From a virus: a stretch of DNA of 40,827 bases. Location of the stretch: positions 1 through 40,827 of the IMG/VR virus record IMGVR_UViG_3300043640_000296, one strand, 5' to 3'. Under the pieces are notes generated by a model. The model had not been told where the DNA came from, made no database searches, and saw only the letters and a list, made by a program, of their open reading frames with translations. A program made the position numbers and the translations under genes. Positions 1 to 40,827 of this stretch are shown piece after piece. Numbering within the stretch: the first letter of the stretch is position 1; each line of letters opens with the position of its first letter.

Positions 1-127
1 ATTTAAAAATTCTCAAGCATTAGTTCAGGGGGTTGCGTAATGCATTTATATCAAATAAGCGCCGAATATGCAGAAATTTTAGATAATCTTTATGATGAGG
101 AGGGCGTCATCAACAATGATGCTCTTA
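1..127. repeat. Terminal direct repeat, copy 1 (identical to 40701..40827)
   Basis: Read directly: bases 1-127 recur exactly at 40701-40827. This fits a circular-contig assembly overlap or terminal redundancy. Bases 1-39 are the 3' end of the ATPase gene. Confidence 0.95.
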
Positions 128-531
128 TTAAATTAGAACATAATGAACTTGCAATGGAAAAGAAGGTCATTGCTATAGCCTCTTTCATTAAAAACCTTGA
201 TGCAGAGAAAGAAGCAATCGCTGCAGCTAAGAAAGCAATGGGTGAACGGGAAAGTCGCTATAAAAAAAGAAGTGATGAATTACAAGGCTACTTACTTTTT
301 AATATGGAAAAACGTGGTATCAATCAAGTTAAATGCCCATATTTTGAAATTAAATTAGCAAAATGTCCTGCTTCTGTTGATATTCTTGATGAAAAAGCCC
401 TTCCTGCAGAATATACTCGGGTTAAAACTGAAGTATTGCCCGACAAAGTGAAGATGAAAAAAGAAATGCTAATGGGTGTCATTATCCCAGGTGCTGCTCT
501 TAAAACGAATCTTCGACTAGAGATTAAATAA
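40..531 (+). CDS. Gp157-family protein (accessory of Sak4-type recombination modules)
   Basis: 163-aa ORF. Its ATG overlaps the ATPase stop (TAATG). The N-terminal LYxISxEY segment and central coiled coil (EKEAIAAAKKAMGERESRYKKRSDELQGYL) resemble Sipho_Gp157. By-eye recognition only. Confidence 0.6.
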   Translation: MHLYQISAEYAEILDNLYDEEGVINNDALIKLEHNELAMEKKVIAIASFIKNLDAEKEAIAAAKKAMGERESRYKKRSDELQGYLLFNMEKRGINQVKCPYFEIKLAKCPASVDILDEKALPAEYTRVKTEVLPDKVKMKKEMLMGVIIPGAALKTNLRLEIK

Positions 532-532
532 A

Positions 533-643
533 ATGAAAGATAGTGTAACGCTAATACTTGGTATTTGTATTTTTTATGTAGCCCCGACAGTTGGGGCTAT
601 TATCTTATTAATAAGCGTAGCAATGATGCTAAAGCGCTTCTAA
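533..643 (+). CDS. Possible 36-aa hydrophobic peptide (competes with a terminator reading)
   Basis: ATG 533 to TAA 641-643 gives MKDSVTLILGICIFYVAPTVGAIILLISVAMMLKRF, one TM-like segment with a basic C-terminus. No clear SD. It contains the hairpin at 579-599. Confidence 0.25.
   Translation: MKDSVTLILGICIFYVAPTVGAIILLISVAMMLKRF
579..610 (+). terminator. Stem-loop with T-rich tail downstream of the Gp157-like gene
   Basis: TAGCCCC (579-585), 7-nt loop, GGGGCTA (593-599), followed by TTATCTTATT. Confidence 0.4.
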
Positions 644-673
644 GGGAATTTTCAACAACATAAGGAAATGTAA

Positions 674-1138
674 ATGTTTTCATTCAACCCATTAACTGAT
701 GAACAAATCAGTGCAGTACAGAACCGTGATCTTCTTCAAGAAGGTGTTTATCCTTTTATTGTGAAATCTATGGAACAGCAGCATTCTAAATCCGGTAATG
801 AAATGCTAAAAGTTAGATTAGCTGTGATGGACCCCAAAGGTGATGAACGACATATTTTTGATTATTTGCTTGCAACTGATCAGATGATGTTTAAACTGAA
901 GCACTTCTGTGAATCGATTGGACTTGCAGCTAAATATGCTGAAGGTAAATTTTATCCAGGGGATTGCATTGGTCTATCCGGTAAGGTTAGAATCGGCATT
1001 CAGAAAGGTATGCCTAAAGTTGATGGGTCTGGAGCTTTTCCAGATAAGAACAGTGTTAAAGATTATATTAAAGCTGAAGAGGTAGTTGTAAAGCCTGCAG
1101 TTGCCGCTTCAAGTTTTGATGATGACATTAATTTCTAA
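674..1138 (+). CDS. DUF669-like protein (putative ssDNA-binding partner of Sak4)
   Basis: 154 aa, SD AAGGAA 6 nt upstream. The pattern GVYPFIV..S..GNEMLKV.L.V and its position beside Gp157 and the AAA_24 ATPase match the usual Sak4 module. Confidence 0.55.
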   Translation: MFSFNPLTDEQISAVQNRDLLQEGVYPFIVKSMEQQHSKSGNEMLKVRLAVMDPKGDERHIFDYLLATDQMMFKLKHFCESIGLAAKYAEGKFYPGDCIGLSGKVRIGIQKGMPKVDGSGAFPDKNSVKDYIKAEEVVVKPAVAASSFDDDINF

Positions 1139-1188
1139 TAAAAATTATAAAGGTGGCGAAAGTGCCACCTTTAAATCAAGGAAGTGTT

Positions 1189-1488
1189 ATGCAAATTAAA
1201 CTCGCTGAAGCGTTACTTCGTCGTAAAGAATTACAAGCTAAAGTAGAAATGTTAAAAAAGATTAAAGAAACTCAAGTTTATTATGAAATTCGTGGTCAAC
1301 GTACTAAAGTAACAGAAGGTTTAGAAGACATTAATGCAAATTATCCTAAGCTCGCTGTTTCACAAGTTACTGCAGAATATGATTTTGCAGCACGCCAGTT
1401 ACGTTATGTTGATGCAGCTATTCAGCAAACAAATTGGACTGCAGCAATTGAAGTGCAAGATATGGTAATGGATGATTTCAAAGTTTAA
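1189..1488 (+). CDS. Short DIP1984/septicolysin-like protein
   Basis: 99 aa from ATG 1189. The GTG at 1153 lies inside hairpin 1149-1172, so it is unlikely to be the start. N-terminal KLAEALLRRKELQAKVEMLKK and C-terminal IQQTNWTAAIEV match the signature ends of DIP1984-family proteins as I recall them; the middle is shortened. Confidence 0.5.
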   Translation: MQIKLAEALLRRKELQAKVEMLKKIKETQVYYEIRGQRTKVTEGLEDINANYPKLAVSQVTAEYDFAARQLRYVDAAIQQTNWTAAIEVQDMVMDDFKV

Positions 1489-1586
1489 AAAGATAGCTTA
1501 GGGCGTTATGGGAAAGGCCGCTAGGAGCCTCTAATCCTTAGTGAATTGCAATTCACGTAGCCTGCCCATCACAGTAAAGATGGATT

Positions 1587-1671
1587 TAATGTGTTGCCAA
1601 ATTGGTACAGGCATCTGATATTGATTCAGACGATCTTAGGATCATTGTAGGTTCGATTCCTATCACATATG
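1587..1671 (+). ncRNA. tRNA-like element with long variable arm (degenerate or pseudo tRNA)
   Basis: U8 and A14 are present. D arm GCC(A)/(A)GGC has GG in its loop. Anticodon stem is TCTGA/TCAGA with loop TATTGAT (A33, UUG). Variable arm is GATC-TTAG-GATC. T arm GTAGG-TTCGATT-CCTAT is canonical. The acceptor pairs only 5 of 7 and there is no CCA. Confidence 0.5.
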
Positions 1672-1936
1672 TCTTGGGGACATATAAATCATGAATCCGA
1701 CTATAAGAACATCAGAATTGAGAATATCTGACTAACCGATTAAACCTTTTTATTCTATCGCCATACGTAAGTGCGATGAAAGAAAGGAATTACAACCGAT
1801 TACCGAATATTATATTGACGACTAACCAATCCATGACTAAGCTATCCCTGTTTTATGACTTCCAGTTCAAGCAGGAGCTTCTTTAATCTCGCTGATTAAC
1901 GCTCAATAAAGCTTGTGGCTGGAGTCACCAACTTAG

Positions 1937-1975
1937 AGGAGTAGAATCAGACCGATTTTACTCCTGCTTTTTATT
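1937..1975 (+). terminator. Intrinsic-terminator-like hairpin ending the ORF-free region
   Basis: AGGAGTA (1937-1943) pairs with TACTCCT (1959-1965), then GCTTTTTATTT. The 3' arm can instead pair with the distal GCAGGAG (1871-1877). Confidence 0.5.
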
Positions 1976-2048
1976 TCACTAGTAACGCCTCTTTTTTAAC
2001 CTTATAATATTTGCAAATGGATTTCTAACTTAAATAAGGATATTTAAG

Positions 2049-2768
2049 ATGAGTATTTTTTCGTTCAATGTTCAGACCCCTATGCTTCAAGGTATTGCAC
2101 CTCGTACCGTTCAATTAGTTACTACAGATTCTTTAGCAACAATTACAACTGCTGGTTATATGAATAAACAAGGTCAAGTTTTGCAAGGTGAAAACTTACT
2201 TTCTACAGATGTTATGAATGTCATTTATAACTATGTGGCAGCAACAAATAGCGGCACATTCGGCATTTTCACTCCGTCAGTCGCTGGAAACGGTAAAATT
2301 ACTCTGACAGAATGGACTAATCCAGGGAATGTTTTATTGCCTGTCGTTAGTGGTGACGTTCCTATCTTTAATGGAACTACTGGATTAATACAAGATTCAG
2401 GCATTCTGGGCACCAATTTAGTTCTTAAAAATGCAGCGAACACAATGGCTGCAGGCTCCAGTATTACTTTTGCAAAAGTAAATGGTACAGAAGCGACTAA
2501 TGCAGTGACCGCGAGTGGTGTTGCCGGTATTATTACAACTTCTTCGCTAACAACTGCAGGTGCTGGTTCCTATGCAATTACATGGACTAATACTGCAATT
2601 ACTGCCACCTCTAATATTGGCCTTACTATTCAAGGCGGCACCAATACTACTGAAAATATTACTTTTAAAGTGATTCCAGGTTCAGGTACTGCAGCTTTAA
2701 CTATTTTCAATAATACTGCTGCCACTGCATTAAATGGCACTATTTTTATTGGATATACTATATTGTAA
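2049..2768 (+). CDS. Thr/Ala/Gly/Asn-rich fibre-like protein, function unknown
   Basis: 239 aa, SD AAGGA upstream. Composition resembles the fibre genes. It is transcribed convergently to the tail genes. Confidence 0.6.
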   Translation: MSIFSFNVQTPMLQGIAPRTVQLVTTDSLATITTAGYMNKQGQVLQGENLLSTDVMNVIYNYVAATNSGTFGIFTPSVAGNGKITLTEWTNPGNVLLPVVSGDVPIFNGTTGLIQDSGILGTNLVLKNAANTMAAGSSITFAKVNGTEATNAVTASGVAGIITTSSLTTAGAGSYAITWTNTAITATSNIGLTIQGGTNTTENITFKVIPGSGTAALTIFNNTAATALNGTIFIGYTIL

Positions 2769-2792
2769 AGTTTCGCTAGATTATTTCTGGCA

Positions 2793-2862
2793 AAAGGACA
2801 GGATGCCAACCACTCCTCGTTCGACACTTCCGTTTAAGAATTGTCCTGTCCTTTAATTTTTT
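2793..2862 (+). terminator. Long-loop hairpin plus T-run
   Basis: AAAGGACAGGA (2793-2803) pairs with TCCTGTCCTTT (2844-2854), an 11-bp stem with a 40-nt loop, followed by AATTTTTT. Confidence 0.45.
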
Positions 2863-2874
2863 AAGGAATGCTAT

Positions 2875-3033
2875 ATGCCTTTAGTAAAAGGAAAAGCTGC
2901 TAAATCTAAGAAAGGTTTTTCAACGAATGTGAAACGTGAAATGGAAGCTGGCAAGCCTCAAAAGCAAGCGGTAGCGATTGCCTATAGTGAAGCAGGCGAA
3001 AAAAGAAAGAAAAAGAAAACTTCTAAAAAATAA
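2875..3033 (+). CDS. Small Lys-rich protein (52 aa)
   Basis: ATG 2875, SD AAGGAA at 2862-2867. Sequence MPLVKGKAAKSKKGFSTNVKREMEAGKPQKQAVAIAYSEAGEKRKKKKTSKK. The EM..GKPQKQAVAIA core resembles a widespread small basic protein family (possibly DUF6496; uncertain). Confidence 0.5.
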   Translation: MPLVKGKAAKSKKGFSTNVKREMEAGKPQKQAVAIAYSEAGEKRKKKKTSKK

Positions 3034-3074
3034 TTATGCTGTTATCATGCGTCACTTCTTAAAAAGGAGTTCGT

Positions 3075-3485
3075 ATGTTAAAAAAATTATTAATAATAGG
3101 TTTATCTTTGTTCTCAATTAATTCATATGCATCTTGTGCTGTTCAATCAATTGTTCCTGATGATCAATTAAATGCAATCAAACAAGGGAAACAATTTGTA
3201 TTTAAGACAGCTCATCAATATCTTATCATAAATGAAGCTAATTCAGCTAAAACCTATTGGATTTGTGATGCTATGAGGCTAGAAGGCAATCCAAGTGAAC
3301 ATTTTGAGCGTGAAGAATGTAGACATATTCATCTAGCGCCTAGGAAAACTTATTCTGAAAAAGAACATTTATTTAGAGAGATTTATTTCAATAACAAACA
3401 TCCTGTTCTAGTTACGGTAACAACAACTGTCGAAGGTGATTGTAAAACAAATTCAATTATCAGTAAAATATTAAACGTGCATTAA
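3075..3485 (+). CDS. Secreted Cys-containing protein (moron-like)
   Basis: 136 aa. N-terminal signal peptide MLKKLLIIGLSLFSINSYA followed by SC. Four further Cys. Followed by bidirectional terminator. Confidence 0.7.
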   Translation: MLKKLLIIGLSLFSINSYASCAVQSIVPDDQLNAIKQGKQFVFKTAHQYLIINEANSAKTYWICDAMRLEGNPSEHFEREECRHIHLAPRKTYSEKEHLFREIYFNNKHPVLVTVTTTVEGDCKTNSIISKILNVH

Positions 3486-3493
3486 AAAAATAT

Positions 3494-3520
3494 GGCCTGT
3501 TAATTCAGGCCGTTATTTTT
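3494..3520. terminator. Bidirectional terminator between convergent genes
   Basis: GGCCTG (3494-3499), loop TTAATT, CAGGCC (3506-3511). Flanked by an A-run upstream and GTTATTTTT downstream. Confidence 0.65.
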
Positions 3521-4265
3521 AAGATGCAACAAATTCAGTAACAATAACAATACCTGGTGCTCCCGTTGCTCCTGCAATATTAGCTCCTAAAGAACACCCT
3601 CCTGAAGCACCACCACCGTATCCAACCCCAGGACTACCAGGACTAATAATAACATTACTCCTTCCATAAAAAGATGAGCCACCTTGACTACCCATCAATG
3701 GTAATAAACCTGTAGCTCCTGATAAACCCCAACTATTACCTCCACCATTCATAGCAACTAAAACTGTTCCATTAGTTCCATTTATGGGCACTCCTCCTGA
3801 CGTTGCCGTACTCTGAGTAGTTGCTGCACTAGAAGCTGCGCCAGCTCCTAATAGGCCTCCCCCCGCTGTCCAGGTAGAACCGCCATTAATAATTAAAGTG
3901 GTATTACCACCTGCACCACCATTATTATTACCTGATGCTCCAGCTGTACCGCCTGCACCTACTGATCCAATAATTGCCGCAAGATTAGCTGTCCCAGTAA
4001 CTAATAATTTTATATATGAACCCCCCCCACCACCTGACCCAATACCAGTTTGACTAGCTGCTCCAGCTGCACCGCCTGATCCACCTCCTGCTCCTTGTAG
4101 TTCAAAGATAGCATATTGAGTGCCTGCCGTTGGCGTATAAGAAAATGCACCTGCAGCAGAAATAACCTGATTAATAACTTTATTAATAGGAACAGCCGTT
4201 AAACTGATTGTTCCTATAGTGAATGGAAGTGGTAATGTATTATTAATAGCATTATTTGTAGCCAT
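3519..4265 (-). CDS. Glycine-rich tail fibre / receptor-binding protein
   Basis: 248 aa from ATG 4265, SD AAAGGA. The longer ORF start at 4331 overlaps the upstream gene. Long GGxGG tracts (QGAGGGSGGAAGAAS..GSGGGGGSY) resemble phage glycine-rich fibre domains. Confidence 0.7.
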   Translation of the reverse strand: MATNNAINNTLPLPFTIGTISLTAVPINKVINQVISAAGAFSYTPTAGTQYAIFELQGAGGGSGGAAGAASQTGIGSGGGGGSYIKLLVTGTANLAAIIGSVGAGGTAGASGNNNGGAGGNTTLIINGGSTWTAGGGLLGAGAASSAATTQSTATSGGVPINGTNGTVLVAMNGGGNSWGLSGATGLLPLMGSQGGSSFYGRSNVIISPGSPGVGYGGGASGGCSLGANIAGATGAPGIVIVTEFVAS

Positions 4266-4285
4266 GATAACAAATCCTTTTGTTA

Positions 4286-5257
4286 TTAAACTATTGTTAG
4301 ATTCCCTTGAGTACCACCCACCGTTGTCCAAATCGTATTAGCTGTCGTACAAATCAAATCAATAGAATCGAAACGATTTGTAGATGAAACACTTCCGCCG
4401 ACACCCGTTGTACTTGCAAGATTTCCGACCTGAACAATTTGCGATGCATTTTGAGCTATGCGCCAACCGCCTGCACCTTTACCAACAAGACTGATAGCCG
4501 TACCAAATGCTGAGGTTGTTGGTAAAGTTAAAGTAACCAACCCAGCATTACTTGAAACATATCCACTATCTGCGGTCATTGCTTGAGTTGTTCCTGTCAC
4601 TTCCGTCCAACCAATACCAGATCCAGTACCACTAATAGTTATAGTACCTGCCCCATTTGCAATGGAAATACCAGGACCTGCGGTCAATATTGCTGCAACT
4701 GGAATTGCACCTGTCGAACCCACAACAATTTGACCGTTAGTTAATGGTCCAAGCCAGGTAGGAATTCCAGTCAGAGAAGTCACTAATGAAGAACTATTTG
4801 CAGTAGTTAAAGGAGAAATAGCAGTTCCAGCTGCTGCATAATAAGCTAAAGCATTTATTGTACCTGTATTAACACTACCACCTGTTGCTGCAATGGTAAT
4901 TGAGCCTGGAGCATTCGTAACTGTAACCCCTGTTCCCGCTGTAATATTTGCCGGAACAGGATCAGCACCCGTTGATCCAATTAATAAGCCACCATCTACT
5001 AAATTCACAAAATTAAAAGCGGCTGTTCCTTCAGCAATTGGTAAAGAATGGGCCGTGGGACTTGCTATTCCTGTCCCACCATTTACAGGTAAAATAGGAA
5101 CATTCACAAAAGCAGCAGTTCCTAAACCTAAAGTAGTTGTGATATATGCCAGAACTAATGAAGAAGTTGCTTTTTTAGTAACTCCTGACTGGACAATAGC
5201 AAATAGATCGGCTGAACCGACAGCACTTGCAGCAGGAAGCTGAGAAATTGTAGGCAT
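4286..5257 (-). CDS. Tail fibre protein
   Basis: 323 aa. N-terminal MPTISQLPAASAVGSADLFAIVQSGVTKKAT is a common fibre/tailspike N-terminal signature. The rest is Thr/Gly/Ala-rich beta-type sequence. Confidence 0.75.
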   Translation of the reverse strand: MPTISQLPAASAVGSADLFAIVQSGVTKKATSSLVLAYITTTLGLGTAAFVNVPILPVNGGTGIASPTAHSLPIAEGTAAFNFVNLVDGGLLIGSTGADPVPANITAGTGVTVTNAPGSITIAATGGSVNTGTINALAYYAAAGTAISPLTTANSSSLVTSLTGIPTWLGPLTNGQIVVGSTGAIPVAAILTAGPGISIANGAGTITISGTGSGIGWTEVTGTTQAMTADSGYVSSNAGLVTLTLPTTSAFGTAISLVGKGAGGWRIAQNASQIVQVGNLASTTGVGGSVSSTNRFDSIDLICTTANTIWTTVGGTQGNLTIV

Positions 5258-5282
5258 AAATTAACATCCTTGTTAATAAATT

Positions 5283-5660
5283 TTATGACACTGAATAAAA
5301 TGCAACACTCACACCTGCAGTACCGGCTGCTGAGAAGAAATGTATTATATCGCCACCATTAACTAATTTTGCGGGTGGATTAATTTCACTCGTAGTTGCA
5401 GCAAAAGTTGCACCGGCTGGAACGGCAGCTGTTCCATTGACGGCTACCCAAGTTGTTGTTGCATTCTGATAAGAAAATACAGCCAATGTCTGAGGTATAG
5501 TTGCATAGCCTTGTTTACCTAATCCAACTGCATTTGGCACTGTCAGAGTTGTATCAGTAGTTGCAGCTAAAGTTGCAGAATAAACTGTATCGCTAAATGG
5601 TAAGCCAAAACCATTATAGCCATTAATATCTTTGGATTGAGTATATTTAGTTGTCATCAT
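5283..5660 (-). CDS. Small Thr/Ala-rich virion-associated protein
   Basis: 125 aa ORF packed between two fibre genes. No recognisable family. Confidence 0.6.
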   Translation of the reverse strand: MMTTKYTQSKDINGYNGFGLPFSDTVYSATLAATTDTTLTVPNAVGLGKQGYATIPQTLAVFSYQNATTTWVAVNGTAAVPAGATFAATTSEINPPAKLVNGGDIIHFFSAAGTAGVSVAFYSVS

Positions 5661-5669
5661 TAAATCCTT

Positions 5670-8087
5670 TTAATAACGTATAAAATAATCTACAAACACG
5701 TTTACCGGTCTGTTTTCTGAGCCGCCCTCAGCTGCAACTGAAACAGCGGTAGTACCACCAATTTGTTCTACATTTGCTCCAGGTCCTGCTATAAATCCGG
5801 TCGCTGATAATGCAACAGTTGAACCTGGATGACTATGTACTACAAATTGACTTAATTCAAATGTACCAACATTTGTACCCGCTATATTTCCAATAGCACC
5901 TGATCTAAGAATGGTTCCTGAATCCCATATTCCTGTAGGATCTGTTCCTCTTAAGAATAAACCTCTTAAATCTGGAACAGCAAAAAATACTGTATTAATA
6001 GCAGTAATAGTTTTTGTTGCTACTTGAGCTGCAGTTTCATTACCTATTAAAGTAACTTGAATAGGATTAGCAGATCCAGCTGGAGCAACCCCTATTCCTC
6101 CTATCTTATACCAGAAAGTATATATAATAGAATTAGCACTCAATGTAAAAAATGAACCCGCTCCACCTGCTATACTGGCTGCTGGAAGAACAGAAATCGT
6201 ATTATTTTGAAAACCAGCAATGACATTTGAAATAATAATACCAACATCTTGCAATGTCATATTAGGTGATAAATTTATTTGAAATAAAGTTAACCCACCT
6301 GCAGCTGGAGCTATTTCTCCATTTACTTTAAACCATAATCTGAACGAGCCACCTGTATTGCTAAATTGAAAATATTTACCTGGTATACCGACACCTGCTG
6401 CAAGTGTATTTGCTGCTAAGGCTACAACAATAAAACTATATTTTATTACTGATGATTCTAATGGATTAGAAGGAAAAGTTGCAGGTTCAGTATAATCATA
6501 TACAAGCATTCCACTGGTTCCAGCACTAGCCCCTCCTAATGGTAAGCCATTAGTAATCAAAGTACTCGTCACTACTCCAACATTATTTGTTCTTGAAAGA
6601 TATAAAAAAGCAGCCCCTGAATTATTTATATTAATATTAAAAGTAAATCCTGTGGGTATTGTTCCATCTGCTGGATTAGCTTGTACAGATGCAAGTTTAT
6701 TTAATGAAAGCATGAATGTCCCAGTTCCACCTAAAACTGAATAAGCATTCACGAAATTTACACCTGTTCCAAAAATAGGTAAATTATAAGTTGAATTAAA
6801 TAAAACAGCTCCCAATCTTGCATAAGGAATACCAAGAGGAGAATAATCTGCTGTTCTATATTGTGTACCATCGCAATAGAGTAAATTACCTACTTGGGAA
6901 GCTGCTGGCACCATTGATGAAATAATTTCTCCAATAGATGAATGGTCGAATAATAAACCACTAGTTCCTAATACGGCAGGACAGTATAAATCAAAACCAT
7001 TTGGATTAGGAACTGGAAACCAACCCGCTGTTGAAGGACCTATTTGTTGTGCTTCGGTTTGTGTTGGGAATCCTTGTAGAGTTGCATTCCCTGCAATTAA
7101 TGCAAAATCTGTCATTAATGCAGTTTGAGCAGACGTCGGTGGCAAACGAATAATGATATGCACTGTATCATCATTATTCGTGCCAATTGTTTTACTCGCA
7201 TTATCACCAAATAGAATAGTGGTATTATATTCTTGAATAATGCCATCTAATAAACTAATAGTTCCAACTATGGTTTCTGTTGGCGCACTTGGGGTGCCTC
7301 CTGTACCAAAGAACTTACGTACAATTATTTGGACATTATTAATATCACTTCCATTTTCAGCTTCACCTTCAAAATAGAAATTATATAATTGCGTGTCAGA
7401 TGCAAATGTATTCACACCTCTAAAAGTTAATACCAAATCTTTGCGAGTATCAGATCCCGTAACAGTTGTCTGAATTTGAACTGCATAACGGGGATTCCCT
7501 GTGGGTGTTCCAATATATGAAACATATTGTGGGAAAGTCACAAAATCGGTAGCAGAACTTGCAGGTCCTCGAACAAAAGACCATCCACCTTGTGCTATAA
7601 CAGTTGTATCTTGTGAAATTTTCCCAGGAATAAATCCATTTGCAACCGATGCCGGAACATTATCATGTAAAAGAAATTGTCCGTTAGGAACAAAGTTTAT
7701 AAGATTAGCAGATGTTGAAATAATATCTTCCGCAGAAGTATTAGGCCAACCTTCTCGAGTAAATTGTAAAACACCACTCGAGTCATAAACTGCAATATAA
7801 TAAAGTTCAATATTTCCATTCACATCAAAAGGAAAATAGTAGGGAAGAATATCACTTCCTGTATTATCTTGAAATGTACCCACAGAACTTAAGATAACGG
7901 GATTAGGCAATACAGTATAAGTATAAGCTGTGGGACTGCCACTTATTTCATAAACAGGTTTTGGAATGGTGCGTGCATCATCTTCAAAAAAGTAAACAAG
8001 ACCACCCGATAAGGGAAGTCCAGTATCTTTATCTACAAAATACATTTGTAATGAAGGTGCTAATACATATCTGGGATCTAAAGCCAT
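5670..8087 (-). CDS. Large tail fibre with C-terminal tail-collar-type domain
   Basis: 805 aa. C-terminal VPDLRGLFLRGTD...HSHPG...ENRPVNVFVDYFIRY matches the phage Tail_Collar (PF07484-like) pattern. Confidence 0.85.
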   Translation of the reverse strand: MALDPRYVLAPSLQMYFVDKDTGLPLSGGLVYFFEDDARTIPKPVYEISGSPTAYTYTVLPNPVILSSVGTFQDNTGSDILPYYFPFDVNGNIELYYIAVYDSSGVLQFTREGWPNTSAEDIISTSANLINFVPNGQFLLHDNVPASVANGFIPGKISQDTTVIAQGGWSFVRGPASSATDFVTFPQYVSYIGTPTGNPRYAVQIQTTVTGSDTRKDLVLTFRGVNTFASDTQLYNFYFEGEAENGSDINNVQIIVRKFFGTGGTPSAPTETIVGTISLLDGIIQEYNTTILFGDNASKTIGTNNDDTVHIIIRLPPTSAQTALMTDFALIAGNATLQGFPTQTEAQQIGPSTAGWFPVPNPNGFDLYCPAVLGTSGLLFDHSSIGEIISSMVPAASQVGNLLYCDGTQYRTADYSPLGIPYARLGAVLFNSTYNLPIFGTGVNFVNAYSVLGGTGTFMLSLNKLASVQANPADGTIPTGFTFNININNSGAAFLYLSRTNNVGVVTSTLITNGLPLGGASAGTSGMLVYDYTEPATFPSNPLESSVIKYSFIVVALAANTLAAGVGIPGKYFQFSNTGGSFRLWFKVNGEIAPAAGGLTLFQINLSPNMTLQDVGIIISNVIAGFQNNTISVLPAASIAGGAGSFFTLSANSIIYTFWYKIGGIGVAPAGSANPIQVTLIGNETAAQVATKTITAINTVFFAVPDLRGLFLRGTDPTGIWDSGTILRSGAIGNIAGTNVGTFELSQFVVHSHPGSTVALSATGFIAGPGANVEQIGGTTAVSVAAEGGSENRPVNVFVDYFIRY

Positions 8088-8103
8088 CCTTGGCTCCTAT
8101 TAA

Positions 8104-9837
8104 TTAATGTTTCTTTTTCATTATGCTATATAGTGCGCCTAATAAGGGATGACCTAATACTGCGCCACTCGCTGTTCCTAAAGCAATATCCCATAAATCT
8201 TTAGGTTCATCTAAAAGTTTTTTCCCTGACTTCATTTTTTCAAGTTTAGGAATAATTTTTTTATCAAACCCTTTACTTAATTCTTCTGCTAATAAATCCA
8301 TTTCTGGACCCATATGCGTTTGAAATCCTGATTGTTTTGCTTGCTGAATTGCTTCACCTAATTTTTTAGGTTGAGGTGTTCCATGAGTGCCGAATTCATT
8401 TAACAAAACATTATTACGTCCGGCAGGCCCAATATCCTGGATAATCCTAGTCGCTTTAGTTTTTGGATAACCAAAGACACCTTTTAAATCGGTCGGTTTA
8501 ACTCCTTCACCTGCTCTATAAAATTCAGATTCAGGCGTTCTTGCCATTCTAGAAATTTCAGGATGTAAATCATAGATAGAAACATTACGAGTCCATTTAT
8601 TTCTGAATTGCTCATATTCTCTTTGAAACTCAGGTGCTTGAGAACGCATAAAAGTATTTTGATCATTCAATAAAAGATTACTATCATGATTTATTTCATA
8701 TAATAGATCTTGACCCGCACGATCTAATTTTCCTTCATGATTCAATTTTGTTAATCTTCTTGTTTCACTACCTAATTGTTGGCGTAAAGCATCAGAGTGA
8801 TTTAAGCTCGGATTTTCTATATAAGCATGACGTAATTCTGTTAATTTTCTATCATAATTATGAAAACCTTGGCCTTCATTTATATATTGACCATTTTCAG
8901 GTGAAGGAGCTAAATGTGGCCCTCTTTCTCCTTCACGCGCCAGTGGAGCACTAATATGATGCTCACCTAAAGGATCAAACACATTTCTCTTATGCGTCAG
9001 AGCTTCTTCCATGGCACTATTTCTACCAAAATGTAGACGCTTAGCGAATTCATTAATATTTTCTTCAGAAGTTTTAGGTCCACCTAATCCTTCAATAAAT
9101 TGTTGAGCTTTTTGATTCTGTCCTTCATTAAAACTTTTTTCAGCTGCTTTCGATTCTTCTGTTAAAGCTGCATGTTTTAATTTTTCTTGTTCATGTAAAG
9201 CAGAAGAAGCTAATCTTTCTTTTTCAGCGAGTTGTGCTGCTTTTTTCCCTGGTTGTAATAAATCAAATCCAGCTCCAAGTCCTTTTGCTCCTAAAGTATA
9301 GAGTCCTTTTGCCAAGGCAGGAGCACCTAAAATATCGGGCGAATGTTTAGTTAAACCACGTGTCCATTTATCTGATGTTTCACTTGGAAGTCCAAGCCCC
9401 TTAACAAAATCATATTCTTGCTGATGAGGTATATCTTCAGCTTTTATTCCTAACATTCTTCCAAGAGATTGATGATTTCCTGTTAGATGCTCTGCACCTT
9501 TTGCTAAATTGTAAGGAATATTTAATGTTTCATGGCCACCTTGAGCTAGACCTGCTAATACATTGCCAGGCAAGTTCTGCATGAAATGTTGCAATCCAGC
9601 AGGAACTTGGCCTTGTTGCAAATTACGAGTAAAATTATTAATAGGATTTTTTTGTTCTTGTTGTTGAACAGCATTTTGCTCAGATTGTGGTTGAGTTGCG
9701 TGTTCATTCTTTTCTGGCATAGGAAACTGTTGTCGTAGAGTATCACTAATAGATTCCCATGACATACTCTCTGGAAAACGACCAATTTTCCCATTAGGTA
9801 ATTTGACTTGCTTATACTCGCTATTGCTAGCTTGCAT
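8104..9837 (-). CDS. Internal virion / DNA-ejection protein (P22 gp16-sized)
   Basis: 577 aa. Assigned by position and size: third of three genes after the adaptors, as in the P22 order 7-20-16. No motif recognised. Confidence 0.55.
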   Translation of the reverse strand: MQASNSEYKQVKLPNGKIGRFPESMSWESISDTLRQQFPMPEKNEHATQPQSEQNAVQQQEQKNPINNFTRNLQQGQVPAGLQHFMQNLPGNVLAGLAQGGHETLNIPYNLAKGAEHLTGNHQSLGRMLGIKAEDIPHQQEYDFVKGLGLPSETSDKWTRGLTKHSPDILGAPALAKGLYTLGAKGLGAGFDLLQPGKKAAQLAEKERLASSALHEQEKLKHAALTEESKAAEKSFNEGQNQKAQQFIEGLGGPKTSEENINEFAKRLHFGRNSAMEEALTHKRNVFDPLGEHHISAPLAREGERGPHLAPSPENGQYINEGQGFHNYDRKLTELRHAYIENPSLNHSDALRQQLGSETRRLTKLNHEGKLDRAGQDLLYEINHDSNLLLNDQNTFMRSQAPEFQREYEQFRNKWTRNVSIYDLHPEISRMARTPESEFYRAGEGVKPTDLKGVFGYPKTKATRIIQDIGPAGRNNVLLNEFGTHGTPQPKKLGEAIQQAKQSGFQTHMGPEMDLLAEELSKGFDKKIIPKLEKMKSGKKLLDEPKDLWDIALGTASGAVLGHPLLGALYSIMKKKH

Positions 9838-11120
9838 TATTCAAGTCTCCCTGTTTCATGATTCCATGTCATGAAATCAGAATTATTCTCAGGCATTGGA
9901 GCTGCTTGTTGTCCTAGTTTCTGATTAACGTAATTTTTATAAGATTTATCAGATAAATTTTGTGAAATAGCTTTCTCATTTTCCACATCATAAAAAGGTT
10001 TATCATTATTATAGTTGTACCAAAGATTCTCTATTTTATTGTAATCTTTTACTCCTTTATCTTTTGCATATTGGACGAAGTTATCAAATTGCTTGGTTCT
10101 TTCACCCATCGCCTTGATACCAGTAAAAACAGATTTCTCTGCATCATCGGTCATAGTTGTACCAAGTTTTAATGTTTGCGCCAATTTTTCACGATAATCA
10201 GATTGACGATTACCAAACAATTGGGAAGCCAAAGAAACTGCCATATTATTTGCACTATTCATTGCTTTAACAGCATTAGAATCAAATTTTTGTATTTGTT
10301 TAAAAGGTGTATATTCAGTTAAAGGACCTTTGACCCATGCTTTACTAAAAGCTTTATGGAACTTCTCAGCGTCTAAAACTAAAGTACGAGCATTTTGACT
10401 TTCATGAGCCGCTCTTTTTTGTAGTTCATCCAAACCACCGCTTTGTACTTGAGCTGTTTTTTTTCCTTCGGCTTCTGCTGCTGAAATTCTTTGAGCTGCA
10501 GCAATTCCTTGAGGAGTGGCAGGAAAGTTTTTAGCAATATAGGCATCTTGCATAGTCTTCCATGAATTGCCTGAAGCAGGAGCAGTTTCACCTCCCGCTG
10601 GTTTTAGATATGGATGATTAGAGCCTACCTGATCGGCAATAGCTTGCCCAGAACCTGTAGATTTATAAGGGTCACTTGAAAGATTAGTTGAATTAGGAGG
10701 GGGCATCATAATACCCGAACCACCTGTTCCTGGATTCCCTTCGTTTGTTCTACGTGGAACATTCTCAGAAGTTTCACTTCCTGTTACTTTATTCCACATT
10801 TGTTTCAAGAATCCTGGCTCTTCAGTAGCTTTCTGATTTGCTCCACCTTGGTTCAATTGAGACAATATTTGTTGAAATTGTGGCTTATCCATTGCAGCAA
10901 CGGCCATAGGATTACCTAAAACTGTTGCTAACATTTGTCGAGTGGCATTATCTGCATAAGCATTTTTTGAAGCAATCTGAGATTTCAATACTTCAGGCTG
11001 ATAAGCAGCTTTTGTCATATTTGTATAAGTATCAAGTCCAGAGGATAAAGCCTGATTGAAAGGATTCATCTGACCCGGTGTCAGGATTGGATACTCTCTT
11101 TGTTGTAATCCCCAAGTCAT
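9837..11120 (-). CDS. Internal virion / DNA-ejection protein (P22 gp20-sized)
   Basis: 427 aa. Its stop overlaps the next start. Assigned by synteny and size only. Confidence 0.55.
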   Translation of the reverse strand: MTWGLQQREYPILTPGQMNPFNQALSSGLDTYTNMTKAAYQPEVLKSQIASKNAYADNATRQMLATVLGNPMAVAAMDKPQFQQILSQLNQGGANQKATEEPGFLKQMWNKVTGSETSENVPRRTNEGNPGTGGSGIMMPPPNSTNLSSDPYKSTGSGQAIADQVGSNHPYLKPAGGETAPASGNSWKTMQDAYIAKNFPATPQGIAAAQRISAAEAEGKKTAQVQSGGLDELQKRAAHESQNARTLVLDAEKFHKAFSKAWVKGPLTEYTPFKQIQKFDSNAVKAMNSANNMAVSLASQLFGNRQSDYREKLAQTLKLGTTMTDDAEKSVFTGIKAMGERTKQFDNFVQYAKDKGVKDYNKIENLWYNYNNDKPFYDVENEKAISQNLSDKSYKNYVNQKLGQQAAPMPENNSDFMTWNHETGRLE

Positions 11121-11132
11121 AGTATTAATCCT

Positions 11133-11846
11133 TTAAAAAAATCCTGCTAAACTTGCAAGGCCGCCAAAAATGTTACCCCAGTTTTGTCCCTGAGATTGAT
11201 TATGAGCTGCATCACCTGCAAACTTCATCTGTCCTTGCTGCGACATCATGTCAGAAATAATACGTGCCATTTGATCATTACCTTGAAAGCCCATATTGTT
11301 CAGACCTTGCATTCCTTGTAAGCCCATACCATATAAACCTTGCTGGCCTTGAAGACCCATACCTTGTTGTGCATTAGCACTTCCCAAAGCATTACTCATA
11401 TAATTATGGAAATCTTGATTAGCCAGACCCGTAGCCATCGTTGCTGCTTGTTGCTGATGTTGAGGAGAGCCTGCCATGCCACCCGCTGCAGCAGCGTTCT
11501 CAGCAGCACCCATTCCTTGTCCTAATTGCCAATCAAAACCTGGAGATTTCTCATATCCTTGAGCGACATTGTTATACATTGCCATAGGATCATTCATCAT
11601 CTGACTATATTGGCCTTGAAGACCAGGAAGACCTGACATTAAGGATTGATATTGACCTGGGAGTTGGCCAAGAGCTTGTTGACCTTGATGCATATAAGGT
11701 TGGAAATAAGGCGCGACTTGGCCTGGGATTTGTCCCATCATTTTAGATGCATCTTTATAGGGATTTTTTTGATTACCAAAAAGCCCCATCAGTCCTGATG
11801 CAAGTCCACCTGCACCCATACCCATGCCCATATCTCGTGTATTCAT
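11133..11846 (-). CDS. Met/Gln/Gly-rich low-complexity internal virion protein (P22 gp7-sized)
   Basis: 237 aa with repeated GMG / QGQQ / GLQG tracts around a central YEKSPGFDWQLGQGMGAAENAAAAGG motif. Assigned by synteny. Confidence 0.55.
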   Translation of the reverse strand: MNTRDMGMGMGAGGLASGLMGLFGNQKNPYKDASKMMGQIPGQVAPYFQPYMHQGQQALGQLPGQYQSLMSGLPGLQGQYSQMMNDPMAMYNNVAQGYEKSPGFDWQLGQGMGAAENAAAAGGMAGSPQHQQQAATMATGLANQDFHNYMSNALGSANAQQGMGLQGQQGLYGMGLQGMQGLNNMGFQGNDQMARIISDMMSQQGQMKFAGDAAHNQSQGQNWGNIFGGLASLAGFF

Positions 11847-11855
11847 AGTCCATCC

Positions 11856-12119
11856 TTAGACTACTTGGATCACCCTGTAAGTGCCCGCAATGTTCACTTT
11901 GGCTTGATCAGTAGTGCTATCATATAATAAATTTCCGGTCGACGCCGCTGTATTTAAAGTCGTAATAATTGATGTGGGTTGCTGTGGTAATTTGTAACCT
12001 TCATCAGATAAATTCTGCTGAAGCACTTGAAATAATTGCTGCATAATCAATTGCCATTGCTCTGTGAGATAACCATTCCTATCGACAATTTGTATGTTTT
12101 CAAAATTAGGTATATTCAT
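11856..12119 (-). CDS. Small virion-associated protein
   Basis: 87 aa. Its start overlaps the stop of the gp10-like gene by 4 nt, so it is likely translationally coupled. Confidence 0.6.
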   Translation of the reverse strand: MNIPNFENIQIVDRNGYLTEQWQLIMQQLFQVLQQNLSDEGYKLPQQPTSIITTLNTAASTGNLLYDSTTDQAKVNIAGTYRVIQVV

Positions 12120-13738
12120 TGATACACACTCACTATGCCATCAGTGGCGACAAATCGGCTTAATCCCCAGAATCTAAATTGAGGAATAAAATCATTTGCT
12201 GTGCCTAAATTAAAATAGACTAAACGATTTTTAAATACACCTTGAGGATTTAATTCTTTTGACCATATTGTTCCAAAGCTCATTCCCCCATCACGTGATA
12301 CAGATAAATGCACTGCTTGTGGAATTGCATAAGGAATATTTAATTCATTGCTAATTAATATTTCTTCACCACTTTCAGTTAAAAGCAATCCGCCATCTTC
12401 TGCTTGCAATGGACCATAAGTAATAATGGTACGTGATACATTCACTTCAAGTGGATCACCACTTTCAGTTAGAATAGGATTTCCATCTTCTGTTAAAAGA
12501 TCATCCCCAAAAAATACATTACTTTGTGTACCTTGCTCTAATGTGAAAGTTAAATTATTAACCGCAAAACGAGATGCATCAGGCATCCTGATGTTGCGAC
12601 AAACCCTAATACGCGGGATTTCATGTCCATTATAAGTTGTGAATTGAGTGCCCAACTGATATAAATTTCCATCAATAATACTAACGAAATAATATTCATC
12701 ATTGAAGAAAGCAACCTTCTTAGCGATATGCGCATTCATATATTGATCACATAAAGTGAAAAACATATTTGTATTGAAATCGTAAATGTAAGTTAATTCA
12801 TCATCAGGAAAAGTCAGCTGATATATCATATGGCCATCTTGTCTGAATAAAAATCCAAATGAGTTAGCAGGATTGGTTAATTGCGATAATTTAAAATCAA
12901 TACCATCAGTAGATATTTTCTTAATATCACCACCTGTGGAATAAGCAATCATCGGTCCTGATTTTTCATTTGCAGCAAGCCATACAATAATATTTTCATT
13001 GAAGGCAATCGTTGCAGGATTCAAACAACCATAATCAACATTGATTGTGGAATTACGTTGATAAGGAAATAATTGTGCGCCAATATCTTGCCAAAGTTCT
13101 GTTACAGTTTTTCCCATAACGAAAAGCAAATTGCCTCGTCCAGGAAATCTTTGTGTTGCAACAACAGTATCAGGCTTTGTTTGAAATGTTCCCACATGAA
13201 AAGAATCATTTGGCCAGCTTAATCCATTTCCTGCTGCTGATAACCTCCAAGTCGGAGTGCCTACCGCTGCAGAAATAAAACGCCCATTCTGATAAGTTAA
13301 ATATCCAGGTGTGAAATCAATAACTGCCATTGTGAAAGCGCCACTCACATAATTGTAAATCCAAATATTAGACTGATCACAAATAGCAATTTGATTATTA
13401 TTATTTTCATCGATATAAACATTACCAACTGATGTATTAATTGTTCCAATACGCGTAACAGAATTATTATTTGAAATGATATAAACACGATTAGCAATGA
13501 CGGCGATCATGTGATTGAATGTGACACTGGTATATAATCCACGGCCTTCTGCTTGCTCTACAATTTCAGCAGCAAGTTGATGTCCTGCAAATGGCACAAG
13601 AAATCCATCTGAAATAATCATATTGAAAGTTTGCTCGACAGACACTTTAGGATAACGACCAAATTTAGTCGATCCCACAATGTCCAGAGGCAATTGTGTG
13701 AATGTCTGAGAGCGTCCCTTCAATTGCCAGGTCTCCAA
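12116..13738 (-). CDS. Head-completion / packaged-DNA stabilisation protein (P22 gp10-like)
   Basis: 540 aa. The N-terminus (FGRYPKVSVEQTFNMI..GFLVPFAG) and C-terminus (SVSRDGGMSFG...RLVYFNLG...FRFWG) parallel P22 gp10 as recalled. Position follows the gp4-like gene. Confidence 0.7.
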   Translation of the reverse strand: METWQLKGRSQTFTQLPLDIVGSTKFGRYPKVSVEQTFNMIISDGFLVPFAGHQLAAEIVEQAEGRGLYTSVTFNHMIAVIANRVYIISNNNSVTRIGTINTSVGNVYIDENNNNQIAICDQSNIWIYNYVSGAFTMAVIDFTPGYLTYQNGRFISAAVGTPTWRLSAAGNGLSWPNDSFHVGTFQTKPDTVVATQRFPGRGNLLFVMGKTVTELWQDIGAQLFPYQRNSTINVDYGCLNPATIAFNENIIVWLAANEKSGPMIAYSTGGDIKKISTDGIDFKLSQLTNPANSFGFLFRQDGHMIYQLTFPDDELTYIYDFNTNMFFTLCDQYMNAHIAKKVAFFNDEYYFVSIIDGNLYQLGTQFTTYNGHEIPRIRVCRNIRMPDASRFAVNNLTFTLEQGTQSNVFFGDDLLTEDGNPILTESGDPLEVNVSRTIITYGPLQAEDGGLLLTESGEEILISNELNIPYAIPQAVHLSVSRDGGMSFGTIWSKELNPQGVFKNRLVYFNLGTANDFIPQFRFWGLSRFVATDGIVSVYQ

Positions 13739-14427
13739 CCGCGACCAATATTAATATCACCCCAGTTAATTCCTGTAGAACCTTGAAGATTAGAAATCTT
13801 TGTTAAAGTCATATCAGGAGGACTCACATCAGTCATGGCTTCTTCAAGCTCTCGCAATTCATCAACTGCTTGCGGTTGCATTGGAATGCCATATTCAGAA
13901 CAAATACGCATTGCTAAACGATAACGAAGATAATCAATATAATATTCGTCAAAAGTTAGAAGCAGATCTTGATTAGGCGTCACATTATCAAATCCAAATT
14001 TACCCCAAATTTTAATGGGATAATTTGCATCAGGAACGAAATACATAAAAATGTTTGAACCGCCTAAGCAGCGTTCAAAATGCCAATTAAATGGCAGGGA
14101 AGTAATATTATCAACACGACCTGAGCCAAAATAGGGACGGCGTGATTGACCCATCGTTGAATAACGAACTGGCCCAATATTAAAAGTAAGTGTTTCAGGT
14201 TGCACAAGATTGGGAACAAAATATTCCTCTTGCCCTGGCACCGCTACAAACTCATAAAGATTGTAGTAAGGAATGACGCGAGAATAAGCTGACTTTAACG
14301 ATAACAGAGCATTCAGCCAAATTAATGCATCTTCATATTGTTGACCCGTGACTGTTTGCAGTTCACGGGATACAACTTGAGATAAATAATAGGCACGATT
14401 AATTAGTTCCGTTACCGTATAAGCCAT
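13720..14427 (-). CDS. Head-tail adaptor (P22 gp4-like)
   Basis: 235 aa from ATG 14427, SD GGGAA; the track start at 14433 is TTG. Called from position after coat and before the gp10-like gene, plus helical N- and C-terminal segments. Confidence 0.55.
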   Translation of the reverse strand: MAYTVTELINRAYYLSQVVSRELQTVTGQQYEDALIWLNALLSLKSAYSRVIPYYNLYEFVAVPGQEEYFVPNLVQPETLTFNIGPVRYSTMGQSRRPYFGSGRVDNITSLPFNWHFERCLGGSNIFMYFVPDANYPIKIWGKFGFDNVTPNQDLLLTFDEYYIDYLRYRLAMRICSEYGIPMQPQAVDELRELEEAMTDVSPPDMTLTKISNLQGSTGINWGDINIGRGWRPGN

Positions 14428-14451
14428 AAACAATTCCCTGTTTCATAACTT

Positions 14452-15261
14452 TTATAAAGAAAACTCAAACCCAGCAACGCTAATTGCAACAGCATCACTC
14501 GCGTTTGTTTCTTTATAATTTACAGTTGGAGAAAGAACAGTGCTGATTGTTGTATTTTGAGCGAGAACTTTACTGTTACTTGTTACAGCAACAGTTGCTA
14601 CTTGCCCAGTTACAACGACAGCATTACCTGTACCATTTCCTGGTTGTAAGCTTAATGCATTACCAGCAGTAGCTGGCACATAGCTTGTATATAACCAAAC
14701 TGGAATGTTATTAATTAATGGAACTGTTCCAGTCAAATTTACAGCTGCATAAGCAGTTGCATGTCCTGCAGTCACTGCTGTCGCAATAGGCACATCATAA
14801 TAGAAACTTCTGACACCAATACTTGATACAGAATAATAACCTGCAACAAAATGTGAACTGGAATTAGTTGGCCAATATCCAATCTTACGATAGGAATCAT
14901 AACCAAACGGTAAAGCTGGGGTTGTTGCATTTAATGATAGAGTTGTTGCTACTGGTTTTTTATAACTAGAATCACCAATAACATATACAGCATACATTGA
15001 ACTTGCACCTAATGTTCCTACATCTATACCATTCGCACCAACAATAGCTGTATTTAATAAAGTTACAGAATTAGGAGTTCCTAATCCTTCATTTAGGAAA
15101 TCACCCAATACCATATCAATGATATTGTTAGAATCACGTACCTGACATGCAGCAATATCTAATATTGTATTTGGCGTAGTTGCATCATTACTGACAGCTC
15201 CACCATTAAGATATAGTGAAGGTTGATTTACAATTGGGTCTAATTGAGACATAACATTCAT
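14452..15261 (-). CDS. Virion structural protein (possible capsid decoration or fibre)
   Basis: 269 aa between coat and adaptor. The SD AAGGA overlaps the first ATG, so ATG 15252 (MSQLDP...) is the likelier start. Confidence 0.6.
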   Translation of the reverse strand: MNVMSQLDPIVNQPSLYLNGGAVSNDATTPNTILDIAACQVRDSNNIIDMVLGDFLNEGLGTPNSVTLLNTAIVGANGIDVGTLGASSMYAVYVIGDSSYKKPVATTLSLNATTPALPFGYDSYRKIGYWPTNSSSHFVAGYYSVSSIGVRSFYYDVPIATAVTAGHATAYAAVNLTGTVPLINNIPVWLYTSYVPATAGNALSLQPGNGTGNAVVVTGQVATVAVTSNSKVLAQNTTISTVLSPTVNYKETNASDAVAISVAGFEFSL

Positions 15262-15315
15262 CCTTGAAATTCGTTATGAGAAAGGGCTACTCCAAAGAGC
15301 AGCCCATCTATTTGC

Positions 15316-16650
15316 TTAAACAGGGAAAGCAATACGCATAGAGTACTCAGGTACAAGTACCGAACCCCAAGTTGCGTCATGGATCATACCCATTTGATTT
15401 TGTCCAAATAGGGAACCATAAGTCATACGCATAGACACGCCGGTGTCTGGATCGTATTCAGCAGCTGTTGGGTATGGGTATTGATCAGGTAGTCTTGGCA
15501 TTGCAAGATAGAACGCATCGCCACCGATTACCAATCCACATTTATGACTTGGTAACGCTTTGGCTTGCATACCAGCAACAATGTTATTGTTGATATTTTG
15601 TGTTCCGCCTGATGTTGATTGAAGAGGAGGTTGAATTGTTACAACAACATCACCTGAACCATCTGCTACAACATTTGTAACAGAGCGAACTTGTAAAGGT
15701 TGTGCTGAAACAGTATGACCAATGAAGGTTAAGAAACGTAAGTTAGGTTGTCCGCTTACATTATCTTGGAACTGTAATAAGTCACCAATGTGAATTGCAT
15801 TGGCATCATCAACAGTCGCACCACTAAAAGTAATTTGAGTGATGCTCGCACCTGTTGGATCATTGGTTGAAAGAACAGTTAATGTTTGCGCGCTATTACC
15901 AACAGTACCTGCAATTTGTGTAGGTAGTAAATTGGATTGATAATACATAACAGGCGGTGTTCCGAACTCACCCACTTCCCAGCTCATTGCGATATCGTTA
16001 TTACGATTTGGCGCAAATTGATTTAAACCAGAACCCACGATAGGTGGAATGTTCACATCTGGTAAAATAACTTTAATGCCTTGCTGAACCGAACCGAAGT
16101 TCTTGAAGTTCGCAATCATTTGAGCAAGTTGTTGGAAAGAGTTGATTGGTGTTAAACCATCACCGAAGAAACGATATGGGCCTGATTCAGTATGCAAAGC
16201 ACCTGTTGCAACTGTTTGTCCATTTACAACTGTATTAACTGGAACAGAAGAATTTGCATTTAATGCAAGATTGACTTCGATATTCGCGCCCATTTCTGCA
16301 ACGGCAGAACGACCGAATAATTCCATGTAACTTTCAGTATCTTTTTCAACGTTAAAAATTCTTTCTTGTGCAGTGAACGCATAGGAAGTATTTGTTGCTT
16401 GATCGCAAGTAAGCGATAAAACGCGTTGAACAGCTGGTTGGAATGATGCAACCAAACCTTGCGCTGTTGTAAAGCGGGGTGGTAAATCGAAAGTAACAAC
16501 GGAACCTAAATTCGCAGTGATCTTCTCAAAATCTTTGAAACGAGTATTTGAGATGTTCATAAAGCAATTTAAGTTTTCAAGTAACGCAAGGTTACTTCTT
16601 TGATACGTTTGTACCTGCTGTAAAATATTGGTAGGCAGAGCCATATCCAT
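15316..16650 (-). CDS. Major capsid protein (P22-type coat)
   Basis: 444 aa directly after the scaffold gene. The C-terminal region (LVIGGDAFYLAMPRLPDQ) parallels P22 gp5. SD spacing favours ATG 16644 (MALPTN..). Confidence 0.8.
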   Translation of the reverse strand: MDMALPTNILQQVQTYQRSNLALLENLNCFMNISNTRFKDFEKITANLGSVVTFDLPPRFTTAQGLVASFQPAVQRVLSLTCDQATNTSYAFTAQERIFNVEKDTESYMELFGRSAVAEMGANIEVNLALNANSSVPVNTVVNGQTVATGALHTESGPYRFFGDGLTPINSFQQLAQMIANFKNFGSVQQGIKVILPDVNIPPIVGSGLNQFAPNRNNDIAMSWEVGEFGTPPVMYYQSNLLPTQIAGTVGNSAQTLTVLSTNDPTGASITQITFSGATVDDANAIHIGDLLQFQDNVSGQPNLRFLTFIGHTVSAQPLQVRSVTNVVADGSGDVVVTIQPPLQSTSGGTQNINNNIVAGMQAKALPSHKCGLVIGGDAFYLAMPRLPDQYPYPTAAEYDPDTGVSMRMTYGSLFGQNQMGMIHDATWGSVLVPEYSMRIAFPV

Positions 16651-16709
16651 TTCTCCAAGTTAAAAAAGTCCATTTTTTTTGGAGATAACGGCTAAGCTAT
16701 GTTACGGAA

Positions 16710-17393
16710 CTAACCTCTATACATCGCCTTCTTGCGCAAGTCCCGGACACTGTTTGAGCCATTATCTGTGCCAACTGTGGAGGGTTTAACTTGACTAAGT
16801 GGTTCAGCAGCTGAAGTTTCTTTGTTCCCTTCTTGATTCGCTTTAATCGAATCAACAAGTTTCTTCATCTCCTGTTCGGCGAGATGGGGATTGATATACG
16901 AGAGTGTAGTGAGCGAGGCAACCTTACCCGGATTCCTTCCGAGTTCGTACATCACATCCCCAGACATCCCTGTATCTGCTGCCATCTTCACAATGTGAGG
17001 AATGTGTTGAAGGTTTCCTAACTTAGCAACAGTCTCGTCAAAATCAGAATATTTTTCCTTCCCTGATCCCATTTGGTCCACAAAGTTAGAAAGTGTTTGT
17101 TGCACTCCCTGCATCTGAGATTGTTTCTGCGCTTCGTCAGCAATTAATTGCCGAACATGATCATCCGTGATCTGTGGCATTCCACCCATTTGCTGAGCCT
17201 GTTGGGGCTGAGCTTGTGCATGTATTGCCTGCGCTTCCATTTTGCCCTTCTCATAAGCTTCATGCTTAAGTCGAACGAGCAGCTCATTTACTTCACTTTG
17301 TTTTAGTACCTTCTCTTCTGGCACTCCTTGTGCCTGAGCTGGTACACCATTTGGTACATTATTCTGAACTTGATTCCCTTCCGCTAAATCCAT
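16710..17393 (-). CDS. Scaffolding protein
   Basis: About 227 aa from ATG 17393 (the track start at 17399 is TTG). Gln/Ala/Glu-rich and helical. Lies immediately upstream of coat. Confidence 0.6.
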   Translation of the reverse strand: MDLAEGNQVQNNVPNGVPAQAQGVPEEKVLKQSEVNELLVRLKHEAYEKGKMEAQAIHAQAQPQQAQQMGGMPQITDDHVRQLIADEAQKQSQMQGVQQTLSNFVDQMGSGKEKYSDFDETVAKLGNLQHIPHIVKMAADTGMSGDVMYELGRNPGKVASLTTLSYINPHLAEQEMKKLVDSIKANQEGNKETSAAEPLSQVKPSTVGTDNGSNSVRDLRKKAMYRG

Positions 17394-17514
17394 TAGCAAA
17401 TTTCCCTGTATGTTTCCGACTGTTGCCCCGTCACGGTGATGTTGCCTCTATTTAACGTCTAAAGTGGACGACTATTATTGTGGCATAGCTGCTTAAGAAT
17501 GAGCCTAACAATAA

Positions 17515-17748
17515 CTATTCTTCTGTGTCAACGGGTATAGTGTCTCTTTCTTCAACTTTTACATCTTGCATTAATGGTTTCAATGGCACGTTATGCACCA
17601 TGACTTGTAACCACATCATGGCTTCTTCCAATTTTGTAAAAGCAATCGAACCTGAACGCGAATCTTGGAACTTATCCATGTTTCCCATGACTTCACTGAT
17701 TTTACCGATCATACTACTTAAAATATCTTTTGGTATTTCATTTATCAT
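17515..17748 (-). CDS. Hypothetical protein (77 aa)
   Basis: ORF in the co-oriented chain. Overlaps the upstream gene's stop by 11 nt. Confidence 0.55.
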   Translation of the reverse strand: MINEIPKDILSSMIGKISEVMGNMDKFQDSRSGSIAFTKLEEAMMWLQVMVHNVPLKPLMQDVKVEERDTIPVDTEE

Positions 17749-18070
17749 TTTTCACTTCCTTGATTGGATGAACGATGGGATCTTCTTTTTTGAAAATAGT
17801 TTGAATTTCTTTGATGACTTGACGTTTACATTCTGTAACATGACGCTTAATTCTATCTTCCATATCTTTCATTTCATGCATAATTGTTTGTTCCCTCTCT
17901 TTAACAAAATCATCTGCTAAATTTCTAATGGGTTTAACATTATTTACTCTTCCATAATAAATATTATGGCAACTACAACTGCACATTACATCTCCCCAAT
18001 GACAGGGACAAGGACACTGGGGGCTAAATGCTAGATTGCCAACAGTATATGGCGAATGACATCCACTCAT
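17738..18070 (-). CDS. Cys/His-rich protein with CxCxCH repeats and coiled-coil tail
   Basis: 110 aa from ATG 18070, which overlaps the upstream stop as ATGA. Contains CPCPCH and CSCSCH motifs. Confidence 0.6.
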   Translation of the reverse strand: MSGCHSPYTVGNLAFSPQCPCPCHWGDVMCSCSCHNIYYGRVNNVKPIRNLADDFVKEREQTIMHEMKDMEDRIKRHVTECKRQVIKEIQTIFKKEDPIVHPIKEVKNDK

Positions 18071-18264
18071 TTTACTAATCTTCCCATAGTGATATTTTTC
18101 TGTGCTCGAACTTGAGGGTTTTGAAACGTCCATATTTCTCCTGTTGCATCAATTACAACGATCCACATCAAATTAAATTCTTGCCCATAATCAATCATGA
18201 GCAATGCAATACCTGGACCTTTTGGTGTATCAAGAGGAATAGGTGGATTTAATTGCATTATCAT
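18067..18264 (-). CDS. Hypothetical protein (65 aa)
   Basis: ORF coupled by ATGA to the next gene. The sequence DTPKGPGIALLMIDYG..TGEIW resembles a recurrent small phage protein of unknown function. Confidence 0.55.
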   Translation of the reverse strand: MIMQLNPPIPLDTPKGPGIALLMIDYGQEFNLMWIVVIDATGEIWTFQNPQVRAQKNITMGRLVK

Positions 18265-18270
18265 AATTAA

Positions 18271-18525
18271 TTATTCACCTTGTATAATCTTTCTTGAAAT
18301 AATAGATACTTTAGGAATAGTCATTTCTCCGCACACACATTCATTAGTTCCTATTACTTTATTCTTAGGAGAATAATGTGGCGCTACAATTATTGCTTCA
18401 TCAGATTCCTTTAAAATATACCCTACAGAAAAACAATAATGAGCTGCACAATGAATTTCTTCTGGATCTATCCAAACGGGAGAGCATCCATAACTATCAA
18501 TCCAAGTTACAAGTTCTATATTCAT
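18271..18525 (-). CDS. Hypothetical protein (84 aa)
   Basis: ORF in the chain. Its ATG overlaps the stop of the 44-aa Lys-rich ORF (ATGA). Confidence 0.55.
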   Translation of the reverse strand: MNIELVTWIDSYGCSPVWIDPEEIHCAAHYCFSVGYILKESDEAIIVAPHYSPKNKVIGTNECVCGEMTIPKVSIISRKIIQGE

Positions 18526-18656
18526 TTTTTTGGCTTATATTTTTTGTCTGCTTTGCGAGAAAACTCAGCGGCTTTCGCATCTTTCTTGTAACCATTTTCA
18601 GGTTTGCTATCAGGAATAACTTTGCCTTTTGGTGGCGCTTTTTTGCTTTTTTTCAT
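18522..18656 (-). CDS. Lys-rich 44-aa protein
   Basis: ATG 18656, SD AAGGA 8 nt upstream. Sequence MKKSKKAPPKGKVIPDSKPENGYKKDAKAAEFSRKADKKYKPKK. Its TGA overlaps the next ATG. Below the ORF-track length cut-off. Confidence 0.5.
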   Translation of the reverse strand: MKKSKKAPPKGKVIPDSKPENGYKKDAKAAEFSRKADKKYKPKK

Positions 18657-18700
18657 GTCTTCATCCTTAAAAGAATGCCGCCATATAGCGGCATTAGAAT

Positions 18701-18901
18701 TTACCAGTGCATTTTACCTTTATGACCTGACACATCGGCTCCATGGGGTTCGCCCATTAAAGATTTAAGATGACTTTTATCACCCAGTTCTTTGCCATCA
18801 GCTTTACTGGTTTTAACTTGTAAACGATTATCGGAATGCATGTATTTGTCATGATGAGGACCTTTATGCATTGAATGAGCATGATCAGAAATATTTTTCA
18901 T
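18701..18901 (-). CDS. His-rich 66-aa protein
   Basis: SD AAGGA upstream. 12 His in 66 aa (HAHSMHKGPHHDKYMH...). Confidence 0.55.
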   Translation of the reverse strand: MKNISDHAHSMHKGPHHDKYMHSDNRLQVKTSKADGKELGDKSHLKSLMGEPHGADVSGHKGKMHW

Positions 18902-19038
18902 TGTCTTAATCCTTTAAGTTAGTAAAAAATTCCTATTTTTTACGCTTGCGCACGTACATTTTATCATCTTCTTTGCGATCTTCACGTTTTATTTTCTTTT
19001 CCATTTGCTTCAATTGTTTTTGTTTAACAACTCTTTTC

Positions 19039-21189
19039 TCATTCGGACATGCCTTCATTTCTCGCCTCCTTCTTCGCTATTGAGACATCATGTTCAAACT
19101 GTTTGTGACTTAATTCATGTGTGTGCTTCATATCAGCATGTTTAATCGCAAGATCAACTGCAGCGCGTGTTTCCTCTGCTTGTGCTTTTGCCATTTGTGC
19201 GGCTTGTGCAGCTTTTGCATTCTGCATATCAGCAAGCACTTTCATAAAATGAGTATCTGCTTCTTGTTTTTCAATTGCAAGTTCAGCAGCTTTGATCTGA
19301 TTTTCAACTTGATCTTGCTGACCGTCCATTTGAATTTTCATCCTCTCATTTTGTGCCTTGATCATGATTGGATTATTTTTCATTTGTTCCATTTGTTGCT
19401 GTTGTTGCTGCTGTTGCTGTTGGGCCATTTCTTGCATAAATTCATCAGCAGATTGCTTTAATTGATCAAGTCCATTCACTTCAAAGTTATCTAAGATAAT
19501 TTTCAAGCCTTTCGCATTAATAAACTGACCGAAAATTGGGGACGCTTGCGTCATCATCATGATTTGCTGGAGCGCCCGCGCTTTTTGAATCGAGAAATTA
19601 ACACCTGCTTCGACTTTCACATTTAATGCATTTTCATCATAATTAAAACTAATACCACCTTGTTGATTAATCTTTTGGAAATCCCTTGAACCATCCTGTC
19701 TTACAACTGGAATAGTTCTAGGCGATTTGTAATATTTTGGTAATAAATTAGTAATGATGCGTGCCACTTGTGATAATGCCTGCATGAACCCAACAATATA
19801 GGGCATTGCAGCGGCATTCGATTGCGTTGCACCTTCTACAATCGCTGTTCCTGAAAGCTGATTATCGTTAATACCGAGAGCAGCATCATATGACCCCAAT
19901 ATAGATTGCGCCATCTGATCCACAAGCGTAAAGGTACTGATGACTTCCCCAGGTGGTGGAACGCGTTGTATTTCCATTGGTGGTGGGACAGGGATCTTGG
20001 GATCGTTATCTTTGAAGGCTTTGTAAACAAGTGTATTAGCAAGTTGAATGTTTGTGTAGGCATCAAGATAGGATTGTTCATCCGGCAATGACTCCTTAGC
20101 AACTTTAAATTTATGTTGAACTAAATTTTCTAGCTCATTCGCAAGTGTTTGACCAGCAAAGTTCTTAAGTTGTTGCAATCCTTTCAAATTATAAATGTAA
20201 GGACGTGTCATTTGAATGAAAGAACCTTGATTAGTCCCTTCACGAATCACCACTGAATTACCATCAACAAATACAATAGGCAGCGCTGGATAATCGGTTT
20301 CTACATATTCAAGCACCATATTCTCAATGAAACGATAACGGCAAATAGTCTCAATTTCTGTCCAACGGGGTTTGCCTTTAATAGCTGGAGGTTGCTCAAT
20401 CATTCCTGCAGCATCCCATGCTTCTAGGAACAATTTGTAATCTGCCATTTCCATAACAAAGCCATTAACTAATCTAACAATCTTTACTTTCTTCTTTTTC
20501 TTCTCATAGAAATCGCATAATAAAAGAATGTCTTCTTGATTATTGCTGTAAGACCAATTGAACCCATCTACATTTCTTGTAAAATCAATCTCAGTAAGAT
20601 CAATATTTGGATAGTCTTCTTCAAACTCTTCTCTCGATTTAGGAAATAACTCGAAGCAAAATCTGCCATCACCTTTATGCGGTGTTCTGGCGAGTGGATC
20701 AAATCCAACCAATGTTGGATCGTAAACTCTATCGAATTTAATGACCTGCTCAAATGACATAGGATTTGCATATTCAGTCCATATTTTAATAGCTGAGAAA
20801 CCACCACTGAGAATATCTGTATAAACATTGTACTCACAGCTATTCTTATTAGCATCGAAGATAATATGACGAAGATGATCTTCTACAACTCGGACTGTTT
20901 CAGCATCAACTTTAACCCCATCATCGGTTGTGACTTTGATTGATGGCTCTTGCTTTGAGAATTCACCGCGAAGCCGACTGATATAAGCTTCACCAATGTT
21001 AAATTCAATCTGAGGCTTTTTAAGAGAATCGAGCACCATCTTATCGTCATCAGTCAGAGTCGTATCAAATACAAAACGTCTGAACTCATTAAATCTACGA
21101 TAATTCGGTTGGAAATAAGTGTAGGTATGTCTAACTGATTTTTTTAGACGATCAATTTGATCTTTATACTTTTGTGCCACTTCTGACAT
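19039..21189 (-). CDS. Portal protein (P22-like, with C-terminal helical barrel)
   Basis: 716 aa immediately downstream of terL. It has a C-terminal coiled coil of about 130 aa that includes Q10, as in the P22 portal barrel. Confidence 0.8.
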   Translation of the reverse strand: MSEVAQKYKDQIDRLKKSVRHTYTYFQPNYRRFNEFRRFVFDTTLTDDDKMVLDSLKKPQIEFNIGEAYISRLRGEFSKQEPSIKVTTDDGVKVDAETVRVVEDHLRHIIFDANKNSCEYNVYTDILSGGFSAIKIWTEYANPMSFEQVIKFDRVYDPTLVGFDPLARTPHKGDGRFCFELFPKSREEFEEDYPNIDLTEIDFTRNVDGFNWSYSNNQEDILLLCDFYEKKKKKVKIVRLVNGFVMEMADYKLFLEAWDAAGMIEQPPAIKGKPRWTEIETICRYRFIENMVLEYVETDYPALPIVFVDGNSVVIREGTNQGSFIQMTRPYIYNLKGLQQLKNFAGQTLANELENLVQHKFKVAKESLPDEQSYLDAYTNIQLANTLVYKAFKDNDPKIPVPPPMEIQRVPPPGEVISTFTLVDQMAQSILGSYDAALGINDNQLSGTAIVEGATQSNAAAMPYIVGFMQALSQVARIITNLLPKYYKSPRTIPVVRQDGSRDFQKINQQGGISFNYDENALNVKVEAGVNFSIQKARALQQIMMMTQASPIFGQFINAKGLKIILDNFEVNGLDQLKQSADEFMQEMAQQQQQQQQQQMEQMKNNPIMIKAQNERMKIQMDGQQDQVENQIKAAELAIEKQEADTHFMKVLADMQNAKAAQAAQMAKAQAEETRAAVDLAIKHADMKHTHELSHKQFEHDVSIAKKEARNEGMSE

Positions 21190-21212
21190 AACTGAAATCC
21201 TTTTCAGTAGAC

Positions 21213-22742
21213 TTAACGATATCGCTTACTTCTCAATTCGAGTAGACGTTGAAATCCGCCCATAATACCTCGTGCTACACGCTCATCATCCTGAAGGCGT
21301 TGTGGGTTGTAGCTCATAATAACATTGTCTATTATGCCTAACTTTATTCCATCGTACAAAGTATCTGCTATATCATCATGTCTATGCGAATCGTTCGCTG
21401 TAATCTTACGCATATGTTCTAAAACCATTGGCGTATGTCTGGCATCTTTTGGAATTGATATCTGCTGACTTGCAATAAAGGGTTGTATCTCTAAAAAACG
21501 TGTTGTCTTGTTACCAGATGATTTGGTACGCTCCACATCCATGACTTGTAAACCGCGAACATTCTTAAGGACTGAGATTAATGTCACACCTGTTGATTTT
21601 CTTTCTATCGCTGCAACTCGGGGCCTCACTCTGTATCGCATACATGCTCCGTAGAACGCTAAGAACTCTGATTCAAGATCTTTCGGTTCTATCCGTAGCT
21701 CTACGCAATCAATCCAATGAAGACCAACAAGGTCGGTTTCAATTTCTCCCTGACGAATTTTATAGAGACCAAAGAAACTAAAGACTGTCGCATCATTGTA
21801 GGATTTGTCAGTTTCGGCGGTATCAGCTGTAATGAAAGTACAAAGAATGTCTGGCTCTTCTTCAGTCTGAAAAAACCAATCCGGTTTAAAGATACCACCG
21901 CCTGCTGGCAGTGGATCTTGTTGATATTGAGAGGAATAAACATATGGCATTGTGTCTTGCATTTTCGCAAGAGCTTCTTTGCTATGCATTTTTGGGTGAA
22001 GCGGATTTCCTACTGCATCAAGTGCTGGGATAATAACTGTTTCCCAATCACCTGTTTTAATCAAATTGCCCGCTAGATCATCTTCATGAAGCCTTTGTCC
22101 AATAAAAATAATAGGCGTGTTATCAGGATCATTTAATCGACTCTGTAAAGTGTTAAAGTACCACTCGTTGACTGATTGTCGCATAGTATCTGAAGTGACT
22201 TCGCTAGGCTTATGGATGTCATCGATAACGATACAACCGCCAAAGCGATCACAACCTTTAATACCAGCTCCACGACCCGTAATTTCCCCATCGGCTCCTG
22301 CTGCATAAACCGTACCTCCCTTAGTAGTTTCAAAATTCCCTTGTGCACTCGTCTCATCAGACATCCCTATTCCAAAGATGTCTCTAAATTCATTCATAGA
22401 AACAATTTGGCGAATCGTTTTAGTCTGTTTTTTTGCTAAACCGAGTGAGTATGACACATAGAGAAAGTTTGCATCTGCAAATTGTGCAAGTGCCCAAGAG
22501 ATGAAATGAATAACTAATTCGGTTTTACCATAGCGAGGAGGTACATTAATGATAAGACGTTTACATTCGCCTTTCATTACTCGGACTAATGCCCGACAAA
22601 TGGTTATATAATGGGATTCGCGGCCATCTGGCTCTGATAGTTCAAAACGTCTACCCGTACGCAAATAATAGAAATCTTGCGTAAATCCCATGAGGGATCT
22701 TGATAGACGCTCTCTTTCCTTAGAGAGGTCTTTAACTTCCAA
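21213..22742 (-). CDS. terL: Terminase large subunit
   Basis: 509 aa. Walker A-like PPRYGKT and Walker B-like CIVIDDIH, with a C-terminal nuclease-sized domain. The start is apparently TTG 22742, with SD AAGGA 7 nt upstream. Confidence 0.85.
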   Translation of the reverse strand: MEVKDLSKERERLSRSLMGFTQDFYYLRTGRRFELSEPDGRESHYITICRALVRVMKGECKRLIINVPPRYGKTELVIHFISWALAQFADANFLYVSYSLGLAKKQTKTIRQIVSMNEFRDIFGIGMSDETSAQGNFETTKGGTVYAAGADGEITGRGAGIKGCDRFGGCIVIDDIHKPSEVTSDTMRQSVNEWYFNTLQSRLNDPDNTPIIFIGQRLHEDDLAGNLIKTGDWETVIIPALDAVGNPLHPKMHSKEALAKMQDTMPYVYSSQYQQDPLPAGGGIFKPDWFFQTEEEPDILCTFITADTAETDKSYNDATVFSFFGLYKIRQGEIETDLVGLHWIDCVELRIEPKDLESEFLAFYGACMRYRVRPRVAAIERKSTGVTLISVLKNVRGLQVMDVERTKSSGNKTTRFLEIQPFIASQQISIPKDARHTPMVLEHMRKITANDSHRHDDIADTLYDGIKLGIIDNVIMSYNPQRLQDDERVARGIMGGFQRLLELRSKRYR

Positions 22743-22773
22743 TTTAACATCCTTGTTAAATCAATAATGGGCG

Positions 22774-22853
22774 ACAGGAGATCAGGTGGTCTGATCGGCT
22801 GGTAGGAGTAGTATGTAAACCTTACCCACACGCGTATAGTGGGACGCTCCCGT
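22774..22853 (-). ncRNA. tRNA-sized cloverleaf-like element (degenerate fifth member of the tRNA array?)
   Basis: 7-bp closing stem ACGGGAG/CTCCTGT; one pair is G.U on the minus strand but A-C on the plus strand. Three internal hairpins: CCCAC/GTGGG, (GG)TAAGG/CCTACC and ATCAG/CTGAT. It lies 10 nt from tRNA-Asn. Loops are non-canonical. Confidence 0.35.
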
Positions 22854-22863
22854 CATAAACTTT

Positions 22864-22936
22864 CTGGCATACCTGGACTCGAACCAGGGACCTAACGATT
22901 AACAGTCGTTCTCTCTACCAACTGAGCTATATGCCA
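22864..22936 (-). tRNA. tRNA-Asn (GUU)
   Basis: Hand-folded: acceptor TGGCATA/TATGCCA, anticodon stem AACGA/TCGTT with loop CTGTTAA, T arm CCTGG-TTCGAGT-CCAGG. Confidence 0.85.
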
Positions 22937-22941
22937 ATACT

Positions 22942-23013
22942 TAAGGATGATAGGGATCGAACCTATGACTTTCTGCTCCCAAAGCAGATGCTCTACCTCT
23001 GAGCCACACCCTT
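22942..23013 (-). tRNA. tRNA-Pro (UGG)
   Basis: Acceptor AAGGGTG/CATCCTT (one G.U), D arm GCTC/GAGC, anticodon stem TCTGC/GCAGA with loop TTTGGGA, T arm ATAGG-TTCGATC-CCTAT. Confidence 0.85.
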
Positions 23014-23020
23014 ATAAATC

Positions 23021-23092
23021 TTTAAGGAGATGGGATCGAACCACCATTGTCAAAGTCAAAGTCTGGTGTCCTACCAGTTAGACGATCCTTAA
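23021..23092 (-). tRNA. tRNA-Gln (UUG)
   Basis: Acceptor TTAAGGA/TCCTTAA, anticodon loop CTTTGAC, T arm GGTGG-TTCGATC-CCATC. The anticodon stem has a C-A mismatch at 27:43. Confidence 0.8.
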
Positions 23093-23097
23093 ATAAA

Positions 23098-23174
23098 TGG
23101 TAGCGAGAGTCGGATTTGAACCGACGACCTCTTGATTATGAGCCAAGCGAGCTACCAGACTGCTCTATCTCGCA
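23098..23174 (-). tRNA. tRNA-Met or Ile2 (CAU), CCA encoded
   Basis: D arm GAGC/GCTC, anticodon stem CTTGG/TCAAG with loop CTCATAA, T arm GTCGG-TTCAAAT-CCGAC, 3' ACCA. There is a U:U mismatch at 1:72 and no GGG/CCC initiator stem. Confidence 0.8.
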
Positions 23175-23175
23175 A

Positions 23176-23610
23176 TTACGGTTTAATTAAGCCATTCTCT
23201 AATAAATAAATCAACATCTTTGCGCGTGCATTTGCTTCTTTTTCATCTTTAAAACCATTGGTATAGTTAACCCACCACTCACCATTTAAGTTTCTTCCAC
23301 TTAACAGAAAAGAAATATCTTCTTCACCATCATCTAAAAATGGAATTTCATTAGGGAAATCTTCTGCAAGTTCACCCACAGTATAAGCAGGATAAATTTC
23401 ATAATATTCCTTCTTAAATCCTTCTTCTTCAGAAATACTATGATATTCATGAATATATATCAGACCCCAACAACGTTTAATAGGTTCTCCATTTAGCCCT
23501 ATTGAGTCTTCCATTTTAATATAGATAAAATAAGAAGGACGCGAATATCCTAATTCTTTAATCCTCTTGCTATATTCAACATCACAGACTAAATCCCAAA
23601 GAGTTTTCAT
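23176..23610 (-). CDS. Hypothetical protein (144 aa)
   Basis: ORF ending 2 nt from the tRNA array. The C-terminal EANARAKMLIYLLENGLI motif recurs in many phage proteins of unknown function. Confidence 0.6.
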   Translation of the reverse strand: MKTLWDLVCDVEYSKRIKELGYSRPSYFIYIKMEDSIGLNGEPIKRCWGLIYIHEYHSISEEEGFKKEYYEIYPAYTVGELAEDFPNEIPFLDDGEEDISFLLSGRNLNGEWWVNYTNGFKDEKEANARAKMLIYLLENGLIKP

Positions 23611-23732
23611 TTATCTTCTGCCATTAATTTATTTATATAAAGACAAGCTTCACTTGTGAAATTTAGAAATTGTATATTCTTCCAGAAAGAAAAAAACTTT
23701 CCTTTTCTTTGAATAATATAATAATCACCCAT
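23607..23732 (-). CDS. Small protein (41 aa)
   Basis: ATG 23732. Its TGA overlaps the next ATG (ATGA). It fills the 126-nt gap exactly. Confidence 0.4.
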   Translation of the reverse strand: MGDYYIIQRKGKFFSFWKNIQFLNFTSEACLYINKLMAEDK

Positions 23733-23736
23733 ATAT

Positions 23737-24027
23737 TTAATTCTGTACTTCATTCTTGTCCTCTAATTTCTTTATTCTTTCATGCATTCCATCAATACTC
23801 TTTTCCCATTCCATAAATGCAGTCGTAATGCGATCTTCAAGACGACGATATTCTATTAATCCTGATTGTGCGTATTGATTCTGTGCGAGGAGTGCACATT
23901 GATCTTGTAATTCTCTAAATCTCATTCTCTGATCTCTTAGACCAAGAAACCATCTTTGTATATATGCTTCTTGTAAAACTTCTTGGTCATATTCTTCATT
24001 ATCATGACAATCGCAATTACAGCTCAT
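23737..24027 (-). CDS. Cys-rich (CNCDCH) coiled-coil protein
   Basis: 96 aa from ATG 24027, SD GGAG upstream. The longer track ORF (to 24171) merely reads through tRNA-Thr. Confidence 0.6.
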   Translation of the reverse strand: MSCNCDCHDNEEYDQEVLQEAYIQRWFLGLRDQRMRFRELQDQCALLAQNQYAQSGLIEYRRLEDRITTAFMEWEKSIDGMHERIKKLEDKNEVQN

Positions 24028-24041
24028 TACTTTCTCCAATA

Positions 24042-24116
24042 TGGTGCCCAAGGAAGGAGTCGAACCCACAACCAACTGCTTACAAAGCAGCTGCACTACC
24101 ATTGTGCTACTTGGGC
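24042..24116 (-). tRNA. tRNA-Thr (UGU), CCA encoded
   Basis: Acceptor GCCCAAG/CTTGGGC, D arm GCAC/GTGC, anticodon stem GCTGC/GCAGT with loop TTTGTAA. The T arm GTGGG-TTCGACT-CCTTC has one U:U mismatch and one G.U pair. Confidence 0.75.
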
Positions 24117-24379
24117 TATTTTCTTTTTTGATCAAACATTTTGTGATTCTTCCACCATTCTTGAATATCAAAAGGTAGACGACTTATCAATCCTGTTCCA
24201 TCAACAAATTTACCGGCTTCTAATATAGTTAATATTTGACATAACATATCCGTTACATGATCTGTTTTGGTTTTATAAATATCAGCTTCAACAGCTAATA
24301 TAGTTATATTCTTTATCGCTATATCTTTTATATTTTTCATCGTTAAAGGTAACTCTTCTCTATAATCAGTACATGGCAT
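24116..24379 (-). CDS. Hypothetical protein (87 aa)
   Basis: ORF in the chain. Its start overlaps the stop of the phosphoesterase gene. Confidence 0.55.
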   Translation of the reverse strand: MPCTDYREELPLTMKNIKDIAIKNITILAVEADIYKTKTDHVTDMLCQILTILEAGKFVDGTGLISRLPFDIQEWWKNHKMFDQKRK

Positions 24380-24933
24380 TACAAAAATTCCTTTACTCTA
24401 GCTCTTATAATATCTGCATTGATCGGTGTTAAATTATTTTGTTCGCATGAGACATTAAAATAATTTTCATCTTTAATTTCCATTCTTCCTATTTTACTCA
24501 TAGAGCCTGTTTCATATGGAACCCACATCATTATATTTTTACTATGCAAATGCCCATGCACATTCATAAAACAGCGGCTACCCAAACTATCAGGATGGAC
24601 TGGAACATGACTTAAAATGCAATGTTCCCAAAATATAGTGCCATGCAGTTTATCAAAATGGTGAAAATACTCACTAGCAGGGTACGTATCGTGATTTCCC
24701 AGAATAAGACGTTTAGACCCCTTGAGACGAGCAGCCAATCCAATATTATCTTTACCGAAACAAAAATCACCAAGGTGATACACGCGATCTTTTGCACCGA
24801 CCACATTATTCCAATTATTGATAAGCTGCTCATTCATTTCTTCCACGGTCGCAAAGGGCCGATGTTCTTTCTCATATTCTAAAATATTCTTATGCCCAAA
24901 ATGGGTATCAGCGATAAACCAGGTTTCAGACAT
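24379..24933 (-). CDS. Metallophosphoesterase (calcineurin-like)
   Basis: 184 aa carrying the full motif set: DTHFGH, HLGDF, GNHD, HGHLH. Confidence 0.85.
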   Translation of the reverse strand: MSETWFIADTHFGHKNILEYEKEHRPFATVEEMNEQLINNWNNVVGAKDRVYHLGDFCFGKDNIGLAARLKGSKRLILGNHDTYPASEYFHHFDKLHGTIFWEHCILSHVPVHPDSLGSRCFMNVHGHLHSKNIMMWVPYETGSMSKIGRMEIKDENYFNVSCEQNNLTPINADIIRARVKEFL

Positions 24934-25187
24934 TAGTTAAATCCATCAATAAATCTTTTCATAGAAGAATAATCATCAACAGTTAGAATCAATAAAGCAC
25001 AAGCTTCAGATGACTGAATAGTCTCTGGATGTTTTGCTAGATCACATATCATAGTAGTTGCGGCATTAATAAACGCCTTATCAGGCTGAGATAATTTATT
25101 TCCACAAATATCAAAATTATATTGTTTATATGCATTTTCTTTACAATATTGAAGATATTCATCTCTGTTCATTTCTGCTTTATTCAT
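24933..25187 (-). CDS. Hypothetical protein (84 aa)
   Basis: ORF bridging the RNA ligase and phosphoesterase genes, overlapping both ends. Confidence 0.55.
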   Translation of the reverse strand: MNKAEMNRDEYLQYCKENAYKQYNFDICGNKLSQPDKAFINAATTMICDLAKHPETIQSSEACALLILTVDDYSSMKRFIDGFN

Positions 25188-26007
25188 TGTATGCGCTCAT
25201 TATAGATTTAATAAAAAAGTAGATCTGCCTACCAAGTGCTTTCTTCTCAAGTCGCAATTCATCATCATTCGTTGCTTTGAACTGCTTTTCGTCTTCCAAG
25301 TCCTGCACGTAACCAGAGCAAATACTACTAATCGATGCAGGGTAATCCCTAATATATTTTTCATCACGAGAAAGCAGCTTCTCAAGACGCAAGGGCTGCA
25401 ATAAATGCGACACATCCATCTCTTGTTTGTCACAAACTCTCTTCGTTTTTTCATTCCACTTTACTTCTTCGAGATCAAAGACATTCTTGTAGAATTGTCC
25501 ATCCAACTCTACAACAACACCTTCTGGCTTCATAAATCCTGACACAAGGAATGAACCTTCTGTCTTCAACTGTTCCATTGCATTAGTGACTGCATCAAGA
25601 GAAATAGCGCCTTTGTAGAGCACAGGAACAATCGTTACTTGGTCTGGCAACTGTTTGCCTACCCATCTACGCCAATTAAACAGGCACAACGTCTTCTGCT
25701 TTAATCCTTCACCAGAATTAATACCGGGACCGCACCATTCACCATAATGGCGTCCGGGTCCTAATGTAGCATAAAGATCTAATTGATTTTCCATTACCCA
25801 TTTACAAAAACCATAATTATCATCTTCAATAGTCAACCAACGATTTCTCGATCCTGCTTTTATATGAAAATTTGTACCTAAATCTCCGCAATCGATTTCT
25901 TCTATAAGTATTTGCGCATTACTCCCGTGTAGTTTCTGAGTAATACTCATGTAAAGCTTACCAATATGCAGGATCTTTCCAAATGATTTAAATTCTAAAT
26001 CTTCCAT
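25180..26007 (-). CDS. ATP-dependent RNA ligase, T4 Rnl2-like adenylyltransferase domain
   Basis: 275 aa. Motif I QKLHGSN (T4 Rnl2 has EKIHGTN), motif III-like YGEWCGPGI, motif IV EGVVVE, motif V-like FYKNV. Confidence 0.8.
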   Translation of the reverse strand: MEDLEFKSFGKILHIGKLYMSITQKLHGSNAQILIEEIDCGDLGTNFHIKAGSRNRWLTIEDDNYGFCKWVMENQLDLYATLGPGRHYGEWCGPGINSGEGLKQKTLCLFNWRRWVGKQLPDQVTIVPVLYKGAISLDAVTNAMEQLKTEGSFLVSGFMKPEGVVVELDGQFYKNVFDLEEVKWNEKTKRVCDKQEMDVSHLLQPLRLEKLLSRDEKYIRDYPASISSICSGYVQDLEDEKQFKATNDDELRLEKKALGRQIYFFIKSIMSAYNE

Positions 26008-26008
26008 G

Positions 26009-26320
26009 CTATTCCTTTAACTTTTCTTCAATTTCTTTTCTAATAGTAGATAAAATACCGTCTGCAAAACGCATCTTTATATCAAGACTATCTGGTAGAT
26101 TAGATCCTTGAATAAAACTTACAATAGATTCTCTACTAAACATAATAATACAGGCTATTAATAAATCAGCAGATGCCTGGTCATCAAATTTATCAACATT
26201 CGCATAAAGTGTTTCAAATAAATCAGTTAACAATTTCTCCATAATAAGTTGTTTAATTTGTTTCTGCTCTTTATTCAAGAAACTACCCTGCTCAACACTT
26301 ACTTTTATTTCATCTTCCAT
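26009..26320 (-). CDS. Hypothetical protein (103 aa)
   Basis: ORF in the tight co-oriented chain. Confidence 0.55.
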   Translation of the reverse strand: MEDEIKVSVEQGSFLNKEQKQIKQLIMEKLLTDLFETLYANVDKFDDQASADLLIACIIMFSRESIVSFIQGSNLPDSLDIKMRFADGILSTIRKEIEEKLKE

Positions 26321-26626
26321 TTAATTCACCGTACTTTTTGTATTAATAATAGTATTATTACTACTTTTATTCGCTTCAATGACTACAGAATGAAATTGAT
26401 TCATAATTGTGCTAGACAAAATCACACTTGCCAAATCCTTAGTTACTGGATTAGTAAAATTATTAACAATAGTGCCTACAATAGAGGCCGCTATAGAAAT
26501 GAGCGCATTAAATTCATGAGATTCACCTAATCCAAGACTCATCAATTTATCTTCAATCTCTTTACCTAGTGTAGGAATAAACTTACCTAAGATATCCATT
26601 ACAATTTGATTCTTTATGTCATTCAT
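26321..26626 (-). CDS. Hypothetical protein (101 aa)
   Basis: ORF abutting the next gene with no gap. Confidence 0.55.
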   Translation of the reverse strand: MNDIKNQIVMDILGKFIPTLGKEIEDKLMSLGLGESHEFNALISIAASIVGTIVNNFTNPVTKDLASVILSSTIMNQFHSVVIEANKSSNNTIINTKSTVN

Positions 26627-26676
26627 AATAATCCCTTAAAATTAACTATTATTAACCTTAGACAATGGGATGTAAA

Positions 26677-26850
26677 CTAATTTCTGATTGGAATTTCTTT
26701 TAATTTATTCATTACCAACGCTCTTTGACGCATCTTATCTTCAAGCTCTGCAATAATTTCTTCATATTTAACCAACTGTGTTTGGTCACACATTTGATCT
26801 CTTTCTATAAAATTTAGCATTTCCTTAATCCATTTATCTTTTTCAATCAT
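26677..26850 (-). CDS. Coiled-coil protein (57 aa)
   Basis: Start taken at ATG 26850, which overlaps the upstream stop (ATGA). The longer track ORF would overlap by 82 nt. Confidence 0.45.
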   Translation of the reverse strand: MIEKDKWIKEMLNFIERDQMCDQTQLVKYEEIIAELEDKMRQRALVMNKLKEIPIRN

Positions 26851-27179
26851 CTCGGCATCTCTGGTAATTCCATCCAATGCATTACGCTCCACCATGTCGT
26901 CATCCAGCTCACTCCTTCTTTTGCACAAGAACTCATATCATTATATGCCCATTCATTCTTATTAAAATCGTAATGCAGAATCTCTAACCAAGGAAAAGAT
27001 TTACCCATATCATTAGATCGAACCATACATAAATAAGGCTTATAATCTTTAGGTGTCTTCTTGTTCACATCAAACCATTCACCTCCTTTTTTAATACCAC
27101 AAGGCGCACATATATATTCTAACTTCGTTATATGGTGTTTAGTACCACATATAAGACACACATCCTCAAATCCATCCAT
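26847..27179 (-). CDS. Zinc-ribbon plus DUF551-like protein
   Basis: 110 aa. N-terminal CLICG...CAPCG and C-terminal ...W...VMHWMELPEMP, the typical DUF551 ending. Confidence 0.6.
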   Translation of the reverse strand: MDGFEDVCLICGTKHHITKLEYICAPCGIKKGGEWFDVNKKTPKDYKPYLCMVRSNDMGKSFPWLEILHYDFNKNEWAYNDMSSCAKEGVSWMTTWWSVMHWMELPEMPR

Positions 27180-27184
27180 GACTT

Positions 27185-27343
27185 TCAGTCCTCCATTAAC
27201 CCCAACGTCTTTTCTAAAATAACCTGTCTTACCCCTAACATTTCTCTATATCTTCTTAACTCTTCTTCTAATCCTACGATCTTTTGCTGCACACGTTCGA
27301 TATAATCTCGCTGTTCAGTAATCACTTCATTTAAATAACTCAT
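27185..27343 (-). CDS. Coiled-coil protein (52 aa)
   Basis: ATG 27343, SD GGAAAG. Begins MSYLNEVITEQRDYIERVQQKIVGLEEELRRYREML... Below the track cut-off. Confidence 0.45.
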   Translation of the reverse strand: MSYLNEVITEQRDYIERVQQKIVGLEEELRRYREMLGVRQVILEKTLGLMED

Positions 27344-27474
27344 CTTCTACTTTCCTTAATTTCTTCCCACTGATCCATCATTACCTTATAAAAAAACAGA
27401 ATCACATTACCACCCATCATCAATAATATGATCATACTTAATACTAATAACGTAATTCCGAGTATTTCTAACAT
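27340..27474 (-). CDS. Small single-TM peptide (44 aa)
   Basis: ATG 27474, SD GGTGA. Sequence MLEILGITLLVLSMIILLMMGGNVILFFYKVMMDQWEEIKESRR. Its stop overlaps the next ATG (ATGA). Confidence 0.45.
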   Translation of the reverse strand: MLEILGITLLVLSMIILLMMGGNVILFFYKVMMDQWEEIKESRR

Positions 27475-27526
27475 ACTAATTATCACCTATGGCGAATGTC
27501 TCACACATACTGTCATATATATCCTA

Positions 27527-27555
27527 TTGACATCGATATACTTTGATGTTATAAC
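27527..27555 (+). promoter_or_regulatory. Sigma70-like promoter facing antisense to the local genes
   Basis: TTGACA (27527-27532), 17-nt spacer, TATAAC (27550-27555). There is no plus-strand ORF downstream. Confidence 0.3.
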
Positions 27556-27593
27556 AATGTTTGTTGTATAGAGTGTGTTAAAATATATATGAT

Positions 27594-27854
27594 CTATTGT
27601 GTTTTATTTACATAATATTTAAGTATCTTATATTGATCTATTTCTTTAGGAAATGAACTTTCTATTTTTTTTTCTATAAATCGATCTACCTGTTTTTTAA
27701 ACACATCTAAAATGTCATGTTTATTTTTATTACCACTCAAAACATGGATACACATCTGAATTATTAAATCTGCTTCAATCTGTTTTATATTTTCTAAATT
27801 ATTTATTATATTTTCTAAAATATTGTAATTTAATTCTTCAACATTAATTGTCAT
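27594..27854 (-). CDS. Hypothetical protein (86 aa) in an extremely AT-rich island
   Basis: ORF rich in Ile/Asn/Lys. It continues the minus-strand chain. Confidence 0.5.
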   Translation of the reverse strand: MTINVEELNYNILENIINNLENIKQIEADLIIQMCIHVLSGNKNKHDILDVFKKQVDRFIEKKIESSFPKEIDQYKILKYYVNKTQ

Positions 27855-27859
27855 TTTTT

Positions 27860-28023
27860 TTACCTTTTAGATAAATTTTTAATCATATCTCTATATTTTT
27901 CCATAACTTCTTTACTCATTCCTTTTATTTCCCCACTTAATAATTCTTCTTTTTTTTCTTTAAAATTATACTTAATTCTTTTTCTAATTCTAATAACCCT
28001 TCTAAACTAAATTCTTCAAACAT
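27860..28023 (-). pseudogene. ORF interrupted at an A8 tract (indel, pseudogene or -1 slippage site)
   Basis: The first frame gives MFEEFSLEGLLELEKELSIILKKKKKNY then stop. Reading the A8 run (T8 at 27950-27957 on plus) as A9 continues as ..KKKKEELLSGEIKGMSKEVMEKYRDMIKNLSKR. Confidence 0.35.
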
Positions 28024-28184
28024 ATATTTTTCCAAATTTTTAAAATGTGTTTATATACTTCAAGATAATTACTACTTTTCATAATAATGATTATATTGTT
28101 CGGTATAAGCCAGACTTAAGAACCGCTAAAAGACCCGGCTAGATTTGTAGATGCATCGGGAGTGGTCCCCCACCCTCCAAACAC

Positions 28185-28274
28185 TTATCTTATAGTTGAG
28201 ACCAACACTAAAACAAATCCAAGTAATAACGTACTGATGAATAAGGTAAAGAATATTGCTTCTGCTATGATCAT
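28185..28274 (-). CDS. Possible 29-aa hydrophobic peptide
   Basis: ATG 28274, sequence MIIAEAIFFTLFISTLLLGFVLVLVSTIR. It sits just downstream of the promoter-like element at 28308-28336. SD is weak. Confidence 0.3.
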   Translation of the reverse strand: MIIAEAIFFTLFISTLLLGFVLVLVSTIR

Positions 28275-28307
28275 TGTCTTAATCTCTTCATTAGTTAATA
28301 TGTACTC

Positions 28308-28336
28308 ATGATATCAACTAATATATACACTGTCAA
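28308..28336 (-). promoter_or_regulatory. Sigma70-like promoter downstream of terS
   Basis: On the minus strand: TTGACA (28336-28331), 17-nt spacer, TATCAT (28313-28308). Confidence 0.5.
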
Positions 28337-28359
28337 TACATTATTAATACTTACTTACA

Positions 28360-28797
28360 TTAATATTCATCGTATGCTTGCCTTGCATCTTTCAATCTCT
28401 TATGTGTTGTTTCTACATTCACAGTGAATGATTTAGCTGGCGCGTAAGATCCTCTCATCTTGTTAAGCATATCAATGGCTGCTAATGCATGACGATAGTG
28501 TGTACGCTTAATCTCACCTTCTTCAGGCATGATGTCATCTATGATACGTAACAACTTCACAGCCATATCACTTGCTGCACACTTAAGCTCTTCCATCTTT
28601 TCCATTTCAGATCTTTGGTGTGCTTTCAGTATGTGCTCAAAGATAATAGGATGATTAAGTAACTTAGATGCATTAGTACGTGAGTATTGCTCACTGTAAC
28701 CTGATGCAATACCAGCATTGTATGCGTTATAACCAGATTTGATGTAGTTTAATACAAATAATGACTGTCTTTCTGTTAGTTTATCCATTGTGACCAC
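28360..28797 (-). CDS. terS: Terminase small subunit (Terminase_2-like)
   Basis: LTERQSLFVLNYIKSGYNAYNAGIASGYSEQYSRTNASKLLNHPII matches the TerS HTH signature. The track start is GTG; the first ATG is at 28788. Confidence 0.75.
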   Translation of the reverse strand: MVTMDKLTERQSLFVLNYIKSGYNAYNAGIASGYSEQYSRTNASKLLNHPIIFEHILKAHQRSEMEKMEELKCAASDMAVKLLRIIDDIMPEEGEIKRTHYRHALAAIDMLNKMRGSYAPAKSFTVNVETTHKRLKDARQAYDEY

Positions 28798-28862
28798 GCT
28801 TAAAAAGGCGAAAGTAATCTCTCATACATTTCTTGTACTCATTCAACAGTATATACATATCA

Positions 28863-29132
28863 TTACACTGTAGTAGCATTATCAACACGTGTTATTAATG
28901 TATCTAGTATTGGATTAGTATTCTTGCGTCTCTTCTTCTTTTTCTTCTTTAGTATTTGATCATCATTAGTAGTCCATACATGAGTGTTATCAAATGGATT
29001 AAGAATAGGTAATTGAGGTGCATCTGATTCAATGAAACCTATTCCATCACACATAATACACTTAATAATGATTCCACCTAGAGGCGCATAGGTTTTAAGC
29101 CCTCTACACATAGTACATCTGACTAAAGACAT
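28863..29132 (-). CDS. DnaJ-type zinc-finger-like protein with poly-Lys/Arg tract
   Basis: 89 aa with CTMCRG..CIMCDGIGF and KKKKKKRRK. It is the first gene of the leftward operon. Confidence 0.55.
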   Translation of the reverse strand: MSLVRCTMCRGLKTYAPLGGIIIKCIMCDGIGFIESDAPQLPILNPFDNTHVWTTNDDQILKKKKKKRRKNTNPILDTLITRVDNATTV

Positions 29133-29157
29133 GAGTTTATTCCTTATTAATTATCTA

Positions 29158-29186
29158 AGTTTAATCAATAAGACTATATCAATCAA
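29158..29186 (-). promoter_or_regulatory. Candidate leftward promoter
   Basis: On the minus strand: TTGATT (29186-29181), 17-nt spacer, TAAACT (29163-29158). Confidence 0.35.
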
Positions 29187-29225
29187 TGTACTTAGATTAT
29201 CTATTAAATTAGTTATAATATTGTA

Positions 29226-29253
29226 TTGACATAGCTATGACATAGTATATAAT
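29226..29253 (+). promoter_or_regulatory. Near-consensus sigma70 promoter for the rightward small-ORF operon
   Basis: TTGACA (29226-29231), 16-nt spacer, TATAAT (29248-29253). It lies 35 nt upstream of ATG 29289. Confidence 0.6.
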
Positions 29254-29288
29254 GCATCTCATCAACAACAACACAGTGAGATTAAATT

Positions 29289-29438
29289 ATGTTAACAAGC
29301 AATGAACGAATACAACTAGTGACTCACAACATGAAATACCTAAATATTGGTGAATTAAGAGCCCTTGAAGACTATGCACAACATTTACGCTTACAACTAC
29401 AAACTGCTAATTTAGAAGACTTAAAGAGGAGCGCATAA
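29289..29438 (+). CDS. Small early protein (49 aa)
   Basis: First ORF after the promoter. Its stop abuts the next ATG. Confidence 0.4.
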   Translation: MLTSNERIQLVTHNMKYLNIGELRALEDYAQHLRLQLQTANLEDLKRSA

Positions 29439-29582
29439 ATGTACGAAGTAATTAATTATCGTCAAGGTAACGTGCGAGTTGGAATATATAAAACAAGAGA
29501 ATCCGCATCACGTGCGGTTGATCGATTAGATAACAAATATGGTGCATATAGTTATCGAGTACGTTTAATAGAGGTGAAGTAA
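29439..29582 (+). CDS. Small early protein (47 aa)
   Basis: MYEVINYRQGNVRVGIYKTRESASRAVDRLDNKYGAYSYRVRLIEVK. Its stop overlaps the next ATG (TAATG). Confidence 0.45.
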   Translation: MYEVINYRQGNVRVGIYKTRESASRAVDRLDNKYGAYSYRVRLIEVK

Positions 29583-29776
29583 TGAAGATAGTACAAATAC
29601 AAGTACGTAATAAGTTCGGTAACGATAACATCTACTCTGAGTGCCCTACGGGGCGCTTATTCGCTGAATTAACAGGTAAGTGTACCTTTAGTGTTAATGA
29701 CCTTAAGGTGATAGAGAAATTAGGCTTTAAAGTGGATGTAATAAGCGCTAAGCCAGTAATAAAAGGGTTTAACTGA
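29582..29776 (+). CDS. Early protein (64 aa)
   Basis: SD GAGGTG upstream. In the ORF track. Confidence 0.55.
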   Translation: MKIVQIQVRNKFGNDNIYSECPTGRLFAELTGKCTFSVNDLKVIEKLGFKVDVISAKPVIKGFN

Positions 29777-29922
29777 TGAGTGATAAAGAGAAAGTTAAGT
29801 TAGAAGCTGCAATAACAGTAGTTAAAGATAACGTCTTAATAGGTAGATGGAATAGTTTTTATATTGATGGTGAAGAATATGTAATTAAGATCGAGAAGAG
29901 AAATAATTATGAAAACAATTAA
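29776..29922 (+). CDS. Small early protein (48 aa)
   Basis: Its ATG overlaps the upstream TGA. Begins MSDKEKVKLEAAITVVKDNVLIGRWNSFYIDGEEYVIKIEKRN.. Confidence 0.4.
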   Translation: MSDKEKVKLEAAITVVKDNVLIGRWNSFYIDGEEYVIKIEKRNNYENN

Positions 29923-30235
29923 AGAATGGGTACTAGAGAACTATGAGTACGACACAATAGTTAATATTACTAATCATGGGATGGTTTCAGGATTTGGTCA
30001 GCTTGTTTATTACACTGATACGGTTAAGTTCTATGATGAGTTTGAGGTGCAAATATGGGACATGCTATACGAAGATGCAGAAAATGCAGGAATGACTCTC
30101 ATGGAATTAATAGCTTCATTTAATGGACAAAAGAATGTAGGAAGCGGTGATCAATTTAAGAATCTATTGTGTTGGTACGCTGTAGAAGAAGTTGCTAGAC
30201 AAATTGTAGAAGAAAAGGAAAATGAAGATGAGTAA
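29909..30235 (+). CDS. Acidic early protein (108 aa)
   Basis: ORF with a high Asp/Glu content and an EEKENEDE tail. No family recognised. Confidence 0.6.
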   Translation: MKTIKEWVLENYEYDTIVNITNHGMVSGFGQLVYYTDTVKFYDEFEVQIWDMLYEDAENAGMTLMELIASFNGQKNVGSGDQFKNLLCWYAVEEVARQIVEEKENEDE

Positions 30236-30446
30236 ATATTCTGTTTTATTTAAAAGAACTTTAAATGTATTCCATAGTATTGAGGTTGAAGCAGAAAACG
30301 AGCATGAAGCACGAGAAAAAGCCGAGTCAATATCAAGAGATGGTTTTAATATGTCAGATTTTTTATTAGGTATTAATAATGACAATATTCAAGATGAATG
30401 GATTTACGAATTAATACCTATAGATGATCAAAGAGGAATTAAATAG
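30222..30446 (+). CDS. Early protein (74 aa)
   Basis: ORF overlapping its neighbours in the chain. Confidence 0.55.
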   Translation: MKMSKYSVLFKRTLNVFHSIEVEAENEHEAREKAESISRDGFNMSDFLLGINNDNIQDEWIYELIPIDDQRGIK

Positions 30447-30604
30447 TGAAAATCAATAGATATCGTATAGAAACAGGTATGATTTATGAATGGGATAGTA
30501 AAAATAACGCATATATATGTTGTGGTAGCACTTTAGCTTATACAAAGAAAGAATTAAATATCATGAGTAAAGAAATGATAGAAGAATATGAGGATGAACT
30601 ATGA
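30446..30604 (+). CDS. Small early protein (52 aa, GTG start)
   Basis: The GTG overlaps the upstream TAG. SD AAGAGGAA lies 7 nt upstream. Its stop overlaps the next ATG (ATGA). Confidence 0.45.
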   Translation: MKINRYRIETGMIYEWDSKNNAYICCGSTLAYTKKELNIMSKEMIEEYEDEL

Positions 30605-30726
30605 ACACATTAATGTTGATATTTATAGGTGTAATATTGTTCGTTGGATTGGGAAAAATAAGTGATGAATTGATCTCAATAGACTCTCATTTAAGTACAA
30701 TAGAATTTCAAATAATTAAGAGGTGA
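30601..30726 (+). CDS. Small single-TM peptide (41 aa)
   Basis: MNTLMLIFIGVILFVGLGKISDELISIDSHLSTIEFQIIKR. Coupled to the upstream gene by ATGA. Confidence 0.45.
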   Translation: MNTLMLIFIGVILFVGLGKISDELISIDSHLSTIEFQIIKR

Positions 30727-30747
30727 TTAATGTATGGATAAATATTT

Positions 30748-31080
30748 ATGAGTTATTGGTATGAAGTTTACGAATGTGAAAACCCAAAAGAAAGGATAAT
30801 GTACGGCACAATAGCTTTTGTGAAGCATGAAAATATGGCTAAACAATTAGCCCGTTATTATCCAACCTCTAAAGTAAGAATTATCAGACAAACTAACACA
30901 TGGGAATGGGAAGAAAAAGATATGATCGGTAAAAAAGCAGCAAATATAGTTGAGGCATTATTAGATGTAGATTGTGGGCAGGATGTTTATGACGCTTTAT
31001 GCCAAGCACCTACTGAGAATCTAGAAGAGATAGTTAGAATGATTAGTAATATATTGCAAAGAAGGGAGGAAAATAAATGA
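30748..31080 (+). CDS. Early protein (110 aa)
   Basis: ORF in the track. Its stop overlaps the next start. Confidence 0.55.
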   Translation: MSYWYEVYECENPKERIMYGTIAFVKHENMAKQLARYYPTSKVRIIRQTNTWEWEEKDMIGKKAANIVEALLDVDCGQDVYDALCQAPTENLEEIVRMISNILQRREENK

Positions 31081-31364
31081 GTGAATTAACAGATGAACAA
31101 AAAGCAGAAATGTATAAAAAAGCTGATAAAGCTAATTTCACAACGGAAATACAAATAAGAAATGTAGGTGATTCAGATGATATTTATTACTTTAATAAGG
31201 CAAAGAAGCATGTAGGAAGCGGGTTTATTCCCAAAGAAGGCGAACGCAAAGGACATATATGTGTTACACGCTGTCCGGGCTGTGAGCGTGAAAACTATGC
31301 AATGAATGTGCTGAGTGGTTATTGCACATGGTGTCCGTTTAATGCTAATGGGGAAAGTAATTAA
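31077..31364 (+). CDS. Zinc-ribbon protein (95 aa)
   Basis: CVTRCPGC...CTWCP gives four Cys in two CxxC-type pairs. Confidence 0.55.
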   Translation: MSELTDEQKAEMYKKADKANFTTEIQIRNVGDSDDIYYFNKAKKHVGSGFIPKEGERKGHICVTRCPGCERENYAMNVLSGYCTWCPFNANGESN

Positions 31365-31864
31365 TGGCATTGAATAATAGGCAAATAGAAGATGCTGAAC
31401 TACGAGCTAAAGCCTATAAATTATTTGATGAGCGCGGTCTTTATATCCTTGTTAAACCTAATGGCTCTAAACTATTTCGTATGAAATATCGTTTTGACGG
31501 CAAAGAATATAGTTTATCGTTTGGTAGGTTTGGAGATATTACACTCGGTGAAGCACAAAAAATGGCAAGTGATGCGCGTAATCAATTAGCCTATGGAACA
31601 AACCCTAATGAAACTAAAAAGGTATTTAGACGCATGACAAAAGTGAGAATCAGGCACGAAGCAGAAAATCTATTATTATCACCTCTTAAAATATTACGTA
31701 ATCATCTAGAACATTTAGATGCGCAAGTGGAACACATGCAATCTAAAAAACGTGATATTGAGAATCAACTTGATTATGTTCAATGGGATTTGAACGAGAC
31801 ATTAGGCTTTATGGAACAAATTAAACAATCGTTAAAATATTTAGAAAAGGCTACTAAAGAATGA
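31364..31864 (+). CDS. Stand-alone integrase arm-type DNA-binding domain (DUF4102-like) fused to a coiled coil
   Basis: Residues 1-85 (AKAYKLFDERGLYILVKPNGSKLFRMKYRFDGKEYSLSFGRFGDITLGEAQKMASDARNQLAYGTNP) parallel the N-terminus of P4-type integrases. There is no SAM-like or catalytic domain; the C-terminus is an 80-aa helical tail. Confidence 0.7.
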   Translation: MALNNRQIEDAELRAKAYKLFDERGLYILVKPNGSKLFRMKYRFDGKEYSLSFGRFGDITLGEAQKMASDARNQLAYGTNPNETKKVFRRMTKVRIRHEAENLLLSPLKILRNHLEHLDAQVEHMQSKKRDIENQLDYVQWDLNETLGFMEQIKQSLKYLEKATKE

Positions 31865-32121
31865 GAGAAAAGATTTATAAACCCTGCAATCGATGCGGGG
31901 GTACAGGTAAAGTAAAAATAAAACAAGAAATGTTAGAAACGCGGGATGTAAAGAAGATGTTAAATATAATGAAACGTAATAGTTTTAAGCAATTAGATTT
32001 AGCAAAAGTATTAGGAGTATCTCAAGGCACTGTTAATGGATGGTTTCACAGAAAAACAAATCTTCAAGGCAAGATTAAACCTCTTTATTTTGAACTATTA
32101 AAAAGCAAGGGAATCAAATAA
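31861..32121 (+). CDS. HTH DNA-binding protein with N-terminal CxxC
   Basis: CNRCGGTG followed by LDLAKVLGVSQGTVNGWFHRK, an XRE-like helix-turn-helix. Confidence 0.55.
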   Translation: MREKIYKPCNRCGGTGKVKIKQEMLETRDVKKMLNIMKRNSFKQLDLAKVLGVSQGTVNGWFHRKTNLQGKIKPLYFELLKSKGIK

Positions 32122-32315
32122 TGAAAATTAATAAAGAAGATTCAGAATTTTTAAAGAAAGTGGGCCGGGAATGCATGGAAATTTTAATAAATAGAGGTCG
32201 TGAAAAATGTGGTATTGATATTGAAAGATTTCTTGTCTATACATCTATTATTTTAGAAAGCCTCCTTGCCTCTCATCAAAAAACTATTGAAGATTTAAAA
32301 GGAATGAAATTATGA
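32121..32315 (+). CDS. Early protein (64 aa)
   Basis: ORF in the coupled chain. Confidence 0.5.
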   Translation: MKINKEDSEFLKKVGRECMEILINRGREKCGIDIERFLVYTSIILESLLASHQKTIEDLKGMKL

Positions 32316-32503
32316 ATAAACCAATAATTGCTAGTGAAATGAAAAGTTTTCGCTTATCAAAAAATGCAGTGAATACAATTGAAAAACTTTCACAGCGTTT
32401 TACAGAAGAATCAAAAATACGAATCTCAATGGCTAAAGTCGTTGAGATTGCTATTTTCTTTATTGAGAAAAAAAATCTCAATGAATTACTTAAAATAAAA
32501 TAA
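32312..32503 (+). CDS. Possible ribbon-helix-helix protein (63 aa)
   Basis: KSFRLSKNAVNTIEKLSQ.. reads as a beta-strand then helices, as in CopG/Arc proteins. Weak call. Confidence 0.4.
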   Translation: MNKPIIASEMKSFRLSKNAVNTIEKLSQRFTEESKIRISMAKVVEIAIFFIEKKNLNELLKIK

Positions 32504-32536
32504 ATAAAATTACAACTACTTCAAAGGCTTTAATTT

Positions 32537-32770
32537 ATGAAAGTAAAGGAATACACACGCGTAATAAAAGACAATATTATTATCTTTAGACAAGCAGGTT
32601 TTCAGTGCATAAAAGACATTAACAGACAGTTAAATTGTAAAGACAAATATCGCATAGAATATATTATTACAGACAGCAAAAATATTGTTCTATGCGCTTT
32701 ATTTATGTTTCATGGAACAGTCAAGGTTGGGTCGGTTTTTCCCTATGGCTACTTCCAAAATAATAACTAA
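32537..32770 (+). CDS. Early protein (77 aa)
   Basis: Last ORF of the rightward operon, SD AAAGG. Its 3' end overlaps the convergent holin-like gene by 50 nt. Confidence 0.4.
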   Translation: MKVKEYTRVIKDNIIIFRQAGFQCIKDINRQLNCKDKYRIEYIITDSKNIVLCALFMFHGTVKVGSVFPYGYFQNNN

Positions 32771-32948
32771 CAATCATAATCACTACATCTTGCAAGCGGG
32801 CGCTAATAATATCATTAGCGCTTGTGCTGTGCATAACACAATAAATTTGTACCAATGCATAAATACTTAAAAAACCGACCGCAAGAATAGTTGGGATATG
32901 ATCATGCAAATTAACAGTGGATTGATTAGATTCATTAGGTAGACTCAT
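32721..32948 (-). CDS. Holin-like membrane protein
   Basis: 75 aa from ATG 32948, SD GGAG. TM segment IPTILAVGFLSIYALVQIYCVM, a second hydrophobic stretch and a charged C-terminus. Lies immediately downstream of the endolysin gene. Confidence 0.45.
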   Translation of the reverse strand: MSLPNESNQSTVNLHDHIPTILAVGFLSIYALVQIYCVMHSTSANDIISARLQDVVIMIVSYYFGSSHREKPTQP

Positions 32949-33480
32949 AAGCTCTCCGTAGCCATCCATTAAGATTATTTTGTTCTTCCACATTGTTTTG
33001 TGCGATTAATCTATAATAGCCTGCTCTCTCTGAACGCATGGCGGGTAAAACTAAAAACCCACACAATTGAATAGCGCTTAATGTTTTTTCACCTAAAATT
33101 CCATCGTCTACTAAATCACGTCTTTTTCTGACAGACCATAAAGCGCGCTGTAAACATTTAATAGCAGGTGATATACCCATATTAATAGCCATATCAAATA
33201 CAAAATTTGCAACTTCTTGATTACCAATTTTTTCAAAGGGCGCATGAGACCAAAATTCGCCATGATAAATATCTGATGCTTGATATTGTTTTAATTCAAT
33301 AATGGTTTGTTCATTTATTTCTCCAAAGATGCCATAAGATTTAAGTGTCTCTGGACTAAGACTTTTTAAGAAACGTAAAGAAATACCAAAATTAGTAATA
33401 CCACCTTTATCATGTGGATTTTGTGATAAACCGCCTTCATTTTTTAAAATAAATGCGATTGCCAATAGATAATCACTCAT
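32935..33480 (-). CDS. Endolysin, GH108 N-acetylmuramidase with PG_binding_3-like C-terminus
   Basis: ILKNEGGLSQNPHDKGGITNFGIS matches the GH108 EGG..D..GG.T..GI motif. The C-terminal DDGILGEKTLSAI matches the peptidoglycan-binding part. Confidence 0.85.
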   Translation of the reverse strand: MSDYLLAIAFILKNEGGLSQNPHDKGGITNFGISLRFLKSLSPETLKSYGIFGEINEQTIIELKQYQASDIYHGEFWSHAPFEKIGNQEVANFVFDMAINMGISPAIKCLQRALWSVRKRRDLVDDGILGEKTLSAIQLCGFLVLPAMRSERAGYYRLIAQNNVEEQNNLNGWLRRAYEST

Positions 33481-33505
33481 TTTTATTTAGCCTTCCGTGG
33501 TCTAG

Positions 33506-33814
33506 TTATTTGAGCTTATCATAACTTTTAAAATAATCCATGAAATGCACTACATCCGCAATTGAGTTGATTACTTTTACTTGACCTTTCCATGTATCGA
33601 AAAAAACTTGCTCAGGCTCAGTTAATTTTTGACCAGACGGTGGTTTTTCCCCATTCTTAATTTCAAATAAATAGTTTTTACCGTCTACACCGACCAAAAT
33701 ATCCGGGCATCCTTTACCTACTTCACTTAAAATTTGAACACTGGCACCAAGTTCTCGGAATGCCTTCACAATATGCTTTTGATTCTGATCAACTCGCTTA
33801 GGGAATTTTGACAT
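33506..33814 (-). CDS. VRR-NUC / PD-(D/E)xK nuclease
   Basis: 102 aa from ATG 33814, SD AAGGAGG 9 nt upstream. Contains GKGCPDILVG...YLFEIK, a nuclease core motif. Confidence 0.7.
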   Translation of the reverse strand: MSKFPKRVDQNQKHIVKAFRELGASVQILSEVGKGCPDILVGVDGKNYLFEIKNGEKPPSGQKLTEPEQVFFDTWKGQVKVINSIADVVHFMDYFKSYDKLK

Positions 33815-34002
33815 TTTAAAGGCCCTCCTTGGCATTTTTAAAATATACCCACTACTCTGCTATTATTTTTCTAAAATGTCGCCTCCTAATGCCTTAGAAT
33901 TTTGTTTTTCGGCCACTTGCGAGACTGATTTTGATAGTTCTTTGAAATTTTCCCAATATTGCTTTCTTTCTTCTAATGTCATTTGATTGTAATTTACACA
34001 GA

Positions 34003-34521
34003 TTACTGTTTTTCGCATTCTGCAATCCTTGCTTGAATTTCATCACGAACCTTTGTGGCTCTTAGTATTAGCCCTAAGTTGTCCCACATTTTAGCCTTAG
34101 CTTCGAGAACTTCTAAACTATCCGGCGCTTTTTGTGGCATAGGTAATAATCGCTTTTCATCTAAAATCCTAAAAGTTTCATTATCTTTTCTTCTATTTCG
34201 ATTAAACTTTAAAATCTCTAGCATTTGTGCGGGCTTAGGGGGATAGGCAAATTTTTTATATACTTCTTCAGCAGCTACATTAATTTCTATTTGTTCAAAA
34301 TCTTTAAGTAACATCCACCATGTGCGCTTAATAACCTCGGTCATTTCTTCATCAATAAATTGATTTAGCCATAATTGACCATAAATTGCGGCAAACATTG
34401 TAAAAATATCTCTTAACCAAAGAGGATAGGATATTCTTTTACCATCCTTTGAGGATGCTTGAGCCTGTTCTGAACACTTCTCGACTAGAACTAATTTGGC
34501 TATTTCCCCTATTTGCTTCAT
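34003..34521 (-). CDS. Replication protein, lambda P-like (helicase loader candidate)
   Basis: 172 aa, SD GAGAGG. IFTMFAAIYGQLWLNQF..EVIKRTWWMLLKDF parallels lambda P residues INGVFSQLLATF..EIRRQWVLAF as recalled. Position follows the O-like gene. Confidence 0.4.
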   Translation of the reverse strand: MKQIGEIAKLVLVEKCSEQAQASSKDGKRISYPLWLRDIFTMFAAIYGQLWLNQFIDEEMTEVIKRTWWMLLKDFEQIEINVAAEEVYKKFAYPPKPAQMLEILKFNRNRRKDNETFRILDEKRLLPMPQKAPDSLEVLEAKAKMWDNLGLILRATKVRDEIQARIAECEKQ

Positions 34522-35227
34522 TTGTTACCTCTCTAATGTCATCTTCCCAGCGTTTATTATGTAAATATGTGGACGGTAAAGGGATAAATTGAACATTTGA
34601 CCAGTCTGGATCATTTTTTATTCTATTTTGCACATCAGTAATAATTTCATCAGCCATAAGATTGCATTTATTTTTTCGCCATTCTTGAAAGGCTTTCATT
34701 TTATTTTTCTTCTTGGGATAAAGTTCCCAAAATTCTGGAAATTTATCTTGTGCATCGTCAGATGCACATAAAAGCTTTTCTTTTTGTTTAGTTATTAATT
34801 CTTTATTTAGTAGTCCCCCATTTGCCACTGGGTTCATTTCTGACCCTGTGGTGTGCATATTACTAGAATCATCTGAATTTGATGACCTATATTGTTGATT
34901 AATAATAAAATCTTGCCCATTTAACACATGAATATCCCAATGTGCAATCTGACCATTTGCACAATGCACTTGCACATATGAAATTAAGTTAGAACGTCTT
35001 AAATATGAGAATATTTGTTTAATTTTTGTATCACCAAATCCATAAATATTTTTAATATTTTGTTTAATAACTTTCCAATCTGAACTTTTTGAGAGTAAAT
35101 AACACCAAACCAAAAAGGCATCACCATTTTTAATATTATTAATTACATGATTACTTATTTGAGTAAAAGGTATGTTTTGAGAAATTGTTTTTGATTTATT
35201 ACTGAGTATAAATTTTTCAACTGACAT
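34439..35227 (-). CDS. Replication initiator (winged-helix, O/DnaD-like)
   Basis: 262 aa. The N-terminus (IPFTQISNHVINNI..GDAFLVWCYLLSKS...IKQIFSYLRRSNLISY) looks like phage initiator wHTH domains. It overlaps the next gene by 83 nt. Confidence 0.5.
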   Translation of the reverse strand: MSVEKFILSNKSKTISQNIPFTQISNHVINNIKNGDAFLVWCYLLSKSSDWKVIKQNIKNIYGFGDTKIKQIFSYLRRSNLISYVQVHCANGQIAHWDIHVLNGQDFIINQQYRSSNSDDSSNMHTTGSEMNPVANGGLLNKELITKQKEKLLCASDDAQDKFPEFWELYPKKKNKMKAFQEWRKNKCNLMADEIITDVQNRIKNDPDWSNVQFIPLPSTYLHNKRWEDDIREVTNEANRGNSQISSSREVFRTGSSILKGW

Positions 35228-35355
35228 GAAATTTCCTTATTTTTGTATTTACATCGTCGCCTTCCCATGCGAAAATCAGCGCATGTATGTGGATTGAGGG
35301 CTGGATGTCCAAAACCAATATTTTTAGCCACTTGTTCAAGAGGTGGCTAATGTCT

Positions 35356-35559
35356 TTATTTATAACAAACTTTACGTGATTTTATATAGTTGTCTAGGTC
35401 TTCTTTAAAGTACTGCACTTTTCTACCCACTCGTAGATAAGGAATTCTGGTTGGTCTTTCTACAGCCCATACTTTCATTGTTGTAAATGCAACCCCTAAG
35501 TATTTTGCAGCGTCTTCTCTATAAAATAAAATATTATTTTTCATTTGATTTATTTTCAT
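35356..35559 (-). CDS. Excisionase/AlpA-type HTH DNA-binding protein
   Basis: FYREDAAKYLGVAFTTMKVWAVERPTRIPYLRVGRKVQYFKEDLDNYI fits the HTH_17/excisionase-family pattern. Confidence 0.6.
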   Translation of the reverse strand: MKINQMKNNILFYREDAAKYLGVAFTTMKVWAVERPTRIPYLRVGRKVQYFKEDLDNYIKSRKVCYK

Positions 35560-35621
35560 CCTATGTTATGTTCCTTAACTTTAGAGAACTCTATCATTAA
35601 TCTGATTAATAAGGAATTAAA

Positions 35622-35951
35622 ATGAAAGTGGAAGATATTTTAGAAAAGATTCACGGAGATGGTTTGATAAATGGAATTGATGCACATTTAAAAAAAATTA
35701 ATTTCACAATCGCAAAAGAAGTTCCTTATTCTATATTTAAAATAATTGATTTTGATTCGCGCAAAATAGAAGTTGCTTATAAAACTTATATTATAGGTGT
35801 TTTAACAAATGATAAAGAAATGCGCATAAGCTCTCTCAATGCAGTGAAAGAAATGTCGCCTGATTTGCTCACAAATTTGAAAGCATTTAAGAAACAACAT
35901 AAATTTCATAATGAAAATTGCAAAAACACTTCTTGTAAAAAAGATAAATAA
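35622..35951 (+). CDS. Lone opposite-strand gene (moron-like), function unknown
   Basis: 109 aa, SD AAGGAA 6 nt upstream, with its own terminator at 35991-36017. Genes on both sides run on the minus strand. Confidence 0.6.
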   Translation: MKVEDILEKIHGDGLINGIDAHLKKINFTIAKEVPYSIFKIIDFDSRKIEVAYKTYIIGVLTNDKEMRISSLNAVKEMSPDLLTNLKAFKKQHKFHNENCKNTSCKKDK

Positions 35952-35990
35952 AGTTATTATGCATTTGAAGTAGTTGTTAGACATTAATTA

Positions 35991-36017
35991 GGCCTTCATA
36001 AGAAGGCCGTCTTTTTA
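35991..36017 (+). terminator. Intrinsic terminator
   Basis: GGCCTTC (35991-35997), loop ATAA, GAAGGCC (36002-36008), then GTCTTTTTATTT. Confidence 0.7.
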
Positions 36018-36284
36018 TTTCTTTTGATTAGTTAATTGCTTATGACTGAGAGTTCCTTCAATTACTTTTTTACCATCTAAATGACTTTTCTGCATAAAGA
36101 GAATCTGTGGTTCTTGATCAATCATGCGAGCATATTCTAATTGTGCTTTAATCGTTGATATAACGCTTTCACAGAGTTTTCCAGTAACACCGGCCTCTGT
36201 TGTATCAATTTCACCATTTGATAGCTTCTCTAGCGTATTTAATGCATGATCTCTCAATGCTTCTATAGTATTAATCTTCGACAC
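36015..36284 (-). CDS. Hypothetical protein (89 aa), last gene of the immunity-side operon
   Basis: ORF overlapping the upstream gene's stop by 14 nt. Confidence 0.55.
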   Translation of the reverse strand: MSKINTIEALRDHALNTLEKLSNGEIDTTEAGVTGKLCESVISTIKAQLEYARMIDQEPQILFMQKSHLDGKKVIEGTLSHKQLTNQKK

Positions 36285-37155
36285 TTCTTTTCTCCTTTAA
36301 TAATAATATTTTTTCTTGATCTAGTCTTTTTTTAGCGCCATTTTTTAATAACATAATAGCGCGTTTTGCTTCGACTAAACCTTGTGGTACATCTGCACTT
36401 TTTAAACCTGTTCTTTTAACAATTGATTGTTTGATATAATAATCATTCAACTCTCTTCGTGAATCTTGAATGAATTTTTTCTTTGCTTGTTTGACTTCTT
36501 CTGGGTTTCTTTCTTCCCATTTTTGCCAAAGTTCGCGAGATTTTTGTAAATTAATTTCTCTATGTTTTAAACGAGATTTTTGTTTACAAACTTTTACTTT
36601 TTCTGGATCAGCTTTTCTATATTTTGCATGAGCTGCCAATACTTTCGCTTTATTCAATTGATAATGTTTATCATGCATTTCTTTCATGCATCGTTTGCAT
36701 TTCCATTTTTGTTCACCATTTGCATATTTGCCTGAACGAATAACTTCTTCTCTAAATAATTTTCCATGTTCTGAACACGTTTTTAATGGCTCTTCCATTT
36801 TCTTTTTAAGGTTATTTATTTGAATGATTGCACGTTTTGCTTCAATTAATTCTTGAGGGATTTCCTGATTTTTTATGCCTGATTTGCCTGTTCTAAGCGT
36901 TTTTCTAACATAATAATCTGTAACATTTTCTTTCTCTTTTTTCCATTCCATTAAACGCGCTTTTTTATTTTCCATTTTTTCGGTTTCACAATGCCGACAA
37001 CGTACAATCTTATTACCGGTTTTTTTTATAATGACTTCAATGAAATCAGTATCTCTATTCGCCCAACGATGGAATGAACAAGATTTTTTTACTTCTTCCT
37101 GTTTCTTTTCTTCTAGCACTTCCTGTGCAGAATCTTCTAAGAAAGATTTTTGCAT
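36271..37155 (-). CDS. Internally duplicated zinc-ribbon / Lys-Glu-rich protein
   Basis: 294 aa made of two units. Each opens CS.H..(about 20 aa)..C(R/K)xC and closes DYY(V/I)(R/K)...(I/V)PQ.L(I/V)EAKRAI. Confidence 0.6.
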   Translation of the reverse strand: MQKSFLEDSAQEVLEEKKQEEVKKSCSFHRWANRDTDFIEVIIKKTGNKIVRCRHCETEKMENKKARLMEWKKEKENVTDYYVRKTLRTGKSGIKNQEIPQELIEAKRAIIQINNLKKKMEEPLKTCSEHGKLFREEVIRSGKYANGEQKWKCKRCMKEMHDKHYQLNKAKVLAAHAKYRKADPEKVKVCKQKSRLKHREINLQKSRELWQKWEERNPEEVKQAKKKFIQDSRRELNDYYIKQSIVKRTGLKSADVPQGLVEAKRAIMLLKNGAKKRLDQEKILLLKEKRSVED

Positions 37156-37484
37156 TAAAATTTATCCACCAACCAATTTCTAATAGTAGGTAATATTACT
37201 AAATAAATACCTCCTGCTATAAAAGCCATTTCATACCAAAACCCAAATTTTAAACAAATAAAATAACATAAAGGAAGATAAAGTAGCATGTGATATGCAA
37301 AGTTTTTACTTTTCCAAGAATGTTCTTTATCTATTTGTTTATATTTTTCAATGAGTTTTTTATGCTCTTCATTTAAATTTTCCTCAAATTTTTTATACAT
37401 ACAGTCGCCACATAAATCAGGAACTATAATATTAAACTCCTGCTTACATTGTAAGCAGGATAAATCTTTCATAAGTTTAGACAT
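37155..37484 (-). CDS. Zinc-ribbon protein with two C-terminal TM helices
   Basis: 109 aa. N-terminal CLQC...CGDC; C-terminal hydrophobic YHMLLYLPLCYFICLKFGFW and IAGGIYLVILPTI. Confidence 0.6.
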   Translation of the reverse strand: MSKLMKDLSCLQCKQEFNIIVPDLCGDCMYKKFEENLNEEHKKLIEKYKQIDKEHSWKSKNFAYHMLLYLPLCYFICLKFGFWYEMAFIAGGIYLVILPTIRNWLVDKF

Positions 37485-37487
37485 AAA

Positions 37488-37946
37488 TTAATCTTCAAGA
37501 ACGTGATATTTGCTGGCACGGAAAATAAGTTGTTTCTTATATACTTCAAACTTAATTTTTCTTGAATGAACAGCTTCTAAAGGAACATTACCCGTCCATT
37601 TAAATTGAACTTTACAAGTTAAAGAATTTGTTTCTTGGCCTAAACTATAACCATTTCCACCTGTACTTTTCACTAGTCTAAAATGATATTGATCATCAGG
37701 ATTAAAGAAAGGAAGAATTTTATCTTTTGGTTCCCATCCTAATTTAACTAAAACATCATGACCAATACGCACACGAATAGTATCAATAATGCCTTTTTCT
37801 TTACTTGATTCACAACAAGTAATCACAACACTATTAGGATTTAATCGCGCATAAGATCCACGAACAACATTAATAGCTGTCCAGTTAATAGAATCAACTA
37901 AGCTAGCTAAACTTTTTGGTTTTACCTTCGATACTACTTTTTTCAT
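37488..37946 (-). CDS. Hypothetical soluble protein (152 aa)
   Basis: SD AAAGGAAG 4 nt upstream of the ATG. No family recognised. Confidence 0.6.
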   Translation of the reverse strand: MKKVVSKVKPKSLASLVDSINWTAINVVRGSYARLNPNSVVITCCESSKEKGIIDTIRVRIGHDVLVKLGWEPKDKILPFFNPDDQYHFRLVKSTGGNGYSLGQETNSLTCKVQFKWTGNVPLEAVHSRKIKFEVYKKQLIFRASKYHVLED

Positions 37947-38148
37947 GACACTTCCTTTTTGGTTTACGTTTTTTTATTAAAAATAATTTTATGATGAAAT
38001 AAAAACAAACTGGTATTGAAATTAAAATAGCAATGATTAATAATAAAGGTAATGTAGAAGAAACTACCTGAGGAATAATAATTCCTGTCATAGAAAAAAA
38101 TCCCACACCAAATATTCCAGCATAAAATATCAGTTTGTTTATCTTCAT
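37903..38148 (-). CDS. Two-TM membrane protein with Lys/Arg-rich tail
   Basis: 81 aa from ATG 38148, which is 1 nt after the SPFH stop; SD AAGGG. Hydrophobic LIFYAGIFGVGFFSMTGIII and LPLLLIIAILISIPVCFYFII, then KKRKPKRK. Confidence 0.6.
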   Translation of the reverse strand: MKINKLIFYAGIFGVGFFSMTGIIIPQVVSSTLPLLLIIAILISIPVCFYFIIKLFLIKKRKPKRKCHEKSSIEGKTKKFS

Positions 38149-38149
38149 T

Positions 38150-38989
38150 TTATTGCCCTTTAACATTGATAAACGGAATAGCAGAATTACCTGTCATGCG
38201 TGGCAACTCCCCATTCCATTTTAAGATTGCTTGGTATGAGACAAATTCTGGAGTGAGTGATTCTGCAAGAATTTTATTAGCTTTGGCTTGAGATTCAGCA
38301 TTAATAAGTATCTGCTTACCACGGGCCTCTGCTTCAACCACTGTTTTTTGTGCTTGTGCTCGACTTGTTGCAATTTCATTTTCCACCTTCATAGCATTTT
38401 GTGAGGCTTGAATCTTGGAGTTAATAGAATTAATAACTGTTTGAGGTAATTCAAAAGAGCCTACTAAATAAATTTTATCAACTTCAATGCCATTATCGAA
38501 TGCTTCTTTTTTTACAATTTCATTTACTTTAGTAATAAATGCTTCTTTTTGTGCACCATAAATTTGTTCGACAGTCATAGTTGATGCAACTTCATTCATA
38601 GCATCACGCACCATATTATGTAGAAAAGTATTGGTAATTTCATCTATACCCAGCCGATATTTAGTAAATACTTTAACAACATTATCAGGCTTGATGCTAT
38701 AAGTAATACCAGCATCAGTACAAATAGATAATCCTTCGCTAGTTTGCATAGTAATTGCTTGTTCATTTTTCCATGAGTAATTCTGCAAAAAAGTAGGGAA
38801 TAAATAAAGCTCGCTATTCCAGCCGAGATAATAACGCCCAACACCGACAGATTGTTCGCCAACACCTTTGTCACTTCCATACAAATTAACAATTACACCT
38901 CGATAGCCAGCTGGCACTTTACTGCAACCTGATAAACCTATTATTGATCCTAATACAATGCCTGTAATAATCGCTTTCTTAAACTTCAT
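38150..38989 (-). CDS. SPFH/Band-7 (prohibitin/HflC-like) lipoprotein
   Basis: 279 aa. Signal peptide with lipobox LSGC. SPFH core VPAGYRGVIV...ITMQTSEGLSI..DAGITYSI, then a long Ala/Gln/Glu coiled coil (ATSRAQAQKTVVEAEARGKQILINAESQAKANKILAES). Confidence 0.8.
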   Translation of the reverse strand: MKFKKAIITGIVLGSIIGLSGCSKVPAGYRGVIVNLYGSDKGVGEQSVGVGRYYLGWNSELYLFPTFLQNYSWKNEQAITMQTSEGLSICTDAGITYSIKPDNVVKVFTKYRLGIDEITNTFLHNMVRDAMNEVASTMTVEQIYGAQKEAFITKVNEIVKKEAFDNGIEVDKIYLVGSFELPQTVINSINSKIQASQNAMKVENEIATSRAQAQKTVVEAEARGKQILINAESQAKANKILAESLTPEFVSYQAILKWNGELPRMTGNSAIPFINVKGQ

Positions 38990-39000
38990 GTTTTTCCCTT

Positions 39001-39213
39001 TTATTGGTCTTTGATAAAATCTTCTATTTTCACTTTTATATTATATTTTTTTGCTAATTTAACGATTTTGAATAATAACGGCATATCAGGAAATTGCAAA
39101 TTTCTTCTAATCCTTGACACGGAAACTTGACTGCAACCCAATATTTCAGCGATTTCAACCTGATTTAAGTCACTGATATACTTGATCTCTTTAATAACTT
39201 CCCCGATATTCAT
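39001..39213 (-). CDS. Cro/CI-type HTH transcriptional regulator
   Basis: 70 aa from ATG 39213, SD AAGAAAGG. LNQVEIAEILGCSQVSVSRIRRN is an XRE-type HTH. It is the first gene after the divergent promoter region. Confidence 0.7.
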   Translation of the reverse strand: MNIGEVIKEIKYISDLNQVEIAEILGCSQVSVSRIRRNLQFPDMPLLFKIVKLAKKYNIKVKIEDFIKDQ

Positions 39214-39244
39214 AGTAATGCCTTTCTTCTTAAAATTTAGTGGC

Positions 39245-39273
39245 ATAATAGGTAGTATAAAAATAAATGTCAA
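39245..39273 (-). promoter_or_regulatory. Leftward sigma70-like promoter of the HTH/SPFH operon
   Basis: On the minus strand: TTGACA (39273-39268), 17-nt spacer, TATTAT (39250-39245). Confidence 0.55.
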
Positions 39274-39298
39274 CGATTAAATATTACATGGATGTATA

Positions 39299-39325
39299 TT
39301 GACTATTCTTACATGAACGTATAAT
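39299..39325 (+). promoter_or_regulatory. Rightward sigma70-like promoter of the recombination operon
   Basis: TTGACT (39299-39304), 15-nt spacer (short), TATAAT (39320-39325). Back-to-back with the leftward promoter. Confidence 0.4.
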
Positions 39326-39360
39326 ATGTACGAGTAAGTTAATTAATCAGCGAGGTTTTT

Positions 39361-39450
39361 ATGAATGAAGTTTACGAAGAACAAGTTATAATATGTCCCC
39401 TGTGTGATGGATCACATGGTAACAATTCAAATTGTCAAAGGAATGATTGA
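39361..39450 (+). CDS. Small Cys-containing peptide (29 aa)
   Basis: SD GAGG 6 nt upstream. Sequence MNEVYEEQVIICPLCDGSHGNNSNCQRND. Its stop is 1 nt before the next ATG. Confidence 0.4.
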   Translation: MNEVYEEQVIICPLCDGSHGNNSNCQRND

Positions 39451-39451
39451 T

Positions 39452-39808
39452 ATGAACTACGCATATACAATTCCGCATTATCTCTATGAAAAGCCTATTT
39501 ATAGTTATCTCGAAACTCTTATTGATAATGGCTTACATGTTTATGATCTTGATGAAGAAGAAAGAGAAGATCTAGTTGTTCGCATCATACAAGTTCTTGG
39601 CACTGATGCTTATAATGTCATTATTGGTTCAGATGATTTTGATAAAACTCTTAATTATTTCTCTAAATTCTTACAAACAGCAGATCCAAGTGATCTATAT
39701 GATCTTGGCTGTCAAATGCGAGATAACGCACTCGATCATTACAATTACGATCTTGAACAACTCTTTAATGAAATTCTTGAAACTAAAACTAGGGGACAAA
39801 TAGCATGA
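39452..39808 (+). CDS. Acidic early protein (118 aa)
   Basis: Start taken at ATG 39452, SD AAAGGAA. The track ORF starts upstream at 39404. Its stop overlaps the ATPase start. Confidence 0.55.
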   Translation: MNYAYTIPHYLYEKPIYSYLETLIDNGLHVYDLDEEEREDLVVRIIQVLGTDAYNVIIGSDDFDKTLNYFSKFLQTADPSDLYDLGCQMRDNALDHYNYDLEQLFNEILETKTRGQIA

Positions 39809-40740
39809 TGATTCGCAAAGCAGAACGACGACAAGCAAAGTTACGACTAGGTATCTCAGGTGCTTCAGGTAGTGGTAAAACTTGGTCAGCATTAGAAATT
39901 GCAACAGGAATGGGCGGCAAAATCGGTATGATTGATACAGAAGCAGGCCGTGGTGAACTTTACGGGAATGATTTTGAGTATGACATTATACGTTTAGAAG
40001 CGCCTTACAGCGTAGAACGCTACATTGAAGCGATTAAAATGTTTGAAAAAGCAGGTTATGACATTCTCATCATTGATAGCTTGTCTCATGCTTGGGTCGG
40101 GGAAGGTGGAGTTTTATCAGTCGTTGATAAAGCTGGTAATAATAGCTTTACTCAAGGCTGGAAAGCAGGAACACCAAAGCATAATTCTTTGATTGAAGCC
40201 ATGGTCACAAGTTCTCTACATATCATTACAACACTTCGTGTAAAGACTGAGTATGTGGTTGAAAAGAATGATCGAGGCAAAGCTGAACCACGTAAGATCG
40301 GTTTATCACCTGTCCAGCGTGATGGTTTAGAATATGAGTTCACCGTGTTCATGGATATTAGCCAGGAACATACAGCACATGTCACTAAAGATAATACTCA
40401 ATTGTTTGATCAACAGTATTTAAAACCTTCTAAAGCAATGGGTGAAAAGTTAATAAGCTGGTTAAATGAAGGTCTAGATTCTGAAGAAGAGTTTGTGAAT
40501 GTGACTCTTCCTTCATTAATCACCGAGATTGATAGCTGTGAAGATCTTAATTCTTTAAGACTTAAATTCTCTGAGCTTTATCACCTTTATTCAACTGAGT
40601 TTCCCGACAGAATTGAAACTCTCGTTGCGGCAAAAGATAAACGTAAAGAAGAGCTTCTTTCAGAAGAATCTGATTTTGTGACACCTGTTATCAAAACAGG
40701 ATTTAAAAATTCTCAAGCATTAGTTCAGGGGGTTGCGTAA
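39805..40740 (+). CDS. Sak4-like AAA_24 (RecA-fold) recombination ATPase
   Basis: 311 aa. Walker A GISGASGSGKTWS and Walker B ILIIDSLSH, then LHIITTLRVKTEY and GLEYEFTVFMDI, typical of phage Sak4/AAA_24 proteins. Confidence 0.8.
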   Translation: MMIRKAERRQAKLRLGISGASGSGKTWSALEIATGMGGKIGMIDTEAGRGELYGNDFEYDIIRLEAPYSVERYIEAIKMFEKAGYDILIIDSLSHAWVGEGGVLSVVDKAGNNSFTQGWKAGTPKHNSLIEAMVTSSLHIITTLRVKTEYVVEKNDRGKAEPRKIGLSPVQRDGLEYEFTVFMDISQEHTAHVTKDNTQLFDQQYLKPSKAMGEKLISWLNEGLDSEEEFVNVTLPSLITEIDSCEDLNSLRLKFSELYHLYSTEFPDRIETLVAAKDKRKEELLSEESDFVTPVIKTGFKNSQALVQGVA

Positions 40741-40827
40741 TGCATTTATATCAAATAAGCGCCGAATATGCAGAAATTTTAGATAATCTTTATGATGAGG
40801 AGGGCGTCATCAACAATGATGCTCTTA
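40701..40827. repeat. Terminal direct repeat, copy 2 (identical to 1..127)
   Basis: Exact 127-nt match to the window start. It holds the ATPase stop codon and the first 88 nt of the Gp157-like gene again. Confidence 0.95.

Follow-up and report, generated by a model that had tools for sequence, protein, structure and literature searches.

A conserved structured RNA with an exchangeable tRNA-like module lies directly downstream of phage DUF6847 genes

What occupies the 560 nt between positions 1489 and 2048 of a viral genome (IMG/VR record IMGVR_UViG_3300043640_000296; the window, below, is this whole analyzed stretch of 40,827 nt), where the longest open reading frame amounts to 36 aa (1776–1886)? 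A first-pass annotation had proposed one or more structured noncoding RNAs or a riboswitch-like leader for the gene at 2049–2768, with a replication or partition locus as the alternative, and had pointed to a GC-rich left part, a 16-nt palindrome, a tRNA-like element with a canonical T arm, several hairpins, repeated short words, and a terminator-like hairpin with a second possible fold. The left part is indeed richer in GC (0.42–0.44 over approximately 1430–1650, vs 0.30–0.37 on either side), the perfect palindrome GTGAATTGCAATTCAC is present at 1541–1556, and the tRNA-like element with its T arm is recovered both by ARAGORN and by an Rfam tRNA score. The observation is thus real, and it is larger than first described: most of the 560 nt is a folded noncoding RNA of approximately 355 nt with a built-in tRNA-like module, a single conserved domain under one long-range helix. 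We infer that the remainder (1847–2048) comprises spacer sequence, then a second, smaller element that includes a terminator (1871–1975), and the promoter and ribosome-binding site of gene 2049.

Approximately 28 homologues of the region were collected by exact DNA pattern alone; DNA similarity searches of deposited phage genomes, in both near and distant modes, gave no match to this phage DNA. Judged by sequence comparison, plus-strand positions 1492–1846 form a single RNA domain of 355 nt (270–407 nt in relatives) that is conserved and folds independently, and homologous loci diverge 3′ of position 1846. Covariation across homologous regions, the check proposed for such an RNA at the outset, reveals extensive compensatory change in the helices: over approximately 27 homologues, 96%–99% of cells are paired, a level reached in 0 of 500 shuffles, while slid controls give 21%–45%. 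For the closing helix (P1/P1b), 96.5% of cells are paired and 13 of 16 pairs show double changes (none of 500 shuffles attains this; slid controls, 21%–45%); for the 5′ domain, the corresponding figures are 99% and 11 of 19 compensatory pairs (0/500 shuffles). When diverse members are aligned to a model of the 5′ domain (R1), 95.6% of cells are paired and 17 of 21 pairs are compensatory. At one position of hairpin H2, G-U is the commonest pair (14 sequences), which identifies the plus strand as the structured one. We therefore hold with high confidence that a conserved structured RNA family exists. The family is undescribed, matching no catalogued RNA family apart from tRNA and weak YrlA matches to its middle module; an Rfam search of the window region at E ≤ 10 returned the tRNA-like module, which ARAGORN also calls, and no other family, a match to IS009 having been set aside as spurious. 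Read from its 5′ side, the RNA has the P1/P1b closing helix, pseudoknot PK1, hairpin H2, and pseudoknot PK2, then a middle slot of variable content, and last a 3′ domain in which six CCGAYU-type words occur. The features of the locus, with those of its flanks, are as follows.

1189–1488 (+): DUF6847 gene (PF20935; DIP1984-like), obligate upstream partner gene of the RNA
1492–1501 (+): 5′ strand of P1, GAUAGCUUAG, pairing with 1837–1846
1502–1507 (+): junction loop GGCGUU between P1 and P1b
1508–1512 (+): 5′ strand of P1b, AUGGG, pairing with 1830–1834
1515–1538 (+): PK1, H-type pseudoknot; S1 AGGC 1515–1518/GCCU 1527–1530, S2 AGGA 1523–1526/UCCU 1535–1538
1539–1559 (+): hairpin H2, holding the palindrome; apical loop UGCA 1547–1550, bulged G 1557
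1562–1583 (+): PK2, small pseudoknot; S1 CUG 1562–1564/CAG 1572–1574, S2 (H3) CCAUC 1566–1570/GAUGG 1579–1583
1586–1673 (+): degenerate tRNA-like module with UUG anticodon, A33, long variable arm, and a 5-bp acceptor stem plus two mismatches (ARAGORN and Rfam tRNA)
1667–1685 (+): hairpin AUAUGUC/GACAUAU, which overlaps the tRNA-like module at its 3′ end
1690–1829 (+): 3′ domain, with six words, a variable hairpin (1745–1787), and then AACCAA (1824–1829)
1697–1702, 1728–1733 (CUGACU), 1736–1741, 1796–1801, 1803–1808, 1818–1823 (ACGACU) (+): CCGAYU-type words, from the 3′ domain alignment
1830–1834 (+): 3′ strand of P1b, UCCAU, pairing with 1508–1512
1837–1846 (+): 3′ strand of P1, CUAAGCUAUC; 3′ end of the conserved RNA
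1871–1967 (+): element 2, separate from the main RNA; outer helix GCAGGAG/CUCCUGC around AGCUU 1876–1880/AAGCU 1909–1913 and conserved UAAUCUCGCUGAUUA
1937–1975 (+): intrinsic-terminator-like hairpin AGGAGUA..UACUCCU, a 12-pair stem, then the U run GCTTTTTATT
1990–2048 (+): block CCTTATAAT ... TAAATAAGGATATTTA, shared by sequence similarity with relatives L105 and L149, upstream of the 239-aa gene

Long-range pairing defines the domain. P1 is present at 8–15 bp in 25 of 27 full-length homologues (it is absent from the truncated L144 and L156), reaches 20–30 bp in some relatives, shows compensatory change in 9 of its 10 pairs on alignment A4, and is recovered by the minimum free energy fold (z = −2.67); U runs 3′ of it are not universal among members. 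P1b follows suit, with 4 of 6 pairs compensatory (for example, AACGGC/GCCGUU and UACGAG/CUCGUA), and the loop between the two helices keeps (G)GCG(U/A) in class A/C homologues and in diverse loci. We considered a K-turn at this junction, but the loop sizes and sequences do not fit one. PK1 has the two stems of an H-type pseudoknot, with loop nucleotides pairing outside the hairpin and with covariation: all four S2 pairs are compensatory and 100% paired on alignment A7, and for S1 the formal count gives 96.7% pairing and a single compensatory pair. PK1 S1 is, like the words, nearly invariant in the close homologue set; in diverse loci, variants read by eye include AAGGU/ACCUU, AAGCA/UGCUU, AAGUG/CACUU, and AAGGG/CCCUU. 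For L081 and the diverse loci, the pseudoknot is a better fit than the simple stem AGGCC/GGCCU suggested by RNAalifold, and a pairing of the conserved AAGG with the 3′ AACC was dropped, there being no covariation between them in diverse loci. In H2, 7 of 8 pairs are compensatory, and the apical tetranucleotide is self-complementary in 28 of 29 distinct homologues, a regularity that predicts RNA dimerization. S1 of PK2 alternates between CUG/CAG and CAG/CUG among homologues, and all five pairs of H3 are compensatory. The stem sequences of P1 and H2 are unrelated between members.

The 3′ domain carries the repeated words noticed at the outset, and these prove both real and locally clustered, with three of the seven CCGAYTR matches in the entire window falling within 1697–1802. 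Words of this type occur at 5.4 per kb after DUF6847 genes vs 0.51 per kb elsewhere, with at least three words in 33 of 41 loci; downstream of the DUF6847 genes of L169, L175, and L204 there are none. Their spacing is 7–16 nt, without helical phasing. The local hairpins listed by the first-pass annotation fared unequally: ATATGTC/GACATAT (1667–1685) is identical in L105 and covaries in L102 (AAUUGCC/GGCGAUU) and L087 (UGCC/GGCA); ATCGC/GCGAT exists, its true position being 1757–1761/1773–1777, and relatives have a complementary hairpin of variable length at the same place; TCAGA/TCTGA (1712–1731) has no counterpart in homologues.

The middle slot is the most changeable part of the RNA. In the window, ARAGORN calls an 88-nt tRNA-Gln(UUG) at 1586–1673, and the Rfam tRNA model (RF00005), whose gathering score is 29, gives 29.9 bits only when the 751-nt region is searched; the gathering scan of the whole window misses it. 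The module lacks the canonical 7-bp acceptor stem (pairs 1–72 and 2–71 are U-U and A-A) and the canonical U33, its 7-nt anticodon loop (UAUUGAU) having A at position 33. Across relatives, the slot holds bona fide tRNAs with differing anticodons, a YrlA-type (Y RNA–like) tRNA mimic, or nothing. Cloverleaf tRNAs scoring 39–64 bits are found in L177, L180, L187, L195, L199, and L203; the anticodons UUG, UUU, GAU, UAU, AAU, GUU, UGU, and UUA are nested on one tRNA scaffold, with C33 in L147, L155, and L157. The Rfam YrlA model matches the module of L162, L183, L185, and L197 at 30–41 bits (E 2e-6 to 5e-3; gathering score 69). Many members, namely L188–L194 and the Vibrio phages, have no tRNA module and keep the RNA, so its core function cannot depend on tRNA mimicry. 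Compared with phage tRNA genes in general, the likeness lies in the relatives' cloverleaves and in the canonical T arm of the window copy; that copy itself differs in its score of 29.9 bits, its A33, its two acceptor mismatches, and the combination of a long variable arm with a Gln anticodon, and the tRNA is here an optional insert while the conserved core lies elsewhere. Pairing between the anticodon loop and the CCGAYU words was considered and abandoned, as it fits UUGGA loops only. The phage has a canonical tRNA-Gln(UUG) elsewhere (23020–23093), as well as a tRNA cluster adjoined by RNA ligase and phosphoesterase genes.

What accompanies the RNA most faithfully is a gene. Across the 28 loci picked by DNA pattern alone, a DUF6847 gene lies directly upstream and co-oriented in all 28, and the other neighbors vary; in the window, this gene matches Pfam PF20935 at E 4.5e-7 and NCBIfam DIP1984 at E 1.6e-7, the latter below that model's cut-off. 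Downstream of DUF6847 genes that share 44%–100% identity with the L088 copy come CCGAHT words and a closing helix of 9–30 bp, unrelated in sequence and spanning 270–400 nt, and cultured Vibrio phages (PS32B.x, 1.264.O) show the same DUF6847–RNA arrangement in an unannotated 300-nt gap. The distance from stop codon to RNA ranges from approximately 4 to 550 nt, at odds with a frameshift or read-through stimulator. In all three phage backbones whose neighbors were checked, the pair sits inside a block of replication and recombination genes: Gp157/DUF669/AAA_24 in this phage, SF4 helicase in the Vibrio phages, and PolA, clamp loader, UvsY, gp32, and RecA in L088. In a contig of a Legionella maceachernii genome (L136), the RNA locus is intact, with phage-like ORFs on both sides. 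Elsewhere in the window, a 166-aa ORF at 31364–31864 has an integrase Arm-DNA-binding domain only. The DUF6847 product is approximately 100 aa long, and its AF2 model is a helical hairpin; the best structural matches are 3kdq and the coiled-coil arm with which seryl-tRNA synthetases bind tRNA, the latter a weak lead at E of about 1 that might reflect a general likeness between coiled coils. A PDB sequence search with DUF6847 returned only 3kdq, a protein of unknown function, PADLOC gave no match for DUF6847, and we found no description in literature searches on DUF6847, DIP1984, septicolysin, and phage tRNA-like or ornate RNAs. At E ≤ 0.001, the domain comprises 1598 clusters (grouped at 90% identity). 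That DUF6847 and the RNA are functionally paired seems to us fairly probable.

Downstream of the main RNA, the terminator-like hairpin (1937–1965 and its T run) ranks first among such sites in 1100–2900, with the GC-containing hairpin and U run of an intrinsic terminator over 1937–1975 as a consensus match only. The alternative pairing of GCAGGAG (1871–1877) with CTCCTGC (1961–1967) also exists, and L105 and L149, the two closest relatives, have an outer helix equivalent to it. The plan of element 2, with other helix sequences, is seen only in these two, which gives three sequences in all and makes the evidence weak. Block 1990–2048 probably supplies gene 2049 with its promoter and ribosome-binding site, to judge from its conservation in L105 and L149; a promoter scan of 1100–2900, in which this block went unscored, did no better than on shuffled sequence. 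A cis-acting riboswitch or attenuator leader for gene 2049–2768 might be read from the co-orientation with that gene, the two mutually exclusive folds ending in a terminator (1871–1975), and the retention of the outer helix in L105 and L149, both of which have the 239-aa gene. For the main RNA, however, the leader proposal falls: the upstream DUF6847 gene is constant (28/28), what lies downstream is in most loci a different or a convergent gene, and no riboswitch family matches in the window or the relatives searched. In six loci, the homologue of the 239-aa gene lies upstream of DUF6847 instead, and a search with model R1 of the surroundings of such homologues (79 loci) gave no hits; the RNA is thus unlinked to them. 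A role as leader or terminator for gene 2049 could belong to the small element at 1871–1975 alone, on thin evidence from three sequences, and we regard a leader function as very unlikely.

The remaining alternatives turn on whether the locus works as DNA and on what part the tRNA plays. If it were a replication origin or an initiator or partition site, the CCGAYT words would be iterons for a phage protein, the palindrome a protein or cruciform site, and the RNA-like features secondary; the position in a replication/recombination module in all three checked backbones and the clustered, repeated words in an ORF-free region would suit such a site. Against this stand compensatory changes in which G-U is tolerated on the plus strand only, in helices whose strands lie up to 350 nt apart, the presence of two pseudoknots, and the nesting of real tRNAs inside the RNA, which means that the strand is transcribed. 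Moreover, the words are only 6–7 nt long, irregularly spaced, out of helical phase, and embedded in a covarying RNA; the P1 and H2 stem sequences differ wholly between members, so no sequence-specific DNA-binding protein could recognize them; and the cumulative GC-skew minimum lies near 29–39 kb rather than at the locus, in a test confounded by gene orientation. We consider an origin unlikely; the words may have an additional role in replication or partition at the DNA level, but this would not explain strand-specific G-U covariation, pseudoknots, or nested tRNAs. An attP site, with a tRNA-derived core and the words as arm-type integrase sites, would draw on the tRNA-like sequence, the short repeats, and the Arm-DNA-binding ORF noted above, but no integrase is adjacent, the locus is intact rather than split in the L. 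maceachernii contig, the inserts are one scaffold with changing anticodons rather than matches to different host tRNA bodies, and the covariation is at the RNA level; this reading is highly improbable.

Just as improbable is the plainest account, in which there is only a (pseudo)tRNA gene, together with its leader, a spacer, a terminator, and the next gene's promoter. The ARAGORN and Rfam call at 1586–1673 and the good terminator at 1937–1975 agree with it, but conservation and covariation are strongest in P1, P1b, PK1, H2, PK2, and the words, all of them outside the tRNA, a long-range helix encloses the tRNA, and the family persists without any tRNA at all. More can be said for an antidefense cassette, in which the RNA would mainly express, stabilize, or present a tRNA or mimic whose fast-changing anticodon loop would replace, or act as a decoy for, host tRNAs hit by anticodon nucleases. 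At least eight anticodons on one scaffold, the noncanonical position 33, YrlA-type mimics in the same slot of other members, and the phage tRNA cluster with RNA ligase and phosphoesterase beside it would all fit. Nevertheless, several members, including all the cultured Vibrio phages, lack the tRNA-like module yet keep P1, PK1, H2, and the words, and DUF6847 has no PADLOC match; we think this reading doubtful. The explanation that we favor overall, with moderate confidence, is a conserved RNA paired with DUF6847 and acting as a ribonucleoprotein.

Among known RNAs, the closest parallels are the bacterial Y RNAs and the large ornate phage RNAs. YrlA and related bacterial Y RNAs (RF02553) are 80–130 nt long, and Y RNAs also occur in phages (Chen et al. 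2014, PMC4201824). Shared with them are a long stem pairing the 5′ and 3′ ends (here P1/P1b), a tRNA-like module, and a modular build that sets a protein-associated part beside a tRNA-shaped one; the YrlA core (T arm, closed acceptor-like hairpin, and D arm GUAGCUCAAUUGGUAGAGC) can be recognized in the four modules matched by that model. However, the phage RNA is longer (300–400 nt vs 80–130 nt; PMC4201824), and Y RNAs lack its two pseudoknots, its dimerization-type hairpin, and its six-word 3′ domain. RF02553 has no match in the window region and matches relatives below its gathering score of 69 bits, in the middle module only, the window's own module keeps normal tRNA order, and some members have no module. 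The Y RNA partner is Ro60/Rsr (TROVE) where the phage RNA has DUF6847, and neither the window ORFs scanned nor the L088 neighborhood yielded a TROVE domain. ROOL and GOLLD assemble through kissing loops, and ROOL is noted to lack an identified protein partner (Kretsch et al. 2025, PMC12286853). Like the RNA described here, they are encoded by phages or prophages, tRNA-associated, multiply pseudoknotted, and of unknown function; the self-complementary H2 loop recalls their kissing-loop oligomers, oligomerization here being predicted only. They are nonetheless larger (more than 500–800 nt vs 300–400 nt), their tRNAs lie nearby rather than nested inside a closing helix, and ROOL has no identified partner whereas the phage RNA has an obligate protein-gene partner; their Rfam models gave no match at E ≤ 10 in the region or at E ≤ 1 in 15 relatives.

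Some other systems were also compared. ColE1 RNA II and Rop likewise combine, in a replication region, a long structured RNA with a neighboring gene for a small helical-hairpin protein, and the likeness is one of analogy only, with no sequence or family relationship and no sign of an antisense partner or primer function. A type III toxin–antitoxin RNA was rejected (the RNA lies 3′ of the gene, the protein is a helical hairpin, the short words sit in a complex fold, and there is no PADLOC match), as was a retron msr-msd, for which P1 would be the terminal inverted repeat but the window ORFs scanned include no RT domain. The VIPR vrRNA system was likewise rejected as a relative, having YNNGG pentamer repeats and a different protein.

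How might a DUF6847 ribonucleoprotein work? The RNA would arise as the 3′-terminal part of the early transcript of DUF6847, with P1 serving as a processing and stability stalk and the H2 loop mediating a kissing-loop homodimer. The six words could form a multicopy binding platform for the co-encoded DUF6847 protein, or possibly for a host factor, to yield a ribonucleoprotein; binding of DUF6847 to the RNA is putative, the ground for it being strict gene adjacency. By analogy with a Y RNA particle, the paired-end stem and protein platform might present the tRNA-shaped module to host enzymes that recognize tRNAs, and where the slot holds a real tRNA, this would presumably be released by RNase P and 3′ processing. 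We put forward a Y RNA–like scaffold of this kind only tentatively. More speculative still is the complete picture of a widespread, unrecognized phage ribonucleoprotein, in which a dimerizing, doubly pseudoknotted RNA would hold several copies of a coiled-coil protein resembling a tRNA-synthetase arm on its six CCGAYU words, and an exchangeable slot for tRNA, anticodon variant, or Y RNA mimic would hijack, or act as decoy for, host tRNA-recognizing enzymes (anticodon nucleases, RNA-decay or RNA-repair factors).

If the pairing is correct, DUF6847, a domain of unknown function with 1598 clusters, would gain an RNA partner, and a new class of large structured phage RNA would take its place beside ROOL and GOLLD, with a protein handle and with cultured Vibrio phages (PS32B.x, 1.264.O) in which to study it. 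The near-constant self-complementarity of H2 predicts a natural RNA homodimer. For annotation, the RNA accounts for a recurrent "gap" of 300–400 nt in the replication modules of many phages. Its exchangeable middle module joins phage tRNAs, anticodon-switching tRNAs, and Y RNA–type mimics on one scaffold, and thereby bears on why phages carry tRNAs and on what bacterial Y RNA–like mimics do.

The interval 1489-2048 proved as poor in coding potential and as structured as the first-pass annotation had claimed: its longest ORF is 36 codons, its left part is GC-rich (GC 0.42-0.44 over approximately 1430-1650 versus 0.30-0.37 around it), a perfect 16-nt palindrome is present at 1541-1556, a terminator-like hairpin with a 12-pair stem and a T run occupies 1937-1975, and the repeated words resolve to CCGAYTR, which occurs seven times window-wide, three of them inside 1697-1802. 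The gene directly upstream (1189-1488) encodes Pfam DUF6847, and in its IMG/VR homologues a conserved block begins directly after the stop codon. We show below that this block is a conserved, strand-specific, pseudoknotted RNA domain obligately adjacent to DUF6847, with the following anatomy (P1 and P1b, long-range closing helices; PK1 and PK2, pseudoknots; H2 and H3, hairpins; words, CCGAYU-type hexamers).

Structured elements downstream of the DUF6847 gene
1492-1846, + strand: whole RNA, 355 nt
1492-1501 (GAUAGCUUAG) with 1837-1846 (CUAAGCUAUC), + strand: P1
1502-1507 (GGCGUU) opposite 1835-1836 (GA), + strand: junction
1508-1512 (AUGGG) with 1830-1834 (UCCAU), + strand: P1b
1515-1518/1527-1530 (S1) and 1523-1526/1535-1538 (S2), + strand: PK1, H-type pseudoknot
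1539-1559, + strand: H2, containing the palindrome, with apical UGCA and bulged G1557
1562-1564/1572-1574 (S1) and 1566-1570/1579-1583 (S2, H3), + strand: PK2
1586-1673, + strand: tRNA-like module
1667-1685, + strand: hairpin, overlapped by the 3' strand of the tRNA-like module
1690-1829, + strand: 3' domain, with a variable hairpin at 1745-1787 and AACCAA at its end
1697, 1728, 1736, 1796, 1803 and 1818 (starts), + strand: six words of the 3' domain, W2-W3 and W4-W5 as close pairs, W1 and W6 single
1871-1877 (GCAGGAG) with 1961-1967 (CUCCUGC), + strand: outer helix beyond the RNA, enclosing AGCUU/AAGCU and the conserved UAAUCUCGCUGAUUA

Searching viral, metagenome and genome collections with an exact 15-22-nt pattern from the conserved block recovered approximately 28 distinct homologues, one of them on a contig of Legionella maceachernii ATCC 35300. 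A DUF6847 homologue lies directly upstream in every case (gap 4-80 nt, 550 nt in one), and the downstream neighbor differs: a 239-aa fibre-like gene, an endolysin, a VRR-NUC-like gene, a membrane protein, or a convergent gene. At six loci the homologue of the 239-aa gene instead sits upstream of DUF6847. Of the 27 full-length homologues, all but the truncated L144 and L156 (25 in total) have a long-range closing helix of 8-15 bp; its variants include GAUAGCUGAAU/AUUCAGCUAUC, GGACAAUCUAG/CUAGGUUGUCC, ACUAAUUCAG/CUGAAUUAGU and AAACCACUUAG/CUAAGUGGUUU, among others.

Covariation analysis, which the first-pass annotation had named among the checks on a structured RNA, bears the fold out. On an alignment joining the 5' and 3' ends (A4), 96.5% of P1 and P1b cells are paired and both partners have changed in 13 of 16 pairs (57 cells), a result that none of 500 shuffles matched; sliding the partner by 1-3 columns as a control lowers pairing to 21-45%. 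The 5' domain, on alignment A3, is 99.0% paired, with compensatory changes in 11/19 pairs and again no match in 500 shuffles. The exact search pattern lies inside PK1 and the close homologues were chosen by it, so the covariation of PK1 rests on more diverse loci. When such members were aligned to R1, a covariance model of the 5' domain (alignment A7), 95.6% of cells were paired and 17 of 21 pairs compensatory, including 4/4 in PK1 S2 and 5/5 in H3. PK1 S1, which falls outside R1, is 96.7% paired, and in still more distant loci it reads, by eye, AAGGU/ACCUU, AAGCA/UGCUU, AAGUG/CACUU and AAGGG/CCCUU. At one H2 position the commonest pair is G-U (14 sequences), which would be a C-A mismatch on the opposite strand; the + strand is therefore the structured one. 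An unconstrained MFE fold of 1491-1850 also recovers P1 (z = -2.67).

The association extends well beyond close relatives. Homologues of DUF6847 (approximately 100 aa, mostly on 35-43 kb contigs) form 1598 clusters (90% identity) at E <= 0.001. Using the divergent copy at locus L088 as query, we obtained 45 further loci, 44-100% identical to it, for which several of the following statements were read by eye from the sequences. Nearly all have a closing helix just downstream, of 9-30 bp and unrelated sequence, spanning 270-400 nt (30 bp in L180, 28 in L183 and L187, 27 in L197, 24 in L188, and 20 in L190); the common order is (G)GCG(U/A), P1b, (A)AAGG, PK1, H2, CGU(U/A)GC, followed by a 3' domain with CCGAHT words. 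Such words occur at 5.4 per kb within 700 nt past the stop codon versus 0.51 per kb over the rest of these loci, and at least three are present in 33 of 41 distinct loci. Three DUF6847 loci (L169, L175 and L204) have no CCGAHT words downstream, and may have another arrangement or have lost the RNA; L169 and L204 carry such words elsewhere in the locus. DUF6847 is also encoded by thirteen cultured Vibrio phages (Zobellviridae: PS32B.x, PS35B.x and 1.264.O). In the two examined, PS32B.1 and 1.264.O, an SF4 helicase gene precedes DUF6847, and the gap of 300-370 nt past DUF6847, which carries no annotation, contains P1, P1b, PK1, H2 and six (A)CAUCCGAAU words approximately 15 nt apart, and no tRNA. 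The pair is flanked at L088 by PolA/PAPS-reductase genes on one side and clamp loader/UvsY/gp32/RecA genes on the other, and in all three unrelated phage backbones whose neighbors were checked it sits inside a replication/recombination block. The DNA polymerase A gene of L088 (1030-4617) contains an intein, and the LAGLIDADG domain of the adjoining clamp-loader gene (6667-8511) suggests another there.

The slot between H3 and the 3' domain is variable. ARAGORN calls tRNAs there in 20 of 27 close homologues, with anticodons UUG (9), UUU, GAU, UAU, AAU, GUU, UGU and UUA; many share one scaffold (ACUGUAGCUCAAUUGGUAGAGC-A-CAAGC-loop-GCUUG) in which the 7-nt loop alone differs, down to position 33 (C33 in L147, L155 and L157). 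The nested tRNAs of L105 and L147 carry the ochre-suppressor anticodon UUA, and in several other homologues position 33 of the anticodon loop is C or A. Scores of 39-64 bits are reached by some nested tRNAs of the diverse set, and no T arm at all is present in L188-L194 or the Vibrio phages. Four modules (L162:1930-2001, L183:1921-2026, L185:1148-1255 and L197:1916-2021) match Rfam YrlA, a Y RNA-like family, at 30-41 bits (E 2e-6 to 5e-3, below the gathering score of 69); all are on phage contigs, and the match follows the arrangement typical of that family, namely T arm, closed acceptor-like hairpin, D arm. No Ro/TROVE gene was found near them (checked for L088, the same contig as L162); these sub-threshold matches are YrlA-type tRNA mimics used outside a Ro context. 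The tRNA-like element noted previously in the window is called by ARAGORN as an 88-nt tRNA-Gln(UUG) at 1586-1673; an Rfam scan agreed as far as a tRNA match (29.9 bits, gathering score 29, in a small-region search only) and gave no other family for the region at E <= 10, an IS009 match being noise. This module has normal tRNA order but is degenerate: U-U and A-A cap its acceptor stem, residue 33 is A, and a Gln anticodon occurs together with a long variable arm. The phage already encodes a canonical tRNA-Gln(UUG) at 23020-23093. These observations mark the tRNA-shaped module as an insert that can be exchanged, outside the conserved core.

The apical tetranucleotide of H2 is self-complementary in 28 of 29 distinct hairpins (GGCC, GUAC, GCGC, UGCA, ACGU, UCGA or GAUC), and the lone exception, GUGC, becomes so once G-U pairs are allowed. 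Chance would give this in 1/16 of independent loops, and a hairpin by itself needs no such apex. The simplest reading is that H2 forms a kissing-loop (or extended-duplex) homodimer; kissing loops help assemble the OLE, ROOL and GOLLD RNAs (PMC12286853). As the H2 stems differ in sequence, a sequence-specific DNA-binding protein is unlikely. DUF6847 itself is predicted to be a helical hairpin (helices 5-39 and 57-84; mean pLDDT 72), and its only sequence-level structural relative is 3kdq (DIP1984-like, function not assigned). Seryl-tRNA synthetases give the next fold matches, through the tRNA-binding coiled-coil arm at their N terminus (E ~1, query-normalised TM-score 0.6-0.69, probability up to 0.95), a likeness of predicted structure that we take as a lead only.

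Past the 3' strand of P1 the homologous loci diverge. The outer helix (1871-1967) competes with the local terminator hairpin (1937-1965), and the two exclusive folds proposed earlier are thus real in the sequence. A switch between them is not established by the three sequences that have this plan, namely the window, L105 and L149; the latter two keep it with other helix sequences (GACCAUGG/CCAUGGUC and GGUGGGAG/CUCUCACC), and no other locus has it. This second small element is perhaps a terminator under regulation, or else a leader for the 239-aa gene; 1990-2048, upstream of that gene and common to the same three loci, probably contains its promoter and RBS.

The exact repeat of the first 127 nt as the last (40701-40827) marks the window as a circular or complete assembly of approximately 40.7 kb; the Gp157 gene (40-531) continues the AAA_24 operon (39805-40740) across the ends. 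The phage is P22-like by portal and terminase, with no DNA-level relative among deposited phage genomes. Between DUF669 and DUF6847, a GC-rich hairpin of 10 pairs (1148-1173) has the score of a terminator on the minus strand, yet no gene on that strand ends there; it may set off DUF6847 together with the RNA as a separate transcription unit. Elsewhere, two minus-strand genes with overlapping ends (3519-5257; local GC 0.45-0.49, strongly negative GC skew) encode glycine-rich, fibre-like products, the first with PF21722 Gly_rich_2, and a 166-aa ORF (31364-31864, + strand) encodes an integrase Arm-DNA-binding domain alone (PF13356; phrog_3423), with no catalytic part 3' of it. Five canonical tRNAs (Asn, Pro, Gln, Met and Thr; 22863-26007, - strand) adjoin a phosphoesterase (24379-24933) and an RNA ligase (25180-26007), in what looks like a tRNA-repair module, suggesting that the phage faces host defences that cleave tRNAs.

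Several other identities were weighed. The first-pass annotation had offered structured ncRNA or a riboswitch-like leader: the former stands as the covarying, pseudoknotted RNA, and a riboswitch for gene 2049 was rejected, as were a plain tRNA-plus-spacer and attP, the locus being intact in the Legionella contig. That the RNA acts against host defences as a tRNA decoy or supply is retained as an unlikely alternative, and an added DNA-level role as an origin or iterons as a still less likely one. The RNA differs from YrlA/Y RNAs in score, Ro adjacency and size, from ROOL/GOLLD in model match, and from riboswitches, type III antitoxin RNAs, retron RNAs and attP in their defining tests. Each of its modules (tRNA, YrlA-like mimic, H-type pseudoknot) is already known; since their assembly and the DUF6847 partnership are absent from Rfam 15, the literature searched describes neither the RNA nor the partnership, and those defining tests failed, we rate it a new RNA/RNP class. 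Large structured-RNA catalogues (PMC10690425, for example) could include an overlapping entry that has no name.

We propose that the DUF6847 transcription unit yields the RNA as its 3' end, with P1 as a putative processing and stability stalk, in some members long enough for RNase III. Dimerisation would occur through H2, several copies of DUF6847 would bind the six single-stranded, evenly organised words, and the slot, in a manner resembling a Y RNA particle, would present a tRNA-shaped module or release a tRNA.

Follow-up and report, generated by a model that had tools for sequence, protein, structure and literature searches.

The closest known system to the genes described here is a family of phage SPFH proteins, annotated as 'lipoprotein' or 'prohibitin family protein' (phrog_200), together with its partner family phrog_1130. 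Examples occur in phage P88 (AIZ95120.1 with AIZ95119.1), the N4-like phage 3HA13 (AC3HA13_200 with AC3HA13_190), a Pseudomonas phage (PAN70_040 with PAN70_041) and a Desulfovibrio phage (ProddE_010 with ProddE_009, the former annotated with CDD cd03401, SPFH_prohibitin). Members of phrog_200 have the same invariant lipobox cysteine, mature N-terminus (C-x-x-V-P/E-A/P-G-x-x-G-V) and C-terminal W-x-G-x-L-P motif as the SPFH protein studied here, and an adjacent, translationally coupled gene likewise encodes a hairpin of two transmembrane (TM) segments with the loop motif P-x-[LIVM]-[IV]-S. The gene order differs: in these isolates the partner precedes the SPFH gene, whereas in the group of our sequence the SPFH gene comes first.

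Among cellular systems, HflK/HflC-FtsH of Escherichia coli resembles the phage protein in that a long coiled coil comes after the SPFH domain; this domain is on the periplasmic side, as is predicted for the phage protein. However, HflK and HflC are two paralogues anchored by a TM helix and lacking a two-TM partner, whereas the phages combine a single SPFH gene, whose product is predicted to be anchored by an N-terminal lipid, with such a partner. The mitochondrial prohibitin-1/2 cage is also similar, but prohibitins are eukaryotic, heteromeric and TM-anchored. The best PDB matches of the phage family profile are prohibitin-1/2 (3e-5 for prohibitin-1, spanning SPFH2 and the coiled coil), QmcA (8.5e-5) and HflC (3e-4), a remote similarity (E ~1e-5) restricted to the C-terminal half. 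In the SPFH-NfeD operons (QmcA-YbbJ, FloT/YuaG-YuaF and Pyrococcus stomatin-1510-N) an SPFH gene is likewise coupled to, and inherited with, a small membrane gene, but the phage partner has 60-90 aa and no NfeD/OB-fold, and QmcA/stomatin-type SPFH domains face the cytoplasm whereas the phage protein appears to be exported.

The regulator-adjacent exclusion genes of lambdoid phages (lambda rexAB, P22 sieB) and the envelope exclusion proteins T4 Imm/Sp, T5 Llp and TP-J34 Ltp are comparable in their place beside an immunity or early regulator or in being membrane proteins or lipoproteins. They have no sequence relationship to the phage SPFH protein, which, in contrast, is highly conserved and lies behind a Cro-sized regulator in an operon running into replication genes. 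Finally, Pasteurella multocida PM0222 (Pmorf0222), likened here by its description, is a prophage protein of the SPFH superfamily from a Gram-negative host; its reported role differs, being that of a TLR1/2 agonist and virulence factor secreted in outer-membrane vesicles (OMVs) (PMC9872710).

Organization of the locus

The window, i.e. the whole stretch of DNA analysed (40,827 nucleotides; IMG/VR record IMGVR_UViG_3300043640_000296), is a circular genome, contig L001 joining its end to its start. This phage of ~40.8 kb, metagenome-derived like its relatives, encodes a P22-type portal, a phrog_270 replication initiator and a GH108 endolysin. The features of the locus are as follows.

35622..35951, plus strand: c109, convergent 109-aa gene, divergent from the HTH_17 and replication operon
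35991..36008, no strand assigned: GC-rich hairpin between convergent genes (terminator scan and sequence reading)
36015..36284, minus strand: p89, 62-73% identity, the highest conservation within the core block
36271..37155, minus strand: p294, lineage-core protein with an internal duplication, basic with pI 9.8 (13 homologues)
37155..37484, minus strand: p109, CxxC...CxxC zinc ribbon with C-terminal two-TM hairpin, semi-conserved (sequence features)
37488..37946, minus strand: p152, lineage-core early protein, soluble and rich in beta structure (homologue family, AF2 model)
37903..38148, minus strand: p81, 81-aa two-TM hairpin, SPFH partner (adjacency, loop motif, hhalign)
38150..38989, minus strand: SPFH/Band-7 (prohibitin-like) lipoprotein, 279 aa (Pfam Band_7, PHROGs phrog_200)
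39001..39213, minus strand: HTH regulator, 70 aa, Cro-sized, first gene of the operon (Pfam match just under the cutoff; PHROG and PADLOC matches)
39245..39273, minus strand: sigma-70-like promoter TTGACA-17-TATTAT, predicted to serve the leftward operon led by the HTH gene (consensus match)
39284..39323, no strand assigned: two operator-like copies of TTACATGRAYGTATA with core palindrome TACAT-NN-ATGTA, between divergent promoters

A preliminary description of this DNA had recognized a tightly packed chain of six genes, co-oriented with an HTH gene upstream, and its reading of the ORFs, lipobox, TM segments, zinc ribbons and packing is confirmed in the sequence. All seven minus-strand ORFs (HTH, SPFH, 81, 152, 109, 294 and 89 aa) are present; the successive junctions are gaps of 11 and 1 nt, an overlap of 44 nt, a gap of 3 nt and overlaps of 1 and 14 nt, and six of the seven starts carry a Shine-Dalgarno-like motif. 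Each has conserved homologues and all seven are consequently considered real genes. Three of the six proteins of the chain are membrane proteins; p152, p294 and p89 are soluble.

The TTGACA-17-TATTAT sequence is the best promoter match within 35200-39900 (11 of 12 positions), with the ATG at 39213 following 32 nt downstream. The TTG at 39273, earlier taken as the start of the HTH gene, belongs to its -35 hexamer and was rejected as a start codon; the N-termini of homologues support ATG 39213, giving a protein of 70 aa. This protein matches the PHROGs transcriptional regulators phrog_8 (1e-7) and phrog_3 (4e-6) and PADLOC HTH_VI (1.7e-7), and falls slightly under the Pfam cutoff for HTH_3 (1.3e-4); its homologues lead the same operon in eight related phages. 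Upstream, the direct repeat D1 (39284-39298 and 39309-39323, 87% identical) contains the two TTACATGRAYGTATA copies, which may act as an operator, and its second copy overlaps a promoter-like site on the plus strand (39299-39327).

No integrase, recombinase or ParA gene was detected across the whole circular genome. Because of this and of the Cro size of the HTH protein, the chain looks like a set of promoter-proximal early genes. In relatives lacking the convergent gene, the same operon continues directly into the HTH_17 and replication-initiator genes. The analogy previously drawn with the repressor-adjacent rexAB slot and lysogeny is thus weak, given a regulator of 70 aa, the lack of a detectable integrase and this continuation into replication genes.

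The hairpin at 35991-36008, proposed to close the chain as a convergent terminator, is present. However, its T-tract lies on the plus strand, and on the minus strand an A-tract precedes it and TAATTAAT follows. As an intrinsic terminator it is clear-cut for the plus-strand gene 35622-35951, but for the six-gene operon it is at best a bidirectional, or weak and leaky, stop.

The SPFH lipoprotein

The assignment of the first gene of the chain to the SPFH/Band-7 superfamily withstands profile searches, with 94.6 bits against Pfam Band_7 (cutoff 23.6; 9.5e-27) and a full-length HMM match to phrog_200 (2.5e-75). The signal peptide MKFKK-AIITGIVLGSIIG is followed by the lipobox LSGC, and all 24 homologues retain the cysteine of this lipobox. 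The mature protein begins at Cys22 and the SPFH domain at Cys+3; a long coiled coil follows, then the C-terminal motif W-x-G-x-L-P...P-F. Some homologues carry a coiled-coil insertion of exactly 11 residues, which keeps the helical register.

By tblastn the family was found in 764 phage records, and it is recognizable across many phage families of Gram-negative bacteria. Identity of the window protein to those of isolate phages does not exceed 48.5%. The gene is under strong purifying selection (dN 0.09-0.12, against 0.44-0.67 for neighbouring genes), its synonymous sites being saturated (pS 0.64-0.80).

It has been suggested in the literature (PMC4936722, PMC8540360), and again in the preliminary description, that phage SPFH proteins act on FtsH in the manner of HflK/C. 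In its specific form, a mimic of HflK/C would tune the degradation of a CII-like factor by FtsH and so influence the lysis-lysogeny decision. The presumed periplasmic orientation of the protein, the presence among its nearest solved relatives of HflC and the prohibitins, both partnered with AAA proteases of the FtsH type, and the position of the gene beside a regulatory switch are all consistent with this. We nevertheless judge it quite improbable: besides the integrase, recombinase and ParA genes, a CII-like gene was not detected in the window phage genome either, the protein matches neither the HflK nor the HflC model of NCBIfam, it is encoded by a single gene and not by a heteromeric pair, and obligately lytic phages often carry a member of the same family, among them Kayvirus, N4-like and rV5-like phages, the T7-like ProddE and the PAK_P3 group (PMC8540360).

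The membrane in which the lipoprotein resides deserves comment. In E. coli, aspartate at position +2 of a lipoprotein is the inner-membrane retention signal of the Lol pathway, and serine at this position leads to the outer membrane. Asp occupies +2 in the homologues from two E. coli phages, P88 and Stx2_14040, but Ser does so in the window protein. The inner-membrane location of the latter is uncertain because of this serine and because PM0222, the Pasteurella prophage homologue, is released in OMVs (PMC9872710). One could imagine a lysogenic-conversion or virulence surface factor, placed in the outer membrane or in vesicles and benefiting the host: by the E. coli rule the serine would allow sorting to the outer membrane, and the HflK/C-like, prophage-encoded PM0222 is OMV-secreted, activates TLR1/2 and adds to virulence (PMC9872710). 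We give this idea very little credence, since the window phage and its relatives are metagenomic, with no lysogeny module detected, and since two features speak for a function in infection itself, namely that the inner-membrane hairpin partner is obligatory and that lytic phages carry the family.

The two-TM partner

In p81, the hydrophobic residues 6-60 form two TM helices and are followed by a KKRKPKRK tail. The conserved loop motif, G-I-I-I-P-Q-V-V-S-S-x-x-P, corresponds to G-x-I-x-P-x-L-I-S in the partner family; in the alignment of partners (A5) one proline is invariant, and a glycine and a proline are nearly so. Since both termini of the partners are basic, the conserved loop is predicted to be periplasmic, which would place the Lys/Arg-rich tail of p81 in the cytoplasm.

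A homologous small two-TM ORF lies directly 3' of the SPFH gene at 37 of 39 loci, the window included, where the spacing ranges from -20 to +14 nt and in most cases from -4 to +2. Among the 36 SPFH contigs from outside the lineage the partner is directly 3' in 34 of the 35 that could be scored. The swapped order, partner first, is found in P88, a Stx-phage-associated prophage, PAN70, ProddE, PhiBt-E264.1, the N4-like 3HA13, 4MG and DSS3P8, and spans P88, N4-like, rV5-like, Stx, Pseudomonas, Burkholderia and Desulfovibrio phages. Profiles of the window-type partners and of the upstream-type partners (P88, PAN70, ProddE, PhiBt and the Stx phage) align in hhalign with a probability of 92.6% (E 4.6e-7), a score that composition can inflate in comparisons of TM proteins. 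The upstream-type partners match phrog_1130, the window-type partner staying below the threshold of that family, which PHROGs classes as moron/host takeover. No NfeD domain (PF01957) was matched in 27 of 27 partners.

The composition of this pair invites comparison with superinfection-exclusion (Sie) proteins, which typically comprise an envelope lipoprotein plus a small TM protein. Produced early or from a prophage, the pair would alter the inner membrane or periplasm and block DNA entry of a secondary phage, in analogy to T4 Imm/Sp, HK97 gp15, T5 Llp and TP-J34 Ltp. In agreement with this reading, the pair is promoter-proximal: a small HTH regulator gene of Cro/CI type lies within 1.4 kb upstream, on the same strand, at no fewer than 15 of 38 related SPFH loci, so that the regulator-adjacent position noted earlier recurs; both Pseudomonas phage PAN70 and the Stx-phage-associated prophage have the pair downstream of CI; in 3HA13 the annotation notes similarity to a superinfection exclusion protein for the second gene upstream; and the PHROGs class of the partner points the same way. 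However, Sie proteins usually evolve fast and are lineage-specific, whereas the SPFH gene (dN ~0.1) is among the most conserved genes of these phages and recognizable in many phage families, a pattern better accounted for by a host target that is itself conserved or by a constraint from self-assembly. The pair has no homology to known Sie or defence models, and no functional study or experimental report on it was found in the literature. Overall, an exclusion device appears unlikely.

Genes of the lineage block

Of the five partners of the SPFH protein originally described as lacking any recognizable family, p81 belongs to a conserved family of SPFH partners with a relationship to phrog_1130, and p152 has 156 representative homologues of ~140-150 aa (clusters at 50% identity), so that the description fails for these two. 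The AF2 model of p152 (pLDDT 91.2) gave no PDB fold match, its sole matches being uncharacterized phage proteins, and Pfam has no family for it. In p109 the zinc-ribbon residues are C10xxC13...C25xxC28, with the hydrophobic hairpin at the C-terminus; homologues occur in L005, L009, L054, L055 and L050, including phages without SPFH. The two CHCC zinc ribbons of p294 (C26/H29/C53/C56 and C127/H130/C153/C156) are invariant in 13 homologues, and after each comes an extended helical motif with the pattern D-x-Y-[VI]...P-x-x-L-[IV]-[ED]-A-x-R-A. Its elongated AF2 model (pLDDT 83.8) had no PDB fold match, and pattern scans of viral and genome contigs did not find it. The p89 gene, which overlaps the p294 stop by 14 nt, has 36 homologues, all metagenomic hypothetical proteins and always encoded directly 3' of a p294 homologue; its product matches nothing in Pfam, PHROG, NCBIfam or PADLOC. 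The zinc-ribbon and basic proteins of this block probably bind nucleic acid.

Two separable units

Comparison of nine related metagenomic phages, the window included, bears directly on whether the six genes form one module. The block p152-(p109)-p294-p89 is common to all: p152, p294 and p89 are each present in 9/9 and p109 in 5/9. The SPFH gene and p81 are jointly present in four and jointly absent in five. Conversely, in 36 other viral contigs with an SPFH protein 63-91% identical to that of the window, p294, p89 and c109 were not found, and a p152-like gene occurs in only five. The block persists without the SPFH pair and the pair recurs without the block; the real unit is thus the two-gene cassette.

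The view that all six genes constitute a single membrane-associated defence, abortive-infection or exclusion system built on an SPFH scaffold is largely refuted by these co-occurrence data, and we regard it as extremely improbable. It could draw on the tight packing and translational coupling within one operon, on the order kept in three relatives (L003, L006 and L054) and on the three membrane proteins among the six. Yet the five relatives above have p152, p294 and p89 without SPFH or partner, L006 carries two unrelated genes between partner and p152, no protein matches a PADLOC defence model, and three of the proteins are soluble, p294 being basic as well.

The convergent gene c109, with a weak, sub-threshold match to lipocalin in Pfam, behaves differently. 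Its homologues are confined to the SPFH-bearing relatives (L003, L006 and L054), and it was not found in the five SPFH-less ones. Within the lineage it tracks the cassette perfectly (4/4 versus 0/5), a co-occurrence that the two-unit model leaves unexplained.

Probable role of the cassette

The region 36015-39273 is, in our opinion, probably a mosaic of promoter-proximal early genes, in which a cassette for host-membrane takeover adjoins a lineage block, and not a multi-gene defence system. A Cro-sized HTH regulator heads the operon, with two separable units behind it. Unit A (38989-37903) consists of the prohibitin-like SPFH lipoprotein and the translationally coupled hairpin, gained and lost as a pair and widespread among temperate and lytic phages of Gram-negative bacteria. 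Unit B (p152-p109-p294-p89, 37946-36015) is a lineage-specific early block, mainly soluble, kept with or without Unit A.

By analogy with HflK/C, prohibitins and QmcA, the exported lipoprotein would hold its domain directly on the periplasmic face of a membrane, most likely the inner one, and, via the long coiled coil, assemble into an oligomeric ring or cage that covers a patch of membrane. The hairpin partner may dock to it through the conserved loop predicted to be periplasmic, and capture of FtsH by such a cage is possible.

The SPFH gene and its two-TM partner thus represent a separable two-gene phage cassette, widespread and highly conserved, and the lineage-specific early genes beside it occur just as often without it. 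Its likely purpose would be takeover of the host membrane during infection, in which a patch of inner membrane may be shielded or reorganized.

Gene organization and genome context

Seven consecutive ORFs are carried by the minus strand of the region 36015-39273. They encode a helix-turn-helix regulator (HTH), an SPFH/Band-7 lipoprotein (SPFH), the small membrane protein p81 and four further products named p152, p109, p294 and p89:

39213..39001, minus strand, HTH, 70 aa
38989..38150, minus strand, SPFH, 279 aa
38148..37903, minus strand, p81, 81 aa
37946..37488, minus strand, p152, 152 aa
37484..37155, minus strand, p109, 109 aa
37155..36271, minus strand, p294, 294 aa
36284..36015, minus strand, p89, 89 aa

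The protein features listed in the preliminary description were all found, namely a signal peptide with lipobox LSGC in SPFH, two transmembrane (TM) helices with a Lys/Arg tail in p81, a CxxC..CxxC ribbon with a C-terminal hydrophobic hairpin in p109 and internally duplicated zinc ribbons in p294. The successive junctions from HTH to p89 measure 11, 1, -44, 3, -1 and -14 nt, and Shine-Dalgarno-like motifs precede most of the seven starts. Two details at the limits of the region are corrected here. TTG 39273, previously taken as its boundary on the HTH side, coincides with the -35 hexamer in the region's best promoter match (TTGACA-17-TATTAT), and the HTH start is therefore placed at ATG 39213. 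Starts at TTG 39273 or ATG 39246 were rejected, as both lie within promoter hexamers and the homologues begin at the position of ATG 39213. Two copies of an operator-like repeat (TTACATGRAYGTATA), putative operators, are located between the divergent promoters. The terminator thought to close the six-gene chain exists as a hairpin (35991-36008), but its T-run is on the plus strand, making it good for the convergent gene and weak for a six-gene operon. An Rfam scan of 35000-40827 returned no RNA family.

On a Logan contig with identical proteins, the AAA_24 gene (39805-40740) leads straight into Sipho_Gp157 (40-531) and DUF669 (674-1138). As this contig spans the end and the start of the window (junction 40827/1), the window is a circularly permuted and complete phage genome, about 40.8 kb long. 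Encoded on it are a P22-type portal, small and large terminase subunits and a GH108 endolysin. For the large terminase, identity to any isolate does not exceed 39%. A megablast search with 30.5 kb of the window (1-25000 and 35300-40827) found neither a match nor a close isolate among 50,697 phage records. Other features of the genome are:

34439-35227, phrog_270 replication initiator, directly downstream of the six-gene region
35622-35951, plus strand, c109, a convergent gene encoding 109 aa
31364-31864, plus strand, 166-aa protein with only the Arm-DNA-binding domain of integrases (Arm-DNA-bind_3, 3.6e-20) and no catalytic domain
22863-23174, 24042-24116 and 1586-1673, six tRNA genes (Asn, Pro, Gln and Met clustered, plus Thr and a second Gln)

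The gene order runs from the Cro-sized HTH gene through accessory genes to HTH_17, the replication initiator and the endolysin, with an AAA_24/Gp157/SSB-like operon diverging from it. Early lytic operons are laid out in this way, CI/rexAB immunity operons are not. The 45 further ORFs of the window yielded no match to an integrase, recombinase, ParA or protelomerase family. The suggestion that the region modulates the lysis-lysogeny decision is weak for this genome, in which no lysogeny genes are seen. Six tRNA genes are unusual for a 41-kb phage, and here they occur with no detectable integrase. In the Pfam sweep of the 45 other ORFs, one matched RNA_ligase (PF09414, 5e-8) and one Gly_rich_2. 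The small-gene operon of the 166-aa Arm-DNA-binding protein includes a ParA/CbiA ATPase, absent from the window, in four relatives (L005, L006, L009 and L054), which may have a phage-plasmid lifestyle.

Distribution of the six genes among related phages

The six genes downstream of HTH had been regarded as one membrane module. We collected the contigs encoding p294 and p89 homologues; the eight further phages of the lineage found in this way and the window make nine phages, which were scored by tblastn and custom HMMs. The genes p152, p294 and p89 are present in all nine, always in that order, and p109 in five. SPFH and the small TM gene (p81 in the window) always occur together, in four phages (the window, L003, L006 and L054), and are both missing from the other five (L005, L009, L055, L056 and L057). 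In three of the latter (L005, L009 and L055) the HTH gene is simply followed by p152 or by a gene for an XhlA-like protein; the SPFH pair thus behaves like a segment inserted or deleted at a single junction. In L006 two unrelated genes lie between the SPFH partner and p152.

The reverse comparison covered 36 IMG/VR contigs whose SPFH is 63-91% identical to that of the window. None of them carries p294, p89 or c109, a p109-like gene is found in one and a p152-like gene in five. The six genes are consequently not one module: SPFH and its partner occur in 4/9 lineage phages against 9/9 for p152, p294 and p89, and 36 other contigs have SPFH without p294, p89 or c109. They are syntenic in close relatives, but only there, and the order breaks up further out; in its informative form, this is the outcome that the preliminary description had named as refuting its proposal. 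The original observation is confirmed and its interpretation holds in part, without the single unit. The region is a common two-gene phage cassette juxtaposed with lineage-specific early genes.

In most relatives, with or without SPFH, an XhlA-like protein of 84-110 aa (coiled coil and C-terminal TM helix) is encoded between HTH and the next gene (L003 6060-6353, L005 6974-7243, L006 5252-5566, L019 3597-3929, L054 2963-3271 and L055 4094-4348); it is absent from the window.

A cassette of SPFH and a membrane hairpin

At 37 of 39 SPFH loci, a protein of 60-110 aa with two TM helices starts at -20 to +14 nt relative to the SPFH stop, in most cases at -4 to +2. In one of the two exceptions the contig ends at this point; the other truly has no partner gene. 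The p81 gene starts 1 nt after the SPFH stop. The partners of this set are only 18-36% identical to p81, and their inter-helix loop has an invariant Pro and a near-invariant Gly and Pro (consensus G-I-I-L-P-W-x-I-S-x-x-x-L-P); p81 carries GIIIPQVVSS, which fits the loop motif G-x-[IV]-x-P-x-[LIVM]-[IV]-S.

Elsewhere the hairpin gene directly precedes SPFH, in most cases with an overlap, namely in coliphage P88, a Stx-phage-associated prophage (unannotated there), Pseudomonas PAN70, Desulfovibrio ProddE, Burkholderia PhiBt-E264.1, N4-like 3HA13 and Roseobacter DSS3P8; in rV5-like 4MG it is two genes upstream. All three upstream-type partners scanned (P88, PAN70 and ProddE) match phrog_1130, ‘membrane protein; moron/host takeover’. 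A direct phrog_1130 match was not obtained for p81 in the PHROGs scan, and hhalign of the p81-type against the upstream phrog_1130-type partners gave 92.6% probability (E 4.6e-7). An unannotated ORF of 62 aa (MRLYFTIVILLAIIACIYGLLVPFLISMKD...) at approximately 2750-2940 of a Stx2a-converting phage record (LC567818.1) is the hairpin partner directly upstream of SPFH; the SPFH gene of this record is annotated ‘serine protease’. A FelixO1-like phage has SPFH without a partner, and CbK-like and Gram-positive Kayvirus phages have different small membrane proteins, such as MbpV. Taken together, these arrangements indicate that the real unit is a cassette of SPFH and a dedicated two-TM hairpin, common in phages. 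We did not find this consistent pairing described in the literature. The p109-like zinc-ribbon/TM proteins were considered as a third component and rejected, with their single homologue among the 36 SPFH contigs.

The cassette resembles a moron in being present or absent among syntenic relatives: it stands between the HTH or XhlA-like gene and p152 in the window, L003, L006 and L054, and the same junction is found without it in L005, L009 and L055. A promoter and a terminator of its own were not found; only 11 nt separate the HTH stop from the SPFH start and 1 nt SPFH from its partner, and no terminator follows the pair.

Conservation of the SPFH protein

The assignment to the SPFH/Band-7 family passes the Pfam gathering score, with 94.6 bits for PF01145 against a cutoff of 23.6 and an alignment of residues 24-213 with profile positions 2-176 of 176. 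The match to phrog_200, ‘lipoprotein’, is full-length (residues 2-278, E 2.5e-75). A tblastn search found homologues in at least 764 phage records, and in 742 of them 80% of the query or more is covered. Identity to the homologues of isolate phages does not exceed 48.5%. The window protein is a new divergent member of an abundantly annotated, functionally uncharacterised phage family. Phage records routinely mis-annotate its homologues as ‘serine protease’, ‘transposase’ or ‘lipoprotein’. A search of genome contigs gave only a 25%-identical match in a Nitrospirota MAG, and no clue to a host or prophage.

The predicted lipobox LSGC directly precedes the SPFH domain. Its Cys is invariant in 24/24 aligned homologues, distant isolates included, and the predicted mature N-terminus, C-x-x-V-P-A-G-Y-R-G-V, is invariant or nearly so. 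Given this conservation, the SPFH domain should lie right at the surface of whichever membrane anchors the predicted lipid. The solved structures nearest to a profile of 24 homologues are prohibitin-1 (3e-5), QmcA (8.5e-5) and HflC (3e-4), all three of which form cages. In several homologues (L028, L043, L044 and ProddE) the long C-terminal helix is extended by an inserted segment of exactly 11 residues (columns ~231-241 of the SPFH alignment, window residue ~218). This length is one hendecad, which preserves the coiled-coil register and is consistent with a coiled-coil wall of adjustable height.

Phages with 40-70% identity in their other shared genes have SPFH proteins that are 83-88% identical. 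The synonymous sites of SPFH are saturated (pS 0.64-0.80) and dN is 0.09-0.12, against 0.44-0.67 for p152, p294 and the SPFH partner. SPFH is under strong purifying selection, and its constraint is far stronger than that of its neighbours. Recent horizontal transfer was considered as a cause of the 83-91% SPFH identity and rejected, since saturated synonymous sites point to constraint.

Lineage-specific neighbours

For p294, 13 homologues were recovered among 5.8 billion proteins, with all eight CHCC ligands invariant; a pattern scan of the viral and genome contig collections found no relatives. Its AF2 model (pLDDT 83.8) is elongated, with a ribbon and long helices. The p152 family comprises about 156 clusters at 50% identity by exhaustive search, of which a word-indexed search gave two proteins only; its phage members are 140-150 aa long. 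The p152 model is confident and beta-rich (pLDDT 91.2), and its BFVD matches are uncharacterised phage proteins only. Neither the p294 nor the p152 model had a Foldseek match in the PDB at E < 0.5. One member of the p152 family has a weak MazE/AbrB match, and in contig L050 a p109-like gene adjoins a p152-like gene. The 36 homologues of p89 are all unnamed. With NCBIfam, p294 gave only sub-threshold zinc-ribbon domains, SPFH and p81 gave chance-level matches, and the other three proteins nothing.

Across a 62-nt spacer, the c109 gene diverges from the operon of HTH_17 and the replication initiator, whose facing ORF is at 35356-35559 on the minus strand. It is present in exactly the four SPFH-bearing lineage phages and in none of the five SPFH-less ones, nor in any of the 36 other SPFH contigs. 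In neighbour-joining trees, which are star-like and based on a small sample, L006 (SPFH and c109) is placed next to L056 (neither) and apart from the clade of the window, L003 and L054. Shared ancestry alone may not explain the pattern. The c109 gene could be a second regulator or an immunity gene.

Relation to known systems

HflK and HflC are a pair of paralogous SPFH subunits, both anchored by a TM helix at the N-terminus, whereas the window has only one SPFH gene, whose product bears the signal peptide of a lipoprotein. With one gene, a predicted lipid anchor and no HflK or HflC model in the NCBIfam scan (E <= 0.05), the window protein is not HflK/C. Nor is the cassette an SPFH-NfeD pair: the partner in SPFH-NfeD operons bears an NfeD (PF01957) OB-fold domain, which is absent from p81 at E <= 0.1 and from 27/27 partners. 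The idea of a defence device was not borne out by PADLOC-DB v2, in which none of the six proteins has a match at E <= 0.1 and only the upstream HTH matches the generic HTH_VI. The PHROGs scan of the six proteins also returned no exclusion family of the lambda RexAB or P22 SieB type.

The SPFH family is present in strictly lytic phages (PMC8540360). Genome papers repeatedly speculate about an HflKC/FtsH role for phage SPFH and call this role unclear (PMC4936722, PMC8540360). The only functional report we found concerns an HflK/C-like protein of a Pasteurella prophage, a virulence factor borne by OMVs (PMC9872710); no functional study of phage SPFH proteins of the window type was found in the literature.

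Possible role of the cassette

Both termini of the SPFH partner are basic, so that its conserved loop would face the periplasm, the destination of the exported SPFH domain as well. In E. coli, Asp at position +2 of a lipoprotein is an inner-membrane retention signal (the Lol-avoidance rule). The orthologues of the E. coli phages P88 and Stx2_14040 have Asp at +2, suggesting an inner-membrane location for them; the window SPFH has Ser at +2, which makes such a location less certain for it. On the pattern of HflK/C, prohibitin and QmcA, the simplest model would have SPFH form a ring or cage over the periplasmic side of the inner membrane, and the partner hairpins lie below it. Such a cage would probably serve membrane takeover and possibly FtsH capture.

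A serious rival to this model is superinfection exclusion, which would account for the SPFH gene being so often promoter-proximal behind a Cro/CI-type regulator. The very broad distribution of the family, its strictly lytic carriers and its strong purifying selection argue against an arms-race exclusion protein; they favour a host target that is conserved, or constraint from self-assembly. Carried to its full extent, the cage model would make SPFH and the P-x-L-I-S hairpin a near-universal viral counterpart of the HflK/C or prohibitin membrane cage, built by lytic and temperate phages of Gram-negative hosts early in infection on the periplasmic face of the inner membrane, either to capture a conserved host machine (e.g. 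FtsH) or to wall off a patch of membrane; within the lineage it may act with c109. We put this forward tentatively and consider it rather unlikely in this complete form.

A new defence or lysogeny module of six genes, as first proposed, would have been of note, and that claim loses most of its value since the genes do not form a unit. The region still offers a clean example of a phage cassette that is very common and unexplained, found in lytic and temperate phages alike. Its dedicated two-TM hairpin partner, predicted exported domain and strong constraint provide a testable handle on phage SPFH scaffolds, and orthologues exist in tractable coliphages (P88, N4-like and rV5-like). As a class, the cassette merits experiment. 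If the cage proposal in its full extent were true, SPFH and its hairpin would be among the most widespread uncharacterised host-takeover devices.
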